Source of the DNA: Candidatus Delongbacteria bacterium
GTDB taxonomy: Bacteria; UBA4055
Assembly: GCA_027858225.1 (NCBI GenBank)
Contig: JAQIDB010000202.1
Location: 1 to 47,422, forward strand
DNA length: 47,422 bases
Direction: 5' to 3'
Of the stretch, positions 1-47,422 are shown piece by piece. The stretch's first letter is position 1. The number at the start of each line of letters is the position of its first letter. Below the pieces are notes generated by a model, which saw only the letters and a program-made list of their open reading frames with translations, made no database searches and had not been told where the DNA came from. Position numbers and translations under genes: made by a program.

Positions 1-109
1 TCTTTATATATGTAATGATGCAATTAGGGTTACTCTATTTTTTTTAAGATGTAAAATATTGATGAAGTGAATGTTAAGACTTAATAAGTCGTTGATGATA
101 GCTGAAAGT

Positions 110-359
110 AAAAGATTAAGCTCTTGAGTAAAAATAAGTATATTGAGAAGTATGATTTGAGGATATAATAAAATGATAAAAGAAAAATGAACAAGGGCTA
201 ACATTGGCAAAATATTAATGGGTTACTTAGACATTTGACTCGCTCTTCTCCACTACTTTTTGCCATATCCGTTAGCGGTTAAAAGTTTAAGCTCTTGAGT
301 AAAAATAAGTATTTTGAGAAGTATGATTTGAGGATATAATAAAATGATAAAAGAAAAAT
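110..359. repeat. Pair of 79-bp direct repeats (110-188 and 281-359, period 171 bp) flanking attC-like element A
   Basis: Both copies read aaaag(a/t)ttaagctcttgagtaaaaataagtat(a/t)ttgagaagtatgatttgaggatataataaaatgataaaagaaaaat. I see two mismatches. Weaker similarity continues about 15 nt past each copy. Confidence 0.85.
195..277 (+). repeat. attC-like imperfect palindrome, copy A (about 80% identical to 2193-2273)
   Basis: The element reads GGCTAAC-at-TGGCAAAA ... TTTTGCCA-tatcc-GTTAGCG. The outer boxes GCTAAC and GTTAGC are perfectly complementary, as are the inner boxes TGGCAAAA and TTTTGCCA. The spacers between boxes are asymmetric. Confidence 0.4.
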
Positions 360-405
360 ATAAACAATGGTTAGAAATCCCTACAAATAAAAAAAGGAGA
401 AAAAA

Positions 406-2118
406 ATGAAACATTTAATATTATTGATTGCGATTCTGATAAGTTTCCAAATGGGATATTCGCAAAATGAAATTCTTGTAAAAGGAAAGATTAATAATTA
501 TGGAAGTAGAATAATACAAATTGGTGATTACAAAGCGAAAATTGACTCATTAGGAAATTTCGAGCTCAAATTTAAAACATCAGAACCAGATATATACACT
601 CTTATGTATCACGGAGAAGAAACCGATTTATTCCTTGAGCCAAAGAATGTTTTGGAAATCGAGTTTAATGCTCAAGATTTTTATAATACAATATCTTTTT
701 CAGGCTCAAACAAAAATATTCAATCTTTTTTAGTTGATTTAACTGTAAGGACTAAGCCTGTTACAGATTATTTTAAGAATCAATGGAATGAACTAACAGC
801 ACTTTCTGAGAAAGAGTATATAGAAAAAATAAACGAACTAAAATTTCAGGTTATTAATCCAATCGATGAGTTTGTAAGGAACAACCAAAGAAAAGAAAAT
901 CCATGGTTTGCTAAATATTATAAGCTAAATACGGAGTTGAATTTTAACAGACTTATTTACATGTATCCTGTAATACATTATGATTATGTTAGTTTAGAAG
1001 ACCAACTAAAATTTAGAGAGAGATATAGTTACATTGAGTCATTTGACTATAATGATGCGAAACTACTTAAAAATAAGAACTATATACGATTAATGAGCAG
1101 CATCTTACGATTAGAAGTTATCGACCAACTTATTAATAATCCGCAATTAGGCAAATCTGACAACCAATGGATAACTGCATATCAATCTGCTATTATTAAA
1201 ATGTTTAGCAATGATACTGTCCGTAATTATTGGCTTCATCGTTATATTTATGATCATATTGATAATTTTGGTGTTAAGAATATTGCTTATCTAATTGAAG
1301 AATTTAATAATGTGTGTACTGATTCTTCATACAAGCAAGAAATTAATGATTATTACCAAAAAGAATTTAGTAAAAGACAAAACTATCTTACTAGAACCTA
1401 CAAACAGATTGACGGATTTGATTTGGATGCTCATATTTTCAAACCTAAAGACTTAAAGTCAAAAGAAAAAAGGGGTGCAATACTATATTTTCATGGTGGT
1501 GGATTTTCAAGTGGCAAACCTGATTGGCATTGTCATTATGATAGTAATGGATTTGTACAAATTTCTTTTGAATATCGCATCTACGATAGACATGGAACAA
1601 TGCCATTTGCTGCTATAGAAGATGCAAAGTCGGCGATTCGATGGGTAAGAGAAAATGCCGAAGAACTTCAAATTGATACAAATAGGATTATCGCAGCCGG
1701 TAACTCGTGTGGTGCAGCAATGGTCATCGCAACAGGATTATTAGATAGCCTCGATAATCCAAGTGAGAACTTAAATATCAGTTCTAAACCAACAGTAATG
1801 TTATTATATGCCTCAGGTTATGACCAAACAAATAAATTTGGTCCTGTTAAGGATAAAAGTAGACTTGCCCGAATATCAGGAATTAATATTGTAAAATCTA
1901 ACGCACCCCCTTGTTTAGTTATACATGGTTCCAGAGATTATGGAATACCGATTTCCGAAGCTAAGGAATTTGTGGACAAAATGCTATTGGCTGGTAATTT
2001 ATGTGAGTTTAAAGTTCTTGAAGGAGCAGGTCACGTGCCTTGGTTAAAAAAACCTCATTCAACAGAAGCTTACACTGCTAGACAAGATTTTTTAAGAAAA
2101 ATTGGATATATTGAATGA
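406..2118 (+). CDS. Secreted two-domain protein with an N-terminal beta-sandwich-like region and a C-terminal alpha/beta-hydrolase (HSL-type esterase/lipase fold)
   Basis: It has a signal peptide (MKHLILLIAILISFQMGYSQ). The oxyanion motif is YFHGGGFSSG, the GxSxG nucleophile is GNSCGA, and a late His sits in GAGHVPW. It ends with TGA followed immediately by TAA. Confidence 0.75.
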   Translation: MKHLILLIAILISFQMGYSQNEILVKGKINNYGSRIIQIGDYKAKIDSLGNFELKFKTSEPDIYTLMYHGEETDLFLEPKNVLEIEFNAQDFYNTISFSGSNKNIQSFLVDLTVRTKPVTDYFKNQWNELTALSEKEYIEKINELKFQVINPIDEFVRNNQRKENPWFAKYYKLNTELNFNRLIYMYPVIHYDYVSLEDQLKFRERYSYIESFDYNDAKLLKNKNYIRLMSSILRLEVIDQLINNPQLGKSDNQWITAYQSAIIKMFSNDTVRNYWLHRYIYDHIDNFGVKNIAYLIEEFNNVCTDSSYKQEINDYYQKEFSKRQNYLTRTYKQIDGFDLDAHIFKPKDLKSKEKRGAILYFHGGGFSSGKPDWHCHYDSNGFVQISFEYRIYDRHGTMPFAAIEDAKSAIRWVRENAEELQIDTNRIIAAGNSCGAAMVIATGLLDSLDNPSENLNISSKPTVMLLYASGYDQTNKFGPVKDKSRLARISGINIVKSNAPPCLVIHGSRDYGIPISEAKEFVDKMLLAGNLCEFKVLEGAGHVPWLKKPHSTEAYTARQDFLRKIGYIE

Positions 2119-2192
2119 TAATTACTGAAGATTCTACTAAAGAGTATATCTTTCATCAAGATGACTTAAGAAAAATATTTGAACTTAACAAC

Positions 2193-2273
2193 CTCTAACA
2201 TTGGCAAATATCAATGGGTTACTTAGATATTTAACTCGCACTTACCCACTGGTTTTTGCCATGACCGTTGTAA
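2193..2273 (+). repeat. attC-like imperfect palindrome, copy B, 75 nt downstream of the esterase stop
   Basis: It reads CTCTAAC-at-TGGCAAA ... TTTGCCA-tgacc-GTTGTAA, with the same architecture and orientation as copy A. Confidence 0.4.
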
Positions 2274-2582
2274 ACTTTTACAACTTTTGCAAAATGGCAC
2301 CAACGTAATCATCTATCAGTCCGAATGCTTTAACATTTTCGTAAATTTATACATTCTTGGGTACTTTGAAGCCAAATAGGTTTGCGGCTCCTCTTATCAT
2401 ATATTTTACGACCGGTATGGAATGGATTTTTCATTACATACCATGAAGTAAAATATACCCCGTCTGCCATTGGATAAGAGGCAGATCGATACTGACATAA
2501 ACCAGCACGATGCTAGGAGATTAAAATGGCAGACTAGATTTTTGGTTACTTTTCATTAATGGAAAAGTAACGTTGAAAAAAC

Positions 2583-2615
2583 AGATTGCCACACACCGCA
2601 GGTGTTCGCAATGAC
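2583..2615 (+). repeat. Family-2 palindromic element (agattgccac - variable hairpin - tcgcaatgac)
   Basis: The sequence is agattgccac-ACACCgcaGGTGT-tcgcaatgac. The same flanks occur at 36087, 36142, 41582 and 47239 (reverse), each with a different palindromic centre. Confidence 0.8.
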
Positions 2616-2618
2616 AAC

Positions 2619-2648
2619 ATAAAAAAGGGACGAATGGAAATCGTCCCC
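2619..2648 (-). terminator. Rho-independent terminator downstream of trxB
   Basis: The minus strand reads GGGACGA-tttccat-TCGTCCC followed by TTTTTT, about 12 nt after the trxB stop. Confidence 0.75.
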
Positions 2649-2659
2649 TACATTGTTAT

Positions 2660-3580
2660 TTAATGCGAATTTAGAAAATCAATTACACCTAACGCAGCGA
2701 CACTCCCATCACTAACCGCAGTAGTAACTTGCCTAACTTTCTTCTCAATAACATCACCAGCAGCAAAGACACCTTTAACATTTGTCTTTAAATCCGAATC
2801 TACTAAGATCTCTCCCCTGTTATTGATATCCAAAATATCTTTAAAAACAGATGTTCTTGGAATATAACCAATGAAAATAAAACCACCAGTAACATTCAAA
2901 TCTTGAGTAGAACCATCCTTATTACTTTTGATCCTTACAGAAGTTAAACTTTCATCTCCGATAAACTCCTCAACATCAGATTCTAAAATTATCTTTATTT
3001 TCGGATGATCCTGAGCTTCTCTGATAGCATGCTCATATCCTTGAAAATGATCGAATTGATGAACAATTGTGACACTGCTAGCATACTTAGTTAAGGAAAC
3101 TGCTTCTTCCAATGCGGAATTGCCACCACCGATTACGACGATATCTTTATCTTGGAAGAAATCTCCGTCACAAGTCGCACAATAAGAAATCCCTTTCCCT
3201 TTGAATTTCTTCTCAGAGTCTAAGCCCAATGATCTTGGTTCTCCTCCAGTCGCAATGATCACAGAATCAGCCGAGAAATCATCTTCACCATCCACTTGAA
3301 TAAACTTCTCTTTTCCTGCAATATCTAATTTCGTGATATCACTGCTAGATAAAATTTTACAACCAAATGATTTAGCCTGTTTCTTCATATTGTTAGCTAA
3401 TTCATACCCTGAAATATCTAACACTCCAGGGTAATTAGCTATCTTATGAGTCAAGATCATTTGCCCCCCAGCAGAACCTGAATCAATTATTAAAACAGAT
3501 CTTTTAGCTCTCGCTAAATATATCCCTGCAGTTAAACCTGCAGGACCGGCTCCAATGATTATTGTATCATATTTCTTCAT
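2660..3580 (-). CDS. trxB: Thioredoxin-disulfide reductase
   Basis: The FAD motif is GAGPAG, the redox-active site is CATCDG, and the NADPH motif is GGGNSALEE. The C-terminal motif GVFAAGD is present. Its ATG overlaps the upstream gene's TAA (TAATG). Confidence 0.93.
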   Translation of the reverse strand: MKKYDTIIIGAGPAGLTAGIYLARAKRSVLIIDSGSAGGQMILTHKIANYPGVLDISGYELANNMKKQAKSFGCKILSSSDITKLDIAGKEKFIQVDGEDDFSADSVIIATGGEPRSLGLDSEKKFKGKGISYCATCDGDFFQDKDIVVIGGGNSALEEAVSLTKYASSVTIVHQFDHFQGYEHAIREAQDHPKIKIILESDVEEFIGDESLTSVRIKSNKDGSTQDLNVTGGFIFIGYIPRTSVFKDILDINNRGEILVDSDLKTNVKGVFAAGDVIEKKVRQVTTAVSDGSVAALGVIDFLNSH

Positions 3581-3930
3581 TATTCAGGTGTCCCGAATTT
3601 ATCATTTAAAATAGCTTTTACTTCATCCTTATTTTGAATACTGCTCGTCGCCTTAGCAACTTTACCATTCTTATAGTAAACCACGAAAGGTAAACCTTGA
3701 AAACTTCTGCATTCTGGAAGGTTTCTAATTATAGCAGCTTCAGGGTTATCAAACTCCATATCAAAGAATTTCACATCCTCGTATTTATCTTCCAGATTTT
3801 CCATCACATCATAAACAGGCAAACACATTGGACCCATTCTTCCGCAACATACCATTACATTTTCATTCTCATTAATTGTTTTTTCCAGTGATGACGCTGA
3901 TTCGATGTGATTCAGATTTGTTCCTAACAT
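3580..3930 (-). CDS. Thioredoxin-fold protein with a non-canonical active-site region (CCGRMGPMC instead of WCGPC)
   Basis: It is 116 aa with a Trx-like layout (VMVCCGRMGPMCLPVYDVM...VKFFDMEFD...GLPFVVYYKNGK). It is translationally coupled to trxB. Confidence 0.7.
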   Translation of the reverse strand: MLGTNLNHIESASSLEKTINENENVMVCCGRMGPMCLPVYDVMENLEDKYEDVKFFDMEFDNPEAAIIRNLPECRSFQGLPFVVYYKNGKVAKATSSIQNKDEVKAILNDKFGTPE

Positions 3931-4016
3931 TTTTAGCTCCTAGTTATTAGATTTGTCGTTGAGTAGTTTTTTGACTACTTTGCAAAGATAATAACAATAA
4001 AGAGAAATGTCAATAT

Positions 4017-4880
4017 TTATTTTTGATTTTGTTTAAAACGTCCTATAAAAACCCGATCATTTGAGCCATAATCCTTAATAATTTGAATATCTTCAAATTT
4101 GTCATTAAAAATGCGCTTCACAGACTCAGCCTGATCAAATCCGATCTCTAAAAAAAGCATCCCATTCGGATTTAATATTTTTTCTATTATATCATTAATC
4201 CTTCTATAAAATGACAAACCATCGCCCTCATCGGTCAATGCGATCCTTGGTTCATGATCTTTTACCTTAGGATCGAGTTTTTTCCAATCTTCTAAAGCAA
4301 TATACGGAGGATTAGAAATAACAATATCATTCATAGATCTAGATGGTGGATTCTTAAACAAATCCCATTTGTAAAACTTTATCTTACCTGACATTTCGTT
4401 CAGACCTGCATTCTTTCTAGCTATATCTAAAACCTCACTCGAAATATCAGAAGCAAAAAATAAATTATTCGGACACTCTTTTGCTATAGCAATAGGAATA
4501 CAACCACTGCCGGTACCAATGTCCAGTATCCTGAAAGTTTTATCAGATATATACTCTATTACTTTTTCAACTAAGATTTCTGTGTCATTTCTTGGGATCA
4601 AAGTATGCTCGTTGAGCATTAGCTTAATATGATAGAAATCTTTTTCACCTTGAATATATTGAACCGGTACATTATTCGAGCTTCTCTTGAGAAGCGGTCT
4701 TATTTTAGCAAGTTCGTCTTCATTAACAATCCTGTCATATTGCAGGTATATATCAAGTCTTTTCATATCTAAAGCACCAGATACTAAAATTTCAGCATTT
4801 AATCTTGGGTCATCAATGTCATGTTTTTTTAAGAAATCTGTAGAAAGATTCAATATATCTAAAAGGGTTTTATCTGCCAT
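4017..4880 (-). CDS. prmC: Peptide chain release factor N5-glutamine methyltransferase
   Basis: The SAM motif is ILDIGTGSGCI and the catalytic motif is NPPY (ISNPPYI). Length and layout are typical of PrmC/HemK. Confidence 0.88.
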   Translation of the reverse strand: MADKTLLDILNLSTDFLKKHDIDDPRLNAEILVSGALDMKRLDIYLQYDRIVNEDELAKIRPLLKRSSNNVPVQYIQGEKDFYHIKLMLNEHTLIPRNDTEILVEKVIEYISDKTFRILDIGTGSGCIPIAIAKECPNNLFFASDISSEVLDIARKNAGLNEMSGKIKFYKWDLFKNPPSRSMNDIVISNPPYIALEDWKKLDPKVKDHEPRIALTDEGDGLSFYRRINDIIEKILNPNGMLFLEIGFDQAESVKRIFNDKFEDIQIIKDYGSNDRVFIGRFKQNQK

Positions 4881-4916
4881 TAAAATTTATACTTCTCCAA
4901 AAGGGTTTATCTGCAA

Positions 4917-6326
4917 TTATAATTTGTACTTCTTAAGTATCTTCTTTAAATTTTGTTTTATTTGAGTAAATTCATTTTCAAAAATAGTTCTTACACTCAA
5001 GAAATATTTTTCATCTGATATATATCCAAATACCGGAGTATCATCAATTATTCTCATTTCTTTTGAGAGTTTAGAAACGCCAATATCACTTTGTTCTATA
5101 GAAATAGCAACTCCTTCTAACTTTTCTGTTGGTAAAGTTCCTGACCCAGCTTGATCCAAAACTTCCTCAACTATGATTTTCCATTTCTCCGGAACGATAG
5201 ATTCGATCTCTTTCTTTAAATCTGTTGCTTTCTTCGTAAGATCATTTCTTTTCGCTGATAGTAACTTCAATGTCAAATGACCGGAATCTATTGGATCTTT
5301 TTCAACGAATATTTTAAGAGTTTCTTCTAAAAGAGCCAGTCTTATTTTATCCGTTCTCATTACACGCATCAAAGGATTCTTTTTCACTTTTTCTATTAGC
5401 TCTTTGCTACCAGCTATTATACCACATTGTGGACCGCCAAGAACTTTATCTCCACTGAAAGAATAAATATCAGCACCATCCTTAATAGCATCTTGAACTG
5501 TCGGTTCATGAGGTAGACCATATTTTGCAAGATCTGAGAATATACCTCCACCAAGATCAAAATAAAACGGGATCTTATGCTTTTTGCCAAGTTCTGAAAG
5601 TTCTTTAACAGTTACTTCAGCCGTAAAACCTTCAATGCGGTAGTTTGAAGTATGAACTTTAACCAATGCTCCAGTCTTACTCGTGATAGCCTCTTCATAA
5701 TCTTCGATACTAGTTTTGTTCGTAGAACCAACCTCAACCATCTTTCCACCTGATTTCTTGATAACATCAGGCATTCTAAAAGAACCTCCGATCTCTACTA
5801 GTTCCCCACGTGAAACTATTACTTCTTTTCTCTGAGCTAAAGAATTAATACATATCATAACTGCTGCTGCATTATTATTTACTACGGTCGCTGCTTCGGC
5901 ACCAGTGATAATACTTATAAGATCGCTGATTTTATCTTCTCTCCGACCTCTTTTCCCGGTTTCAACATTTACTTCTAATGTTGAATAACCTTGAAGAATA
6001 CTTTGAAGATTATCTAATGCTCTCTCAGCCAATGGAGCTCTACCTAATCCAGTATTCAGTACGATTCCAGTGCCATTTACTGCAGAACGAGTAAAAGGTT
6101 TGAACCTTTTATTTATCGAGTCTAACATCTTAGATAAAATATTTTTATCAATACTTTTCTTTTTACCTTTTAAAATATCTTTGCGTAATTTATCCAATTC
6201 AGATTGTATAAGTTTTACCAATATTTCATGTTTATATTTTTTTCTTAATGATTCCAGCTCTTTACTCTCTAGAACTTTATCCACTTTAGGTATGTTTTTT
6301 AATATTTCTTGCATTATTCCTGCCAA
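4917..6326 (-). CDS. selA: L-seryl-tRNA(Sec) selenium transferase
   Basis: The PLP-lysine region FSGDKVLGGPQCG matches the SelA signature, and the length is SelA-like (about 465 aa). The track start is TTG at 6326. An ATG at 6314 preceded by AGGA is an alternative start. Confidence 0.9.
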   Translation of the reverse strand: MAGIMQEILKNIPKVDKVLESKELESLRKKYKHEILVKLIQSELDKLRKDILKGKKKSIDKNILSKMLDSINKRFKPFTRSAVNGTGIVLNTGLGRAPLAERALDNLQSILQGYSTLEVNVETGKRGRREDKISDLISIITGAEAATVVNNNAAAVMICINSLAQRKEVIVSRGELVEIGGSFRMPDVIKKSGGKMVEVGSTNKTSIEDYEEAITSKTGALVKVHTSNYRIEGFTAEVTVKELSELGKKHKIPFYFDLGGGIFSDLAKYGLPHEPTVQDAIKDGADIYSFSGDKVLGGPQCGIIAGSKELIEKVKKNPLMRVMRTDKIRLALLEETLKIFVEKDPIDSGHLTLKLLSAKRNDLTKKATDLKKEIESIVPEKWKIIVEEVLDQAGSGTLPTEKLEGVAISIEQSDIGVSKLSKEMRIIDDTPVFGYISDEKYFLSVRTIFENEFTQIKQNLKKILKKYKL

Positions 6327-6328
6327 AT

Positions 6329-7288
6329 TTAATCAAAATTAATAATATTTTTTACTCTAATTGAGTTCATAATATCTCTATGTTTTTTTGTGTCGTTAGA
6401 AAGATTTTTTAATATTTCCGCAATTATTGGATCATCCGATTCGAACAGTTTAAAAAGATCTTTCTCAATTATTGAATTTTCTAAAACAAAAGCAAATGAA
6501 TAAGCTGTATTTAAAACATATTCATCTGTGAATACTTTTGCCATTTCATCTTTGACATTTTGCAATGATATTTTCACATCTTCAATTGAGCTGTCTCTGT
6601 GATCAAATTTGATCTTACCTTCATTTATCTTTATAATTATCTGCTTGATCCAAGCTTCATGTTTCTTTTCCTCTTCTACCAGAAACAACCACACACCCTC
6701 TTTAGGAAATTTTTTTCTATAATATGAATATAATTGACTTATCATCCTTTCATGTTCAGCATGATAACCTAGTAAGATTAATCCTTTATCAATCTCTTTT
6801 CTTTCTTCTTCTTTTGATTTATGAATTTCAAGTAGTTTATCAAGTTCTATATCTAAAGTAACTTTATGTGACTCAGTATCAGCTTTAAGATCATCTAGTA
6901 CTTTTTGAATCCCTTTAAGATCACTCCAAAACGAGTCAAACATTTTTCTTTCAATAATAGAATTTTCTAAAGATTTAGCAAAATCAATCACTTCTGAAAG
7001 TTTAGCACCTTTCTTTTCAAACTTTAATCTAAAATCGACAATAGACTCTATTGATTTCGATATATTATCTATTGAAAAATACCTTTTATCAAATTGAACA
7101 GATCCTTCAACAACGTTATCCAGTATAGATCTTATCCATTCTGCATGCTTGAATTCTTCATTTGAAAGGAATTCCCATATCTCCATTTCATGAAAGTAAA
7201 CTTTTAAAACAGAGTATAAGTTACCTATTGCTTCTTCGTGAAAAGCCAATAATTCAATAATTTCGAAATTTTCTTCTTTATTGCTCAT
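6329..7288 (-). CDS. Tandem double ferritin-like/rubrerythrin-like four-helix-bundle protein (two domain copies)
   Basis: Each half shows E-x6-Y (helix 1), EExKH (helix 2), ENSIIE (helix 3) and DTxxH (helix 4). It is paralogous to the next two genes. Confidence 0.6.
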   Translation of the reverse strand: MSNKEENFEIIELLAFHEEAIGNLYSVLKVYFHEMEIWEFLSNEEFKHAEWIRSILDNVVEGSVQFDKRYFSIDNISKSIESIVDFRLKFEKKGAKLSEVIDFAKSLENSIIERKMFDSFWSDLKGIQKVLDDLKADTESHKVTLDIELDKLLEIHKSKEEERKEIDKGLILLGYHAEHERMISQLYSYYRKKFPKEGVWLFLVEEEKKHEAWIKQIIIKINEGKIKFDHRDSSIEDVKISLQNVKDEMAKVFTDEYVLNTAYSFAFVLENSIIEKDLFKLFESDDPIIAEILKNLSNDTKKHRDIMNSIRVKNIINFD

Positions 7289-7316
7289 AAATTACTCCGT
7301 TAAAAGAATTTTACTT

Positions 7317-7904
7317 TTATTTATTATCTAAATTTCTGTCTAAATTTATTATTTCATCACGCGTGAAGGGTACTTTATTTTCTACAATATCATTTTCTTT
7401 TTTTGTACTATTTCCACTTATTTGACCACGATTCAATCTATTTAGAAAATTATTTTTAGCTAAAATCAAAGATTCTCTATGCTTTTCAGTATCTGCTACG
7501 ATCTTACCTAAAATATCTTCTACAAACGGAGCATCAGTTTCTAGAGACTTAAAAAATTCACGTTCTATCATAGATTCCTCTATCTCGAATCCTGTTTTGT
7601 ATGCGTGCAGGAGATCTACTTCAACAGTATCTATTTTATCAATCTCATTTTTCATTCTTTCTATAGACAATTTAATACTTTCGCATCTCATCGGATCATC
7701 TTTTAAACAAATTGTATCATCTGAAACTTTCCCGATAAGTTGTTGGATCAAGGAGGCGTGTTTTTTTTCAGCTAACTCTAAATCCTTCCAAATTTTCTCT
7801 TCCGGGAATTTTATGGAATAAGTTTTATATAATTTACTCAGTGTACTCTCATGCTCAATTTGGTGAGCTATCAAATTAAATACTTCTTTCATAATTCCTG
7901 CCAT
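7317..7904 (-). CDS. Ferritin-like four-helix-bundle protein (single domain plus polar tail)
   Basis: The motifs are IEHES, AEKKH, EIEESMIE and DTEKH. An alternative start is the ATG at 7892. Confidence 0.6.
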   Translation of the reverse strand: MAGIMKEVFNLIAHQIEHESTLSKLYKTYSIKFPEEKIWKDLELAEKKHASLIQQLIGKVSDDTICLKDDPMRCESIKLSIERMKNEIDKIDTVEVDLLHAYKTGFEIEESMIEREFFKSLETDAPFVEDILGKIVADTEKHRESLILAKNNFLNRLNRGQISGNSTKKENDIVENKVPFTRDEIINLDRNLDNK

Positions 7905-7931
7905 TTTTATAAATTATTAAATTTTTTATTA

Positions 7932-8579
7932 CTAATTTTGTTCTTTATTTATCCTTTTAACAATACTCTCGTAGGAATTGTATTCTTTCTCTTTCTTAAA
8001 TTTGTCAAGAGCTGATTCTAAAACATTTTGATGTGATTTTGTATCGGTTTTAAGTTCATCTAAAACTTTCTGGATACTAAGGTCATCACTGCTGAAATAG
8101 TTTAAAAAATTCTTTTCTAGCATTGATTTTTCCACTTTGATTGCAAATTCAATAGCCTGCTCAAGATTTCTACCACCTTTTTCAACAACAGAGATTTCTT
8201 CTTTAACCTGATTTATTGCAATATTAATTGTCCTGACAGAAAAATGCATGTCACTAAATTGTATAGATCCATCCTCAACGTTTTCAAGGATTGATAGAAC
8301 AAGACAGTTATGCTTTTTCTCTTCCTCATTTAAAAAATTCCAAAGTTTGAATGTTGGAAATTCTTTGGAATAAGCAAAGTACATATCTGCTAAAACTTGC
8401 TCATTTTGAGCTAAAAGATTAACAATTTTAATTATTTCTTCAATATCAGTCACAATATCACCCAATCTATTTTTGTATGCATATTTAAGTATTTCTATAA
8501 TATAGTTAATATAACGTATAAAATGAAACTTAATTATAACTAATTTATCGGTTTTGATACAAAATATGAGTTTATTCAT
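7932..8579 (-). CDS. Ferritin-like four-helix-bundle protein (single domain)
   Basis: The motifs are AQNEQ, EEEKKH, KVEKSMLE and DTKSH. The first 42 codons look non-homologous to the paralogs. A GTG at 8453 preceded by GGTGA would give a paralog-like N-terminus (MTDIEEIIKIV...). Confidence 0.55.
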   Translation of the reverse strand: MNKLIFCIKTDKLVIIKFHFIRYINYIIEILKYAYKNRLGDIVTDIEEIIKIVNLLAQNEQVLADMYFAYSKEFPTFKLWNFLNEEEKKHNCLVLSILENVEDGSIQFSDMHFSVRTINIAINQVKEEISVVEKGGRNLEQAIEFAIKVEKSMLEKNFLNYFSSDDLSIQKVLDELKTDTKSHQNVLESALDKFKKEKEYNSYESIVKRINKEQN

Positions 8580-8619
8580 ATTTGTTGTAGACTTTTTTAT
8601 ATATAATTGTTACTATGTA

Positions 8620-10188
8620 ATGAAACTAAACAGGATGAAATGTCTTATGAAAAATATTCTATTTTTAACTTTGTTTTTGGTATCTTTAGTTTTTTCAGGT
8701 GAAGGTGACGATTTAATCAATGTTGGTGATATTTCCTTTGAGGATGTAAATTGGAATGATTATGGTGATATTTTTTATTCCAGAAGGAACATTCAGGATA
8801 TGACATCTAAAGGTCAGGCTGTTGTTATCCATTTTTACACTGCTTGCTACAGTTGATCAGGTATACAAACGATGCCGGAGGCATCTACTTTCGAAAAAGC
8901 ATATAAGAATATTGATTTAAATACTGACATTTACCTGGTTGGAGCATCTACAAATTTGAACTTGATACCTGATCTAAAATATACTCAGGAAATTAATTTC
9001 ATCAGTTATAATATGGCTACAGAAATAGAATTAGGTCATTATCAAAAATACTTCGAATTTGAAACAGATTATTACTCAAACTTTTTATTCATTGGGAAAA
9101 ACAATAAAATTATTGGCAAGTTAGGTAACGCAGCAACTCAGGAAGAAATGGAAAATATGTTCAACCTTACCTTGTCTTCTTTTGAGGGAATTTATCAAAG
9201 AGAGTCAATTAATAATATAATTCTTCAAGATGATGTAACTCTTATTGATTTGAATGATTATTTCTATGTCGAAGATGGAAAAAATATTAATTTTGAGATA
9301 ATATCTAATTCAAACCAATTAGCTGTGTCAGGATCTTCAAACAATTGGGAATTAGAACTGTTGAAGGGAGATTATACGGGAAATTCTAAATTAACTTTAC
9401 AGATCAAAGTTCCGGATAAAGAAATTGCATATACTATGGATTTTTATGTCTTTAATTCAAATGGTGAAAATGAAGACTTTGAATATGACAAATTAACAGA
9501 AAGTACCATTTCTTGGGAAAATGATAGAGAGCCATGGCTTCTAACTAATGAAACATCCTTCACAGGAGATCAATCTATCAGGTCAGGATATATTGTTGAC
9601 CATTTATCATCAAGCTTATCACTTACAATGAATGTAGCTGAACGAGATTATATTAGTTTTGCATATAAAACATCATCTGAGCAAGACAATGATTTTTTAG
9701 GATTCTATATCAATGATGTCTTAATGAATTACCAAGATCTTCCTTTATGGTCCGGATTAAACGATTGGAGATCTGTAACATATAATTTGAGACCTGGAAT
9801 ACAAACTTTTACCTGGACATATTCCAAAAATGATTTTGGTAGTATCGGTGATGATTGTGTGTGGATGGATGCTTTAGTTCTTCCAGCCAGTGGGATAGAA
9901 ATGGATATTGAGAACAACGAATTACCGTCATCTATTGCTTTGTCGAATTACCCAAATCCATTCAACCCTACAACAACAATCAATTTCTCACTTAACAAGT
10001 CTTCAATCATGGAATTGAATATCTACGATATGACCGGTAGTTTAGTTGACAAATTACATAATGGATTTACAAATGCTGGAAAGCATTCTTATGAATTCAA
10101 TGGGAACAATCTATCCAGTGGGATTTACTACGCTGTTTTAAAAACTGAAGAACAACAGAAAATTTCAAAAATGATCTTAGTAAAATAA
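8620..10188 (+). CDS. Exported thioredoxin-fold (TlpA/redoxin-like) selenoprotein candidate with C-x-x-U motif, a beta-rich middle region and a T9SS type-A C-terminal sorting domain
   Basis: Track ORFs 8554-8856 and 8872-10188 share one frame. They are separated only by TGA (8854-8856) plus 5 sense codons. Read-through gives GQAVVIHFYTACYS-U-SGIQTMPE. The signal peptide is MK..MKNILFLTLFLVSLVFS. The C-terminus is NYPNPFNPTTTINFSL...GIYYAVLK...MILVK. The start is uncertain (8620, 8635 or 8647). Confidence 0.7.
8867..8892 (+). promoter_or_regulatory. SECIS-like hairpin downstream of UGA 8854-8856
   Basis: The core is GAUGCC-GGA-GGCAUC at 8871-8885. The stem starts 15 nt after the UGA and the loop G residues lie about 21 nt after it. 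AAA/UUU could extend the lower stem. Confidence 0.5.
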
Positions 10189-11505
10189 TGATTCATTAAA
10201 ATTCTTTCCAATGTCTCCGTAGATCTTTACCAGATCTAGGATACTTTGTATTTCGACCCATTCATGAGCTCTGTGAGAATTCCACCCAACAGGACCTAAG
10301 ACAATAACCGGAGTTTTAGGGAAATGTCTTTTAAAAACATTTTCATCAGCAACAGAATATCCCATGTTATAATTCATAAATGGAGTCGTTTTATTTACAT
10401 TTTCTATTACAAATTGAGTAAACGGATGATCCTCCCCTGTAAGATATCCCTCACTGAACGGAGTCGGTCTGTCTTTCAATTTTACCGAACATTTCTTTGT
10501 AACACCATCGATATCAACAGTTTTTAAAATATTCTCTGAATAAAGATCTTCAATAATGTTTTCAAACATTGTTCTCAATTTATCAATGGTCATATTAGGT
10601 GTAAAAGTACAATCTATTGATATCTTTCCAGTTGACGGAATAGATAGTGAGCCATCACCGCAATCTATTTTATTTACAAAATATGACCCTTGTATATTAT
10701 TAATAGCAGAAGTATCTGGTACTTCAGAATGAAAGAACTCAAAAGAATCTTTGTACGTTTTCCTATGGTCTTCTAAAGCAGTTACTATCTTTGAAGCTTC
10801 AACAGCCGCATTTATAAAACTTTCGTCCATCGAAATTGCACCATGACCGCCTGTTCCATGAACTTCAATTTCAAACTCACATCTACCCAATCGTCCAATT
10901 CCTATCGAACCACCACCGTAGATATAATTTGGACCATCTCCTATCTCTGGAACAATAATTGCTTTCACATCTTCTAAGAATTCACTCTCAACCAACTTAT
11001 TTGATCCTAAGGAATAAAATTCTTCATCAACTCCAAAACAGAGCTTTATTTTATGATCCTCAGGGTTTAGATCTTTAAAAGCTTCAAGCATTATCGCAAT
11101 ACCTGCTTTCATATCATTTGAACCAAGACCTACTAAGACATCTCTTTCTTTTCCCTGAAATTCTAATTTCGACATTTTAGGTGTGAGAGCATCATTTTTA
11201 CTCAACCATGGATTTGCAGAAACCGTATCCATATGAGCATAAAATAAGATTGAATGATCACCAGTACCCTTCTCTGCTAAGATATTATAAAATTTATTAC
11301 TGCTTTTATTTGAATGAACAAATTGTTTTTCTACAGTAAATCCATATTCTATCAATTTATCCATAATAAATTCAGCTATCTCAATTTCATTTCCACCAAT
11401 GGATAACTGTTTATTAATGATATCTATTGTATTAATAGTATCTAATTCAAATGGATTTCTGGAATCTATCTTGATCAATTCTTTTAATAATTCTAGTACT
11501 TCCAT
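10177..11505 (-). CDS. M20-family metallopeptidase/deacylase (ArgE/DapE/CPG2-like)
   Basis: The motifs are YAHMDTV, GSNDMKAG, GVDEE and a late H...E. Its 3' end overlaps the convergent upstream gene by 12 nt. Confidence 0.8.
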   Translation of the reverse strand: MEVLELLKELIKIDSRNPFELDTINTIDIINKQLSIGGNEIEIAEFIMDKLIEYGFTVEKQFVHSNKSSNKFYNILAEKGTGDHSILFYAHMDTVSANPWLSKNDALTPKMSKLEFQGKERDVLVGLGSNDMKAGIAIMLEAFKDLNPEDHKIKLCFGVDEEFYSLGSNKLVESEFLEDVKAIIVPEIGDGPNYIYGGGSIGIGRLGRCEFEIEVHGTGGHGAISMDESFINAAVEASKIVTALEDHRKTYKDSFEFFHSEVPDTSAINNIQGSYFVNKIDCGDGSLSIPSTGKISIDCTFTPNMTIDKLRTMFENIIEDLYSENILKTVDIDGVTKKCSVKLKDRPTPFSEGYLTGEDHPFTQFVIENVNKTTPFMNYNMGYSVADENVFKRHFPKTPVIVLGPVGWNSHRAHEWVEIQSILDLVKIYGDIGKNFNESLFY

Positions 11506-11610
11506 ACGTTACCTATCTAATTTTTTTTTCAATTAAAAATATACAAAATATCATTGATTAAACAGAAAATAATTCTTTATATTTGCGTAATAATATAACT
11601 GAGGTAAAGT

Positions 11611-12771
11611 ATTATTACTCAAAATAAAAACATAGTAAAAAAATCATTTGATTACGCAACAGTACTTACTGTTTCTTTTGCTCATTTGATCGGTGATATG
11701 TATTCATCATTTCTTGCTCCTGTTCTTCCAATTTTGATAACACAACTTGGAATTTCAAATTTTCAGGCAGGTATGCTTGATTTTGCTAGAAAAATACCAT
11801 CTCTTTTAAATCCAATCTTTGGCATAATCGCAGATAAGATAGACGCAAAATACTTTATGATAATAGGTATCATAATTATAACTGTCAGTATGAGTCTTCT
11901 TGGTACTGTTCCTGACTTTATCACTCTTTTCATACTGGTTTTCATAGCAGGTATCGGTACGAGTATATTTCATGTTCCCGGTCCAGTTATAATAAAAAAG
12001 GTAGCTCCTCAAAAACTGGGTCTTGGAATGAGTTTTTATATGCTTGGCGGAGAATTTGCCAGAACTCTTGGTCCACTTTTGATCCTTGGTGCAGTTAGCT
12101 TGTGGGGATTTGAGGGAACTTACAGAGTTATGCCTCTAGGACTGGCAGTTGCTGCTGTATTATTCTTTAGATTCAGAAAGATCAGTGTACATAAGAAAAT
12201 CGACCCAAAAGACAGGAAAAAAGCAAATTATAGAAAATATCTAGGTTTCTTTGCTATCATATCTGGTATCGTAATCTTTAGATCCGGTATGCATTCAGCT
12301 TTAACTCTATATCTACCAACTTACTTGACTGCTAAAGGAAATTCCCTTTGGATTGCAGGAATATCCCTGGCTATTCTTCAATTTGCAGGAGCAGCCGGCA
12401 CTTTTACTATTGGAATGCTTTCAGATAAATTCGGAAGAAAAAATATCCTTCTTATTCTTGCCTCTTTAAATCCTATTTTAATGTTCGCATTTATTTTTTC
12501 AACTGGTTTTATGATTTTCCCAATCTTAATCGCTTCAGGATTCATTTTGTTCGGATCAAATCCGATCATTATGGCACTTGTTCAGGAAAGAGATACTGAA
12601 AATCTTTCATTTCTAAACGGTACTTATATGACCATAAGCTTTGTTGGAAGTTCAATCATGGTTCTTACTGTCGGATTTCTTTCAGACATTTTCGGTCTTG
12701 ATACAACATATTTAGTAACTGCATTTTTATCAATCGCTGCAATACCATTCGTACTAATGTTAAAGAAATAA
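11611..12771 (+). CDS. MFS transporter, probably initiating at a non-canonical ATT
   Basis: It has about 12 predicted hydrophobic helices. The track ORF starts at TTG 11686, inside what reads as TM1 (SFDYATVLTVSFAHLIGDMYSSFL). The frame is open back to the TAA at 11605. GAGG at 11601-11604 lies 6 nt upstream of ATT 11611. Confidence 0.6.
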   Translation: MITQNKNIVKKSFDYATVLTVSFAHLIGDMYSSFLAPVLPILITQLGISNFQAGMLDFARKIPSLLNPIFGIIADKIDAKYFMIIGIIIITVSMSLLGTVPDFITLFILVFIAGIGTSIFHVPGPVIIKKVAPQKLGLGMSFYMLGGEFARTLGPLLILGAVSLWGFEGTYRVMPLGLAVAAVLFFRFRKISVHKKIDPKDRKKANYRKYLGFFAIISGIVIFRSGMHSALTLYLPTYLTAKGNSLWIAGISLAILQFAGAAGTFTIGMLSDKFGRKNILLILASLNPILMFAFIFSTGFMIFPILIASGFILFGSNPIIMALVQERDTENLSFLNGTYMTISFVGSSIMVLTVGFLSDIFGLDTTYLVTAFLSIAAIPFVLMLKK

Positions 12772-12800
12772 AAAAGCCGACTTAAAAGCCGGCTTCTTTA
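12770..12800. terminator. Bidirectional hairpin between convergent MFS and C25 genes
   Basis: The sequence is aaaaAAGCCGacttaaaagCCGGCTTcttt, A-rich on the left and T-rich on the right. Confidence 0.5.
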
Positions 12801-12817
12801 TGCATTCTATTCAATGA

Positions 12818-15800
12818 CTAGTTCTTTGCTACTATGTAATAGAAAAGTTTAGCCTGATCAGCAGCTACAGTATACTGATTTGTTGCTACATTTGTTACAA
12901 ATGTAAATGTTCCGTAAGGATCATCTGATGAATAAACATCATAGCTTGTCGCATCTGCTGCAACATCCCAATCTACCACAATATCCGCACCTGAAATACT
13001 AGTACTTACATTAGCTGGTATTCCTGGAGGAGGTGTTACACCACCAACTGTGAAAGTAGCCACAACAACTTCTGAAAATTCGTCTGGATCATCTGAAATT
13101 ATTGTAATATCTGCTGTATATTCACCTACAGCAAGTCCTGTTGCATCATAACCAACTGTGATAGCATTCGTGTCTGAAGCATTTACCACACCATTAATTG
13201 TTACACCACCGTCAAGTGTTAACCAAGAATAAGCAGAAGGACCTGAAATAAATACATTATCAAGTGTCTGCCAACCAGTTGAACCTTGAGATCTAGTAAC
13301 ATTAGCTATAAATCTTACTTGAACTGCAGTATTAGGAATTGCGATATGCTGACTTCCGCTATATGTTGCAGTTCCGTTATAAACTTGAGTCCATACTGAA
13401 CCATCATACCATTCAGCCTGAAAATAACCACCAGATCTAATTAGATTCGCGCAATCAAAATCAAGGAATAAATCACTTGTAGAAGTTCCATCAAATACTG
13501 TAGAAGTTAAAGTAGAAATACCTTGAGTGGTTGTTTTGGCCTCACCAGAAACAACTGACCATGAACCAGAATTCGTATAAACAAGTCCAGATTCAAAATC
13601 ATTTTCTTCAACTACCATATCTCCCTTCATACCAGGCCATCCTGTGTACTCGAATGATGCGCTATATGTAAGATTTGAAGAACCAGTGTTTTCAATATTA
13701 AGTACACTTGAAGTTGTTTCATCCGGAGCACATGTTCCAGTATTTGTTGCTGCTACATTGATATCAGGTAAAGCACCCGTACCAGTTACAGAAATATACT
13801 CAGGATCGTGACTTGGATCTGAAGATGTAATAGTTATATTTCCACTATAAGTTGTTTGAGCAGTTGGAGAGAATACTAGATCAAATGTCTTAGAACTGTT
13901 TGTAGGAACAGCATAACTTAATATATTCTTTGCAGCATTTGCAACTGAATAACCAGTGATTGTAGTGATGTCACCAATAATTGTTTCGGTATTGTGTGTA
14001 TTTGTAATTGTAAACTGCATTGTAGAACTTCCGTCAACAGTTACATTTCCGAAATCTAAAGATGAATGATCTAAAACAAAAGTACCACCAAGATCACCAG
14101 TTACCATTAGAACTGATTGTTCAGTTTCTAAGTTAAATCCAGTAACTGTAACAGTTACATCAGATGCAATTGCGAAACCGTGATCGATTGAAACATTACC
14201 ACTTGAATTTGTAAGTGCAGTATAATTTGTTCCGTTTTGATAAAGAGTTACTCTTGCACCTTCTACAGGGCTTCCACCAGCAGTAATTGTTGTTGAATAA
14301 TTACTTGGAAGTAAAGTAGTTGTTGAATTGTCGATCAATGTTGGCTGATCAGTTCTAACCTGAACAGTAACATCACCGAAGATAGTCCATGCTTCCTGAG
14401 TATCTCTTGTTGATGCATCTGTTGGATTATCTAAAAGCATCTGGTTTGATGCATTTACTGCAATTGATCCGTAATGAGTTCTTTGTTCAGTGATAGTTAC
14501 TCCATCACCAGGGTTTGAAGAATAGTCATATCCACCTACAAGTATATCATTAAAATAATCCTGACCTACCATTGGAGGATACCAAGGCTGACTGATAGTT
14601 GAGAACCAACCTACTACTGCTCCACCAGTTGGATGTCTTAACCAAGTCTCTGCAAAACAATCACTTGCTGCATAATATATATTTCCAACTAAACAAGCTA
14701 CTGATTGAATAAATGGAAGCCTATTACTATTGTTCATTGTTGCGATGTCGGCATTGTAGATATAACCACCATCTATAGACTGCCAACAATCATATGATCC
14801 ATGACCGGTATAGTTGATAATAGTTGTACCAGTGTTTACATATTCAACGATTTTAGTTTTTGTATATGAATCTAAACTTTGATAAACTGTGTTTGCTGAT
14901 GTATAAGTAAATGGTAAAAGTCTTCCATTTATGATATTTTCTGAGTGCTCATAATCAATCTCACCATCGTCTCCGGGACCTTCATCACCGGCAATTCCCA
15001 TTGCTGTATCATACCATGAACCACCAATTTCAGGATTCTTCTCATAGTTGATAGCTTTATTTATCTGAATTTCAACATCTGTTTCATCTGCTGCTGAAAA
15101 ACGTCCTACGATAATGTCCATGTACTGATCAGTTCCAACTACACAACCAAGCATTGGATCTTGAGATCCGTAAGTTGATGTTGAACTATTCAAATACTCA
15201 GATTTTAATGCTGCCCAATCACCTACCAATTGAACATAAAGTATGTTGTTATTAGCATTATAAGCAGTTGTGATGTCACCACTAACTTTTAGATCAGTTC
15301 CATAAGATACTTCTAAAGTATTTACAGTATAACCCATTTCTTCTTTCCATTGGATATATGGCTCTAAAGCTGTTAGTCCACCATAAGAAGAAGTATAAAC
15401 AATAAGGATTTCACCAAGTTCTCCAACATCCATTACTTTAGTTTCATTATAGTTAATGAACATGCCTTTATACATACCGTTCATCTCTGAAACAACAGTT
15501 GAAGATTTTGTGATCAATGGATTCACAGGTTTACTATCATTGTCTACAAGAGATACAGCGATATTTTTATAAACTCTTAAAGTTTGTGTTGCTGCATTAT
15601 ACTGAAAAGGATGAACAATAACACTTGTTCCTCTTACATCTCTCAAGATAAAAGGATCTGTTCCTTCTACAATATTTGCAGGATACCATGAATCTGTAAT
15701 AGATTCTTTAGCTATTTCATAAGGTATTTTACTTATGTCCATACTTCTTGACATTATACCTCTTGAAGGCAACAATGGGTAATCAAGCTTGATGTCAACA

Positions 15801-16090
15801 TATTTGCCTGCATCAAAATCCAAAGTTACATTTTTGTCACTTGATAATTGAACTGATTTACTAAATCTTGGTAATTCAGCATAACCTAATTCATTAGTTC
15901 TTACACCACCTTCAAAATCTATTCTGGTGAATGTTTGACCATCTGCTTTTACTTCACTTAGACTGTATGAATCAACGTTAATGTCAAGCTTCATCTCTGA
16001 ACTTGAAACCTTCGAGTAATTCACGTCATAGCTGTTCGCTAATAGTGATAAAACCATCACTAAGAACAGTAAGACTAAACTTTTTCTCAT
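12818..16090 (-). CDS. Gingipain-like cysteine peptidase (family C25) with Ig-like/adhesin repeats and a C-terminal Fn3-like module
   Basis: It has a signal peptide. The catalytic His context is NYTGHGSYDCW and the catalytic Cys context is FIQSVACLVGN. The length is 1090 aa. After a PPPG linker it ends in ...SYDVYSSDDPYGTFTFV...FYYIVAKN. Confidence 0.8.
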   Translation of the reverse strand: MRKSLVLLFLVMVLSLLANSYDVNYSKVSSSEMKLDINVDSYSLSEVKADGQTFTRIDFEGGVRTNELGYAELPRFSKSVQLSSDKNVTLDFDAGKYVDIKLDYPLLPSRGIMSRSMDISKIPYEIAKESITDSWYPANIVEGTDPFILRDVRGTSVIVHPFQYNAATQTLRVYKNIAVSLVDNDSKPVNPLITKSSTVVSEMNGMYKGMFINYNETKVMDVGELGEILIVYTSSYGGLTALEPYIQWKEEMGYTVNTLEVSYGTDLKVSGDITTAYNANNNILYVQLVGDWAALKSEYLNSSTSTYGSQDPMLGCVVGTDQYMDIIVGRFSAADETDVEIQINKAINYEKNPEIGGSWYDTAMGIAGDEGPGDDGEIDYEHSENIINGRLLPFTYTSANTVYQSLDSYTKTKIVEYVNTGTTIINYTGHGSYDCWQSIDGGYIYNADIATMNNSNRLPFIQSVACLVGNIYYAASDCFAETWLRHPTGGAVVGWFSTISQPWYPPMVGQDYFNDILVGGYDYSSNPGDGVTITEQRTHYGSIAVNASNQMLLDNPTDASTRDTQEAWTIFGDVTVQVRTDQPTLIDNSTTTLLPSNYSTTITAGGSPVEGARVTLYQNGTNYTALTNSSGNVSIDHGFAIASDVTVTVTGFNLETEQSVLMVTGDLGGTFVLDHSSLDFGNVTVDGSSTMQFTITNTHNTETIIGDITTITGYSVANAAKNILSYAVPTNSSKTFDLVFSPTAQTTYSGNITITSSDPSHDPEYISVTGTGALPDINVAATNTGTCAPDETTSSVLNIENTGSSNLTYSASFEYTGWPGMKGDMVVEENDFESGLVYTNSGSWSVVSGEAKTTTQGISTLTSTVFDGTSTSDLFLDFDCANLIRSGGYFQAEWYDGSVWTQVYNGTATYSGSQHIAIPNTAVQVRFIANVTRSQGSTGWQTLDNVFISGPSAYSWLTLDGGVTINGVVNASDTNAITVGYDATGLAVGEYTADITIISDDPDEFSEVVVATFTVGGVTPPPGIPANVSTSISGADIVVDWDVAADATSYDVYSSDDPYGTFTFVTNVATNQYTVAADQAKLFYYIVAKN

Positions 16091-16286
16091 AAAACTCTCC
16101 CCTTTTTACATTACCTATATTTTTCAACTTATACTTTAATTTGTTTTACATAATAGTTAATTTTTACGTGTGTTCATAATACTATTATGGGGCGTATTAT
16201 GATAATAGTCATATAAACGAAAATTGTCAACAGTAAAAAATCTATATTTAATAAAAATACTTCATAAAAAACCATTGATTAAATTC

Positions 16287-16315
16287 TTGACTAAGATTTA
16301 ACCTTCAATTATATT
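16287..16315 (+). promoter_or_regulatory. Sigma-70-like promoter upstream of acpP
   Basis: TTGACT (16287-16292) is followed by a 17-nt spacer and TATATT (16310-16315). AAGGAG lies about 14 nt before the ATG. Confidence 0.45.
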
Positions 16316-16357
16316 ACCATTGATAAAAAGCATTCAAAAAACATTAAGGAGAAAAAT

Positions 16358-16594
16358 ATGTCAATCGAACAAAAAGTAAAAGAAATTATTATGGACGAAT
16401 TAGGTGTTGATGAAGCAAGTGTTGTACCTGAAGCTTCCTTTATAAATGATTTAGGTGCTGATTCTTTAGCTACTGTTGAACTTGTAATGAAGTTTGAAGA
16501 TGAATTTGATATAAAAATCGAAGAAGATGAAGCAGAAAAAATTACAACTGTAGGAACTTCAATAGACTTTATTAAGCAAAAACTTGGTGAGTAA
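16358..16594 (+). CDS. acpP: Acyl carrier protein
   Basis: The phosphopantetheine site is [13 protein letters not shown]. The protein is 78 aa and acidic. Confidence 0.95.
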
Positions 16595-16656
16595 TAAGTA
16601 AATAATAAGCGAGAAATAGGTGAGTAATCTATTTTTTGAACGAAAATATTTATTAT

Positions 16657-16686
16657 CAAGGGAAATTCATTTCCCTTGTTTTTTAT
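16657..16686 (+). terminator. Hairpin plus T-run after acpP (terminator/attenuator before fabF)
   Basis: The sequence is CAAGGGAAAttcaTTTCCCTTG followed by TTTTTTAT. Confidence 0.7.
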
Positions 16687-16747
16687 AAATAATGTTGCTA
16701 GAATGCCAAAGAAATAATTTTGAAATATTAAATATTTAGGAAATAAT

Positions 16748-17989
16748 ATGAAAAGAAGAGTTGTTGTTACTGGAATGGGTGTAGTTACAGTTTTAGGATA
16801 TAATGTTGAAGAATTTTATCAAAATTTACTTGATGGGAAAAATGGTATATCTAAAATAGAAAGATGGGATACTACTGAACATTCAGTAAAAATAGCCGGA
16901 GAAATTAAGGATTTTGATCCTGCTGATCACTTTGAAAGAAACGAATCTAAAAGATTGGACAGATTTACCCAGTATGCTTTAGTTGCTGCTAAAAGTGCTA
17001 TTGAAGATTCTAAAATTGATCTTGAAAAAACAGACTGTGATAGATTTGGAGTTATAACCGGAAGTGGTATTGGTGGAATGGAAACTTATCAGGACAATCA
17101 TAAAAAACTACTTGAAAGAGGACCTAGAAGGGTAAGTCCATTATTCATACCTATGATGATACCTGATATAGCTGCTGGAAGAATTTCGATGAAATGGAAC
17201 CTGCGAGGACCGAACTATACTACTGTATCTGCTTGTGCTTCTTCTGGACATGCGATTGGTAATGCGTATAGAACTATTCAATACGGTGACGCCGATATTA
17301 TGGTGGCTGGTGGAGCTGAAGCTGTAATAACAGATCTTACTGTCGCTGGCTTTGCTAATATGAAAGCACTTTCTACAAGGAATGATGAGCCGCTTAGAGC
17401 AAGCAGACCATTTGATAACGATAGAGATGGTTTTGTTCTGGGTGAAGGCTCCGGAATGCTAATACTTGAAGAATATGAACATGCTGTAAAACGTGGTGCA
17501 AAAATATATGCTGAAATCGCTGGAATAGGTTTCACTAGTGATGCAAAAGACATTGTAGCACCTGACCCTGCAGGTGGTGGAGCTAAAAGAGCTATGTTAG
17601 CTGCTGTTAAAGATGCTGGAATTAAACCTGAAGATATTGACCACATAAATACACATGGTACTTCAACTCCAACCGGTGATATTCCTGAGACTGTAGGTAT
17701 CAAAGCTGCTTTTGGTGAACATGCTTATAAAATTGCTATTAATTCAACAAAATCAATGATCGGTCACTTATTAGGTGGTGCAGGTGCTGTTGAACTTATT
17801 GGCACAATAAAAGCAGTTCAAACTGATACTGTTCATCCTACGATTAATCAAGAAACTCCTGATCCAATGTGTGATTTGAATTATACTCCTAACAAATCAA
17901 TCAAAAGAAAAGTTGATTATGCTCTTAGCAATACATTTGGATTCGGTGGACACAATTCTTCTATACTCGTAAAAAAATTTAAAGGTTAA
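16748..17989 (+). CDS. fabF: 3-oxoacyl-ACP synthase II
   Basis: The active-site Cys lies in VSACASSGHAIG, and the His motifs are HGTSTP and GHLLGGAG. The C-terminal motif NTFGFGGHN is present. Confidence 0.95.
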   Translation: MKRRVVVTGMGVVTVLGYNVEEFYQNLLDGKNGISKIERWDTTEHSVKIAGEIKDFDPADHFERNESKRLDRFTQYALVAAKSAIEDSKIDLEKTDCDRFGVITGSGIGGMETYQDNHKKLLERGPRRVSPLFIPMMIPDIAAGRISMKWNLRGPNYTTVSACASSGHAIGNAYRTIQYGDADIMVAGGAEAVITDLTVAGFANMKALSTRNDEPLRASRPFDNDRDGFVLGEGSGMLILEEYEHAVKRGAKIYAEIAGIGFTSDAKDIVAPDPAGGGAKRAMLAAVKDAGIKPEDIDHINTHGTSTPTGDIPETVGIKAAFGEHAYKIAINSTKSMIGHLLGGAGAVELIGTIKAVQTDTVHPTINQETPDPMCDLNYTPNKSIKRKVDYALSNTFGFGGHNSSILVKKFKG

Positions 17990-17991
17990 TC

Positions 17992-18744
17992 TTGCTTAAA
18001 AAATTCTTTGCGAAAAATGAAGAGGATAGTGTGGATACATCTGTTTTTGATAACCTGAAAACGCTTGAAGATAAAATATTATATTCATTTAAAAATAAAG
18101 ACCTGTTGCTTACTGCACTAAAGCACAGGTCTTTCATTTCTCAAACTATTCAGGAAAGAATTGATTCGAACGAAAGATTAGAATTTTTAGGAGACTCTGT
18201 ACTAAATTTTATTGTAGTTAAGCATCTTTATAAGACTTATCCGGATTTGGATGAAGGTGAACTCAGTAAAATGAAGTCTGTTATAGTTTCCGGTGAAAAC
18301 CTTTCTCTTATTGCAAGAGAAATGAATCTTGGTGAACATATTTTGCTTAGCGAGTATGAAGAAAGAGCCGGCGGTAGAGATAAATCTTCAATCCTTGAAG
18401 ACACTTTTGAAGCTATAATCGGAGCTGTTTACCTTGATAGTGGGATTCTTAAATCAGAGAAAATTATAAAAGTTTTGGTTTTAGAGGACATCAAAAAAGC
18501 ACTTGAAAACACTCTGACTAGAAATTATAAATCTGAATTACTTGAACTCGTTCAATCTAATGGTTTAGAACCTCCAACTTATGAGGTAATCAGTGAAGAA
18601 GGACCTGAACATGAGAAAGTATTTACTGTAAAAGCTATCGTCGATGGTAAAGAAGTATCTCAGGGATCATCAACCTCTAAAAAACGAGCTGAACAGGAAG
18701 CTAGTCGAAAAGCGCTTGAGAACCTGGATCTACTGAGTAATTAA
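17992..18744 (+). CDS. rnc: Ribonuclease III
   Basis: The RNase III signature is ERLEFLGDSVL, with a second acidic motif EDTFEAIIGAVYLD and a C-terminal dsRBD. It has a TTG start 2 nt after the fabF stop. Confidence 0.92.
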   Translation: MLKKFFAKNEEDSVDTSVFDNLKTLEDKILYSFKNKDLLLTALKHRSFISQTIQERIDSNERLEFLGDSVLNFIVVKHLYKTYPDLDEGELSKMKSVIVSGENLSLIAREMNLGEHILLSEYEERAGGRDKSSILEDTFEAIIGAVYLDSGILKSEKIIKVLVLEDIKKALENTLTRNYKSELLELVQSNGLEPPTYEVISEEGPEHEKVFTVKAIVDGKEVSQGSSTSKKRAEQEASRKALENLDLLSN

Positions 18745-18838
18745 AAAAAAAAAGACTTGCCTTAAATACAAACTTTATGCAAATTAAGTTCTAATTAATA
18801 TAATTTATTAAAATAAAAATCTTTCGGAGGATTAAGAA

Positions 18839-20998
18839 ATGAAGAAGTTAGCTATATTCTTTTTGTTAGCGTTACTTTCGTTGACTATGCTCGTACAAAC
18901 CGGATGTTCATCTGATACTACTACTGATGATACTGATCCTATCGTAATTGATATTGATATTACAAATCTAGGGCTAGAAACTGTAGAAATCGACAGTTTT
19001 GACATTGAAGGAAATTTCCCTGTATTTGTTCAATTAACTGGTTTAACTGAAAATTATTCTCAATTAAACTTTTACTTAGGAACTGATACTAATCCTGTTG
19101 TATCCTTGGATAAAGCAGAATTAGCACTGCTTGCAGAAACAACTGCTTTGGATATCAGTATCACTCGATTAATAAGCACTCTTGGATATCCTGAAGGTGA
19201 TATTGACTTAAGAGTTGAAGCTGTTGGAACTAATTTTGCTACGGATGAAGTAACGATTCCTATTTATCTGAGAGAACCAGGACCAAATAGTGAATGGATT
19301 GACATTGAAATTATACTTCCTGAGAATCCTGCAGAATATGATATTGGTGATATTATTGAGATCCAAATTGAAATGCTTGGAAATAGTACGATGTTTAAAT
19401 CTTTCGATGCATATTTGGATGGTGAAACGACACCTTTCTTTACAGCAACAACATTTGATACGACATTCGATTTTACTTATGAAACAGAAAACAAAGCCAT
19501 TGGTAGCTATATAATGAACTTCGAAGTAACTGATATTTATGATGTCATTAAGAGAAAAACTTTGAATTTCACACTTAAAGAATTTATCCCAACATTTGAC
19601 ATAACTGATGCTGGAGGTACAGGATATGAACTTAAGTCTATTGTTCAGACGTATGATGGGGGATATTTAACAGTTGCCTCTGATTCTATACTTGGAACTA
19701 GAGTTGCGAAATATGCCTATAATAAAGAGAATGAAGCAGCTGATCAACTTTGGGCTGAAAACATTGGAGCTGATGTTGGTATTGCAGAAAGTATTGTTGA
19801 AGATAGAGAGTATGATGGTGGTGTTGTTATAGCAGGTTGGAGAGATAATGGTACCGATATTGATACTTGGGCAAGAAAGGTCAATTCAGAAGATGGTAGC
19901 TTAATTTGGAACAAGCACTACGGATTAACTGGTATCGATGATGGAGGCACAGTGATTCGAAAATCTATTGATGATGGATTTATCATTGGTGGATATAGTT
20001 TAAATCCTCTTGGTGTTGAGGAAATGTACATAGATACTACTTGGGTACTAGACTCTCTCGGTATACCTACAGATTCTGTAGATTTTATCGTACCAGGTCC
20101 TACTTGGGAAACTGGTTATGATGTAAGACTTATTAAAGTATACAGTAATGGTAATGTCGCATGGAATGGTGCACAAAACTCTTGGAGAGACATAACTGGA
20201 CACGGTATTTATATTGATGTTGGTGGAGTCTTGTATGTAGTAGATCAGTGGGTTAAAAAAATGGGAGACCAATTTATTACCGATCTCGTAGTAAAAGATG
20301 ATGGAACTATTCTAACAACTGGTTGGCAAAATTTCAGGCTGTATGATGGAAATGTACCTGAAACAGATATGTTCTTTGCCGAATTTGATAGTTACGGTAA
20401 TTATAACAAATCTACGACTTGGAGTAGAATGAGTGACTTTGATAATGAACATCATGCGTTGAAAGATTATTTAGATCCTCTAGTAAATATTTCATGGTTA
20501 ACTTCTCGTAGCTTAGGTAGTAAATACGAAAACGAGTCTGGATTTGGTATTACTGAATCACACGGTGGCTATAGCGGAGATGTAATAATGGTCGGTGAAA
20601 CTTATCAAGAAGATGATGCCCCTGTTAAAGCTAAGCTCTTTGACGCGTGGATAGTTGAATTTTTAATTAGCGGTGATGATGATGGTGCATTGTGGGAATA
20701 TTCTTTTGGTGATGCTGAAAAAAATGAGAAAGCTTTTGGTATTGATCAAACTAAGGATGATGGATATATTGTTACAGGATACGGTACCGAATCCGATAAG
20801 CAAACTTGGACATTTAAATTAAGTAAAGAATTATTTTTTGTATGGTCAAAAAAATATGATACTGCCGGAGATGATTGGGGAGTTAAGGCTTTACAATGTA
20901 GAGACGGTGGTTATATGACTGGTGGTAATGTTGGAACAGGATCTGCAGTCAGAGCTAGATTGATAAAAATAAATAAACTTGGTGAAGAGAACGAATAG
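18839..20998 (+). CDS. Lipoprotein with two N-terminal Ig-like modules followed by a repeat-rich (DGGY-type, beta-propeller-like) region
   Basis: The lipobox is LVQTGC. The repeated motifs include YDGGYL, YDGGVVIAGW, DDGFIIGGY, KDDGYIVTGYG and RDGGYMTGG. The N-terminal 230 aa are paralogous to 28223-28948. Confidence 0.6.
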   Translation: MKKLAIFFLLALLSLTMLVQTGCSSDTTTDDTDPIVIDIDITNLGLETVEIDSFDIEGNFPVFVQLTGLTENYSQLNFYLGTDTNPVVSLDKAELALLAETTALDISITRLISTLGYPEGDIDLRVEAVGTNFATDEVTIPIYLREPGPNSEWIDIEIILPENPAEYDIGDIIEIQIEMLGNSTMFKSFDAYLDGETTPFFTATTFDTTFDFTYETENKAIGSYIMNFEVTDIYDVIKRKTLNFTLKEFIPTFDITDAGGTGYELKSIVQTYDGGYLTVASDSILGTRVAKYAYNKENEAADQLWAENIGADVGIAESIVEDREYDGGVVIAGWRDNGTDIDTWARKVNSEDGSLIWNKHYGLTGIDDGGTVIRKSIDDGFIIGGYSLNPLGVEEMYIDTTWVLDSLGIPTDSVDFIVPGPTWETGYDVRLIKVYSNGNVAWNGAQNSWRDITGHGIYIDVGGVLYVVDQWVKKMGDQFITDLVVKDDGTILTTGWQNFRLYDGNVPETDMFFAEFDSYGNYNKSTTWSRMSDFDNEHHALKDYLDPLVNISWLTSRSLGSKYENESGFGITESHGGYSGDVIMVGETYQEDDAPVKAKLFDAWIVEFLISGDDDGALWEYSFGDAEKNEKAFGIDQTKDDGYIVTGYGTESDKQTWTFKLSKELFFVWSKKYDTAGDDWGVKALQCRDGGYMTGGNVGTGSAVRARLIKINKLGEENE

Positions 20999-21012
20999 AA
21001 ATATTCGTTACA

Positions 21013-21048
21013 TAAAAAAAGGGAAGCTAACTAGCTTCCCTTTTTTTA
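21013..21048. terminator. Bidirectional rho-independent terminator
   Basis: The sequence is AAAAAAA-GGGAAGCTAactAGCTTCCC-TTTTTTT, between convergent genes. Confidence 0.85.
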
Positions 21049-21063
21049 TTTCTAAATTTTTGT

Positions 21064-21756
21064 CTATTGGAAATAATAAGTAAGTAACACTATAAAAAGT
21101 AAACTTGGTACCATGTTCAATATCTTTAGCTTTTTTAATTCAAGTATATTAATACCTAAACCAATAAGAATGATCCCACCAACTGCAGATAATTCCATTA
21201 TCATTACCTCAGTGAAGAATCCTTCCAATAGACTTGCAAACAATGTTAAACCACCTTGATAGATAAGCATAGGGATCACTGAAAGCATTACACCGAATCC
21301 CAATGAAGCAGATAAAGCTATTGATCCAAATCCATCCATTAATGATTTTGTCAGTAAAAGATCAGACACTCCACCAAGTCCTTCCTCAATCGCACCTAAA
21401 ATAGTCATGGATCCCATGCAGAACAACATGAATGCTGTAACAAAACCCTCAGTAAACTTGTCATTCTTTGATTTTGTCTTTTTCTTTATCTTTTCACTGA
21501 GTTTATTGACTTTATCTTCCAAATTCAATAATTCACCTGTGATAGAGCCTAAAACAATACTGAATACCATTAGCAGTATGTTATTTGTTTTCAAGGCCAT
21601 TGAAAAACCTAGGAATAAAGTAAAAAGTCCTATTCCCTGAAAAACTGTTGTGGTTATTCTTTTAGGCAATCTAGAATGAATGATCAGACCGATCACGCTC
21701 CCAACGATAACTGCACCTACGTTAACAAGAGTTCCCTGTAATATCATATAATTCAA
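21064..21756 (-). CDS. DUF554-family (YdfK/YqgA-like) membrane protein
   Basis: The N-terminus GTLVNVGAVIVGSVIGL is followed by about 6 TM segments and a central charged loop. Confidence 0.65.
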   Translation of the reverse strand: MNYMILQGTLVNVGAVIVGSVIGLIIHSRLPKRITTTVFQGIGLFTLFLGFSMALKTNNILLMVFSIVLGSITGELLNLEDKVNKLSEKIKKKTKSKNDKFTEGFVTAFMLFCMGSMTILGAIEEGLGGVSDLLLTKSLMDGFGSIALSASLGFGVMLSVIPMLIYQGGLTLFASLLEGFFTEVMIMELSAVGGIILIGLGINILELKKLKILNMVPSLLFIVLLTYYFQ

Positions 21757-21798
21757 ACCTTCGTTTATTTTAAGAACACATATAATTTGAACCTTAGT

Positions 21799-22053
21799 TT
21801 ATTTTAACAACATACATGAATCAATATCGATTTCGTTGTGTCTTCCTTGATAGTATTCTTTTGCATCATCAATAGCTTGATTGTATATAGCTTTTCCTAT
21901 TTTCTTTGTTATATGATCAAACAAAGAACTTGCTCCAAGATTTCCAATTTCAACATCTAGATCATTCTTACAAAATTTTAAAAGCCCATCAATTAATTCA
22001 ACCTTACTTTTTTCGGATATCTTTATATCCATAATTTCTTCTCTCATATTCAT
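21799..22053 (-). CDS. Small DUF2164-like protein
   Basis: This is an 84-aa ORF with the pattern ...LDVEIGNLGASSLFDHI...IYNQAIDDA. It sits 2 nt downstream of the previous gene's stop. Confidence 0.45.
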   Translation of the reverse strand: MNMREEIMDIKISEKSKVELIDGLLKFCKNDLDVEIGNLGASSLFDHITKKIGKAIYNQAIDDAKEYYQGRHNEIDIDSCMLLK

Positions 22054-22055
22054 AA

Positions 22056-23147
22056 TTAATAACCATATATGTTTATTTCAGATTTACTATTAACTATTTC
22101 ATAAATTTTATCTCCGAAAAAATATATTTTCGAATCAAATCTACGAACAAAATCTTCACCGATCAGACCATTAACTTTAGTAGTACTTATGAAAGTTCCA
22201 TCCTTAAAAATATCTACAATAAAATCGTTTTGGTTTCTACTATTTCTTTCTATTGAAGAACAAACTAATAATCTCCCATACTTATCATAGAAAAGATCGT
22301 TAATTGATTTTTTATATGACTTATTCTCTGACATTAGATTTCCATTGGCACGTAAATTAAGTGTCCTGATTTTTTCTCTCTCGTACCCATTATACTCTAA
22401 TTTCTTATAATCATGAGTTATCTGTTTAAGTTTTTTTCCATCCAGATCAAAAACATTTATTTTATAGTCATCCTGGCTATTTTCAGCAACATAGATTTTA
22501 CCATCACCATTGGTATATTTCGATACTGATTCAAAGTATCTTATATTAGCAGGATCGAACTCTGTTTCATAGTCTCTTAATACTGCAAGTTTTTCGAATT
22601 TCTTGTTCATGAGTGCCAGATTATGTCTGAATAACAACTGACCATTAGGAGTCTCTTTGACAAAGTTGATATATCCAACAATTTTATCCTTTGATACGCT
22701 GCGAAGTATCTCACCTATCACACCTTTGAACATACCCTCATTCGTGTAATCAAAAGATTCCAAGTACTTACCCTGATTATCAAATTTTACGATTTTTTTA
22801 ATAGGAAATGATTTTACATATATATCATCATCAATGACCGCAAAATCCAGACTTAGAAATTGTCCTGGTTCTTTTCCTATATCCCCGAAAGAAGTAATAA
22901 ATTCACCAACTTCATTAAATTTCAAAATCTTCCCTTTTCTTGAATTCAGCAAATAGATATTGCCTTGGCTATCAAAATCCATGTCTTCGATCTCACTGAA
23001 AGTTCTTGTTGAATCTTTAGTGTCAATATCTCCTTGAATAGTCAAAGCAAGCTTAAGATCCAAGGAACCATCAGACTTACTACTACAACCTGAAAAAAAG
23101 ATTATTGTGATTGTTAAAATAACTAGAATCATTTTTTTTACTGTCAT
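22056..23147 (-). CDS. Lipoprotein, 6-bladed beta-propeller (NHL-like) family
   Basis: The lipobox is FFSGC. Blade-like motifs recur (DSQGNIYLLN, DDDIYV, DGKIYVAE, YGRLLV, DKIYE). Confidence 0.55.
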   Translation of the reverse strand: MTVKKMILVILTITIIFFSGCSSKSDGSLDLKLALTIQGDIDTKDSTRTFSEIEDMDFDSQGNIYLLNSRKGKILKFNEVGEFITSFGDIGKEPGQFLSLDFAVIDDDIYVKSFPIKKIVKFDNQGKYLESFDYTNEGMFKGVIGEILRSVSKDKIVGYINFVKETPNGQLLFRHNLALMNKKFEKLAVLRDYETEFDPANIRYFESVSKYTNGDGKIYVAENSQDDYKINVFDLDGKKLKQITHDYKKLEYNGYEREKIRTLNLRANGNLMSENKSYKKSINDLFYDKYGRLLVCSSIERNSRNQNDFIVDIFKDGTFISTTKVNGLIGEDFVRRFDSKIYFFGDKIYEIVNSKSEINIYGY

Positions 23148-23174
23148 GATTATTTATCCTGTTTTTTTTCATTA

Positions 23175-23735
23175 TTAACTTATAATTAATTTTCTAAACT
23201 CATCATCTAATACATCCATATAAACATCATCATATTCTTTACCATTCATAGATAAAGAATTCCTTCTGCGTCCGATCTCTTTAAATCCACATTTTTTATA
23301 AGCAGCTATTCCCCTTTCGTTAAAAGAGAAAACTTTTAACATTATGTTTCTTAAATTCAGATAATTAAATCCATATCCCATTAAAAGTTTCATAGCTTCA
23401 GACCCATAACCTTTATTCCAAAAATTCTTATTCCCAATAAAGATACCAATTTCTGCATTCCTCTCTTCATGGTTTACTTTGTGAAATCCACAGTTTCCAA
23501 TTAATGTATCCGTCTCTTTATCAATAATTGCATAGTTATGTGATCTGGATAACTTGTCAAGAAATTCCTTTTCTGAATGAAGCGCGAGCACACTACTTGA
23601 AGTCCCAAGGTTAGAAGTAATCTCAAGATCGTTCATCCATTCAGTATATTGCTCAAAATCATCAACATTCATTGGTGAAAGATAACATTTCTCACCGACC
23701 ATTTTCTTAAAGTATTTCATATTTAACCCATTCAT
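23175..23735 (-). CDS. GNAT-family N-acetyltransferase (RimJ/RimL-like)
   Basis: The acetyl-CoA region is WNKGYGSEAMKLLMGYGF and a later motif is N.RGIAAYKKCGFKEIG. Confidence 0.8.
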   Translation of the reverse strand: MNGLNMKYFKKMVGEKCYLSPMNVDDFEQYTEWMNDLEITSNLGTSSSVLALHSEKEFLDKLSRSHNYAIIDKETDTLIGNCGFHKVNHEERNAEIGIFIGNKNFWNKGYGSEAMKLLMGYGFNYLNLRNIMLKVFSFNERGIAAYKKCGFKEIGRRRNSLSMNGKEYDDVYMDVLDDEFRKLIIS

Positions 23736-23821
23736 TATTTGTAGTACACAAAATAAAGAATATTTTACTTTAAATCTATCGAATAATATTTTACTTTATA
23801 ACAAACTTGTTAGGAGTATAC

Positions 23822-24898
23822 ATGAAGTACAATAAAACAATCATTCTATTTTTTGTTGTCGTAAAATTGTTTTCAATTGAAAATGTATTAAAGAACTCTG
23901 ATCTCAGAGTTCCTAAGATTGATTATGACCCAGAAACTTATATTTGTCTAAGCACATCTGAAAAACTTAACTTTGATGGAAAAGGATCTGAAACTGCTTG
24001 GATAAATGCACAATGGACTGATCTATTTGTTGATATTGAAGGTGATCTTAAGCCGAAACCTGAATTTGAAACTAAAGTTAAGATGCTCTGGGATAACGAA
24101 TACATGTATTTCTATGCGGAAATGGTGGAACCTCATCTCTGGGCAACTTTAACAGAAAGAGATGCTGTGATCTACTATGATAATGATTTTGAGATATTCA
24201 TAGATCCTGATGGAGATACTCATAACTATTATGAGTTAGAGTTCAATTTATTCGGAACTCTTTGGGACCTAATGTTGACTAAACCGTATCGAGATGGTGG
24301 TCATGCAATTGATGCTTGGGATGTTAGAGATATTAAGTATGCTTTAAACTTAGACGGAACTTTGAACGATCCGTCAGATATTGATAAGGGTTGGTCTATT
24401 GAAGTAGCAATACCTTGGAAAGTTCTTGAAGAAGCTGCAAATCATGGAGGTCCTCCAATTAACAAGGAACAGTGGAGAATTAACTTCTCAAGAGTTCAAT
24501 GGGATACAGAGATAATCAATGGAGAATATGTAAAGAAGAAAGCTCCTGAGCATAACTGGGTCTGGTCTCCACAGGGTTTAATCGCTATGCATTTCCCGGA
24601 AATGTGGGGGATTGTAGAATTCAGAAAAAATGATGTGCAAATAAATGAAGTTGTTGAATCTTATGCAGAAGAGAAATGGATATTACGTCAGCTTTACTAC
24701 GGAATGAAATATTACAAAGATAAAAACAAAATATACCCTCACAACTTGGAAGAACTATATTCATTTTTAAAAATTAAAGATCTAGATGTTAATCCTGATC
24801 TACAACTTACAAATACAATGTTCGAAATTACTTTGATCTCAGAGGACAAAGTGAAGTGGCATGTAAATAACAATGGTAAAATATGGATGGATAAATAA
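23822..24898 (+). CDS. Secreted carbohydrate-binding family-9-like (CBM9/DOMON-like) protein
   Basis: It has a signal peptide. The CBM9-like pattern is W..A.WTDLFVDIEG...KVKMLWDNEYMYFYAEM...DNDFEIFIDPDGD.HNYYELE.N. The ATG at 23822 has an AGGAG 6 nt upstream. Confidence 0.55.
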   Translation: MKYNKTIILFFVVVKLFSIENVLKNSDLRVPKIDYDPETYICLSTSEKLNFDGKGSETAWINAQWTDLFVDIEGDLKPKPEFETKVKMLWDNEYMYFYAEMVEPHLWATLTERDAVIYYDNDFEIFIDPDGDTHNYYELEFNLFGTLWDLMLTKPYRDGGHAIDAWDVRDIKYALNLDGTLNDPSDIDKGWSIEVAIPWKVLEEAANHGGPPINKEQWRINFSRVQWDTEIINGEYVKKKAPEHNWVWSPQGLIAMHFPEMWGIVEFRKNDVQINEVVESYAEEKWILRQLYYGMKYYKDKNKIYPHNLEELYSFLKIKDLDVNPDLQLTNTMFEITLISEDKVKWHVNNNGKIWMDK

Positions 24899-25884
24899 TG
24901 GAATTTTATACTTGGGTACATGAAGATAAAAATAAAAGCACTGATCAATGGAAAGAAGATTTTAATTCTCTAAAAGAGAATGGATTTGAAGGAATATTCT
25001 TAGGTGGAGATATTGATTTTCTGAAAAAGATATCACCAATTGCGAAAGACATTGGACTTGAAGTTCAAGCATGGTTCTGGACTCTGAATGTAAATAATGA
25101 TGAGTTTGTTCAGAAAGAACATCCTGATTGGTTTAATGTAAGTAGACTTGGACAGAGTTCATTAACTGATCCACCATATGTAGATTATTACAAATGGTTA
25201 TGCCCTTCAAAACCTGAAGTTACAGAATATATCACAGAGAAAATATTGAAGATCCTTGAAATTGATTCAATATCTGGAATACATCTTGACTACATAAGAC
25301 ATCCTGATCAGTATTTACCCGTTGGATTATTGAAAAATTATGACCTTGAGGATAAATATTATCCTGAGTTCGATTTCTGCTATTGTGATACTTGTAAGCA
25401 GAAGTTTAAAGAACAAACCGGAATAGATATTTCCACGAAGGAAAACATTGAGCAGGATGATGACTGGTTCGAATTCAGACTAAAGTCAGTGATCGATCTG
25501 GTTAATCATATCTCTGAAAAAGTTCATGCCAAGAACAAGAAGATCACTGCTGCAGTCTTCCCTACCCCTGATATGGCTTCAATAATGGTAAGACAAGACT
25601 GGTCAAGATGGAATATTGATGGTGCTTTCCCAATGCTATATAATTCATTTTACAATGAAGATACAGTATGGATAGCTGACTCGATCAGAGAAGGTATTTT
25701 TCATGCAGGTAGAGAATTGCCGATCTATGCAGGTTTGTATCTGCCCGAGATGGATATAACAGATTTCATTGAAGCAATAGAGTTTTCAATAGATGGAGGA
25801 GCTTCTGGATTCTCGCTATTCCCAAGTGATAAAATCACAAAAGAACATATAAGCGTTATAAATAAATTGAAAATCGAGAATTAA
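24898..25884 (+). CDS. TIM-barrel glycoside-hydrolase-like protein (GHL10/DUF187-like; family uncertain)
   Basis: The motif GIHLDYIRHPD and alternating beta/alpha segments are present. The start overlaps the upstream stop (TAATG). Confidence 0.4.
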   Translation: MEFYTWVHEDKNKSTDQWKEDFNSLKENGFEGIFLGGDIDFLKKISPIAKDIGLEVQAWFWTLNVNNDEFVQKEHPDWFNVSRLGQSSLTDPPYVDYYKWLCPSKPEVTEYITEKILKILEIDSISGIHLDYIRHPDQYLPVGLLKNYDLEDKYYPEFDFCYCDTCKQKFKEQTGIDISTKENIEQDDDWFEFRLKSVIDLVNHISEKVHAKNKKITAAVFPTPDMASIMVRQDWSRWNIDGAFPMLYNSFYNEDTVWIADSIREGIFHAGRELPIYAGLYLPEMDITDFIEAIEFSIDGGASGFSLFPSDKITKEHISVINKLKIEN

Positions 25885-25891
25885 TGGAAGA

Positions 25892-25968
25892 TTATCCCAA
25901 CGGGATATAACACCCATAACCACAGGTTTCAACCTGTGGGAAAAAAGATCCTGAATCAAGTTCAGGAT
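25892..25968 (+). repeat. Family-3 double-hairpin element (copy 1) plus an adjacent ATCCTGAA/TTCAGGAT hairpin
   Basis: The element reads TATCCCaacGGGATA-taacacccataa-CCACAGGTttcaACCTGTGG, followed by atcctgaatcaagttcaggat. Other copies lie at 31959 and 33290. Confidence 0.85.
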
Positions 25969-25984
25969 GACGAAGGGAAAAAAC

Positions 25985-27076
25985 ATGAATAAAGAATTAT
26001 TAAAAAGAACAGCTGAAAGATTTTACTCAGCAGAAAATAGTAAAGAAGTCCTTATCGGCTTCGATGGATTCATTGATAATATTTTAAGACCAGTGAAAGA
26101 AAGAAAAGATCATGAGAATTATACCCCGATCGAAGATATAATTACTTTTTCGGATAGGATTAGATCAGCCTCTGGTAAAAGTATGAACATTGAGATTGTC
26201 AAAGAAAGATCAAGTATGGGCGGGAACGGACCTATCATGGCAAATTCTCTGATAGAACTTGGAAATACTATGAATTTTATCGGTTCACTGGGAGAAAATG
26301 AAGTATTACCTATCTTTAAACCTTTTACCGATAAATGTAAGAGTGTAATTTCTTTCTCTGATCCCGGTATCACTGATGCTTTTGAAATGAATGACGGAAA
26401 AGTTATGTTCAACTATCCTCAGACAATCCTGAATTTAAGCTGGGAAATGCTCCTTGAAAAAGTTGGGTTAGATAAACTCAGAGAAAAAATTCATTACTCT
26501 AGATATTTAGCTTTTGTCAACTGGACAATGATACCGATGATGAATGGGATATTTGAAGGTTTATTTGAAATGCTTTCCAAAACTGCTGAAGTAAAGACAA
26601 TTTATATTGACCTGACTGATCCAAAGAAACGATCCAGAGAAGATCTTAAAAAATGTCTTGATTTATTAATGAAAATTAATGAAAACTCAGGCGTAATACT
26701 AGGTCTTAATGAATCTGAAGCAGTTCAAGTTGCTGAAGTTCTAAATGCAAGTATCGAATATCAAGATATCAAAGAACTTGCTGAAAATATTCATAATAAG
26801 ATGCAAATAAAGGCAATAGTAATTCATAGTATCAAACAAGCTTCAGTTGCAACAGAAGACAATTCATTCATAGTTGATGGACCATATACTCCTAATCCTA
26901 AACTTTCCACAGGTGCAGGAGATATCTTCAATGCAGGATTCTATGGAGGATATATGGCAGGATTAAAACTGGACGAATGTCTAGCTACAGGTGTTTGTAA
27001 CTCAGGCTTCTATGTAAGAAATGAACGACCTGCAACAAAAAAAGAACTCATTGAGTTCATGAGAGGACTACTCTAG
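25985..27076 (+). CDS. PfkB-family carbohydrate kinase
   Basis: The C-terminal motif is [15 protein letters not shown], with GGNGPIMAN near the N-terminus. The track start at 25967 lies inside the repeat. The ATG at 25985 has AAGGGA 7 nt upstream. Confidence 0.6.
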
Positions 27077-27084
27077 CAAAGCAG

Positions 27085-27149
27085 AGACGCTCATGTAGAG
27101 CGTCTATACGAAAAGGTGTACAACGTAAAGACGTCCAACCTGGGCGTCT
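27085..27149 (+). repeat. Two GAGACGC-type hairpins between the kinase and GH130 genes
   Basis: The two hairpins are AGACGCTCatgtaGAGCGTCT (27085-27105) and AGACGtccaacctgggCGTCT (27129-27149). Confidence 0.7.
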
Positions 27150-27168
27150 CGTAAAAAAGGGAAAAAAC

Positions 27169-28137
27169 ATGACAAAAATAATCGGCACCTCTTTACCCAA
27201 TATCCCCTGGGAAGATAAACCTCAAAACTACAACGGACCAGTATGGCGTTATAGCCACAATCCAATAATCCCAAGAGATCTTTTAAAAAACTCTAACAGT
27301 ATCTTCAACAGTGCTGCAGTCCCTTTCAAAGATGGTTTTGCAGGTGTTTTCCGTTGCGATAACAGAGCAAGGCAGATGAGGATACATACAGGATTTTCAG
27401 AGAATGGAATTGATTGGAAAATAGATGAAGAACCTATTAAATTCATCTCAAATGATCCTGAGATCGGAAATTTTGAATATGCTTATGATCCCAGAGTTAC
27501 TAAGATTGATGATAAATTCTATGTAACTTGGTGCAATGGTTATCATGGACCGACAATCGGAGTTGCATGGACAATAGATTTTAAAGAATATCATCAACTG
27601 GAAAATGCTTTTTTACCATATAATCGAAACGGTGTTTTATTCCCGAAAAAAATCAATGGAAACTTTGCAATGGTTTCACGACCTAGCGACACAGGACATA
27701 CAGCTTTTGGAGATATTTTCTACAGTGAAAGCCCTGACCTTGTCTACTGGGGTAAGCATAGACATGTTATGTCACCTATCATAGATGGATGGCAGAGCAC
27801 AAAGATCGGCCCTGGACCAGTTCCAATTGAAACTTCTGAAGGTTGGCTTATGATCTATCACGGAGTACTTACATCATGTAACGGATTTGTATATCATATG
27901 GGAGTTGCACTTCTTGATTTTGAAGAACCTTGGAAAGTTATTAAACGATCTAAGAAATATATTTTAGCTCCTTGGGAAATCTATGAATGCGTCGGTGATG
28001 TTCCGAATGTAGTATTCCCTTGTGCAGCATTAACTGACTCTGAAACAGGTAGAATTGCAATCTATTACGGATGTGCTGACACAGTCACGGGATTAGCTTT
28101 TACGAATGTTGACGAATTATTGGATGCGATGGAATAA
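27169..28137 (+). CDS. GH130-family beta-mannoside phosphorylase/glycosidase
   Basis: The pattern is W....HNPII.R.......[19 protein letters not shown], then [14 protein letters not shown], then GWLMIYHGV, then IYYGCADT. The size (322 aa) is typical for the family. Confidence 0.8.
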
Positions 28138-28222
28138 TTTATTTAACAATATTTGCAATTACACTTACAAATTATTAACTTTCTAAACTACTCACGCTAT
28201 GTAACAAATATTGGAGCTTTGG

Positions 28223-28948
28223 ATGAAGTTAAGGATTTTTATAATATTATTTATTTCTGCATTAATCTACATTGGTTGTGATACCGATTCTGATCCTACT
28301 CAACCACTTGACATTGGAATCACAGTTTTAGAACCTTTAGAAAATGACACATTTACTGTTGGTACATGGTTTGACATTGAATTACAATTAACTGGATATA
28401 CTTCAAGCTATTCTCATATTAATTATTATCTCGGAAATGATAGTATTCCAGTTACTGTCGTTAATAAAGATGAACTGAATTCCATCGCAGAAATACAAAC
28501 AACTGATGCTGAAATCAATACACGAATAGGTACAGTTGGTTATTTAGTAGATGATTATGATCTTATTGTTGAGGCTGTTGCAACTGATCTAACTACAGAT
28601 ATTGTAACAGTACCAATATATCTTGATGTACCATTTCCTCCACCAGTTTGGATGGATTTTGTATTTATAACTCCTCTTGACAGTTCAGAGTTTACTATCG
28701 GAGATACAATAAATTTTGAAGTTGAACTTCTAGGGAATGTTAACAGGTTTTGGAAATTTGAAGCCTTTACTGATTCCTCTACTTTTCAGTTCTTTCAGAC
28801 TGAAACTTATGCTGATACTATAAGATTTAATTATGATACTGATATTTTATCTATTGGAGAGCATTTCATAAATTGTGACCTAATTTTTTGGAGTAAAGGC
28901 ATTAATTCTAAGAATTTTTATTTTAATCTTGTAGACAGTATTAAATAA
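28223..28948 (+). CDS. Lipoprotein made of two Ig-like modules (short paralog of the 18839-20998 N-terminus)
   Basis: The lipobox is LIYIGC. It is collinear with residues about 35-240 of the 719-aa lipoprotein (QLTG...NYYLG...VEAV...VT(V/I)PIYL). Confidence 0.6.
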   Translation: MKLRIFIILFISALIYIGCDTDSDPTQPLDIGITVLEPLENDTFTVGTWFDIELQLTGYTSSYSHINYYLGNDSIPVTVVNKDELNSIAEIQTTDAEINTRIGTVGYLVDDYDLIVEAVATDLTTDIVTVPIYLDVPFPPPVWMDFVFITPLDSSEFTIGDTINFEVELLGNVNRFWKFEAFTDSSTFQFFQTETYADTIRFNYDTDILSIGEHFINCDLIFWSKGINSKNFYFNLVDSIK

Positions 28949-29080
28949 TAAAAATACAAGACTGATCAAAAACGAGTTATTCAAGGAATCATTTTATTTT
29001 ATGAATGAGTTTAGATAACCTAAACGACATGAACAAAAATAAAATTATGACGCCGAAATACGAAGTTTTTCATCGGTCGA

Positions 29081-30496
29081 TTATGGCATGGTGCACATAT
29101 CTTTGAAGTTTAGTAATGCATATGGATCAATCTTAAATTCACCCCATTCAGGCACATAAATCTCTTCCTCATCCATAGATTCAAGAACAGCTTCCAATTC
29201 CATTTTCTTAAGAACACCCAAAATTTGTTTAATAGTGTCAAAATAATGTCTAGACTCACATCTTGAGAAAATATCGAAAGGCCTGTCAGGAAAATTCATA
29301 AGAACAAGTGACTCAGGGAACCATCCTTGCTCATGTTCAAATCGTAAAGACTGGATAGAATTAACTACGTAAAGAATGAAATCTGTTTGAAGCACCTCAT
29401 TAAAAGTAACATAATCTGATCTTGCATGTTTCATTATTATATCCGCATGAAGGGATTTCCTGCCAAGTTTTAATCTTTCATTTCTATAGTCGAAGCTACT
29501 CAGATAATTATGAAAAATCTCAAATCCTTGAAGCTGACCAAGCCCATTATTATCTTTTTCGATATAATATCTATTCTGGATCAAATCCACAATAAGATCA
29601 TATCTATCATGCTTCATTAGAGCTGCTATACAATATAAAAACAGTTCATGAATAAAGAATTTAAAAATATCAAGGCCACATTTATGCTTAAATTTATAAT
29701 CTTCAGGGAATACTAGATATTTAGTAAGTGACTGGAAAAAATCATGCATACGTTTACCTACAAAATCATCGAACATATATTGCCCGATCATGTAAACCAG
29801 CTCTACGAATTCATTTTTATAAATAAAATATTCATCACCAGAACTAAAGATCTTGTCATCATATTCTTCATCACTATCCTCAAGATCAACCCTGAATTTT
29901 TCAAGATTCTTTGAAAATACATTAAAATATTCTGTTACAAGTCCAATAGCATTCGGTCTACCCTCTTTTATTGCCTTCTTTGCAGCTACATAAAGACCAG
30001 TCGTCTCAAGCGAAAACTTTTCATCTTCACTGAAATTCAAAGCTTCACCGAAGTTAGGTTTTACATAGATTGGTCTGTCGTGTATCCATCTTAGAAGCTT
30101 TTCCAGGTTCTTTCCGTAAGTACTTTCATCAGAAAGATCAATATACGATCTAAGTTTATAATAATCTGGGATATATGGATTACCGTGTTCGTCTTTCTCA
30201 GAAAAAATGACTATAAATTTATTGTTAGAAATCTTTTCAAAAAGTTCTTTAGAAATTATTTGTGCACCTTTATCAGTCAAATATTTCTTACTACAGATCA
30301 GTATAACTTTATCTGTATCAACATCTGTTATTGAATCCTCAATAAACTCTTGTGCATCTTCACCATCTTTTAGATCATATTTATCAAATATCACATCCAC
30401 ATTTGACTCAACAAGTTTCTCTGCGAGTTTTTCAACCCAGCTATCATGCTTTGGTGTTTCCCAGTTATATGATATAAAAATCTTTGGTCTTATCAT
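29081..30496 (-). CDS. SEFIR/TIR-like domain protein with a roughly 300-aa uncharacterised helical C-terminal domain (candidate single-gene defence protein)
   Basis: The N-terminus is KIFISYNWETPKHDSWVEKLAEKLVESNVDVIFDKYDLKDGEDAQEFIEDSI...DKVILICSKKY, which fits the SEFIR/TIR beta-alpha pattern. The likely start is the ATG at 30496, with GGAG 8 nt upstream. Confidence 0.55.
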   Translation of the reverse strand: MIRPKIFISYNWETPKHDSWVEKLAEKLVESNVDVIFDKYDLKDGEDAQEFIEDSITDVDTDKVILICSKKYLTDKGAQIISKELFEKISNNKFIVIFSEKDEHGNPYIPDYYKLRSYIDLSDESTYGKNLEKLLRWIHDRPIYVKPNFGEALNFSEDEKFSLETTGLYVAAKKAIKEGRPNAIGLVTEYFNVFSKNLEKFRVDLEDSDEEYDDKIFSSGDEYFIYKNEFVELVYMIGQYMFDDFVGKRMHDFFQSLTKYLVFPEDYKFKHKCGLDIFKFFIHELFLYCIAALMKHDRYDLIVDLIQNRYYIEKDNNGLGQLQGFEIFHNYLSSFDYRNERLKLGRKSLHADIIMKHARSDYVTFNEVLQTDFILYVVNSIQSLRFEHEQGWFPESLVLMNFPDRPFDIFSRCESRHYFDTIKQILGVLKKMELEAVLESMDEEEIYVPEWGEFKIDPYALLNFKDMCTMP

Positions 30497-30593
30497 TTTT
30501 AAATCTCCAAACATTATTTGTAAATTGTTTTATAAATATAAGTATAAGTGTCAAACTTATCAATAGTCAGTGATTTATCTCACAAATATAAAA

Positions 30594-31883
30594 CTAATTT
30601 AATTTGTGATTTGGATATTTTTTCATTGAATAATACATTACAAGAACAGATGCAATAATAAAAAGTGTTGAAAGCATAAAAGTATTGAAATAACCAATAT
30701 ATGTATAAATGCCTACACCGATCAAAGGACCGATCAAACCTCTCACACCTGTTAAAGTCATATGAATTGACTGATAGGTACTCACATCATCATTATCACA
30801 GAAGTAAACACTCCCGATATTCCACAGCAGAAGCATCATTGCAAAAAACATTGCTAAGAAAGTATGTGCAATTAACAAAGAATAATAGAATGTTATATTG
30901 AACATTTCAAAATTCCCGGTCCAGTACTCTGTAGTCGCAAGAAATATCAAAAAGAACATCAGTGATAGAAATGTATAAATACCGAATTTTCTTGGATCTG
31001 TCTTGCTGATATATCTCCCCATAAATGGAAGAACGATCAATGACATCAGAGTAGCCTGATTTTTATAGAAAGCTACAGATGAATAATTCAATTCAAGCAC
31101 ATCATTGAAGAATATTGTCATGACCGGAAAGGCGATCATAAAAGAGAATCCGTAGAACATGAATCCAAGTTCAAAATCTCTGTATGGTTTATTCTTCTTA
31201 ATAATATCCGTCATATTTGATAATGATGCAGTCAGACTTTTGTGCATAGGTAATTTAATATCAATGCTGTTATCTCTGAATGGAATTCTAAGGAAAATAT
31301 AACCTCCGATAATGCTCAGAATAGCTGTGATCGGATAAAGATACCGGAATGAGAAATTATCCACGTCAAGTAACGACCCTATAGTGAAAGTACTTATGAC
31401 CACCACAAGTTTGTTCACTGTTGCAACCCTGCTGTAAAGAGTACCGAAATTTTCATTTCTGTAATTTTGCTTAAGGATCATGTTCATCAGTGGCATCAGC
31501 AACGGTTTTGTCAGTGAATATGTAAGGTATATCCCTATGAAAAAATAGTGGAAGAATACTTCTCCCCTAGTTTCCGGTGTGAAGAATATCAGAACAAAAA
31601 GGGGGATCTTTGTGAGCCAAATAGATATTTTATAAAGTTTCTTTTTATTATTAGTTCTTCTAATCAACTGATTAAAAACTATACTGAAAAGCATTATTAC
31701 AATACTTACTTGGAACAGAACTCCAAGCAGATAAGATGCTCCGTCAAGACTTTTCAGGAATATAAATTCATTTAGAGCTATCGCACCTATTGAAAAAGCT
31801 TCAAGTATCTCAGCAGTAAGATGATGTCTGAAAGCAACTCTTTCTTTTCTGAAAAGACCTTTTGTATTAAATAGTCCGAACAA
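30594..31883 (-). CDS. MFS-type membrane transporter
   Basis: It is 429 aa with about 12 hydrophobic helices. No specific signature was recognised. Confidence 0.5.
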   Translation of the reverse strand: MFGLFNTKGLFRKERVAFRHHLTAEILEAFSIGAIALNEFIFLKSLDGASYLLGVLFQVSIVIMLFSIVFNQLIRRTNNKKKLYKISIWLTKIPLFVLIFFTPETRGEVFFHYFFIGIYLTYSLTKPLLMPLMNMILKQNYRNENFGTLYSRVATVNKLVVVISTFTIGSLLDVDNFSFRYLYPITAILSIIGGYIFLRIPFRDNSIDIKLPMHKSLTASLSNMTDIIKKNKPYRDFELGFMFYGFSFMIAFPVMTIFFNDVLELNYSSVAFYKNQATLMSLIVLPFMGRYISKTDPRKFGIYTFLSLMFFLIFLATTEYWTGNFEMFNITFYYSLLIAHTFLAMFFAMMLLLWNIGSVYFCDNDDVSTYQSIHMTLTGVRGLIGPLIGVGIYTYIGYFNTFMLSTLFIIASVLVMYYSMKKYPNHKLN

Positions 31884-31958
31884 TTCTTCTCCTAGTAAAT
31901 ATTCCTCGGAAATATAATCAAATTTATTGAATTGGCAATATTAAGTTAGAAGAATAAT

Positions 31959-32005
31959 TATCCCAACGGGATATAAACCCTATAACCACAGGTTTCAACC
32001 TGTGG
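31959..32005 (+). repeat. Family-3 double-hairpin element (copy 2)
   Basis: The sequence is TATCCCaacGGGATA-taaaccctataa-CCACAGGTttcaACCTGTGG. Confidence 0.85.
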
Positions 32006-32044
32006 AGCAACCCCTGGATACCCGGAGCAACCCCTAGATACCCG
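32005..32044 (+). repeat. 2 x 20-bp tandem repeat
   Basis: The two units are gagcaacccctGgatacccg and gagcaacccctAgatacccg. Confidence 0.85.
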
Positions 32045-32185
32045 GATCAAGTCCGAGTATGACAACCTTAGTGTCTTCGTGCCTTAGTGAGAACCCTAAA
32101 AACAAAAATTATTACACTTGAATTTTCTCTAGAATTTCCTTTATTGTTTATGTGTGAAATTTTACAAATAAATTTCGGGTAAAAT

Positions 32186-33268
32186 ATGGCTAAGGTAACT
32201 TTAAAAGACGTTAAGAAAATATATGATAGTGGAAATGTCGCTGTTAAAGATTTTAATCTTGAGATCAAAGACAAAGAATTCATGGTCTTTGTTGGCCCAT
32301 CAGGTTGTGGTAAATCTACAACTTTAAGAATGATCGCAGGACTTGAGGAAGTTTCTGAGGGAGACATTTCTATCGGTGATAGATTAGTAAACGATGTTCT
32401 CCCAAAGGACAGAGATATTGCAATGGTATTTCAGAATTATGCATTGTATCCTCAGATGACGGTCTTTGAAAATATGGGATTCGGTCTTAAACTGAGAAAG
32501 TATTCAAGGAAAGATATTAAAGATTCTGTTCAGAAAGCTGCTGAGATACTTGGTATTGAAGAACTATTGAAAAGAAGACCAAAAGTATTATCAGGTGGCC
32601 AGAGGCAGAGAGTTGCTGTTGGAAGAGCTATTGTACGTAAGCCTAAAGTTTTCCTTTTTGATGAACCATTATCAAATCTCGATGCCAAGCTTAGAACTCA
32701 GATGAGAACAGAGATAAAGAAACTTCATAGCAGGCTTGATGCAACGATGATCTATGTTACTCATGATCAGACCGAAGCAATGACAATGGGAGATCGTATA
32801 GTTGTAATGAAAGATGGAATTATTCAGCAGGTCGATGATCCATTAACATTATATAATAAACCTGTAAATAAATTTGTAGCTGGATTCATCGGAATGCCTC
32901 AAATGAATTTCTTTGACGGAATATATGAAAATTCGACTTTCAAAAGCAATGATGGGATAAATATAGATCTTGGAGCGTCCGTAACTTCTTTAAGCAATGG
33001 TCAAAAGATCATCCTTGGAATAAGACCTGAAGACATTGGTTCTTTGACAGCAAGGCAGAACGAAAACAATCCTTATCTCAAAGGAAAAATTGAAGTGATC
33101 GAACCACTTGGTTCTGAAACATATCTTTACTTATCCTGCGGAGACCATGAAGTTATTTCAAGAATAGAATCTGGTATAGATCATTATAAAATCGGAGATG
33201 AAGTATCTTTCCCAATAAATATATCAAAAGTGCACTTATTTGACATTGAAACAAAGAAAAGAATATAA
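32186..33268 (+). CDS. Sugar ABC transporter ATP-binding protein (MalK/MsmK/UgpC type)
   Basis: Walker A is GPSGCGKST, the signature motif is LSGGQRQR, Walker B is FLFDEPLSNLD, and the H-loop is YVTHDQ. A C-terminal MalK-like regulatory domain is present. Confidence 0.93.
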   Translation: MAKVTLKDVKKIYDSGNVAVKDFNLEIKDKEFMVFVGPSGCGKSTTLRMIAGLEEVSEGDISIGDRLVNDVLPKDRDIAMVFQNYALYPQMTVFENMGFGLKLRKYSRKDIKDSVQKAAEILGIEELLKRRPKVLSGGQRQRVAVGRAIVRKPKVFLFDEPLSNLDAKLRTQMRTEIKKLHSRLDATMIYVTHDQTEAMTMGDRIVVMKDGIIQQVDDPLTLYNKPVNKFVAGFIGMPQMNFFDGIYENSTFKSNDGINIDLGASVTSLSNGQKIILGIRPEDIGSLTARQNENNPYLKGKIEVIEPLGSETYLYLSCGDHEVISRIESGIDHYKIGDEVSFPINISKVHLFDIETKKRI

Positions 33269-33289
33269 CCGAGAAAAGATGAGAGTTTC

Positions 33290-33337
33290 TTATCCCATCG
33301 GGATATAACCCTCATAACCACAGGTTTCAACCTGTGG
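33290..33337 (+). repeat. Family-3 double-hairpin element (copy 3)
   Basis: The sequence is TATCCCatcGGGATA-taaccctcataa-CCACAGGTttcaACCTGTGG, ending 11 nt before the ATG at 33349. Confidence 0.85.
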
Positions 33338-33348
33338 AGACAAAAAAC

Positions 33349-35778
33349 ATGAAGAAACTCTTAAACATACTACTCTTCCTCATCCTTACAGCGAACATAT
33401 TCGCTACTGAGAATGTGATCTTGAAAGTTTTTAAACTCCCTGATCCGAAGAGTAATGAAGCATTCAACAGAGCTGACATGGCTGTAGTTGAAGCATTCAA
33501 AACGAAATTCCCTGCTATTGAGCTTCGTTCATATTCTGGTATTGAACTTGAGAATATGGAACTTGATGCAGGTCCTCTGATGGCTATTGCCGGTGGTGTA
33601 TCACCTGATATTATTTATGTTAACTTTAGACAATCAGCAACTTACATAGAAAATGATTTTTTATATCCTCTGGATGAATTCATTGAGCAAATCTCTGAAG
33701 AGGAACTAAATGGTAGGATCGCAAAACCTGTCTGGCCTGTAGTAAAAAGAAAAAAAACAGGTGACAAAGATAAACATGTCTGGTGTATGCCTTATGAAAC
33801 ACTTGTCCGTGTTATGCTTTACCGAAAAGACCTATTCTACAAAGTTGGTTTAGATCCTGAGCAACCTCCTAAAGACTGGAATGAGCTTCTACAATATGCA
33901 AAGAGAATGACGATTCCTAAAGATGGAACTTATGGCCTATATCTTGCATCTGGTCCACAAGCAGCTTACGACTGGATAACTTATCTTTGGAGTGCAGGAG
34001 GAGATGCAGTAACACAGGATCCAGATACAGGTGAATGGTATGCTACTTTCAATGGTAAACCTGCTATTGAAGCTATGAAATTCTACCTTGAACTTATAAC
34101 TACGAAATGGAAAGATTCTGAGAATAAAGACCAGCAGGGATTCGTCATCAGAGAAGGTAACTGGGGAAATCTCAGAGACGATGGTAAACTTGGTATCCTT
34201 ATGGGATATATGGATGATAAGCGTCTCGGTGGTGAACTTGATCCGAATCTCTGGGGAATTGCTCCTCCACCTATGGGACCGACTGGTCTTCGAGGTTCAG
34301 AAATTAATTGTAGAATGATGGGAATTTTCTCAGGAGCGGGAATTTCTAACAATGGTGGTCTTGGAAACAGAGATCCTGAAAAGGTCAGAGATGCTGCTTG
34401 GAAATATATTCGTTTCTATGACAGTGATGAAGCAAGGAAGATCAGACTAGAAGTCATGATAAATGCAGGTTACGGTAGAATGCAAAATCCTCTTTATCTT
34501 AAAAAATACGGCTATGAAGAATATTTAAAATATACTCCCCCTGACTGGTTGGAGACCTTTGAAGAAGCAATTGAGAATGGTAAACCTGAACCTTATGGAA
34601 AAAATTGCCAGAAAATATATGAGTTCATGACTTATCCTATCGACAAATGTATTTCGCTTGAGGAGAAAGGTGAACTTGGTGATACTATTGAAGAGAAAGA
34701 GAAGAATATTTCACAGATATTTGATGCTGCTGTCGAAAGAACTAATCAGAAAATGATCGGAAGAATCACCCCCGATGAAAGAAATTTCAGGAACCGTATT
34801 GCAGTTTTTGTCGCAATATTTATCTTCATTTTCTTTGGGATAGTTCTTTATAAAGTTTGGAAGATATTTACTCCTGATAATAAGATAAAATCTAAGAGAA
34901 AAAGTAAAAAAGTATATTTTATAGTTACACTTTTACTTTTACCTGCTCTGGGATCGATCATTCTCTGGAAATATGTACCAATGGTCATGGGAACTTTCAT
35001 TGCATTCCAGAATTACAGCATTGTCGGAAACTCTGAATGGGTAGGATTAGCTAATTTTGCTGATGTTCTATTTGATCCAGTCTGGTGGGCAGCACTGGGT
35101 AAAACGTTCTATTACATGATGATCTCACTGACTCTCGGATTCGTACCACCGATCATACTTGCTGTTTTCCTTCAAGAAGTTTCTCACGGTAAGATATTCT
35201 ATAGAATTATTTATTATATGCCTGCAGTGATAAGCGGTGTTATCGTTATTTATCTCTGGAAATTACTTTATGATCCTTCTGATGCAGGTGGCTTAAACCA
35301 AATACTTCTTTCTCTGGGATTTGAAAAGAGTCGTTGGTTGAAAGAGGAATCATTGGCGATGTTACTTACAGTTATGCCTTCAATCTGGGCAGGTCTTGGA
35401 CCAGGTTCACTGATCTATCTTGCTGCTCTGAAAGGAATTCCTGATGATGTTTACGAAGCTGCAGATATTGACGGAGCCAGTTTCTTCCATAAACTTAAAC
35501 ATATCGTTTATCCTGCGTTGAAATCTTTGATACTTATACAGTTTATAGCAGCATTTATAGCAGCGACTCAGCAGAGTGAATTCATTCTCGTAATGACTTT
35601 CGGTGGACCTAATGAAGCTACAAAGGTCGCCGATCTATTGATATTCGAAAAAGCATATCTATATCTCAACTTCGGGATCGCTACGACTATGGCCTGGATG
35701 CTGGGATTGTTATTAATGTTCGTAACAGTATTCCAAATCAGAAAATTATCAAACATGGAGTTCAAAGCAAATCGGTAA
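33349..35778 (+). CDS. Fusion protein combining an extracytoplasmic sugar-binding domain and a MalF-type ABC permease domain
   Basis: A signal peptide is followed by about 470 aa of soluble SBP-like sequence, then TM helices and the permease EAA loop (YEAADIDGASFFHKLKHIVYPALK). The track start at 33334 (GTG) lies inside the repeat. Confidence 0.7.
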   Translation: MKKLLNILLFLILTANIFATENVILKVFKLPDPKSNEAFNRADMAVVEAFKTKFPAIELRSYSGIELENMELDAGPLMAIAGGVSPDIIYVNFRQSATYIENDFLYPLDEFIEQISEEELNGRIAKPVWPVVKRKKTGDKDKHVWCMPYETLVRVMLYRKDLFYKVGLDPEQPPKDWNELLQYAKRMTIPKDGTYGLYLASGPQAAYDWITYLWSAGGDAVTQDPDTGEWYATFNGKPAIEAMKFYLELITTKWKDSENKDQQGFVIREGNWGNLRDDGKLGILMGYMDDKRLGGELDPNLWGIAPPPMGPTGLRGSEINCRMMGIFSGAGISNNGGLGNRDPEKVRDAAWKYIRFYDSDEARKIRLEVMINAGYGRMQNPLYLKKYGYEEYLKYTPPDWLETFEEAIENGKPEPYGKNCQKIYEFMTYPIDKCISLEEKGELGDTIEEKEKNISQIFDAAVERTNQKMIGRITPDERNFRNRIAVFVAIFIFIFFGIVLYKVWKIFTPDNKIKSKRKSKKVYFIVTLLLLPALGSIILWKYVPMVMGTFIAFQNYSIVGNSEWVGLANFADVLFDPVWWAALGKTFYYMMISLTLGFVPPIILAVFLQEVSHGKIFYRIIYYMPAVISGVIVIYLWKLLYDPSDAGGLNQILLSLGFEKSRWLKEESLAMLLTVMPSIWAGLGPGSLIYLAALKGIPDDVYEAADIDGASFFHKLKHIVYPALKSLILIQFIAAFIAATQQSEFILVMTFGGPNEATKVADLLIFEKAYLYLNFGIATTMAWMLGLLLMFVTVFQIRKLSNMEFKANR

Positions 35779-35812
35779 ACGGGCTAAATTATGTCATTAC
35801 GAGGTTTTAAAC

Positions 35813-36022
35813 AAAAGAGTATATGAACATAAAAATAAAATTCACAACGACAGTTTCACTGCGAAATATAACATAAACAAACTAGTCTATTATGAAATAA
35901 CCAATGATCCAGTTTCAGCTATCACAAGAGAGAAACAAATAAAAGCTGGGAACAGACAAAAGAAAATAGATTTAATCAACGAATTTAATCCAGAATGGAA
36001 AGATTTGTATGAGGATATCTAA
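35813..36022 (+). pseudogene. 5'-truncated GIY-YIG nuclease remnant
   Basis: It translates to KRVYEHKNKIHNDSFTAKYNINKLVYYEITNDPVSAITREKQIKAGNRQKKIDLINEFNPEWKDLYEDI*. This is the C-terminal two-thirds of the small GIY-YIG family. The GIY/YIG N-terminus is missing, with no start codon, and is replaced by a gtcattacgagg repeat. Confidence 0.7.
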
Positions 36023-36028
36023 GAATTC

Positions 36029-36180
36029 GTCATTACGAGGAATGAAATGACGAAGCAATCTAGATTCTTAGTAATAACTTAAAGTGAGATTACCACAGCT
36101 TTTTCAAAGCTTCGTAATGACCACTTTAGAATAGAAAAAGAAGATTGCCACGGATTTTTGAAAAATCCTCGCAATGACAG
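36029..36180. repeat. Three family-2 palindromic elements (36029-36063 reverse type, 36087-36122, 36142-36180)
   Basis: The three elements are cgtcattacgaggaatgaaatgacgaagcaatcta, gagattaccac-AGCTTTttcAAAGCT-tcgtaatgacc and agattgccac-GGATTTTTgAAAAATCC-tcgcaatgacag. Confidence 0.8.
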
Positions 36181-36192
36181 ATAAGGAAAACA

Positions 36193-38478
36193 ATGCCAAT
36201 AATAGGTAAAGTAGGTAAAAAATCGTTCAAGGTTAAATTCCTGAACATGAGTATCCACACTATATTATTTATAGGTGGTATTACTATGGTCTACCCTTTC
36301 CTTATTATGATTTCCGCATCATTCAAAAGTAACGTCGACTCCAAATATTTTGATATCATCCCAAAGTATTTCCACAGTGATCAAATGCTTTATAAAAAGT
36401 ACACTGAATCCCGTTTCAATGAAGAAGTACTCCAATTCACCGCTCAGTATAAGAACAAATATTTTTCTTTCGATTATCTTAGTTTGCCGGAAGATGAGAA
36501 TTCTACACTGAATGAGGATTGGAAACAATTCTTAAAAGAAAATGAACAGGATTATGATGAATTCGACTATGCTATTTCAGAACAGTTCTCCCGAGGTGTT
36601 TATACCAGAAATGAAAGAGCTTTCAGAGATAAGATGACAGAAGAATTTGATGGTAATCTTCAGAATTTCAATTCAAAATATGGCATTTCCGCATCTTCAT
36701 GGGAAGATGTAAGGGAAGAATCCAAAGATATCCTTTCAAGGAAATTCACTTCTGTGAAAGTAGGTATGATGGTTGCCTATGACCAGTTTAGAAATGAACT
36801 TGATGATTGGCATAAGATATACCTTTCACTGGACGGACATTTTATCAGTAATGAACTAATTCCAGCATATAGAAATAAACTTGATCTATTGAATAATGAA
36901 TTAGGAACAAATTACACTTCCTGGGACAATATCGTACTTTCAAAGACTTTGCCTGATAATGGCTTGAAAGATCACTGGATACATTATGTTAAGAAAAATC
37001 TAAATGTTCATCATATCCGTTTAGGCAATGTCGGTATGGTCAACTATAGAAGTTACCTTGAAAAGAAGTATGTCACTATTAAATTACTTAATGATACTTG
37101 GCAGACTAAATTTACGACATTCAATGAAATAACTGCTGAAAATGCATACAGTTATGGTGCATCCTTGTTGGATTATATTTTTTTCATAGAGAATCTTGCA
37201 CAGCCTGAGAATCTACAAATTTCAAGTATTGAATTTGACTTCAGAGACTGGTTGAAGAATAAATATTCAGACATTTCAAGTATAAATACAAAGTATTCTA
37301 ACGGATATATCGATTTTTCAGAAATAAAGCTAAGTAACACATATCCTGAGAATAATCTAAGACTTCAACATGATTGGAATTCATTTGTAAGAAGCATCGA
37401 AGATCTATCATCCATAGAACTTTCAATGTCATGCCAATATGAATATATCGAATTTCTTAAAATGAAATTTCACAGAGCAGGAAAGTTAGATCTGCAGCAG
37501 TTAAATAATTCTCTGGGAACGTACTATGACAAAGAGATAAATATATATCCTGCGAAGAGACTTCCAAACAATGAAAAACAAGCTAAATACTGGACTGAAT
37601 TCGTAAGGAACTATGTAAATCCAAAATTTATTAAAGTCACCGGAGATCTAAACTCCAGTTGGCAAAATTATCTTTCTGAGAAACATGGTAAGATTGAGAC
37701 TCTGAATGAAACTTACAACTTGAAATTCAAAAACTTTCAAAATATCAGCATAGACTTTCAAAACCTTGACTATCATATCTTCAAAGAGCATAAAAGTAAT
37801 ATTTTTTGGGAATTTGTGAAACGGAACTATGTGATGATCATTGATGCAATGCTTTTTAACGGCCGGGCAATAGTGAATACTCTAATCTATTGTCTTCTTG
37901 CAATTCTTACCGCTGTGATAGTTAATCCTCTTGCCGCTTATGCGATGAGTAGATTCAAACTTAAATCGAATTACAGAATCATTCTTGTTTTAATGCTTAC
38001 GATGGCATTTCCACCGATGGTAATGGGAATACCAAATTTTCTCATCCTCAAGAACATGAATTTACTTAACACCTTCTGGGCTTTGATCCTGCCGGGAGCT
38101 GCAGATGGATATTTTATTTTCCTACTGAAAGGTTTCTTTGATTCTCTTCCAAAAGAGCTCTTTGAATCTGCAACAGTTGATGGTGCTGGAGAAGTAAAAA
38201 TATTTACAAAGATCGCAATGTCCCTTTCCAAACCTATCATGGCAGTTATTGCACTTGGAGCATTTAATGCTGCTTATAGAAACTTCATGTTCGCTTTTAT
38301 AGTCTGTCAGGATCAAAGTATGTGGACAATGATGGTGCATATCTATCAAATTACTCAGAGAAGCAGTTCCGGAGTTGGATATGCTGCACTTGTTATAGCT
38401 GCAATACCGACTTTTGCAGTGTTTATTTTCTTCCAAAATATTATTATCAAAGGAATTGTAGTTCCTACTGAGAAATAA
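36193..38478 (+). CDS. MalG-type ABC permease with a roughly 500-aa extracytoplasmic insertion after TM1
   Basis: TM1 is IHTILFIGGITMVYPFLIMI. A long soluble region follows, then 5 TM helices and the EAA loop ESATVDGAGEVKIFTKIAMSLSKP. Confidence 0.7.
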   Translation: MPIIGKVGKKSFKVKFLNMSIHTILFIGGITMVYPFLIMISASFKSNVDSKYFDIIPKYFHSDQMLYKKYTESRFNEEVLQFTAQYKNKYFSFDYLSLPEDENSTLNEDWKQFLKENEQDYDEFDYAISEQFSRGVYTRNERAFRDKMTEEFDGNLQNFNSKYGISASSWEDVREESKDILSRKFTSVKVGMMVAYDQFRNELDDWHKIYLSLDGHFISNELIPAYRNKLDLLNNELGTNYTSWDNIVLSKTLPDNGLKDHWIHYVKKNLNVHHIRLGNVGMVNYRSYLEKKYVTIKLLNDTWQTKFTTFNEITAENAYSYGASLLDYIFFIENLAQPENLQISSIEFDFRDWLKNKYSDISSINTKYSNGYIDFSEIKLSNTYPENNLRLQHDWNSFVRSIEDLSSIELSMSCQYEYIEFLKMKFHRAGKLDLQQLNNSLGTYYDKEINIYPAKRLPNNEKQAKYWTEFVRNYVNPKFIKVTGDLNSSWQNYLSEKHGKIETLNETYNLKFKNFQNISIDFQNLDYHIFKEHKSNIFWEFVKRNYVMIIDAMLFNGRAIVNTLIYCLLAILTAVIVNPLAAYAMSRFKLKSNYRIILVLMLTMAFPPMVMGIPNFLILKNMNLLNTFWALILPGAADGYFIFLLKGFFDSLPKELFESATVDGAGEVKIFTKIAMSLSKPIMAVIALGAFNAAYRNFMFAFIVCQDQSMWTMMVHIYQITQRSSSGVGYAALVIAAIPTFAVFIFFQNIIIKGIVVPTEK

Positions 38479-38484
38479 AACATT

Positions 38485-38514
38485 CCCGTAGGGGCGTTAT
38501 TTATAACGCCCTTA
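38485..38514 (+). repeat. REP-like element (GTAG plus 20-nt palindrome), left boundary of the RAYT island
   Basis: The sequence is ccc-GTAG-GGGCGTTATttATAACGCCC-tta, 7 nt after the permease stop. Confidence 0.8.
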
Positions 38515-38581
38515 ACCCAAAAAATGCACCAAAAACATACCAAATAATACAACCAATAAAACAATCCCAGTAAATATTTTT

Positions 38582-39199
38582 TCATACATCCCAATTTTTC
38601 GGATTATCAATTATATATTGGCGTATATTGTTTAATTCTTTTTCATTTCGGATAACTCTTTCAAAATAATTTCGTTGCCATATTGTTAATTGGGATTGAT
38701 GGGGATCGGTTTTTGTTAGGTTGTTATTCTGGTTCGTTATTAGGGTGTTATGAATAACACCCCTACGTGTATTTTGACGTATGTTTCGGGTTACGCATGA
38801 TTTGTAACTACGTATAATTATTGATAATGAATTTGATTTCGGTGAAATTTTGGAAAAATAATTACCTGAATCCCGCGATATTGATGTAGGGGCGTTATTT
38901 ATAACGCCCTTATTATCGCCCCCCATTCCATTATCAACCAATATTTCAATTATCCCATGAATATGATCCGGCATAACAATAAATTCATGTAATTGAATAT
39001 CAAAACGATTTTTTAATTCAAACCATTCAAAATTTACAATTTCACCAAAATCATTTAATACCATTTCATTATTAATAATCTTTCCAAATAATCTTTCACT
39101 ATCCTCCGTGCAAATCGTTATGAAATAATAACCTGATAATGAATAATCGAATTTCTTTAATCTTATAGATTGTCTATTATAATTATTTTTCCCCATCAT
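38582..39199 (-). CDS. REP-associated tyrosine transposase (RAYT; IS200/IS605-like Y1 HUH enzyme)
   Basis: The HUH motif is MPDHIHGII and the catalytic Tyr region is IWQRNYFERVIRNEKELNNIRQYIIDNPKNW. It is flanked by, and contains, GTAG-palindrome REPs. It ends in TGA. Confidence 0.8.
   Translation of the reverse strand: MMGKNNYNRQSIRLKKFDYSLSGYYFITICTEDSERLFGKIINNEMVLNDFGEIVNFEWFELKNRFDIQLHEFIVMPDHIHGIIEILVDNGMGGDNKGVINNAPTSISRDSGNYFSKISPKSNSLSIIIRSYKSCVTRNIRQNTRRGVIHNTLITNQNNNLTKTDPHQSQLTIWQRNYFERVIRNEKELNNIRQYIIDNPKNWDV
38742..38767 (-). repeat. REP-like palindrome inside the RAYT ORF (encodes RRGVIHNTL)
   Basis: The minus strand reads c-GTAG-GGGTGTTATtcATAACACCC. Confidence 0.75.
38885..38912 (+). 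repeat. REP-like palindrome inside the RAYT ORF (encodes KGVINNAPT)
   Basis: The plus strand reads t-GTAG-GGGCGTTATttATAACGCCC-tta, identical to the copy at 38488-38514. Confidence 0.8.
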
Positions 39200-39358
39200 T
39201 TACCTCTAGCTTCTTAATTCATATTTCAGAATATAAACAAAGCAAAGTGTCAAATAATGACCTTTTGATGAGGAAATGAAAAATATTTGGTTGTGATATT
39301 ATATTATTATTTAGGATAAATATGTTGGAAAACAAGAATTGTTGAAGGTAATTATCTA

Positions 39359-40264
39359 TTAACCAAATTCTGTTGTAACTTCTCCGATAATGATTTCTTC
39401 ACCACATTCAGCACAATTATGCTTACCTTTAGTTTTATAAAATCCAAATGCACCACAAAATGGACAATAATTATTTGTTACAGATTTTTGTTGGTTTACA
39501 AACAAATCAGATTCAATTTTAAAATACTGTTTCGAAATTTTATTAATAAAAATTTTAAATTCGTCATTGGGATTTTTAGAATGATAATAAGATAATATTT
39601 CGGATAGATTGTTTTCATATTCACTATTAAAGTTATAATTTAAATGAAAAGGATCATCTTTAAATACTATTCGATTAATGGCTATAAATAAATCATAAAC
39701 TACTAAAGAAATAAATAATTCTTCAAAACCAATTTTTAATGGCTGAACATTGAGATTAAATAGTTTTGTTTTGTATTTTCGAATATCTACGTGGCTATTG
39801 AATTTCTTATCACCACCTAATACTTTCGTTTGATCATAACTCAAATCGTTCCATAATCCATCATGCTCAAGTTCAATATCATATATATGGTTATGCATTA
39901 AGGTATCTCTTAAAATAAATATTTCTGCAAGAATCGAAGGTATTTTAGTTGTATTAAATTTCTTATCTCTCAACGCAATCATTTTTAAATATTTTTGTAG
40001 TGAACTCATTTTATGCAATTTATTCTCAACTATCAATTCTTTGTTATGATGAAATAGTCTACTCATATAACTTTCAATCGAGGCAACTGTTAAAATTATT
40101 CCGCTATTAGAATATGTGTTTTCTAAATGCCCTATTTGAAAGAAATCCTTCCTTGGGAATTTATTTTTTTTATAATCCCCAAATGATTTACTTAACAAAT
40201 CTAAAACCACTAAATTAATGTACTCACCACCCACCACTGAAATTAATTTCTGCTTATTTCTCAT
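39359..40264 (-). CDS. Hypothetical protein with a C-terminal zinc ribbon; possibly a HEPN-like (Rx4H) nuclease domain
   Basis: The C-terminus is CPFC-x14-CAEC. The central motif ILRDTLMHNH fits R-x4-H. It is predicted to be largely helical. I recognised no other family. Confidence 0.3.
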   Translation of the reverse strand: MRNKQKLISVVGGEYINLVVLDLLSKSFGDYKKNKFPRKDFFQIGHLENTYSNSGIILTVASIESYMSRLFHHNKELIVENKLHKMSSLQKYLKMIALRDKKFNTTKIPSILAEIFILRDTLMHNHIYDIELEHDGLWNDLSYDQTKVLGGDKKFNSHVDIRKYKTKLFNLNVQPLKIGFEELFISLVVYDLFIAINRIVFKDDPFHLNYNFNSEYENNLSEILSYYHSKNPNDEFKIFINKISKQYFKIESDLFVNQQKSVTNNYCPFCGAFGFYKTKGKHNCAECGEEIIIGEVTTEFG

Positions 40265-40338
40265 AATTTTCCTCTATATACATTACATATAATATATCCC
40301 TAATTAAATATTTTGTAAAACAATTATTCAAATAAATT

Positions 40339-40364
40339 GGGGCGTAATAAATTACGCCCCTACA
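40339..40364 (-). repeat. REP-like element, right boundary of the RAYT island (inverted relative to 38485)
   Basis: The minus strand reads t-GTAG-GGGCGTAATttATTACGCCCC. Confidence 0.75.
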
Positions 40365-40490
40365 TTTCGTGTCCTTTCGTGTTTTTCGTGGTTAAATCTT
40401 TTTTTCTAAAAATTTTCTTAGGTAATCCCTATAATCATCTTTAAATTATTATACTCAAACTTAAATAATTATTATAAAAAGGAGAAAATC

Positions 40491-41471
40491 ATGTCTGAAA
40501 TTAGTTTTAAAGAGATTGGTCTTTCCAACACAAAAGAAATGTTCAAAAGAGCAATGGAAGGTAAATATGCCGTTCCTGCTTACAATTTCAACAACCTTGA
40601 GCAACTTCAAGCTATCATCTACGGTTGTATCGAATCAAAATCACCTGTGATTGTTCAGGTATCTAAGGGTGCTAGGAATTATGCTAACTCAACTTTATTG
40701 CGTTACATGGCAATGGGTGCAGCTGATATGGCTAAGAACGAACTTGGATCGAACATTCCGATCTGTTTACACTTGGATCATGGCGATTCATTTGAACTTT
40801 GTAAAGACTGTATCGACAATGGATTTTCTTCTGTGATGATCGACGGTTCAAGCCTTTCCTATGAGGAAAATATTGCTTTGACTAAAAAAGTTGTAGAATA
40901 TGCCCATCCTAGAGATGTAACTGTTGAAGGTGAACTTGGAGTTCTTGCAGGTATCGAAGATGAAGTTTCTCATGAAGTAAGCAGCTATACAAAACCAGAA
41001 GAAGTTGTAGATTTTGTAACTAAGACTGGTGTTGACAGTCTTGCGATTTCTATTGGAACTTCTCACGGTGCTTATAAATTCGTGTTAGGTCCCGGTGAGT
41101 CAGTACCACCTCTAAAATTTGACATATTACAAGAGATCGAGAAACAAATTCCTGGATTCCCAATTGTACTACATGGATCATCATCAGTACTTCCAAAGTA
41201 TGTTGATATCATCAATCAGTATGGTGGAGATATGGGAAAAGCAGTTGGTGTTCCTGAAGAACAACTAAGAAAAGCAGCAACATCAGCTGTTTGTAAAATC
41301 AATATTGATACTGACGGAAGAATGGTTATGACTGCAATGGTTAGAAAAGTTCTTAGCGAAAAACCTGGTGAATTCGATCCAAGAAAATATCTTGGTCCTG
41401 CAAGAGATGAATTAAAGGAAATGATCAAGGATAAGAATCGTAACGTATTGGGTTCTGCGGACCGTTACTAA
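40491..41471 (+). CDS. fba: Class II fructose-bisphosphate aldolase
   Basis: The motifs are VPAYNFNNLEQ, LHLDHG, SVMIDGS, EGELG, TSHGAYKF and LHGSSS. Confidence 0.92.
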   Translation: MSEISFKEIGLSNTKEMFKRAMEGKYAVPAYNFNNLEQLQAIIYGCIESKSPVIVQVSKGARNYANSTLLRYMAMGAADMAKNELGSNIPICLHLDHGDSFELCKDCIDNGFSSVMIDGSSLSYEENIALTKKVVEYAHPRDVTVEGELGVLAGIEDEVSHEVSSYTKPEEVVDFVTKTGVDSLAISIGTSHGAYKFVLGPGESVPPLKFDILQEIEKQIPGFPIVLHGSSSVLPKYVDIINQYGGDMGKAVGVPEEQLRKAATSAVCKINIDTDGRMVMTAMVRKVLSEKPGEFDPRKYLGPARDELKEMIKDKNRNVLGSADRY

Positions 41472-41501
41472 TTGACAATGGACAATTTACAATTGATAAT
41501 T

Positions 41502-41527
41502 GGGCGTTTTTTAACGCCCTTTTTTTA
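41502..41527 (+). terminator. Rho-independent terminator after fba (a degenerate REP-like palindrome)
   Basis: The sequence is GGGCGTTttttAACGCCC followed by TTTTTTTA. Confidence 0.75.
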
Positions 41528-41530
41528 TAT

Positions 41531-41613
41531 CTGTCATTGCGAGGAATAAAATGACGAAGCAATCTTCTTTAAAATCGTTTTAGATTGCCACACACATTGT
41601 GTTCGCAATGACC
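41531..41613. repeat. Family-2 element doublet (reverse-type 41531-41565 plus forward-type 41582-41613)
   Basis: The doublet reads ctgtcattgcgaggaataaaatgacgaagcaatct ... agattgccac-ACACAttGTGT-tcgcaatgacc. The two arms are inverted with respect to each other. Confidence 0.8.
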
Positions 41614-41736
41614 TGTATGTATCTCCGTGATCTCTGTGGCTTTGTGAGAGATTAATCTTTTATATTTTTTTCATTGTTAATTATACATTGTAAATTGTAA
41701 ATTTCTTTTATGTGTAATCAAACCTGAGGTTTCATC

Positions 41737-44700
41737 ATGTACGAGAAACAATACACTGAAAGAATTAAGCAATTCATGGATAGACTTGCTAAATTAAAAT
41801 ACAATGATCCTGCACCTTTGGCAGCTGAATATATTTATCATAAAGATACTCCGATTGCTTATGAAAAAGCTCTGAAAGCAAAATATAAACCTATCAAAGT
41901 GGGAAACAAATGGGGTGATCTCTGGGGTTGTGCTTGGTTTAAATTCACAGGAAAAATCCCTGATGATTTTGCTGGAAAAGAAGTTGGTGTTCTCATCAAT
42001 CTTGATGGTGAAGGCTGTGTATTTAAAAATGGTGTTCCCGAGCAGGGATTAACGAACAGAAACGCATGGTATATTAATTCAGGTAAATACTTCTACCCTA
42101 TTTCACAAAAGGCAAAGAAAGGTCAAAAGATAGATCTCTTTGTTGAAGCAGGTGCGAATGGTCTATTCGGTTCATCTGAAGATAATATTTTCAAACTTAA
42201 ACAAGCTGAGATTGTCACAGTTGACAGGAAGGTCTATGATCTTGAAAATGATATGATCGTTCTTTTCGAACTGATGAAAAAGTTACCTGAGAATACTCCA
42301 AGAAAGAAAAAGTTACTTAAAAGCTTGAATGATATTACAAATATCTGGTCAAATGGAGAAGGTATTGATGAAGCATTGAAGATCACTAAGAAATTACTTT
42401 CAAATAAAGCTAACAGTTCTGCTATGACAGTTTATTCTATCGGGCATGCTCATATTGATCTAGCCTGGTTATGGCCTGTGAGAGAATCACGAAGAAAAGC
42501 AGGAAGAACTTTCTCAACAGCTTTAAAATTAATGAATGAATATCCCGAATATCTTTTCGGTTCATCACAACCTCAGATGTATGAGTGGGTAAAAGAAGAT
42601 TATCCAGAACTTTATAAGAAGATCAAAAAAGCAGTGAAAGATAAAAAATGGGAAGTTCAGGGTGCAATGTGGGCTGAACCGGATATGAATATTCCTTCGG
42701 GAGAATCTCTGGTAAGGCAATGTCTTTATGGGAAAAAGTTCTTTCAGGATGAATTTGGTATTGATGTAAGGAATCTCTGGTTGCCGGATGTATTCGGTTA
42801 CTCTGCAGCTCTTCCTCAGATACTCAGAAAATCTGGTGTTGATGTTTTCATGACTCAGAAAATATCCTGGAATGAAACTAATAAATTCCCACATCATACT
42901 TTCTACTGGACAGGTATCGATGGAACTGATATTTTAACACATTTTTTGCCTACGAATAATTACAATTTATCAAATATGCCTGCTGAAATGATAGACAGTG
43001 AAGAAAGATTTGCACAGTCTGATGTTTCTGATGAGTTTTTAAACTTGTACGGAATCGGAGATGGTGGCGGTGGACCTTCAAGAATCCACATTGAACTAGG
43101 AAAAAGACAGCAAAATCTGGAAGGAGTTCCAAAGTTTAAATTTTCATTTGCAGAGGATTTCTTTAAGAAGATCGCAAAGATTCCTAAGGAAGATCTACCA
43201 AGCTGGTCAGGTGAACTCTACCTTGAACTTCATAGAGGAACTTATACTACACAGGGTAAGATAAAGAAATATAACAGAGATATGGAAATCGCACTCCATG
43301 ACCTTGAATTTCTTGGTACAATGATAAAGAAATATCCAAAGGAAGCTGTTGATCAAATCTGGAAAGATACTCTTTTAAATCAGTTCCATGATATTCTTCC
43401 CGGTTCTTCAATAGAATTGGTTTACAAAGATGCTCATGAATTATCAGAGAAAAACTTTGGATTACTTGAGCAGATATTCGAAAAATTCTTTTCAGAATTA
43501 TTCGATATTAGATATGATGACAATCTAATTGGAAACTATATGGCTTTTAATGCTCTTAGCTGGGATAAAGAAGAACTTATCAAGTATCCACTCGATGGTG
43601 AAGGAAATTATGCTATCACTGACAGCAACGGAAAGAATATACCTTGGATAATTAACCACGGTCATATTGAATTCTATATTAATATTCCTTCTATGGGATA
43701 TACAACTTTCACAATTGAAGAAGCTAAAAAAGTATCTAGGCAGAATAAGATAGGTAAAGCTACTCTGACTATCACTGAAAGTGGTATTGAACTTGAAAAT
43801 AAACTTATCAAAGTTACTGTTGATGAATCCGGTATCATTTCATCCATCTTTGATAAAGAAAAAGATTTCGAGATGGTTAAATTTGCAAATAAACTTCTTA
43901 TCTGGGAAGATCTGCCTATCAACTGGGAAGCTTGGGATATAAATCACTATTACAAGGAAACTAAGCCGGAACAAGCTCAAAGAAGCAGTATTTCTATCAT
44001 AGGCGACTGTGGACATCAGGTCGGTATAGAGCAGATACTTACGATTGGCAATTCAACTGTAATTCAAAGTATTACCATTGAATCAAATTCAAAAGAGATC
44101 TGGATAGATAATGAAATTGACTGGAATGAGGAAAAGAAATTCCTAAAAGTTCATGCTGATACGAATATTCACTCAGACTTTGCAAACTATGAGATTCAAT
44201 TCGGTAAGCTGAAACGACCAACTCATTTCAACACATCATGGGATGCAGCAAGATTCGAAGTTCCTGCTCAGAGATTTGCAGACCTGTCACAACCTGATAT
44301 GGGTATCGCAATACTAAATGATTGTAAGTATGGACATATCATCAATGGAACGAATATTGAACTTTCTCTACTGAGAAGTACAAAGATGCCTGATGAAAAA
44401 GCAGATATTGGTATTCATAGTTTCACTTATTCATATTATCCACATGCTAATGATCTTGAACATTCAGATGTACTTAAGAAAGCTCATGAATTGAACGATC
44501 CAAATATTGTTATACCAATTTCTAAACTTCCTAAAGTAAAAGAGAGATCATTGTATAACATTGATTCTAAAAGTGTAAAGATCGACTCTGTGAAAAGAAG
44601 TGAGGATGGAAAAGGTATTATCGTTAGACTTTATGAAACAATGGGTATGAATGATAATACAGTTTTAAGCTTTGATAAAAAGTATGATGTTGTTGAAACA

Positions 44701-44799
44701 AATTTGATCGAAGAAAAGATTAAAGATCTTAAGAAGAAATGTGATTCCATTGAACTGAAATTCACACCGTTTGAAATAAAAACGATTTATTTGGGGTAA
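41737..44799 (+). CDS. GH38-family alpha-mannosidase
   Basis: The N-terminal catalytic signature is GHAHIDLAWLWP, followed by WAEPDMN, LPDVFGY, ELHRGTYT and QFHDILPGS. The length is 1020 aa. Confidence 0.9.
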   Translation: MYEKQYTERIKQFMDRLAKLKYNDPAPLAAEYIYHKDTPIAYEKALKAKYKPIKVGNKWGDLWGCAWFKFTGKIPDDFAGKEVGVLINLDGEGCVFKNGVPEQGLTNRNAWYINSGKYFYPISQKAKKGQKIDLFVEAGANGLFGSSEDNIFKLKQAEIVTVDRKVYDLENDMIVLFELMKKLPENTPRKKKLLKSLNDITNIWSNGEGIDEALKITKKLLSNKANSSAMTVYSIGHAHIDLAWLWPVRESRRKAGRTFSTALKLMNEYPEYLFGSSQPQMYEWVKEDYPELYKKIKKAVKDKKWEVQGAMWAEPDMNIPSGESLVRQCLYGKKFFQDEFGIDVRNLWLPDVFGYSAALPQILRKSGVDVFMTQKISWNETNKFPHHTFYWTGIDGTDILTHFLPTNNYNLSNMPAEMIDSEERFAQSDVSDEFLNLYGIGDGGGGPSRIHIELGKRQQNLEGVPKFKFSFAEDFFKKIAKIPKEDLPSWSGELYLELHRGTYTTQGKIKKYNRDMEIALHDLEFLGTMIKKYPKEAVDQIWKDTLLNQFHDILPGSSIELVYKDAHELSEKNFGLLEQIFEKFFSELFDIRYDDNLIGNYMAFNALSWDKEELIKYPLDGEGNYAITDSNGKNIPWIINHGHIEFYINIPSMGYTTFTIEEAKKVSRQNKIGKATLTITESGIELENKLIKVTVDESGIISSIFDKEKDFEMVKFANKLLIWEDLPINWEAWDINHYYKETKPEQAQRSSISIIGDCGHQVGIEQILTIGNSTVIQSITIESNSKEIWIDNEIDWNEEKKFLKVHADTNIHSDFANYEIQFGKLKRPTHFNTSWDAARFEVPAQRFADLSQPDMGIAILNDCKYGHIINGTNIELSLLRSTKMPDEKADIGIHSFTYSYYPHANDLEHSDVLKKAHELNDPNIVIPISKLPKVKERSLYNIDSKSVKIDSVKRSEDGKGIIVRLYETMGMNDNTVLSFDKKYDVVETNLIEEKIKDLKKKCDSIELKFTPFEIKTIYLG

Positions 44800-44814
44800 T
44801 TTATAATTCGATGT

Positions 44815-44836
44815 GGGAAGGCGTGGAAGCCTTCCC
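44815..44836. repeat. Hairpin GGGAAGGC-gtggaa-GCCTTCCC between convergent genes; a partial copy lies at 47287-47301
   Basis: It has a perfect 8-bp stem and no T-run. The motif cgatgtgggaaggcgt recurs near 47285. Confidence 0.6.
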
Positions 44837-44843
44837 GTACGGA

Positions 44844-45371
44844 TTACGATTCTAATTCGACGCCTAAACCATTGGCAATTCGATTTACAAAATTAAAATA
44901 TGCTACGATCGTACACATGTCGTGAATTGCAAGATCATCAAAACCGGCATCTTTCAACTGCTCAATGATCTCAACCGTAACCTCCGAAGATCTCACAGTT
45001 AATATTAACGCATAATCCAGCATCAACTTATCTGCCTCACTGAATAATAATGAATTGCTGTGATCTACAAGCTCAAAAATAAATTTATCTGCTTTCTCTT
45101 CATCCATTTCCTTAAGTAATTCTCTACGAAGACCCGCTTCGTGATGAGTCACTCAATATAAGCATTCATTTACTTGAGAAACTACCACTGCCATCATTTC
45201 TCTCTGTATCCTAGATAACGGACTTCGTTTCCTCATCAACTCGATATACATTTCATAATGCTGCTTCATTACCTTTGAATGAATACCGTGTATCTGAATA
45301 ATATTATCTTCATCTTTGATCCTGTTAGCTTCAGGTATTTCGTCCTGAGGTAAATATTTTATAAATGCCAT
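44844..45371 (-). CDS. AhpD/carboxymuconolactone-decarboxylase-like (peroxidase-related) selenoprotein candidate, C-L-Y-U motif
   Basis: Track ORFs 45153-45371 and 44844-45152 are contiguous in one frame, separated only by TGA (45155-45153). Read-through gives VVVSQVNECLY-U-VTHHEAGLR. This matches the CMD-family N-x-C-x-Y-C-x-x-x-H redox motif with the second Cys replaced by UGA. Confidence 0.75.
45122..45148 (-). promoter_or_regulatory. SECIS-like hairpin downstream of UGA 45155-45153
   Basis: The minus strand reads CUC-auc-ACGAAG-CGGGU-CUUCGU-a-GAG. The 6-bp upper stem starts 11 nt after the UGA and has a G-rich loop. Confidence 0.5.
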
Positions 45372-45436
45372 TACTTCTCCATATTTTCTTTAAAAGTAAT
45401 CATTTGAATAAAGAATTTCCATTTAATTATTTAAAA

Positions 45437-45605
45437 GTCCCGTAGGGACGAATTATAACTAACACGGTACTTTAGTGCCGTGCTCAAGAATGCCCCTCCT
45501 GCCTCTTCCGGTTGAACACTTAGTGTTCAACCTTTGTGTTCTGTAGTTGGTTTTGGACACGGGGCTGAAACCCCGTGTTAGTATTAAGCAATACCTACGG
45601 TATTG
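45437..45605. repeat. Cluster of five different short perfect or near-perfect palindromes
   Basis: The five are GTCCCgtaGGGAC, CACGGtactttagtgCCGTG, GGTTGAACACttaGTGTTCAACC, ACACGGGGctgaaaCCCCGTGT and CAATACCtacGGTATTG. Confidence 0.8.
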
Positions 45606-45688
45606 TATTGAAATTATACAAAATTAATTTGACTTACCTTCCCTCTCTTCCCATCTTCCTTTAAATTAATCTTTAGAGAGCGTATCCT

Positions 45689-46222
45689 ATGAAAATATTA
45701 AATAAAGAAAATGTTTACTCTGGAAAATACTCTGATATGAACATTACTCACTTTGAGGATAAGTTCGGAAATAAGAAAGCTTGGGAGTTCCTGGAAAGAG
45801 CAAATGATACCGAAGCTGTAGTAATAAATGCTTTTCATAAAGATAAAGTTATACTCGTAAAACAATTCAGATTTCCTATAGATATGTTTTCAATAGAATT
45901 TCCTGCAGGTTTGATCGACAAAGGAGAGACTCCTGAAAGTACGGCGGTCAGAGAATTACTTGAAGAGACTGGTTATGAAGGAAAAGTAACATCCATCTCC
46001 CCTCCTCTATGCACATCAGCAGGTATCACCGGAGAATTTATTTATTTAGTTGATATGGAGATTATTTCTGAAAAAGGACAACAGATCCTTGATGAAACTG
46101 AAGAAATTGAAGTTCTTGAATTTGATAAAAATGATTTAAAAAATCAACTTTTGGAATATATAAAAGAACATCCTGATACATCTATTGACAGTAAAGTCTG
46201 GGCTACTTATTTCGAAAAATAA
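45689..46222 (+). CDS. NUDIX hydrolase (ADP-ribose pyrophosphatase-like)
   Basis: The Nudix box is GLIDKGETPESTAVRELLEETGY. Confidence 0.85.
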   Translation: MKILNKENVYSGKYSDMNITHFEDKFGNKKAWEFLERANDTEAVVINAFHKDKVILVKQFRFPIDMFSIEFPAGLIDKGETPESTAVRELLEETGYEGKVTSISPPLCTSAGITGEFIYLVDMEIISEKGQQILDETEEIEVLEFDKNDLKNQLLEYIKEHPDTSIDSKVWATYFEK

Positions 46223-47226
46223 AATTCTTTAAAAGCTTCTATAACAACATCAATATCGTCTCTTGAAATATCGAGGTGTGTGACAAGACGAATACTTCCA
46301 TATCCACCTATGAGAATACCTTTACTCTTCATAAACTCTTGAAGCTCTACAAATCTTTTCTCATCAGCATCAATAAACATCATATTAGTCTGAACTTCTG
46401 AGATCTTTCCCTGTAATTCAGGAATAGTATTCAATCCATCAGAGAGTATCTTTGCATTTTCATGATCTATTGCTAACCTTTGAACATTGTTCTCAAGAGC
46501 ATAAATTCCAGCCTCTGCAAGAAGACCTGCCTGTCTCATACCACCACCAAGCATCTTTCTCCAACGGCGTGCTTTTAGAATCAACTCTTTACTTCCACAT
46601 AGCAATGAACCTATTGGTGCTCCAAGTCCTTTAGAAAGACAGATAGAGATTGAATCAAAGTATTTAGTAATCTCTTTGATATCTACATTCAACTTTACAG
46701 CAGCATTGAAAACTCTGGCCCCATCTAAGTGAAAACTAAGATTATGTTTATCAACGAATTCTCTAGATGCTTTGATATATTCTAAAGGTAAAACTTTACC
46801 GTTATTTGTATTCTCAAGAGAGAATAATTTTGTCTTTGCAAAATGATAATCATCCGGCTTAATCTTAGCTTCTGCTTTCTTCAGATCAATAGTTCCATCT
46901 TCCTCAAATTCTATAGGTTGAGGTTGGATTGATCCAAGGACTGCGGAACCACCACCTTCATGAATATAAGTATGTGCTTCCTGACCAACTATATATTCCT
47001 CTCCCCTTTCACAGTGGGATAGCAAAGCAATAAGGTTCGTTTGAGTTCCACTTGATGCAAAGATAGCATCCTCCGTTCCAAGCATTTCAGCAGCAAATTT
47101 TTCAAGCTTGTTTACAGTTGGATCCTCTCCATAGACATCATCACCAACTTCTGCTTCGAACATTAATTTTTTCATCTCAGGAGATGGTTTTGTAACTGTA
47201 TCACTTCTTAAATCTATAATTTTCAT
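46207..47226 (-). CDS. ltaE: Low-specificity L-threonine aldolase
   Basis: The N-terminus is DLRSDTVTKPSPEM...GDDVYGEDPTVN. The PLP-Lys region is CLSKGLGAPIGS. It overlaps the NUDIX 3' end by 16 nt (convergent). Confidence 0.88.
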   Translation of the reverse strand: MKIIDLRSDTVTKPSPEMKKLMFEAEVGDDVYGEDPTVNKLEKFAAEMLGTEDAIFASSGTQTNLIALLSHCERGEEYIVGQEAHTYIHEGGGSAVLGSIQPQPIEFEEDGTIDLKKAEAKIKPDDYHFAKTKLFSLENTNNGKVLPLEYIKASREFVDKHNLSFHLDGARVFNAAVKLNVDIKEITKYFDSISICLSKGLGAPIGSLLCGSKELILKARRWRKMLGGGMRQAGLLAEAGIYALENNVQRLAIDHENAKILSDGLNTIPELQGKISEVQTNMMFIDADEKRFVELQEFMKSKGILIGGYGSIRLVTHLDISRDDIDVVIEAFKEFYFSK

Positions 47227-47238
47227 TTTTTTACCTTA

Positions 47239-47275
47239 TGTCATTGCGAGGATTTTATAAAATCCGTGGCAATCT
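47239..47275 (-). repeat. Family-2 palindromic element (reverse complement of the 36142-type)
   Basis: The sequence is tgtcattgcga-GGATTTTataAAATCC-gtggcaatct. Confidence 0.8.
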
Positions 47276-47422
47276 TTTTTTTAATGCGATGTGGGAAGGC
47301 GTTGGCAGACTGTGTCATAATTAACAGAATAAATTCTTGCAAAAAGTGTAAAAGATTAATATTTTCTTAGGTATATAGTTAACCTCAAAATCATATATCA
47401 CATTAGGACATAAAATGACAAT

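What the first reader, a model, noticed from the sequence alone, without database searches (positions are those of the whole stretch)
8620..10188. Exported, T9SS-sorted thioredoxin-fold protein with an in-frame UGA in a C-x-x-U motif
- Two track ORFs (8554-8856 and 8872-10188) share one reading frame. They are separated only by TGA at 8854-8856 and five sense codons.
- Reading through gives ...KGQAVVIHFYTACYS-U-SGIQTMPEASTFEKAYKN... This has the layout of a TlpA/redoxin active site: a beta-strand, then F-x-x-x-C-x-x-C, then a helix. The UGA sits exactly at the resolving or attacking Cys position.
- A GAUGCC-GGA-GGCAUC hairpin starts 15 nt downstream.
- selA lies 2.5 kb away.
- The same polypeptide has an N-terminal signal peptide and a C-terminal NYPNPFNPTTTINFSL-type T9SS sorting domain, so the Sec residue would be exported and surface-displayed. 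I know of no described T9SS-cargo selenoprotein. Standard gene callers would split or truncate this gene.
Basis: partly seen in the sequence, partly recalled or inferred. Interest (0 to 1): 0.8.

Follow-up and report, generated by a model that had tools for sequence, protein, structure and literature searches.

The report
Secreted selenoprotein family hidden by UGA
One gene, wrongly split in two by gene callers, encodes a secreted, probably surface-displayed protein whose key residue is almost certainly selenocysteine; it is the first member found of an undescribed selenoprotein family in the candidate phylum Delongbacteria.

Summary

- **One gene.** ORFs 8554-8856 and 8872-10188 form a single gene, most likely 8647-10188. 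It has one in-frame TGA at 8854-8856.
- **Conserved TGA.** All 14 homologous genes I could read (30-82% aa identity) keep a TGA at this column. Of 33 family proteins on hand, 31 are called from just after it, one fragment ends just before it, and one was called with Trp at the TGA. None has Cys there.
- **SECIS-like hairpin.** A hairpin nnnGCC-GGA-GGCnnn lies 20 or 23 nt after the UGA in every copy. Its three variable pairs covary, with 0 of 500 shuffles matching. Rare CCG and GAG codons are frozen in it.
- **Sec use in this genome.** The window holds selA and a second selenoprotein gene of a known family (AhpD-like). TGA occurs inside no other long ORF.
- **Export.** The protein has a signal peptide, a roughly 170-aa head, an Ig-like domain, a jelly-roll domain and a T9SS type A sorting domain.
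- **Head fold.** No library matches the head. A sister family with W-U-x-x-C reaches the Pfam AhpC-TSA cut-off, and it aligns weakly to this head.
- **Motif.** Only Sec is invariant; the partner Cys sits at -3, -2, -1 or +4.

The chemical function is unknown. I found no description of a T9SS-sorted selenoprotein.

The parts
8647..10188 (+). Complete selenoprotein gene: 513 codons plus stop, with one in-frame UGA. ATG 8620 is an alternative start.
   Evidence: Read-through translation. Ortholog N-termini begin MKK(I/L)... and align with MKNILFL at 8647. Substitutions upstream of the TGA fall mainly on third codon positions, for example 5/4/32 at positions 1/2/3.
8647..8703 (+). Predicted Sec-type signal peptide (MKNILFLTLFLVSLVFSGE...). 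The cleavage site is approximate.
   Evidence: Read from the sequence: a basic N-end, a 13-residue hydrophobic core and a small-residue c-region. Present in all homologs. No predictor was run.
8710..9216 (+). Head domain of about 170 aa with a thioredoxin-like predicted topology. It carries the Sec.
   Evidence: Alignments A3 and A6. AlphaFold2 model of homolog P0014 gives b1-[C,U]-a1-b2-a2-b-a-b3-b4-a3 with pLDDT 63-94. hhalign to the sister family gives E 0.0026. No library hit.
8845..8847 (+). Partner Cys codon (TGC), three residues before Sec. Its position varies in other clades.
8854..8856 (+). In-frame UGA, read as selenocysteine. This is residue 70 counted from ATG 8647.
   Evidence: Kept in 14 of 14 homologous genes. 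It is the only internal TGA in the window's long ORFs besides the AhpD-like gene.
8871..8885 (+). SECIS-like hairpin: stem 8871-8876 paired with 8880-8885, loop GGA at 8877-8879. It overlaps the codons for M-P-E-A-S.
   Evidence: Covariation: 87.9% of cells paired, 17 cells changed on both sides against 6.5 in shuffles, 0 of 500 shuffles reach this. RNAalifold finds the same 6-bp helix, with 3 compensatory pairs. The rare CCG and GAG codons are invariant.
9217..9945 (+). Ig-like domain followed by a MAM/CBM-like jelly-roll domain. This scaffold is shared with other T9SS cargo.
   Evidence: AlphaFold2 model. Foldseek hits are to CBM, MAM and Ig domains. The jelly-roll is repeated many times in giant proteins, and P0174 carries a cyclophilin head on the same scaffold.
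9949..10188 (+). T9SS type A C-terminal sorting domain, plus the stop codon.
   Evidence: PF18962 E 8.8e-12. TIGR04183 40.6 bits against a cut-off of 23.
4917..6326 (-). selA, L-seryl-tRNA(Sec) selenium transferase. It marks Sec use in this genome.
   Evidence: Pfam SelA E 5.9e-138. TIGR00474 548 bits against a cut-off of 268.
44844..45371 (-). Second selenoprotein gene on the contig: AhpD/peroxidase-related family, motif NECLY-U-VTHH, TGA at 45153-45155. It gives independent evidence that this organism decodes UGA as Sec.
   Evidence: TIGR01926 108 bits against a cut-off of 81.8. A hairpin ACGAAG-CGGGU-CUUCGU starts 10 nt after the UGA (loop 16 nt after it), -13.5 kcal/mol.

Best explanation
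Positions 8647-10188 are one gene for a selenoprotein.

**How the UGA is read.** During translation the UGA at 8854-8856 is recoded to selenocysteine. A bacterial-type SECIS hairpin sits inside the coding sequence, with a GC-clamped stem and a GGA apical loop 20 nt after the UGA. Presumably SelB with Sec-tRNA(Sec) binds it.

**How the protein travels.** The N-terminal signal peptide takes the precursor through the Sec translocon. The C-terminal type A sorting domain then hands it to the type IX secretion system. The roughly 170-aa head, held on an Ig-like plus jelly-roll stalk, therefore ends up outside the cell or on its surface.

**What the head is.** It is a divergent thioredoxin-fold domain. 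The invariant Sec follows strand b1, and a nearby Cys can close a selenenylsulfide. That Cys is at -3 here and at -2, -1 or +4 in other clades.

**Shown:**
- the gene is a single unit;
- the TGA is conserved;
- the hairpin covaries;
- selA and a second selenoprotein gene are in the window;
- the sorting domain is present.

**Inferred:**
- actual Sec insertion;
- export;
- the thioredoxin fold (moderate support);
- the chemistry. My best guess, at about 0.4, is extracytoplasmic selenol/thiol redox catalysis. Because the Sec is fixed and the Cys moves, it may resemble a peroxidatic/resolving pair more than a fixed CxxC.
For: - **TGA conservation.**
  - The TGA sits at the same column in 14 of 14 genes.
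  - Both flanks are conserved as protein.
  - Substitutions upstream fall on third codon positions.
- **Database calls.**
  - 31 family proteins all start just after the Sec column.
  - One fragment ends just before it.
  - One was called with W at the TGA.
  - None has Cys there.
- **Hairpin.**
  - It is present in 14 of 14 copies, at 20 or 23 nt.
  - It covaries, with 0 of 500 shuffles matching; slid controls give 30-59% paired against 87.9%.
  - RNAalifold recovers it.
  - CCG makes up 12% of Pro codons and GAG 25% of Glu codons in the window, yet both are invariant here.
  - The motif GCCGGAGGC occurs once in the window. In the family loci it occurs only after the TGA.
- **Genetic code.** No other long ORF has an internal TGA.
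- **Sec use.**
  - selA is present.
  - An AhpD-like C-x-x-U gene is in the window.
  - A SelW/Rdx-like C-G-D-U gene sits next to the ortholog in L163, L164 and L170.
- **Export.**
  - The sorting domain is present.
  - The downstream ORF has no signal peptide and no conserved start codon.
- **Fold.**
  - The secondary-structure order fits.
  - The sister family in L173 carries W-U-P-G-C and passes AhpC-TSA at 27.0 bits against 26.
  - hhalign between the two heads gives E 0.0026 over 118 columns.
  - tblastn gives a continuous alignment from head strand b3 to the end, E 7e-39.
Against: - selB, selC and selD are not in the window and could not be looked for. No tRNA was found in the window.
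- No Rfam SECIS family matches.
- The hairpin alone is not more stable than shuffled sequence, and a 3-nt loop is small.
- The head hits no Pfam, NCBIfam or PDB sequence.
- Apart from the RNA-constrained PEA, no Pro is invariant, so the usual cis-Pro is missing.
- Foldseek could not be aimed at the head alone.
- hhalign comparisons with single Trx, AhpC and GPx4 sequences are not significant.
- The missing Cys forms remove the usual Sec/Cys-pair argument.
- There is no expression or protein evidence.
Confidence: 0.85

Rival explanations
1. The protein is a real, exported selenoprotein, but the Sec-Cys pair is a high-affinity ligand or carrier site rather than a redox catalyst. It might bind soft metals or metalloids such as Hg, As or Cu. 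It might instead carry sulfur or selenium as a persulfide or perselenide at the cell surface.
For: - The partner Cys moves between -3, -2, -1 and +4. This is unlike the fixed CxxC of catalytic thioredoxin-fold enzymes.
- One clade has a C-U dipeptide. Haft (bioRxiv 10.1101/2022.07.06.499078) links that motif to metal handling, including in proteins exposed outside the cytoplasm.
- No electron donor for a surface protein is evident.
- The usual cis-Pro is absent.
Against: - The sister family has a canonical W-U-P-G-C redox motif on the same scaffold.
- No metal-related genes lie nearby. The neighbours are an M20 peptidase, an MFS transporter and a C25 peptidase.
- A variable resolving Cys is also typical of peroxidases.
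Confidence: 0.3
2. The UGA is decoded, but not as Sec. Either the organism uses a code in which UGA is Trp or Gly (tables 4 or 25), or there is local near-cognate read-through.
For: - One database entry (P0014) was called with Trp at this codon.
- TGA is a rare stop codon here, ending 1 of 27 long ORFs.
Against: - No other long ORF of the 47-kb window has an internal TGA except the AhpD-like gene. There the TGA sits exactly at the second Cys position of a known Sec/Cys family motif.
- selA is present.
- A covarying hairpin at a fixed distance is what Sec decoding needs, and a code change does not.
Confidence: 0.04
3. These are two separate genes, or a decaying pseudogene. The TGA would be a true stop, giving a small secreted 69-aa peptide and an independently translated 438-aa T9SS protein.
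For: Every public annotation splits the locus this way.
Against: - The split is kept in 14 of 14 genes, in the same frame and with only one stop, while synonymous sites are heavily diverged.
- The downstream piece has no conserved start codon and no signal peptide, although T9SS cargo needs one.
- A predicted strand ends 5-6 residues before the stop and a helix begins 7 residues after it, so the stop falls inside one predicted domain.
- Tandem paralogs show the same pattern.
Confidence: 0.03
4. The hairpin has a different job, such as an intrinsic terminator for the minus strand or a pause or attenuator element. On this view its position after the TGA is a coincidence.
For: The terminator scan flags it on the minus strand.
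Against: - No minus-strand gene reads into it. The nearest one ends at 10177, 1.3 kb away, and would have to run antisense through this gene.
- The spacing to the TGA is fixed at 20 or 23 nt in all homologs.
- The loop GGA and the GC clamp are invariant although they lie in coding sequence.
Confidence: 0.02

Closest known systems
Sec-containing thioredoxin-fold oxidoreductases of bacteria (thioredoxin-like, DsbA-like, TlpA/AhpC-TSA-like and peroxiredoxin selenoproteins catalogued by Zhang and Gladyshev; PMC1088965, PMC2398784)
   Same: - In-frame UGA in a Cys-containing redox-type motif directly after a b-strand.
- A SECIS hairpin just downstream in the coding sequence, with G in a small apical loop.
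- A predicted b-a-b...b-b-a topology.
   Different: - This head matches none of their models.
- No Cys-form homologs were found, whereas those families are mostly Cys forms (PMC1088965; PMC12013277).
- The partner Cys position is not fixed.
- The head is fused to Ig-like, jelly-roll and T9SS sorting domains.
Sister family found here in Delongbacteria locus L173. It has three tandem genes, motifs G-U-N-T-C, W-U-P-G-C and G-U-I-S-C, and is itself undescribed as far as I could find.
   Same: - Same phylum, and the same MAG as ortholog L164.
- Same signal peptide, the same YNVGD start of the mature protein, and the same Ig, jelly-roll and sorting-domain scaffold.
- In-frame TGA after strand b1, followed by a GC-GGN-GC hairpin.
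   Different: - It has a canonical U-x-x-C and a cis-Pro-like VP motif, and reaches Pfam AhpC-TSA.
- The window's family has lost both signatures and carries two extra residues before U.
Extracytoplasmic selenoproteins of the SAO system (SaoB, SaoC) with C-U motifs (Haft 2022, bioRxiv 10.1101/2022.07.06.499078)
   Same: Predicted selenoproteins with signal peptides, exposed outside the cytoplasm. One clade of this family also has a C-U dipeptide.
   Different: - The folds and genome context are unrelated: an ABC transporter system, mostly in Firmicutes.
- There is no T9SS.
- No sequence similarity was tested beyond the library scans.
SelW-like/Rdx selenoproteins (PF10262)
   Same: A C-x-x-U motif. 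A member with MNIKITYCGD-U-DYYP lies directly beside the ortholog in L163, L164 and L170.
   Different: They are small cytoplasmic proteins of about 75 aa. The window lacks that neighbour, and there is no homology to this head.
Ordinary T9SS type A cargo, such as C25, M6 and M36 peptidases and P0174 (a cyclophilin head on the same scaffold)
   Same: A signal peptide, a functional head, b-sandwich spacer domains and a TIGR04183 sorting domain.
   Different: No T9SS cargo with selenocysteine turned up in the literature searches, in two 2026 selenoproteome papers, or as a head-domain match in NCBIfam.

Membership tests
Bacterial selenoprotein (UGA recoded through SelA, SelB, tRNA-Sec and a SECIS) | An in-frame UGA conserved among homologs, with coding sequence conserved on both sides | tested here: met
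   14 of 14 genes keep it. Upstream substitutions fall on third codon positions. 31 database members are truncated exactly there.
Bacterial selenoprotein (UGA recoded through SelA, SelB, tRNA-Sec and a SECIS) | A stem-loop shortly downstream of the UGA with a small apical loop containing G (PMC1088965). The bSECISearch spacing of roughly 16-37 nt is quoted from memory. | tested here: met
   A 6-bp stem with loop GGA lies 20 or 23 nt after the UGA. It covaries, with 0 of 500 shuffles matching. No Rfam SECIS model matched.
Bacterial selenoprotein (UGA recoded through SelA, SelB, tRNA-Sec and a SECIS) | Sec machinery in the same genome: selA | tested here: met
   TIGR00474 equivalog, 548 bits.
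Bacterial selenoprotein (UGA recoded through SelA, SelB, tRNA-Sec and a SECIS) | Sec machinery in the same genome: selB, selC and selD | not testable with these tools
Indirect support: a second selenoprotein gene of a known family lies on the same contig.
Bacterial selenoprotein (UGA recoded through SelA, SelB, tRNA-Sec and a SECIS) | Homologs with Cys aligned to the UGA (the usual supporting criterion) | tested here: not met
   None was found among the 150 best hits of an exhaustive search or among 33 family proteins. Word-index searches with the head were uninformative. Stand-alone head homologs that score below the listed hits cannot be excluded.
Bacterial selenoprotein (UGA recoded through SelA, SelB, tRNA-Sec and a SECIS) | Selenium demonstrated in the polypeptide | not testable with these tools
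   This needs 75Se labelling or mass spectrometry.
Thioredoxin-fold / TlpA-AhpC-TSA-redoxin superfamily | A significant match to a family model (Pfam, NCBIfam) or to a solved structure by sequence | tested here: not met
   There were no hits for this head. The best was AhpC-TSA at E 0.18 in 1 of 13 members. Sister family member B2 does reach AhpC-TSA at 27.0 bits against 26.
Thioredoxin-fold / TlpA-AhpC-TSA-redoxin superfamily | b1-a1-b2-a2-b3-b4-a3 topology with the active site between b1 and a1 | tested here: inconclusive
   The secondary-structure order of the AlphaFold2 model of homolog P0014 fits, with head pLDDT 63-94.
Thioredoxin-fold / TlpA-AhpC-TSA-redoxin superfamily | A C-x-x-C-type dyad with fixed spacing, and a cis-Pro before b3 | tested here: not met
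   Only U is invariant; the Cys is at -3, -2, -1 or +4. No Pro is invariant outside PEA.
Thioredoxin-fold / TlpA-AhpC-TSA-redoxin superfamily | Homology to a bona fide member | tested here: inconclusive
   hhalign to the sister-family head gives E 0.0026 but a probability of only 12%, over 118 columns. A continuous tblastn alignment starts at head strand b3. Comparisons with single Trx, AhpC and GPx4 sequences are not significant.
T9SS type A cargo | A C-terminal type A sorting domain | tested here: met
   PF18962 45.6 bits against 27. TIGR04183 40.6 bits against 23.
T9SS type A cargo | An N-terminal Sec-type signal peptide | tested here: met
   Judged by inspection only: MKNILFLTLFLVSLVFSG, conserved in homologs. 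No predictor was available.
T9SS type A cargo | T9SS machinery in the genome | tested here: inconclusive
   The window has a C25-family protein of 1090 aa with only weak PorU similarity (56 bits against a cut-off of 420). Core genes were not seen in the window.
Glutathione peroxidase / peroxiredoxin | A conserved catalytic set: GPx needs U/C, Q, W and N; Prx needs T-x-x-C plus R | tested here: not met
   None of these is invariant in the alignments. hhalign is not significant.

The most novel reading that the evidence does not exclude
Delongbacteria export a whole set of selenoproteins through the type IX secretion system and display selenocysteine outside the cell. The set comprises this Sec-only family plus a canonical W-U-x-x-C sister family, often in tandem copies. 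These would be the first surface or extracellular selenoenzymes of bacteria delivered by T9SS. They would carry out selenol chemistry, such as disulfide or polysulfide reduction, peroxide removal or soft-metal capture, in the anoxic environment rather than in the cytoplasm. The family has no Cys form, so homology-based selenoprotein finders cannot detect it.
Probability: 0.45. Interest if true: 0.75.

Novelty: new variant of a known kind. Interest (0 to 1): 0.62.

Why it matters
- **Annotation.** Every public copy of this gene is split or truncated at the UGA. Dozens of Delongbacteria proteins labelled 'T9SS type A sorting domain-containing protein' therefore lack their signal peptide and their active site.
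- **Selenium biology.** Bacterial selenoproteins are overwhelmingly cytoplasmic or periplasmic redox enzymes that have Cys-form relatives. This family appears to exist only in the Sec form, to be sent to the cell surface by T9SS, and to keep the Sec fixed while the partner Cys moves. That widens both where and how selenium is thought to be used.
- **Search methods.** It shows a blind spot of methods that rely on Sec/Cys pairs, a limit stated for deep-Sep (PMC12013277).
- **SECIS definition.** The invariant GCC-GGA-GGC hairpin, the GGC loop of the sister family and the CGGGU loop of the AhpD-like gene together give a first working picture of the SECIS that Delongbacteria SelB may recognise.

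Tried and rejected
**Searches that gave little or nothing**
- Genome and metagenome locus scans with the family alignment were swamped by the generic T9SS tail pattern YPNPFNPxT.
- Rfam at E up to 10 around the site gave nothing relevant.
- Pfam, NCBIfam and PDB sequence searches of the head gave no hits.
- Word-index protein searches with the head returned nothing, or only the upstream fragment P0269. They also failed to return known members, so I treat them as uninformative rather than negative.

**Structure attempts**
- I therefore modelled P0014, which was called with Trp at the UGA. A deeper alignment improved it.
- Foldseek against the PDB with both models returned only CBM, MAM and Ig matches in the 50 rows shown. 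The head could not be queried alone, and model coordinates are not exposed.

**Reference profiles for the thioredoxin fold**
- Building Trx or Prx profiles from the fetched loci failed, with only 2-3 hits.

**Readings rejected**
- An alternative genetic code.
- A pseudogene or two separate genes.
- A minus-strand terminator.
- GPx or Prx membership, because the catalytic residues are not conserved.
- selA adjacency as a family feature, because it was seen only in the one close relative with upstream sequence (L164) and is absent from distant loci.
Full report
**1. The observation**

The sequence is as described. ORF 8554-8856 and ORF 8872-10188 are in one frame. They are separated by TGA (8854-8856) and five sense codons. 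Read-through gives ...AVVIHFYTACYS-[UGA]-SGIQTMPEASTF...

The hairpin GAUGCC-GGA-GGCAUC lies at 8871-8885. selA is at 4917-6326 on the minus strand (Pfam SelA E 5.9e-138; TIGR00474 548 bits). The C-terminus is a T9SS type A sorting domain (PF18962; TIGR04183 above its cut-off).

Taken alone, the hairpin is no more stable than shuffled sequence (z = -0.52). No Rfam family matches. The case therefore had to be made by comparison with homologs.

**2. Not an alternative code, not a pseudogene**

I re-read the window with only TAA and TAG as stops. No gene-sized ORF then contains an internal TGA, except this one and one AhpD-like gene. TGA is therefore not a general sense codon here. It is also a rare stop, ending 1 of 27 long ORFs.

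The closest database proteins are annotated 'T9SS type A sorting domain-containing protein [Candidatus Delongbacteria bacterium]'. They are 434-440 aa long and all begin at the Met just after the TGA. One homolog, P0014 (516 aa, 41% identity), spans both halves. Its contig has TGA where the protein record shows Trp.

I read the DNA of 14 homologous genes in 11 contigs, at 30-82% identity. Each has a single in-frame TGA at the same alignment column. Each also has a signal peptide upstream and conserved protein sequence on both sides.

Among close orthologs, the 69 codons upstream of the TGA differ mainly at third positions (for example 5/4/32 at positions 1/2/3). Up to 42 of 69 third positions have changed, yet the TGA never has.

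The residue that gene callers use as the 'start' of the downstream ORF is M, L, R, K, S or P in different homologs. The downstream piece therefore has no conserved start codon, and it has no signal peptide.

Of the family members:
- 31 begin at profile position 52 or later, where Sec is at position 49;
- one fragment ends at position 48;
- only P0014, with its W, spans the site;
- none has Cys there.

The exhaustive 1.8-billion-protein search gave the same picture among its 150 best hits.

**3. The SECIS-like element**

In all 14 genes the motif GCC-GGA-GGC follows the UGA. Its loop starts 20 nt after the UGA, or 23 nt in the clade with one extra codon.

The three base pairs below the invariant GC clamp change in a compensatory way (GC, AU, UA and UG; AU, CG and UG; UA, UG, AU, CG and GU):
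- 87.9% of cells are paired, against 68.6% in shuffles;
- 17 cells changed on both sides, against 6.5 in shuffles;
- 0 of 500 shuffles reach the observed values;
- sliding the partner columns drops pairing to 30-59%.

RNAalifold, run on UGA to +48 with no structure supplied, predicts exactly this 6-bp helix and nothing else. Three of its pairs are compensatory.

The loop and clamp are encoded by P-E-A using CCG and GAG. These make up only 12% of Pro codons and 25% of Glu codons in this AT-rich window, yet they are invariant here. GCCGGAGGC occurs once in the window. In the family loci it occurs only behind the TGA.

These properties match the published description of bacterial SECIS elements: a stem-loop just downstream of the UGA with a small apical loop containing G (PMC1088965). 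The numerical bSECISearch limits I quote are from memory.

A terminator-like call on the minus strand is rejected. No gene reads into the hairpin on that strand, and its spacing to the UGA is fixed.

**4. Sec use in this organism**

- selA is present.
- At 44844-45371 on the minus strand the window carries an AhpD/peroxidase-related gene.
  - It passes TIGR01926 (108 bits against 81.8).
  - Its in-frame TGA sits in NECLY-U-VTHH, the C-x-x-C position of a family known to have Sec forms.
  - A hairpin ACGAAG-CGGGU-CUUCGU follows it.
- In orthologous loci L163, L164 and L170, the gene next door is a SelW/Rdx-like protein with MNIKITYCGD-U-DYYP.
- selB, selC and selD are not in the window, and no tRNA was found there. 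I could not look elsewhere in the genome.

**5. Architecture**

Orthologs place the start at ATG 8647 (MKNILFLTLFLVSLVFSGEGDD...), a typical signal peptide. The parts that follow are:
- a head of about 170 aa;
- an Ig-like domain;
- a MAM/CBM-like jelly-roll;
- the sorting domain.

The jelly-roll is a widespread module, repeated many times in giant proteins. P0174 carries a cyclophilin head on the same scaffold. The scaffold is therefore a generic display stalk, and the head is the functional part.

**6. Is the head a thioredoxin fold?**

Direct tests failed. There was no Pfam, NCBIfam or PDB sequence hit. hhalign against single Trx, AhpC and GPx4 sequences was not significant, although the elements were in register. 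Foldseek hits were dominated by the b-sandwich domains.

Three lines of indirect evidence are positive:
- **Predicted topology.** With a 33-sequence alignment, the AlphaFold2 model of P0014 reaches pLDDT 82 overall and 63-94 in the head. Its element order is b1(64-70)-[C75,U76]-a1(84-95)-b2-a2-(b,a)-b3-b4-a3, which is the thioredoxin-fold order.
- **A canonical sister family.**
  - The MAG that holds ortholog L164 also has three tandem genes on another contig (L173), built on the same scaffold.
  - Each has an in-frame TGA in FFGQDG-U-NTC, FFGQDW-U-PGC or FWGGAG-U-ISC.
  - Each also has a cis-Pro-like GYVPLF motif and a GC-GGC-GC hairpin.
  - With U replaced by C, the W-U-P-G-C member reaches the Pfam AhpC-TSA cut-off (27.0 bits against 26, E 4.8e-6). 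It also touches five other thioredoxin-like models.
- **Link between the two heads.**
  - The two head profiles align over 118 columns at E 0.0026, although the hhalign probability is only 12%.
  - tblastn of the sister protein against the window gives one continuous alignment from head strand b3 to the end (E 7e-39).

I rate the fold as likely but not shown.

The family differs from textbook members. No cis-Pro is conserved, and only the Sec is invariant. The Cys is at -3 in the window clade, at -2 in L165, at -1 in L001, L002a and L166a, and at +4 in L172 and relatives that begin 'MC[TD]xPEA'.

**7. Mechanism**

Shown:
- one gene;
- a conserved UGA with a covarying hairpin;
- Sec-pathway and selenoprotein genes on the contig;
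- a signal peptide and a sorting domain.

Inferred:
- SelB-dependent Sec insertion;
- export through the Sec translocon and then T9SS;
- a surface or extracellular location;
- a selenenylsulfide-forming Sec/Cys pair.

The chemistry is open. A fixed nucleophile with a mobile partner looks more like a peroxidatic/resolving pair, or a ligand site, than like a CxxC oxidoreductase. The C-U clade recalls the metal-linked C-U motifs discussed by Haft.

The neighbours conserved across clades are an M20 peptidase on the opposite strand and an MFS transporter. They are not co-transcribed with this gene and give no clear clue to function.

**8. Novelty**

- Full-text searches found no paper that connects selenoproteins with type IX secretion, or selenocysteine with Delongbacteria.
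- A 2026 review and the 2026 BSepDB paper do not mention secreted or T9SS selenoproteins.
- NCBIfam 20.0, which holds many selenoprotein models, has none for this head.
- Current predictors state that they depend on Cys-containing homologs (PMC12013277). This family appears to lack them.
- The recoding mechanism itself is standard. Exported bacterial selenoproteins have been proposed before (SAO system).

I therefore class this as a new variant of a known kind.

**9. Caveats**

- All evidence is computational.
- The Sec machinery is only partly visible.
- The taxonomic assignment rests on the source names of four homologs.
- The absence of Cys forms is limited by the 150-row listing and by an unreliable word-index search.
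- The fold claim rests on a model of a homolog and on a weak profile match.

Noticed in passing
window 44844-45371 (-), TGA at 45153-45155: A second split selenoprotein gene of the AhpD/peroxidase-related family (TIGR01926), with motif NECLY-U-VTHH. A hairpin ACGAAG-CGGGU-CUUCGU starts 10 nt after the UGA (loop 16 nt after it). ORF lists show only the 102-aa C-terminal piece at 44844-45152.
   Followed up: partly
L173:2300-6955 (contig JAFGVM010000098.1, the same MAG as L164): Three tandem T9SS-sorted genes, each split by an in-frame TGA. The motifs are U-N-T-C, W-U-P-G-C and U-I-S-C, each followed by a GC-GGC-GC hairpin. This is a canonical thioredoxin-like sister family on the same Ig, jelly-roll and sorting-domain scaffold. 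It is absent from the window.
   Followed up: partly
L164:7357-7533 (-), L163:2581-2754 (-), L170:2219-2392 (-): A SelW/Rdx-like gene (PF10262) lies directly downstream of the ortholog. It is also truncated in annotation at an in-frame TGA (MNIKITYCGD-U-DYYP). The window has no such gene; here the M20 peptidase overlaps the 3' end of the Sec gene.
   Followed up: partly
L002:603-3814; L166:5706-8809: Two paralogs of this family lie in tandem, one with a C-U motif and one with a C-x-x-U motif. The different Cys placements therefore coexist in one genome.
   Followed up: partly
P0174 (508 aa): The same Ig, jelly-roll and T9SS tail scaffold carries a cyclophilin-type peptidyl-prolyl isomerase head in place of the Sec head. 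The scaffold is thus a reusable display module.
   Followed up: no
window 6329-7288 (-), 7317-7904 (-), 7932-8579 (-): Three ORFs of 319, 195 and 215 aa lie between selA and the Sec gene. The 319-aa ORF is immediately upstream of selA, and L164 has a 319-aa ORF in the same position. None has a Pfam or NCBIfam match. A role in selenium metabolism is possible but untested.
   Followed up: no
window 2660-3930 (-): Thioredoxin reductase (TIGR01292, 346 bits) sits next to a 116-aa weakly thioredoxin-like protein with an unusual VCCGRMGPMC motif. They are on the same strand as prmC and selA. L164 has ORFs of the same sizes in the same order.
   Followed up: no
window 12818-16090 (-): A 1090-aa C25-family peptidase with a propeptide domain and weak similarity to the T9SS sortase PorU (56 bits against a cut-off of 420). 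A similar gene lies near the family locus in L166.
   Followed up: no
window, whole: TGA is almost unused as a stop codon. Of 27 long ORFs, 21 end in TAA, 5 in TAG and 1 in TGA. The GC content is 33%.
   Followed up: partly
window 8885-8871 (-): The SECIS hairpin is flagged as terminator-like on the minus strand by the simple scan. I judged this to be a by-product of the palindromic stem followed by T-rich sequence.
   Followed up: yes

What the first reader, a model, noticed from the sequence alone, without database searches (positions are those of the whole stretch)
38485..40364. A 1.9-kb island bounded by inverted GTAG-palindrome REPs carries a RAYT plus an extra cargo gene
- The sequence GTAG-GGGCGTTATTTATAACGCCC has the canonical REP architecture: a 5' GTAG tetranucleotide followed by an imperfect palindrome.
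- It occurs at 38488 on the plus strand and at 40364 on the minus strand, with the GTAG ends facing outward.
- Between the two copies are an intact HUH/Tyr RAYT gene and a 301-aa zinc-ribbon protein of unknown function.
- The island sits between the last ABC permease gene and fba.
- RAYTs are normally described as single domesticated genes flanked by REPs. A REP-bounded unit that includes a passenger gene looks more like an IS200/IS605-style mobile unit with cargo, or a hitch-hiking defence or toxin gene.
Basis: partly seen in the sequence, partly recalled or inferred. Interest (0 to 1): 0.65.

Follow-up and report, generated by a model that had tools for sequence, protein, structure and literature searches.

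The report
REP transposase locus with passenger gene
This is a long-resident, single-copy REP/RAYT locus (a domesticated hairpin-cutting transposase with its own palindromic repeats) that holds one extra gene of unknown function; that gene has a separate, younger history, and nothing shows that the whole 1.9-kb block moves as a unit.

Summary
The GTAG-footed palindrome is at 38488-38511 (+) and 40340-40363 (-), with the GTAG ends facing outward. The right copy is a compensated variant (TTA..TAA to TAA..TTA).

The RAYT (38582-39199, -) is intact. Its REP is dispersed at low copy: 11, 28 and 22 copies in the three species of the genus.

The locus is best read as a REPtron, a known kind of element, and not as an IS200/IS605-like mobile unit.
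- It is single-copy.
- It sits at the same junction with the permease gene in three roughly equidistant lineages.
- One of those lineages keeps only a RAYT remnant, with no REPs and no 301-aa gene.

The 301-aa gene is a separate module (39278-40363).
- Its synonymous divergence from the 84%-identical relative is 0.23, against 0.51 for the RAYT and 0.67 for the permease.
- Its left edge matches the indel edge in the sister species.
- Its right edge is exactly the GTAG end of the REP.

The protein belongs to a rare, unannotated family with invariant E..Rx4HxH and a zinc ribbon. The family is possibly HEPN-like and is not otherwise linked to RAYTs (0 of 29 loci).

Moderately interesting: a new variant of a known kind.

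The parts
38488..38511 (+). REP1, variant A (GTAG + 9-bp stem, 2-nt loop). It lies between the convergent permease and RAYT genes, 70 nt past the RAYT stop.
   Evidence: exact match. 24/24 identical in the 84%-diverged relative L011. Absent from sister species G001.
38582..39199 (-). RAYT (REP-associated Y1/HUH tyrosine transposase), 205 aa. HUH = H79-I-H81; catalytic Tyr in WQRNYFERVIR (Y178).
   Evidence: Pfam PF01797 27.7 bits (cut-off 23). NCBIfam REP_Tyr_transpos E 7e-17 against IS200 TnpA E 6e-4. pN/pS about 0.2 against L011. 2819 relatives, named RayT by JGI.
38743..38766 (-). In-gene REP (encodes RRGVIHNTL, residues 145-153); 3 compensated differences from REP1.
   Evidence: Kept in L011 with paired changes C-G/T-A.
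38886..38909 (+). In-gene REP (encodes KGVINNAPT, residues 97-105, just after the HUH strand). Identical to REP1 over 27 nt.
   Evidence: The same position is occupied by other REP types in many RAYT paralogues.
39230..39267 (-). Promoter-like dispersed element CAAAAGGTCAYTATTTGACACTTTGC..TATATT just upstream of the RAYT. It marks the left limit of the passenger module.
   Evidence: At least 28 copies in the genome upstream of genes, including a RAYT paralogue on C174. Conserved in G001 and L011. Extra contig depth and loose ends here.
39278..40363 (-). Passenger module: the 301-aa gene, its 3' spacer, its promoter region and REP4.
   Evidence: Absent as one block (39278-40400) from G001. Spacer identity to L011 steps from 79.5% (39200-39277) to 92.6% (39278-39358). 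Homology to L011 ends exactly at 40363.
39359..40264 (-). 301-aa protein of an unannotated family. Mostly helical core with invariant E114, R119, H124 (Rx4HxH); C-terminal CPxC..CxxC zinc ribbon.
   Evidence: AF2 pLDDT 85.5. No Pfam, NCBIfam, PADLOC or PHROG family for the core.
40291..40319 (-). Predicted sigma-70-like promoter of the 301-aa gene (TTTACA-17-TATATT).
   Evidence: 10 of 12 matches. A consensus match only; the region is conserved in L011.
40340..40363 (-). REP4, variant B. It lies 75 nt upstream of the 301-aa gene start. Its GTAG end is the outer limit of the island.
   Evidence: 24/24 identical in L011, with unrelated sequence immediately outside the GTAG.

Best explanation
The locus is a REPtron: a single-copy, chromosomally fixed RAYT gene with copies of its own GTAG-footed REP. 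Two copies flank it in inverted orientation (dimorphic variants A and B) and two lie in frame inside its ORF.

By analogy with E. coli TnpA-REP (inferred), the RAYT acts in trans on single-stranded REP hairpins and keeps a small dispersed REP population in the genome. The block itself does not transpose.

The 301-aa gene is a passenger. It lies in the gap between the RAYT promoter and the 5'-side REP. It forms a discrete 1.1-kb module (39278-40363) with its own promoter. The module is bounded on one side by a dispersed promoter-like element and on the other by the REP.

The module reached the two lineages that carry it, or was exchanged between them, later than those lineages split. The most likely route is recombination that used the repeated sequences at its edges.

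The product is most likely a stand-alone nucleic-acid-targeting effector: an Rx4H, possibly HEPN-like, catalytic core plus a zinc ribbon. Such proteins are typical of variable or defence-type gene neighbourhoods. It is not a partner of the transposase.

Shown: the anatomy, REP dispersal, fixed position, separability and the different divergence. Inferred: RAYT activity on these REPs, the route of acquisition and the biochemical role of the passenger.
For: REP and RAYT
- There are four REP copies, all within 1.9 kb, with 0 expected by chance.
- The RAYT has HUH and Tyr motifs and matches TnpA-REP far better than IS200 TnpA.
- The REP family is dispersed at 11/28/22 copies in G000/G001/G002, with a control count of 0.
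- RAYT homologues of only 49-65% identity, at unrelated loci, carry the very same 24-mer. The REP is therefore cognate to this RAYT subfamily.

Fixed position
- The RAYT is joined to the permease gene in G000, in L010 (99.7% identical), in L011/L012 and, as a remnant, in G001.
- The three lineages are equidistant: 84.0/84.3/85.2% identity in the permease 3' end.
- The island is single-copy. The 301-aa gene is absent from 60 relatives.

Separate history of the passenger
- pS is 0.23 (0.17-0.30) for the 301-aa gene, 0.51 (0.41-0.61) for the RAYT and 0.67 (0.58-0.76) for the permease.
- Identity in the non-coding spacer steps up at 39278, the same point as the indel boundary in G001.
- Homology to L011 ends exactly at the GTAG of REP4, where a Fur-like gene replaces fba.
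- The RAYT has its own promoter-like element between the two genes.

Passenger family
- There are 289 relatives among 1.8 billion representative proteins.
- 0 of 29 loci have a RAYT within 4 kb, and the gene's GC is always below that of its flanks.
- There is no conserved neighbour.
- One copy lies beside a HEC-01 ATPase/DUF4276 pair and one beside a HEPN gene.

Literature: REPtrons are vertically inherited, do not transpose as units, are lost by deletion, and in E. coli are replaced by hicAB (PMC3333891, PMC6006769).
Against: - No activity was tested.
- Which state is ancestral cannot be settled. G001 may have lost REP1, most of the RAYT and the passenger block in three separate deletions, or G000 and L011 may have gained them.
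- The low pS of the passenger could partly reflect constraint or extreme AT bias (GC3 0.19). However, the RAYT has GC3 0.24 and more than twice the pS.
- A second, independent arrival at exactly the same spot needs an explanation that I can only infer.
- The other RAYT paralogues of this genome have only in-gene REPs and no flanking ones. The classic 'flanked by two REPs' layout is therefore not the rule in this subfamily.
- The HEPN assignment is weak: Foldseek E >= 2.7 and no Pfam HEPN hit.
Confidence: 0.6

Rival explanations
1. The 1.9-kb block is an autonomous or recently autonomous IS200/IS605-like element. The two outer REPs act as its ends, and it carries the 301-aa gene as cargo.
For: Inverted REPs with GTAG outward bracket both genes. 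Both outer REPs are 24/24 conserved in a lineage that is only about 84% identical. Homology to that lineage ends exactly at the outer GTAG of REP4. REP1 and REP4 are both missing from G001. Three members of the passenger family weakly match the TnpB/Cas12f zinc-ribbon model PF07282, with a best E of 5.8e-5.
Against: There is one copy per genome. The left junction with the permease gene is the same in all four contigs, and a RAYT remnant sits at that junction in G001. The RAYT and the passenger have different synonymous divergence, so they did not travel together. The hairpins are inverted, whereas IS200/IS605 ends lie on one strand. The IS200 TnpA model scores 20 bits against a cut-off of 55. 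The apparent 38512->40334/40340 joints in public contigs have sides of only 24-29 nt and are explained by the palindrome itself.
Confidence: 0.08
2. The passenger module is a REP-tagged cassette that the RAYT itself moves or exchanges. Cleavage and rejoining at the GTAG foot of REP4 (and at a second REP, for example the in-gene copy at 38886) shuttles the gene between genomes or sites. On this reading the REP/RAYT system captures genes.
For: The right edge of the module is exactly the GTAG end. The in-gene REP at 38886 (+) and REP4 (-) form an inverted pair with GTAG outward. The module has a younger history than its neighbours. E. coli TnpA-REP cleaves and rejoins REPs in vitro (PMC3333891). 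In an Elusimicrobia genome a 35%-identical family member lies between two inverted copies of a dispersed repeat, including a perfect 57-nt inverted repeat, inside a hydrogenase operon. That genome's Y1 transposase gene is flanked by palindromes that share a short core with those arms.
Against: The left edge of the young tract (about 39278) is not at a REP. RAYT codons 1-51, which lie between 38886 and 39278, are highly diverged (pS 0.61). 27 or more other loci of the family show neither inverted flanks nor a RAYT. The core shared with the Elusimicrobia palindromes is weak (E 0.03). No movement was observed.
Confidence: 0.12
3. The 301-aa protein is a functional partner of the RAYT, for example a zinc-ribbon DNA- or RNA-binding accessory or regulator. 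On this reading the two genes form one functional unit.
For: The genes share a strand and are adjacent, and the pairing is kept in two species-level lineages. The protein has a zinc ribbon. Both genes are under purifying selection.
Against: 0 of 29 other family loci have a RAYT. None of the closest RAYT homologues or the in-genome paralogues has the gene. The RAYT has its own promoter-like element. The two genes have different divergence.
Confidence: 0.07
4. The arrangement is coincidental: two ordinary REP insertions lie near a RAYT, an unrelated orphan gene sits in a variable intergenic hot spot, and the REP 'boundaries' carry no meaning.
For: The region between the permease and GH38 genes is variable. 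G001 has a lipoprotein gene flanked by a duplicated fba-upstream block, and its fba is only 64% identical while the neighbours are 89% identical. L011 has a Fur-like gene beyond REP4. REPs typically settle between convergent genes.
Against: By chance, only about 0.007 of the roughly 8 dispersed copies are expected within any given 2 kb of a 2.4-Mb genome, yet two extragenic copies lie here. Both are perfectly conserved in L011. A homology break falls exactly on the GTAG.
Confidence: 0.1

Closest known systems
REPtron: tnpA-REP/RAYT gene with flanking REP/BIME sequences (E. coli yafM locus, Stenotrophomonas, Pseudomonas; Nunvar 2010 PMC2817692; Ton-Hoang 2012 PMC3333891; Quentin 2018 PMC6006769)
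   Same: - A Y1/HUH enzyme of the TnpA-REP type.
- REPs with a 5' GTAG followed by a palindrome.
- Inverted, dimorphic flanking REPs with GTAG outward.
- The same REP dispersed in the genome.
- Single copy, a fixed chromosomal site, vertical inheritance, and decay by deletion in a sister species.
   Different: - A 1.1-kb passenger gene lies between the RAYT and its 5'-side REP.
- Two more REPs lie in frame inside the RAYT ORF.
- REP copy number is very low (about 10-30), and the copies in this genome are mostly singletons rather than REPIN doublets.
- The host is a low-GC bacterium from a saline spring, not a proteobacterium.
IS200/IS605 family insertion sequences (IS608, ISDra2; TnpA Y1 with or without TnpB)
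   Same: An HUH/Y1 enzyme next to a second gene whose product ends in a zinc ribbon. Hairpins lie near the ends of the block.
   Different: Not multi-copy and not at variable sites. The end hairpins are inverted instead of lying on one strand. The enzyme scores below the IS200 TnpA model cut-off. The second gene has no RuvC/TnpB core and is not linked to Y1 genes elsewhere.
TIRtrons and REP- or TIR-bracketed gene cassettes (Di Nocera 2013, PMC3733652)
   Same: A gene bracketed by inverted copies of a dispersed repeat. The Elusimicrobia member of the passenger family shows exactly this layout.
   Different: Here only one edge of the passenger module is a REP. The bracketing pair encloses the RAYT as well.
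HEPN-domain RNases, e.g. HepT toxins of MNT-HEPN pairs (PDB 6m6u, 7ae6) and stand-alone Abi-type HEPN proteins
   Same: An invariant Rx4H motif followed by an aromatic residue, a helical core, patchy distribution, low GC relative to flanks, and variable neighbourhoods.
   Different: No HEPN profile matches. The fold match is not significant. The motif sits at the end of a helix and is followed by a beta-hairpin. There is an extra C-terminal zinc ribbon and no antitoxin-like partner.

Membership tests
REPtron (RAYT + cognate REPs) | Y1/HUH transposase domain with HUH motif and catalytic Tyr | tested here: met
   PF01797 27.7 bits against a cut-off of 23. H79-I-H81 and Y178 in WQRNYFERVIR.
REPtron (RAYT + cognate REPs) | Enzyme belongs to the TnpA-REP clade rather than to IS200 TnpA | tested here: inconclusive
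   NF047646 REP_Tyr_transpos E 7e-17 but 61.6 bits, below its cut-off of 80; the match is split by the REP-coded inserts. NF033573 IS200 gives only 20 bits. Relatives are named RayT by JGI. No phylogeny against reference groups was made.
REPtron (RAYT + cognate REPs) | REP = 5' GT(A/G)G foot plus imperfect palindrome | tested here: met
   GTAG + 9-bp stem + 2-nt loop in four copies. The variants differ by paired, stem-preserving changes.
REPtron (RAYT + cognate REPs) | Gene flanked by REPs in inverted orientation | tested here: met
   REP1 (+) lies 70 nt past the stop. REP4 (-) lies 1141 nt before the start, with the passenger gene in between.
REPtron (RAYT + cognate REPs) | Same REP dispersed elsewhere in the genome and tied to this RAYT type | tested here: met
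   11/28/22 copies in three genomes of the genus, control 0. An identical 24-mer occurs in and around RAYT homologues of 49-65% identity.
REPtron (RAYT + cognate REPs) | Single copy, fixed site, vertical inheritance; does not move as a unit | tested here: met
   One copy. The same permease junction in G000, L010 and L011/12, and a remnant in G001.
REPtron (RAYT + cognate REPs) | Enzyme binds and cleaves its REP as single-stranded DNA | not testable with these tools
   Needs purified protein and oligonucleotides.
IS200/IS605 insertion sequence | Several copies and/or different sites within and between genomes | tested here: not met
IS200/IS605 insertion sequence | Left- and right-end hairpins on the same strand | tested here: not met
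   The outer REPs are on opposite strands.
IS200/IS605 insertion sequence | IS200-type TnpA; optional TnpB (RuvC + zinc ribbon) | tested here: not met
   NF033573 20 bits against a cut-off of 55. The 301-aa protein has no TnpB/RuvC match; the window protein itself has no PF07282 hit, only three of 25 family members weakly match that zinc-ribbon model.
HEPN superfamily (for the 301-aa protein) | Rx4-6H motif conserved across the family | tested here: met
   R119 and H124 are invariant in 25 sequences; E114 is invariant and H126 is near-invariant.
HEPN superfamily (for the 301-aa protein) | HEPN helical-bundle fold or a profile match | tested here: inconclusive
   The AF2 model is good (pLDDT 85.5), but the best HEPN matches have E 2.7-9 and probability <= 0.16. 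No Pfam HEPN hit; one relative matches HEPN_RiboL-PSP at E 0.0037, below the cut-off.

The most novel reading that the evidence does not exclude
The passenger module is a REP-tagged gene cassette. The RAYT (or REP-directed recombination) cuts and rejoins at the GTAG foot of a REP and so inserts or exchanges a whole gene next to the transposase gene. REP/RAYT systems, thought to move only 100-bp REPINs, would then occasionally capture and shuttle protein-coding genes. The Elusimicrobia copy of the same gene family, which sits between inverted copies of that genome's own dispersed repeat inside a hydrogenase operon, would be a second instance.
Probability: 0.12. Interest if true: 0.8.

Novelty: new variant of a known kind. 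Interest (0 to 1): 0.45.

Why it matters
RAYTs are the textbook case of a domesticated transposase whose locus is thought to hold only the enzyme gene and its hairpins. This locus is a natural example of a protein-coding gene lodged inside the REP boundaries. Sequence evidence shows that the gene arrived, or was exchanged, separately, and that one of its edges falls exactly on the REP cleavage-side foot. This gives a concrete substrate for testing whether RAYT/REP chemistry can move anything larger than a REPIN. It also flags an unannotated protein family (Rx4HxH core plus zinc ribbon, about 290 representative sequences) as a candidate stand-alone nuclease or defence gene. If the edges turn out to be ordinary recombination scars, the locus is simply one more REPtron in an insertion hot spot.

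Tried and rejected
- Public reads. Only fragmented Logan contigs from three saline-spring runs hold the region. The apparent joints 38512->40334/40340 have 24-29-nt sides and are artefacts of the palindrome. The 38477->38589 joint belongs to a co-resident G001-like strain. There was therefore no usable test of excision.\n- Structure of the 301-aa protein. With 4 sequences the model failed (pLDDT 33). With 25 sequences it was good, but Foldseek against PDB and BFVD gave nothing significant; the best viral hit was an uncharacterised 215-aa myovirus protein at E 0.05.\n- Profile search against PDB sequences. Only zinc-ribbon noise, such as MetRS and ribosomal proteins.\n- Pfam, NCBIfam, PADLOC and PHROGs on the protein and its relatives. 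No family matched the core. All source names are 'hypothetical protein'.\n- Conserved partner gene. Upstream and downstream neighbours at 12 loci are unrelated to each other.\n- RAYT against PDB. Only spurious DARPin matches and a weak 4er8 hit at E 0.33.\n- Synteny beyond the genus. The permease orthologue exists in the family, but fba is not next to it, so no wider 'empty site' could be defined.\n- Search of the Elusimicrobia metagenome record by locus handle failed. The genome copy was reached through a pattern scan instead.\n- Rejected idea: that the low pS of the passenger is mere AT bias. The RAYT has similar GC3 and twice the pS.
Full report
**What is in the sequence.** The region 38480-40490 lies between the stop of a 761-aa ABC permease gene (36193-38478, +) and the start of class-II fba (40491, +). 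It holds two ORFs on the minus strand.
- The first is a 205-aa Y1/HUH protein (38582-39199). It has HIH at residues 79-81 and the catalytic Tyr in WQRNYFERVIR. Pfam PF01797 scores above its cut-off. NCBIfam REP_Tyr_transpos gives E 7e-17, against 6e-4 for IS200 TnpA.
- The second is a 301-aa ORF (39359-40264) with a C-terminal CPxC..CxxC motif.

The 24-mer GTAGGGGCGTTATTTATAACGCCC and close variants occur four times in the 47-kb window, all within this region. None is expected by chance.
- 38488-38511 (+), exact.
- 38743-38766 (-), three compensated changes.
- 38886-38909 (+), exact, and identical to the first copy over 27 nt.
- 40340-40363 (-), variant B, with TTA..TAA swapped to TAA..TTA.

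The two middle copies lie in frame inside the RAYT ORF, encoding RRGVIHNTL and KGVINNAPT. They are dimorphic, and they are two of four.

**Is the REP a genomic repeat tied to this enzyme?** Yes.
- The assembly is a 2.42-Mb, 204-contig genome bin with 32.5% GC. It holds about 80 GTAG-footed hairpins of several sequence families.
- The island's family is low-copy: 11 hits in this genome, 28 in one sister species and 22 in the other. The reversed control pattern gives 0.
- In this genome the dispersed copies are singletons. In the sister species some form inverted A/B doublets 10-40 nt apart.
- RAYT homologues of only 65, 51 and 49% identity, found at unrelated loci in other metagenomes, carry the very same 24-mer inside and around their genes. 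REP and enzyme therefore go together.

**Does the block move?** I found no sign that it does.
- The RAYT and the 301-aa gene are single-copy. The other RAYT paralogues in the genome (C53, C174, C13) share at most 62% identity.
- The same order, permease - REP1 - RAYT - 301-aa gene - REP4, is found in a 99.7%-identical strain from another sample (L010). In that strain the RAYT carries a 5-bp deletion.
- The same order is also found in a lineage whose island is about 86% identical at the nucleotide level (L011/L012).
- In the sister species G001 the permease stop is followed directly by the last 51 codons of the RAYT. Then comes the RAYT 5' leader, and 6 nt later the fba-upstream block. REP1, the body of the RAYT and window 39278-40400 (the 301-aa gene plus REP4) are all missing.
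- Over the last 643 nt of the permease gene the three lineages are equidistant: 84.0, 84.3 and 85.2%.

The RAYT has therefore sat at this junction since before the three lineages split. This is the behaviour described for REPtrons: vertical inheritance, no transposition as a unit, and loss by deletion (PMC3333891, PMC6006769). Public read sets were of no help. Only fragmented contigs exist, and the apparent REP-to-REP joints have sides of just 24-29 nt, as expected from a palindrome.

**The 301-aa gene has its own history.** I compared the window with L011 at synonymous sites (Nei-Gojobori, bootstrap 95% intervals).

| Gene | pS | 95% interval | GC3 |
|---|---|---|---|
| 301-aa gene | 0.23 | 0.17-0.30 | 0.19 |
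| RAYT | 0.51 | 0.41-0.61 | 0.24 |
| Permease | 0.67 | 0.58-0.76 | 0.33 |

- The low value for the 301-aa gene holds along its whole length.
- AT bias does not explain it. The RAYT has a similar GC3 and more than twice the pS.
- In the non-coding spacer between the two genes, identity steps from 79.5% (39200-39277) to 92.6% (39278-39358). This is exactly where homology to G001 stops.
- On the other side, similarity to L011 begins precisely at the GTAG of REP4. Outside it L011 has unrelated sequence and a Fur-like gene in place of fba.

The passenger is thus a discrete 1.1-kb module, 39278-40363. On its left is a 40-nt promoter-like element, which serves as the RAYT's own upstream element and is present at least 28 times in the genome. 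On its right is a REP. Both flanking REPs are 24/24 identical between lineages that differ at about 15% of positions. The two genes are separable, and the passenger was acquired or exchanged after the lineages diverged. Recombination through the repeated sequences at its edges is the simplest route, but that is an inference.

**What the passenger is.**
- Only four clusters in 5.8 billion proteins match it directly.
- A profile search finds 289 representatives. About 25 are full-length with the zinc ribbon. Many are about 220 aa and lack it. One carries an N-terminal GIY-YIG domain.
- E114, R119, H124 and P175 are invariant. E64, H126, N172, D191 and the four Cys are nearly so. The signature is E-x4-R-[DN]-x3-H-x-H-x-aromatic.
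- With 25 sequences AlphaFold gives a confident model (pLDDT 85.5, pTM 0.87): helical, with a beta-hairpin after the motif and a terminal zinc ribbon.
- Foldseek finds nothing significant. HepT-type HEPN toxins recur among the weak hits at E 2.7-9.
- No Pfam, NCBIfam, PADLOC or PHROG family covers the core.
- In 29 metagenome loci no RAYT lies within 4 kb, the gene's GC is always below that of its flanks, and the neighbours are unrelated to each other. One locus adjoins a HEC-01 ATPase/DUF4276 pair and one a HEPN gene.

My best guess, at about 40%, is a stand-alone HEPN-like nuclease of the kind found in variable or defence neighbourhoods. It is not a TnpB analogue and not a general RAYT partner.

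**A second bracketed copy.** The 35%-identical member in Elusimicrobia bacterium GWA2_56_46 is a 40%-GC gene in a 56%-GC genome. It lies alone between hoxH and hycI of a NiFe-hydrogenase operon.
- It is flanked by arms of about 200 nt that include a perfect 57-nt inverted repeat.
- The arm is itself a dispersed repeat of that genome, with solo copies on three other contigs.
- That genome has two Y1 transposase genes. One is flanked by AAAAGGTGCCWGGCACCTTTT palindromes that share a short core with the arms. This match is weak, at E 0.03.

In two unrelated hosts, then, a gene of this family sits between inverted copies of the host's own short repeats. This keeps a REP-mediated capture model alive at low probability. 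The other 27 or more loci show nothing of the kind.

**In-gene REPs.** These are the subject of a separate first-stage note, but they are part of the anatomy.
- The copy just after the HUH strand, and usually a second, inverted copy before the Tyr motif, recur with quite different REP sequences in paralogues and distant homologues (C53, C174, L045, L047, L067, L046, L061 and others).
- Other homologues (L055, L063) have only classic flanking REPs.
- Between the window and L011 the in-gene copies differ by paired, stem-preserving changes.
- In this subfamily the flanking REPs are not constant. That weakens the idea that the outer pair defines an element.

**Verdict.** Earlier notes of this scan report REPtrons with passenger genes and in-gene REPs in other phyla. 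I used them as leads only.

Noticed in passing
window 38743-38766 and 38886-38909; also L002 715-900, L003 770-948, L045, L047, L067, L046, L061: An inverted pair of GTAG REPs lies in frame inside the RAYT ORF: one just after the HUH strand and one before the Tyr motif. The layout recurs with unrelated REP sequences in many paralogues and homologues. Other homologues (L055, L063) have only flanking REPs. Between the window and L011 the in-gene copies change by paired substitutions.
   Followed up: partly
window 39230-39267 (-), and at least 27 other sites in the genome (e.g. C174 1240-1265, C94 8194-8219): A dispersed 40-nt promoter-like element, CAAAAGGTCAYTATTTGACACTTTGC-N-TATATT, with an imperfect GGTCA..TGAC palindrome. 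It lies upstream of many genes, including another RAYT paralogue and a multi-copy gene family whose products start MQKNEI. In three places a REP follows within about 40 nt.
   Followed up: partly
L006 5713-7240 (= L072, L091; Elusimicrobia bacterium GWA2_56_46): A 40%-GC gene of the 301-aa family sits between hoxH and hycI of a NiFe-hydrogenase operon. It lies in the loop of inverted arms of about 200 nt (57 nt of them perfect) that are copies of a dispersed repeat of that genome.
   Followed up: partly
L034 870-1940 (G001, sister species): The fba-upstream block of about 53 nt is duplicated and brackets a 255-aa lipoprotein gene of the Fibrobacter-type paralogous family. The fba of G001 is only 64% identical to the window's, whereas the permease and GH38 neighbours are 89% identical, so fba was replaced in one lineage.
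   Followed up: no
L010 about 7200-7230 (strain 99.7% identical to the window): A 5-bp deletion in the RAYT splits it into ORFs of 58 and 147 aa. The enzyme gene is therefore broken, or mis-assembled, in the nearest known strain.
   Followed up: no
G002 (22 sites): In the third species of the genus most copies of this REP family carry GTAC or GTAA in place of GTAG, and no cognate RAYT was found. This looks like REP decay after loss of the enzyme.
   Followed up: no
L107 3704-4988; L108 102-595; L106 1978-2001: RAYT homologues only 49-65% identical to the window's carry the identical 24-nt REP, in-gene and flanking, at unrelated loci. The REP is far more conserved than its enzyme.
   Followed up: partly
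window 2627-2651 (-): A member of a different GTAG REP family (GTAGGGGACGATTTCCATTCGTCCC, about 10 copies in the genome) lies elsewhere in the window.
   Followed up: no
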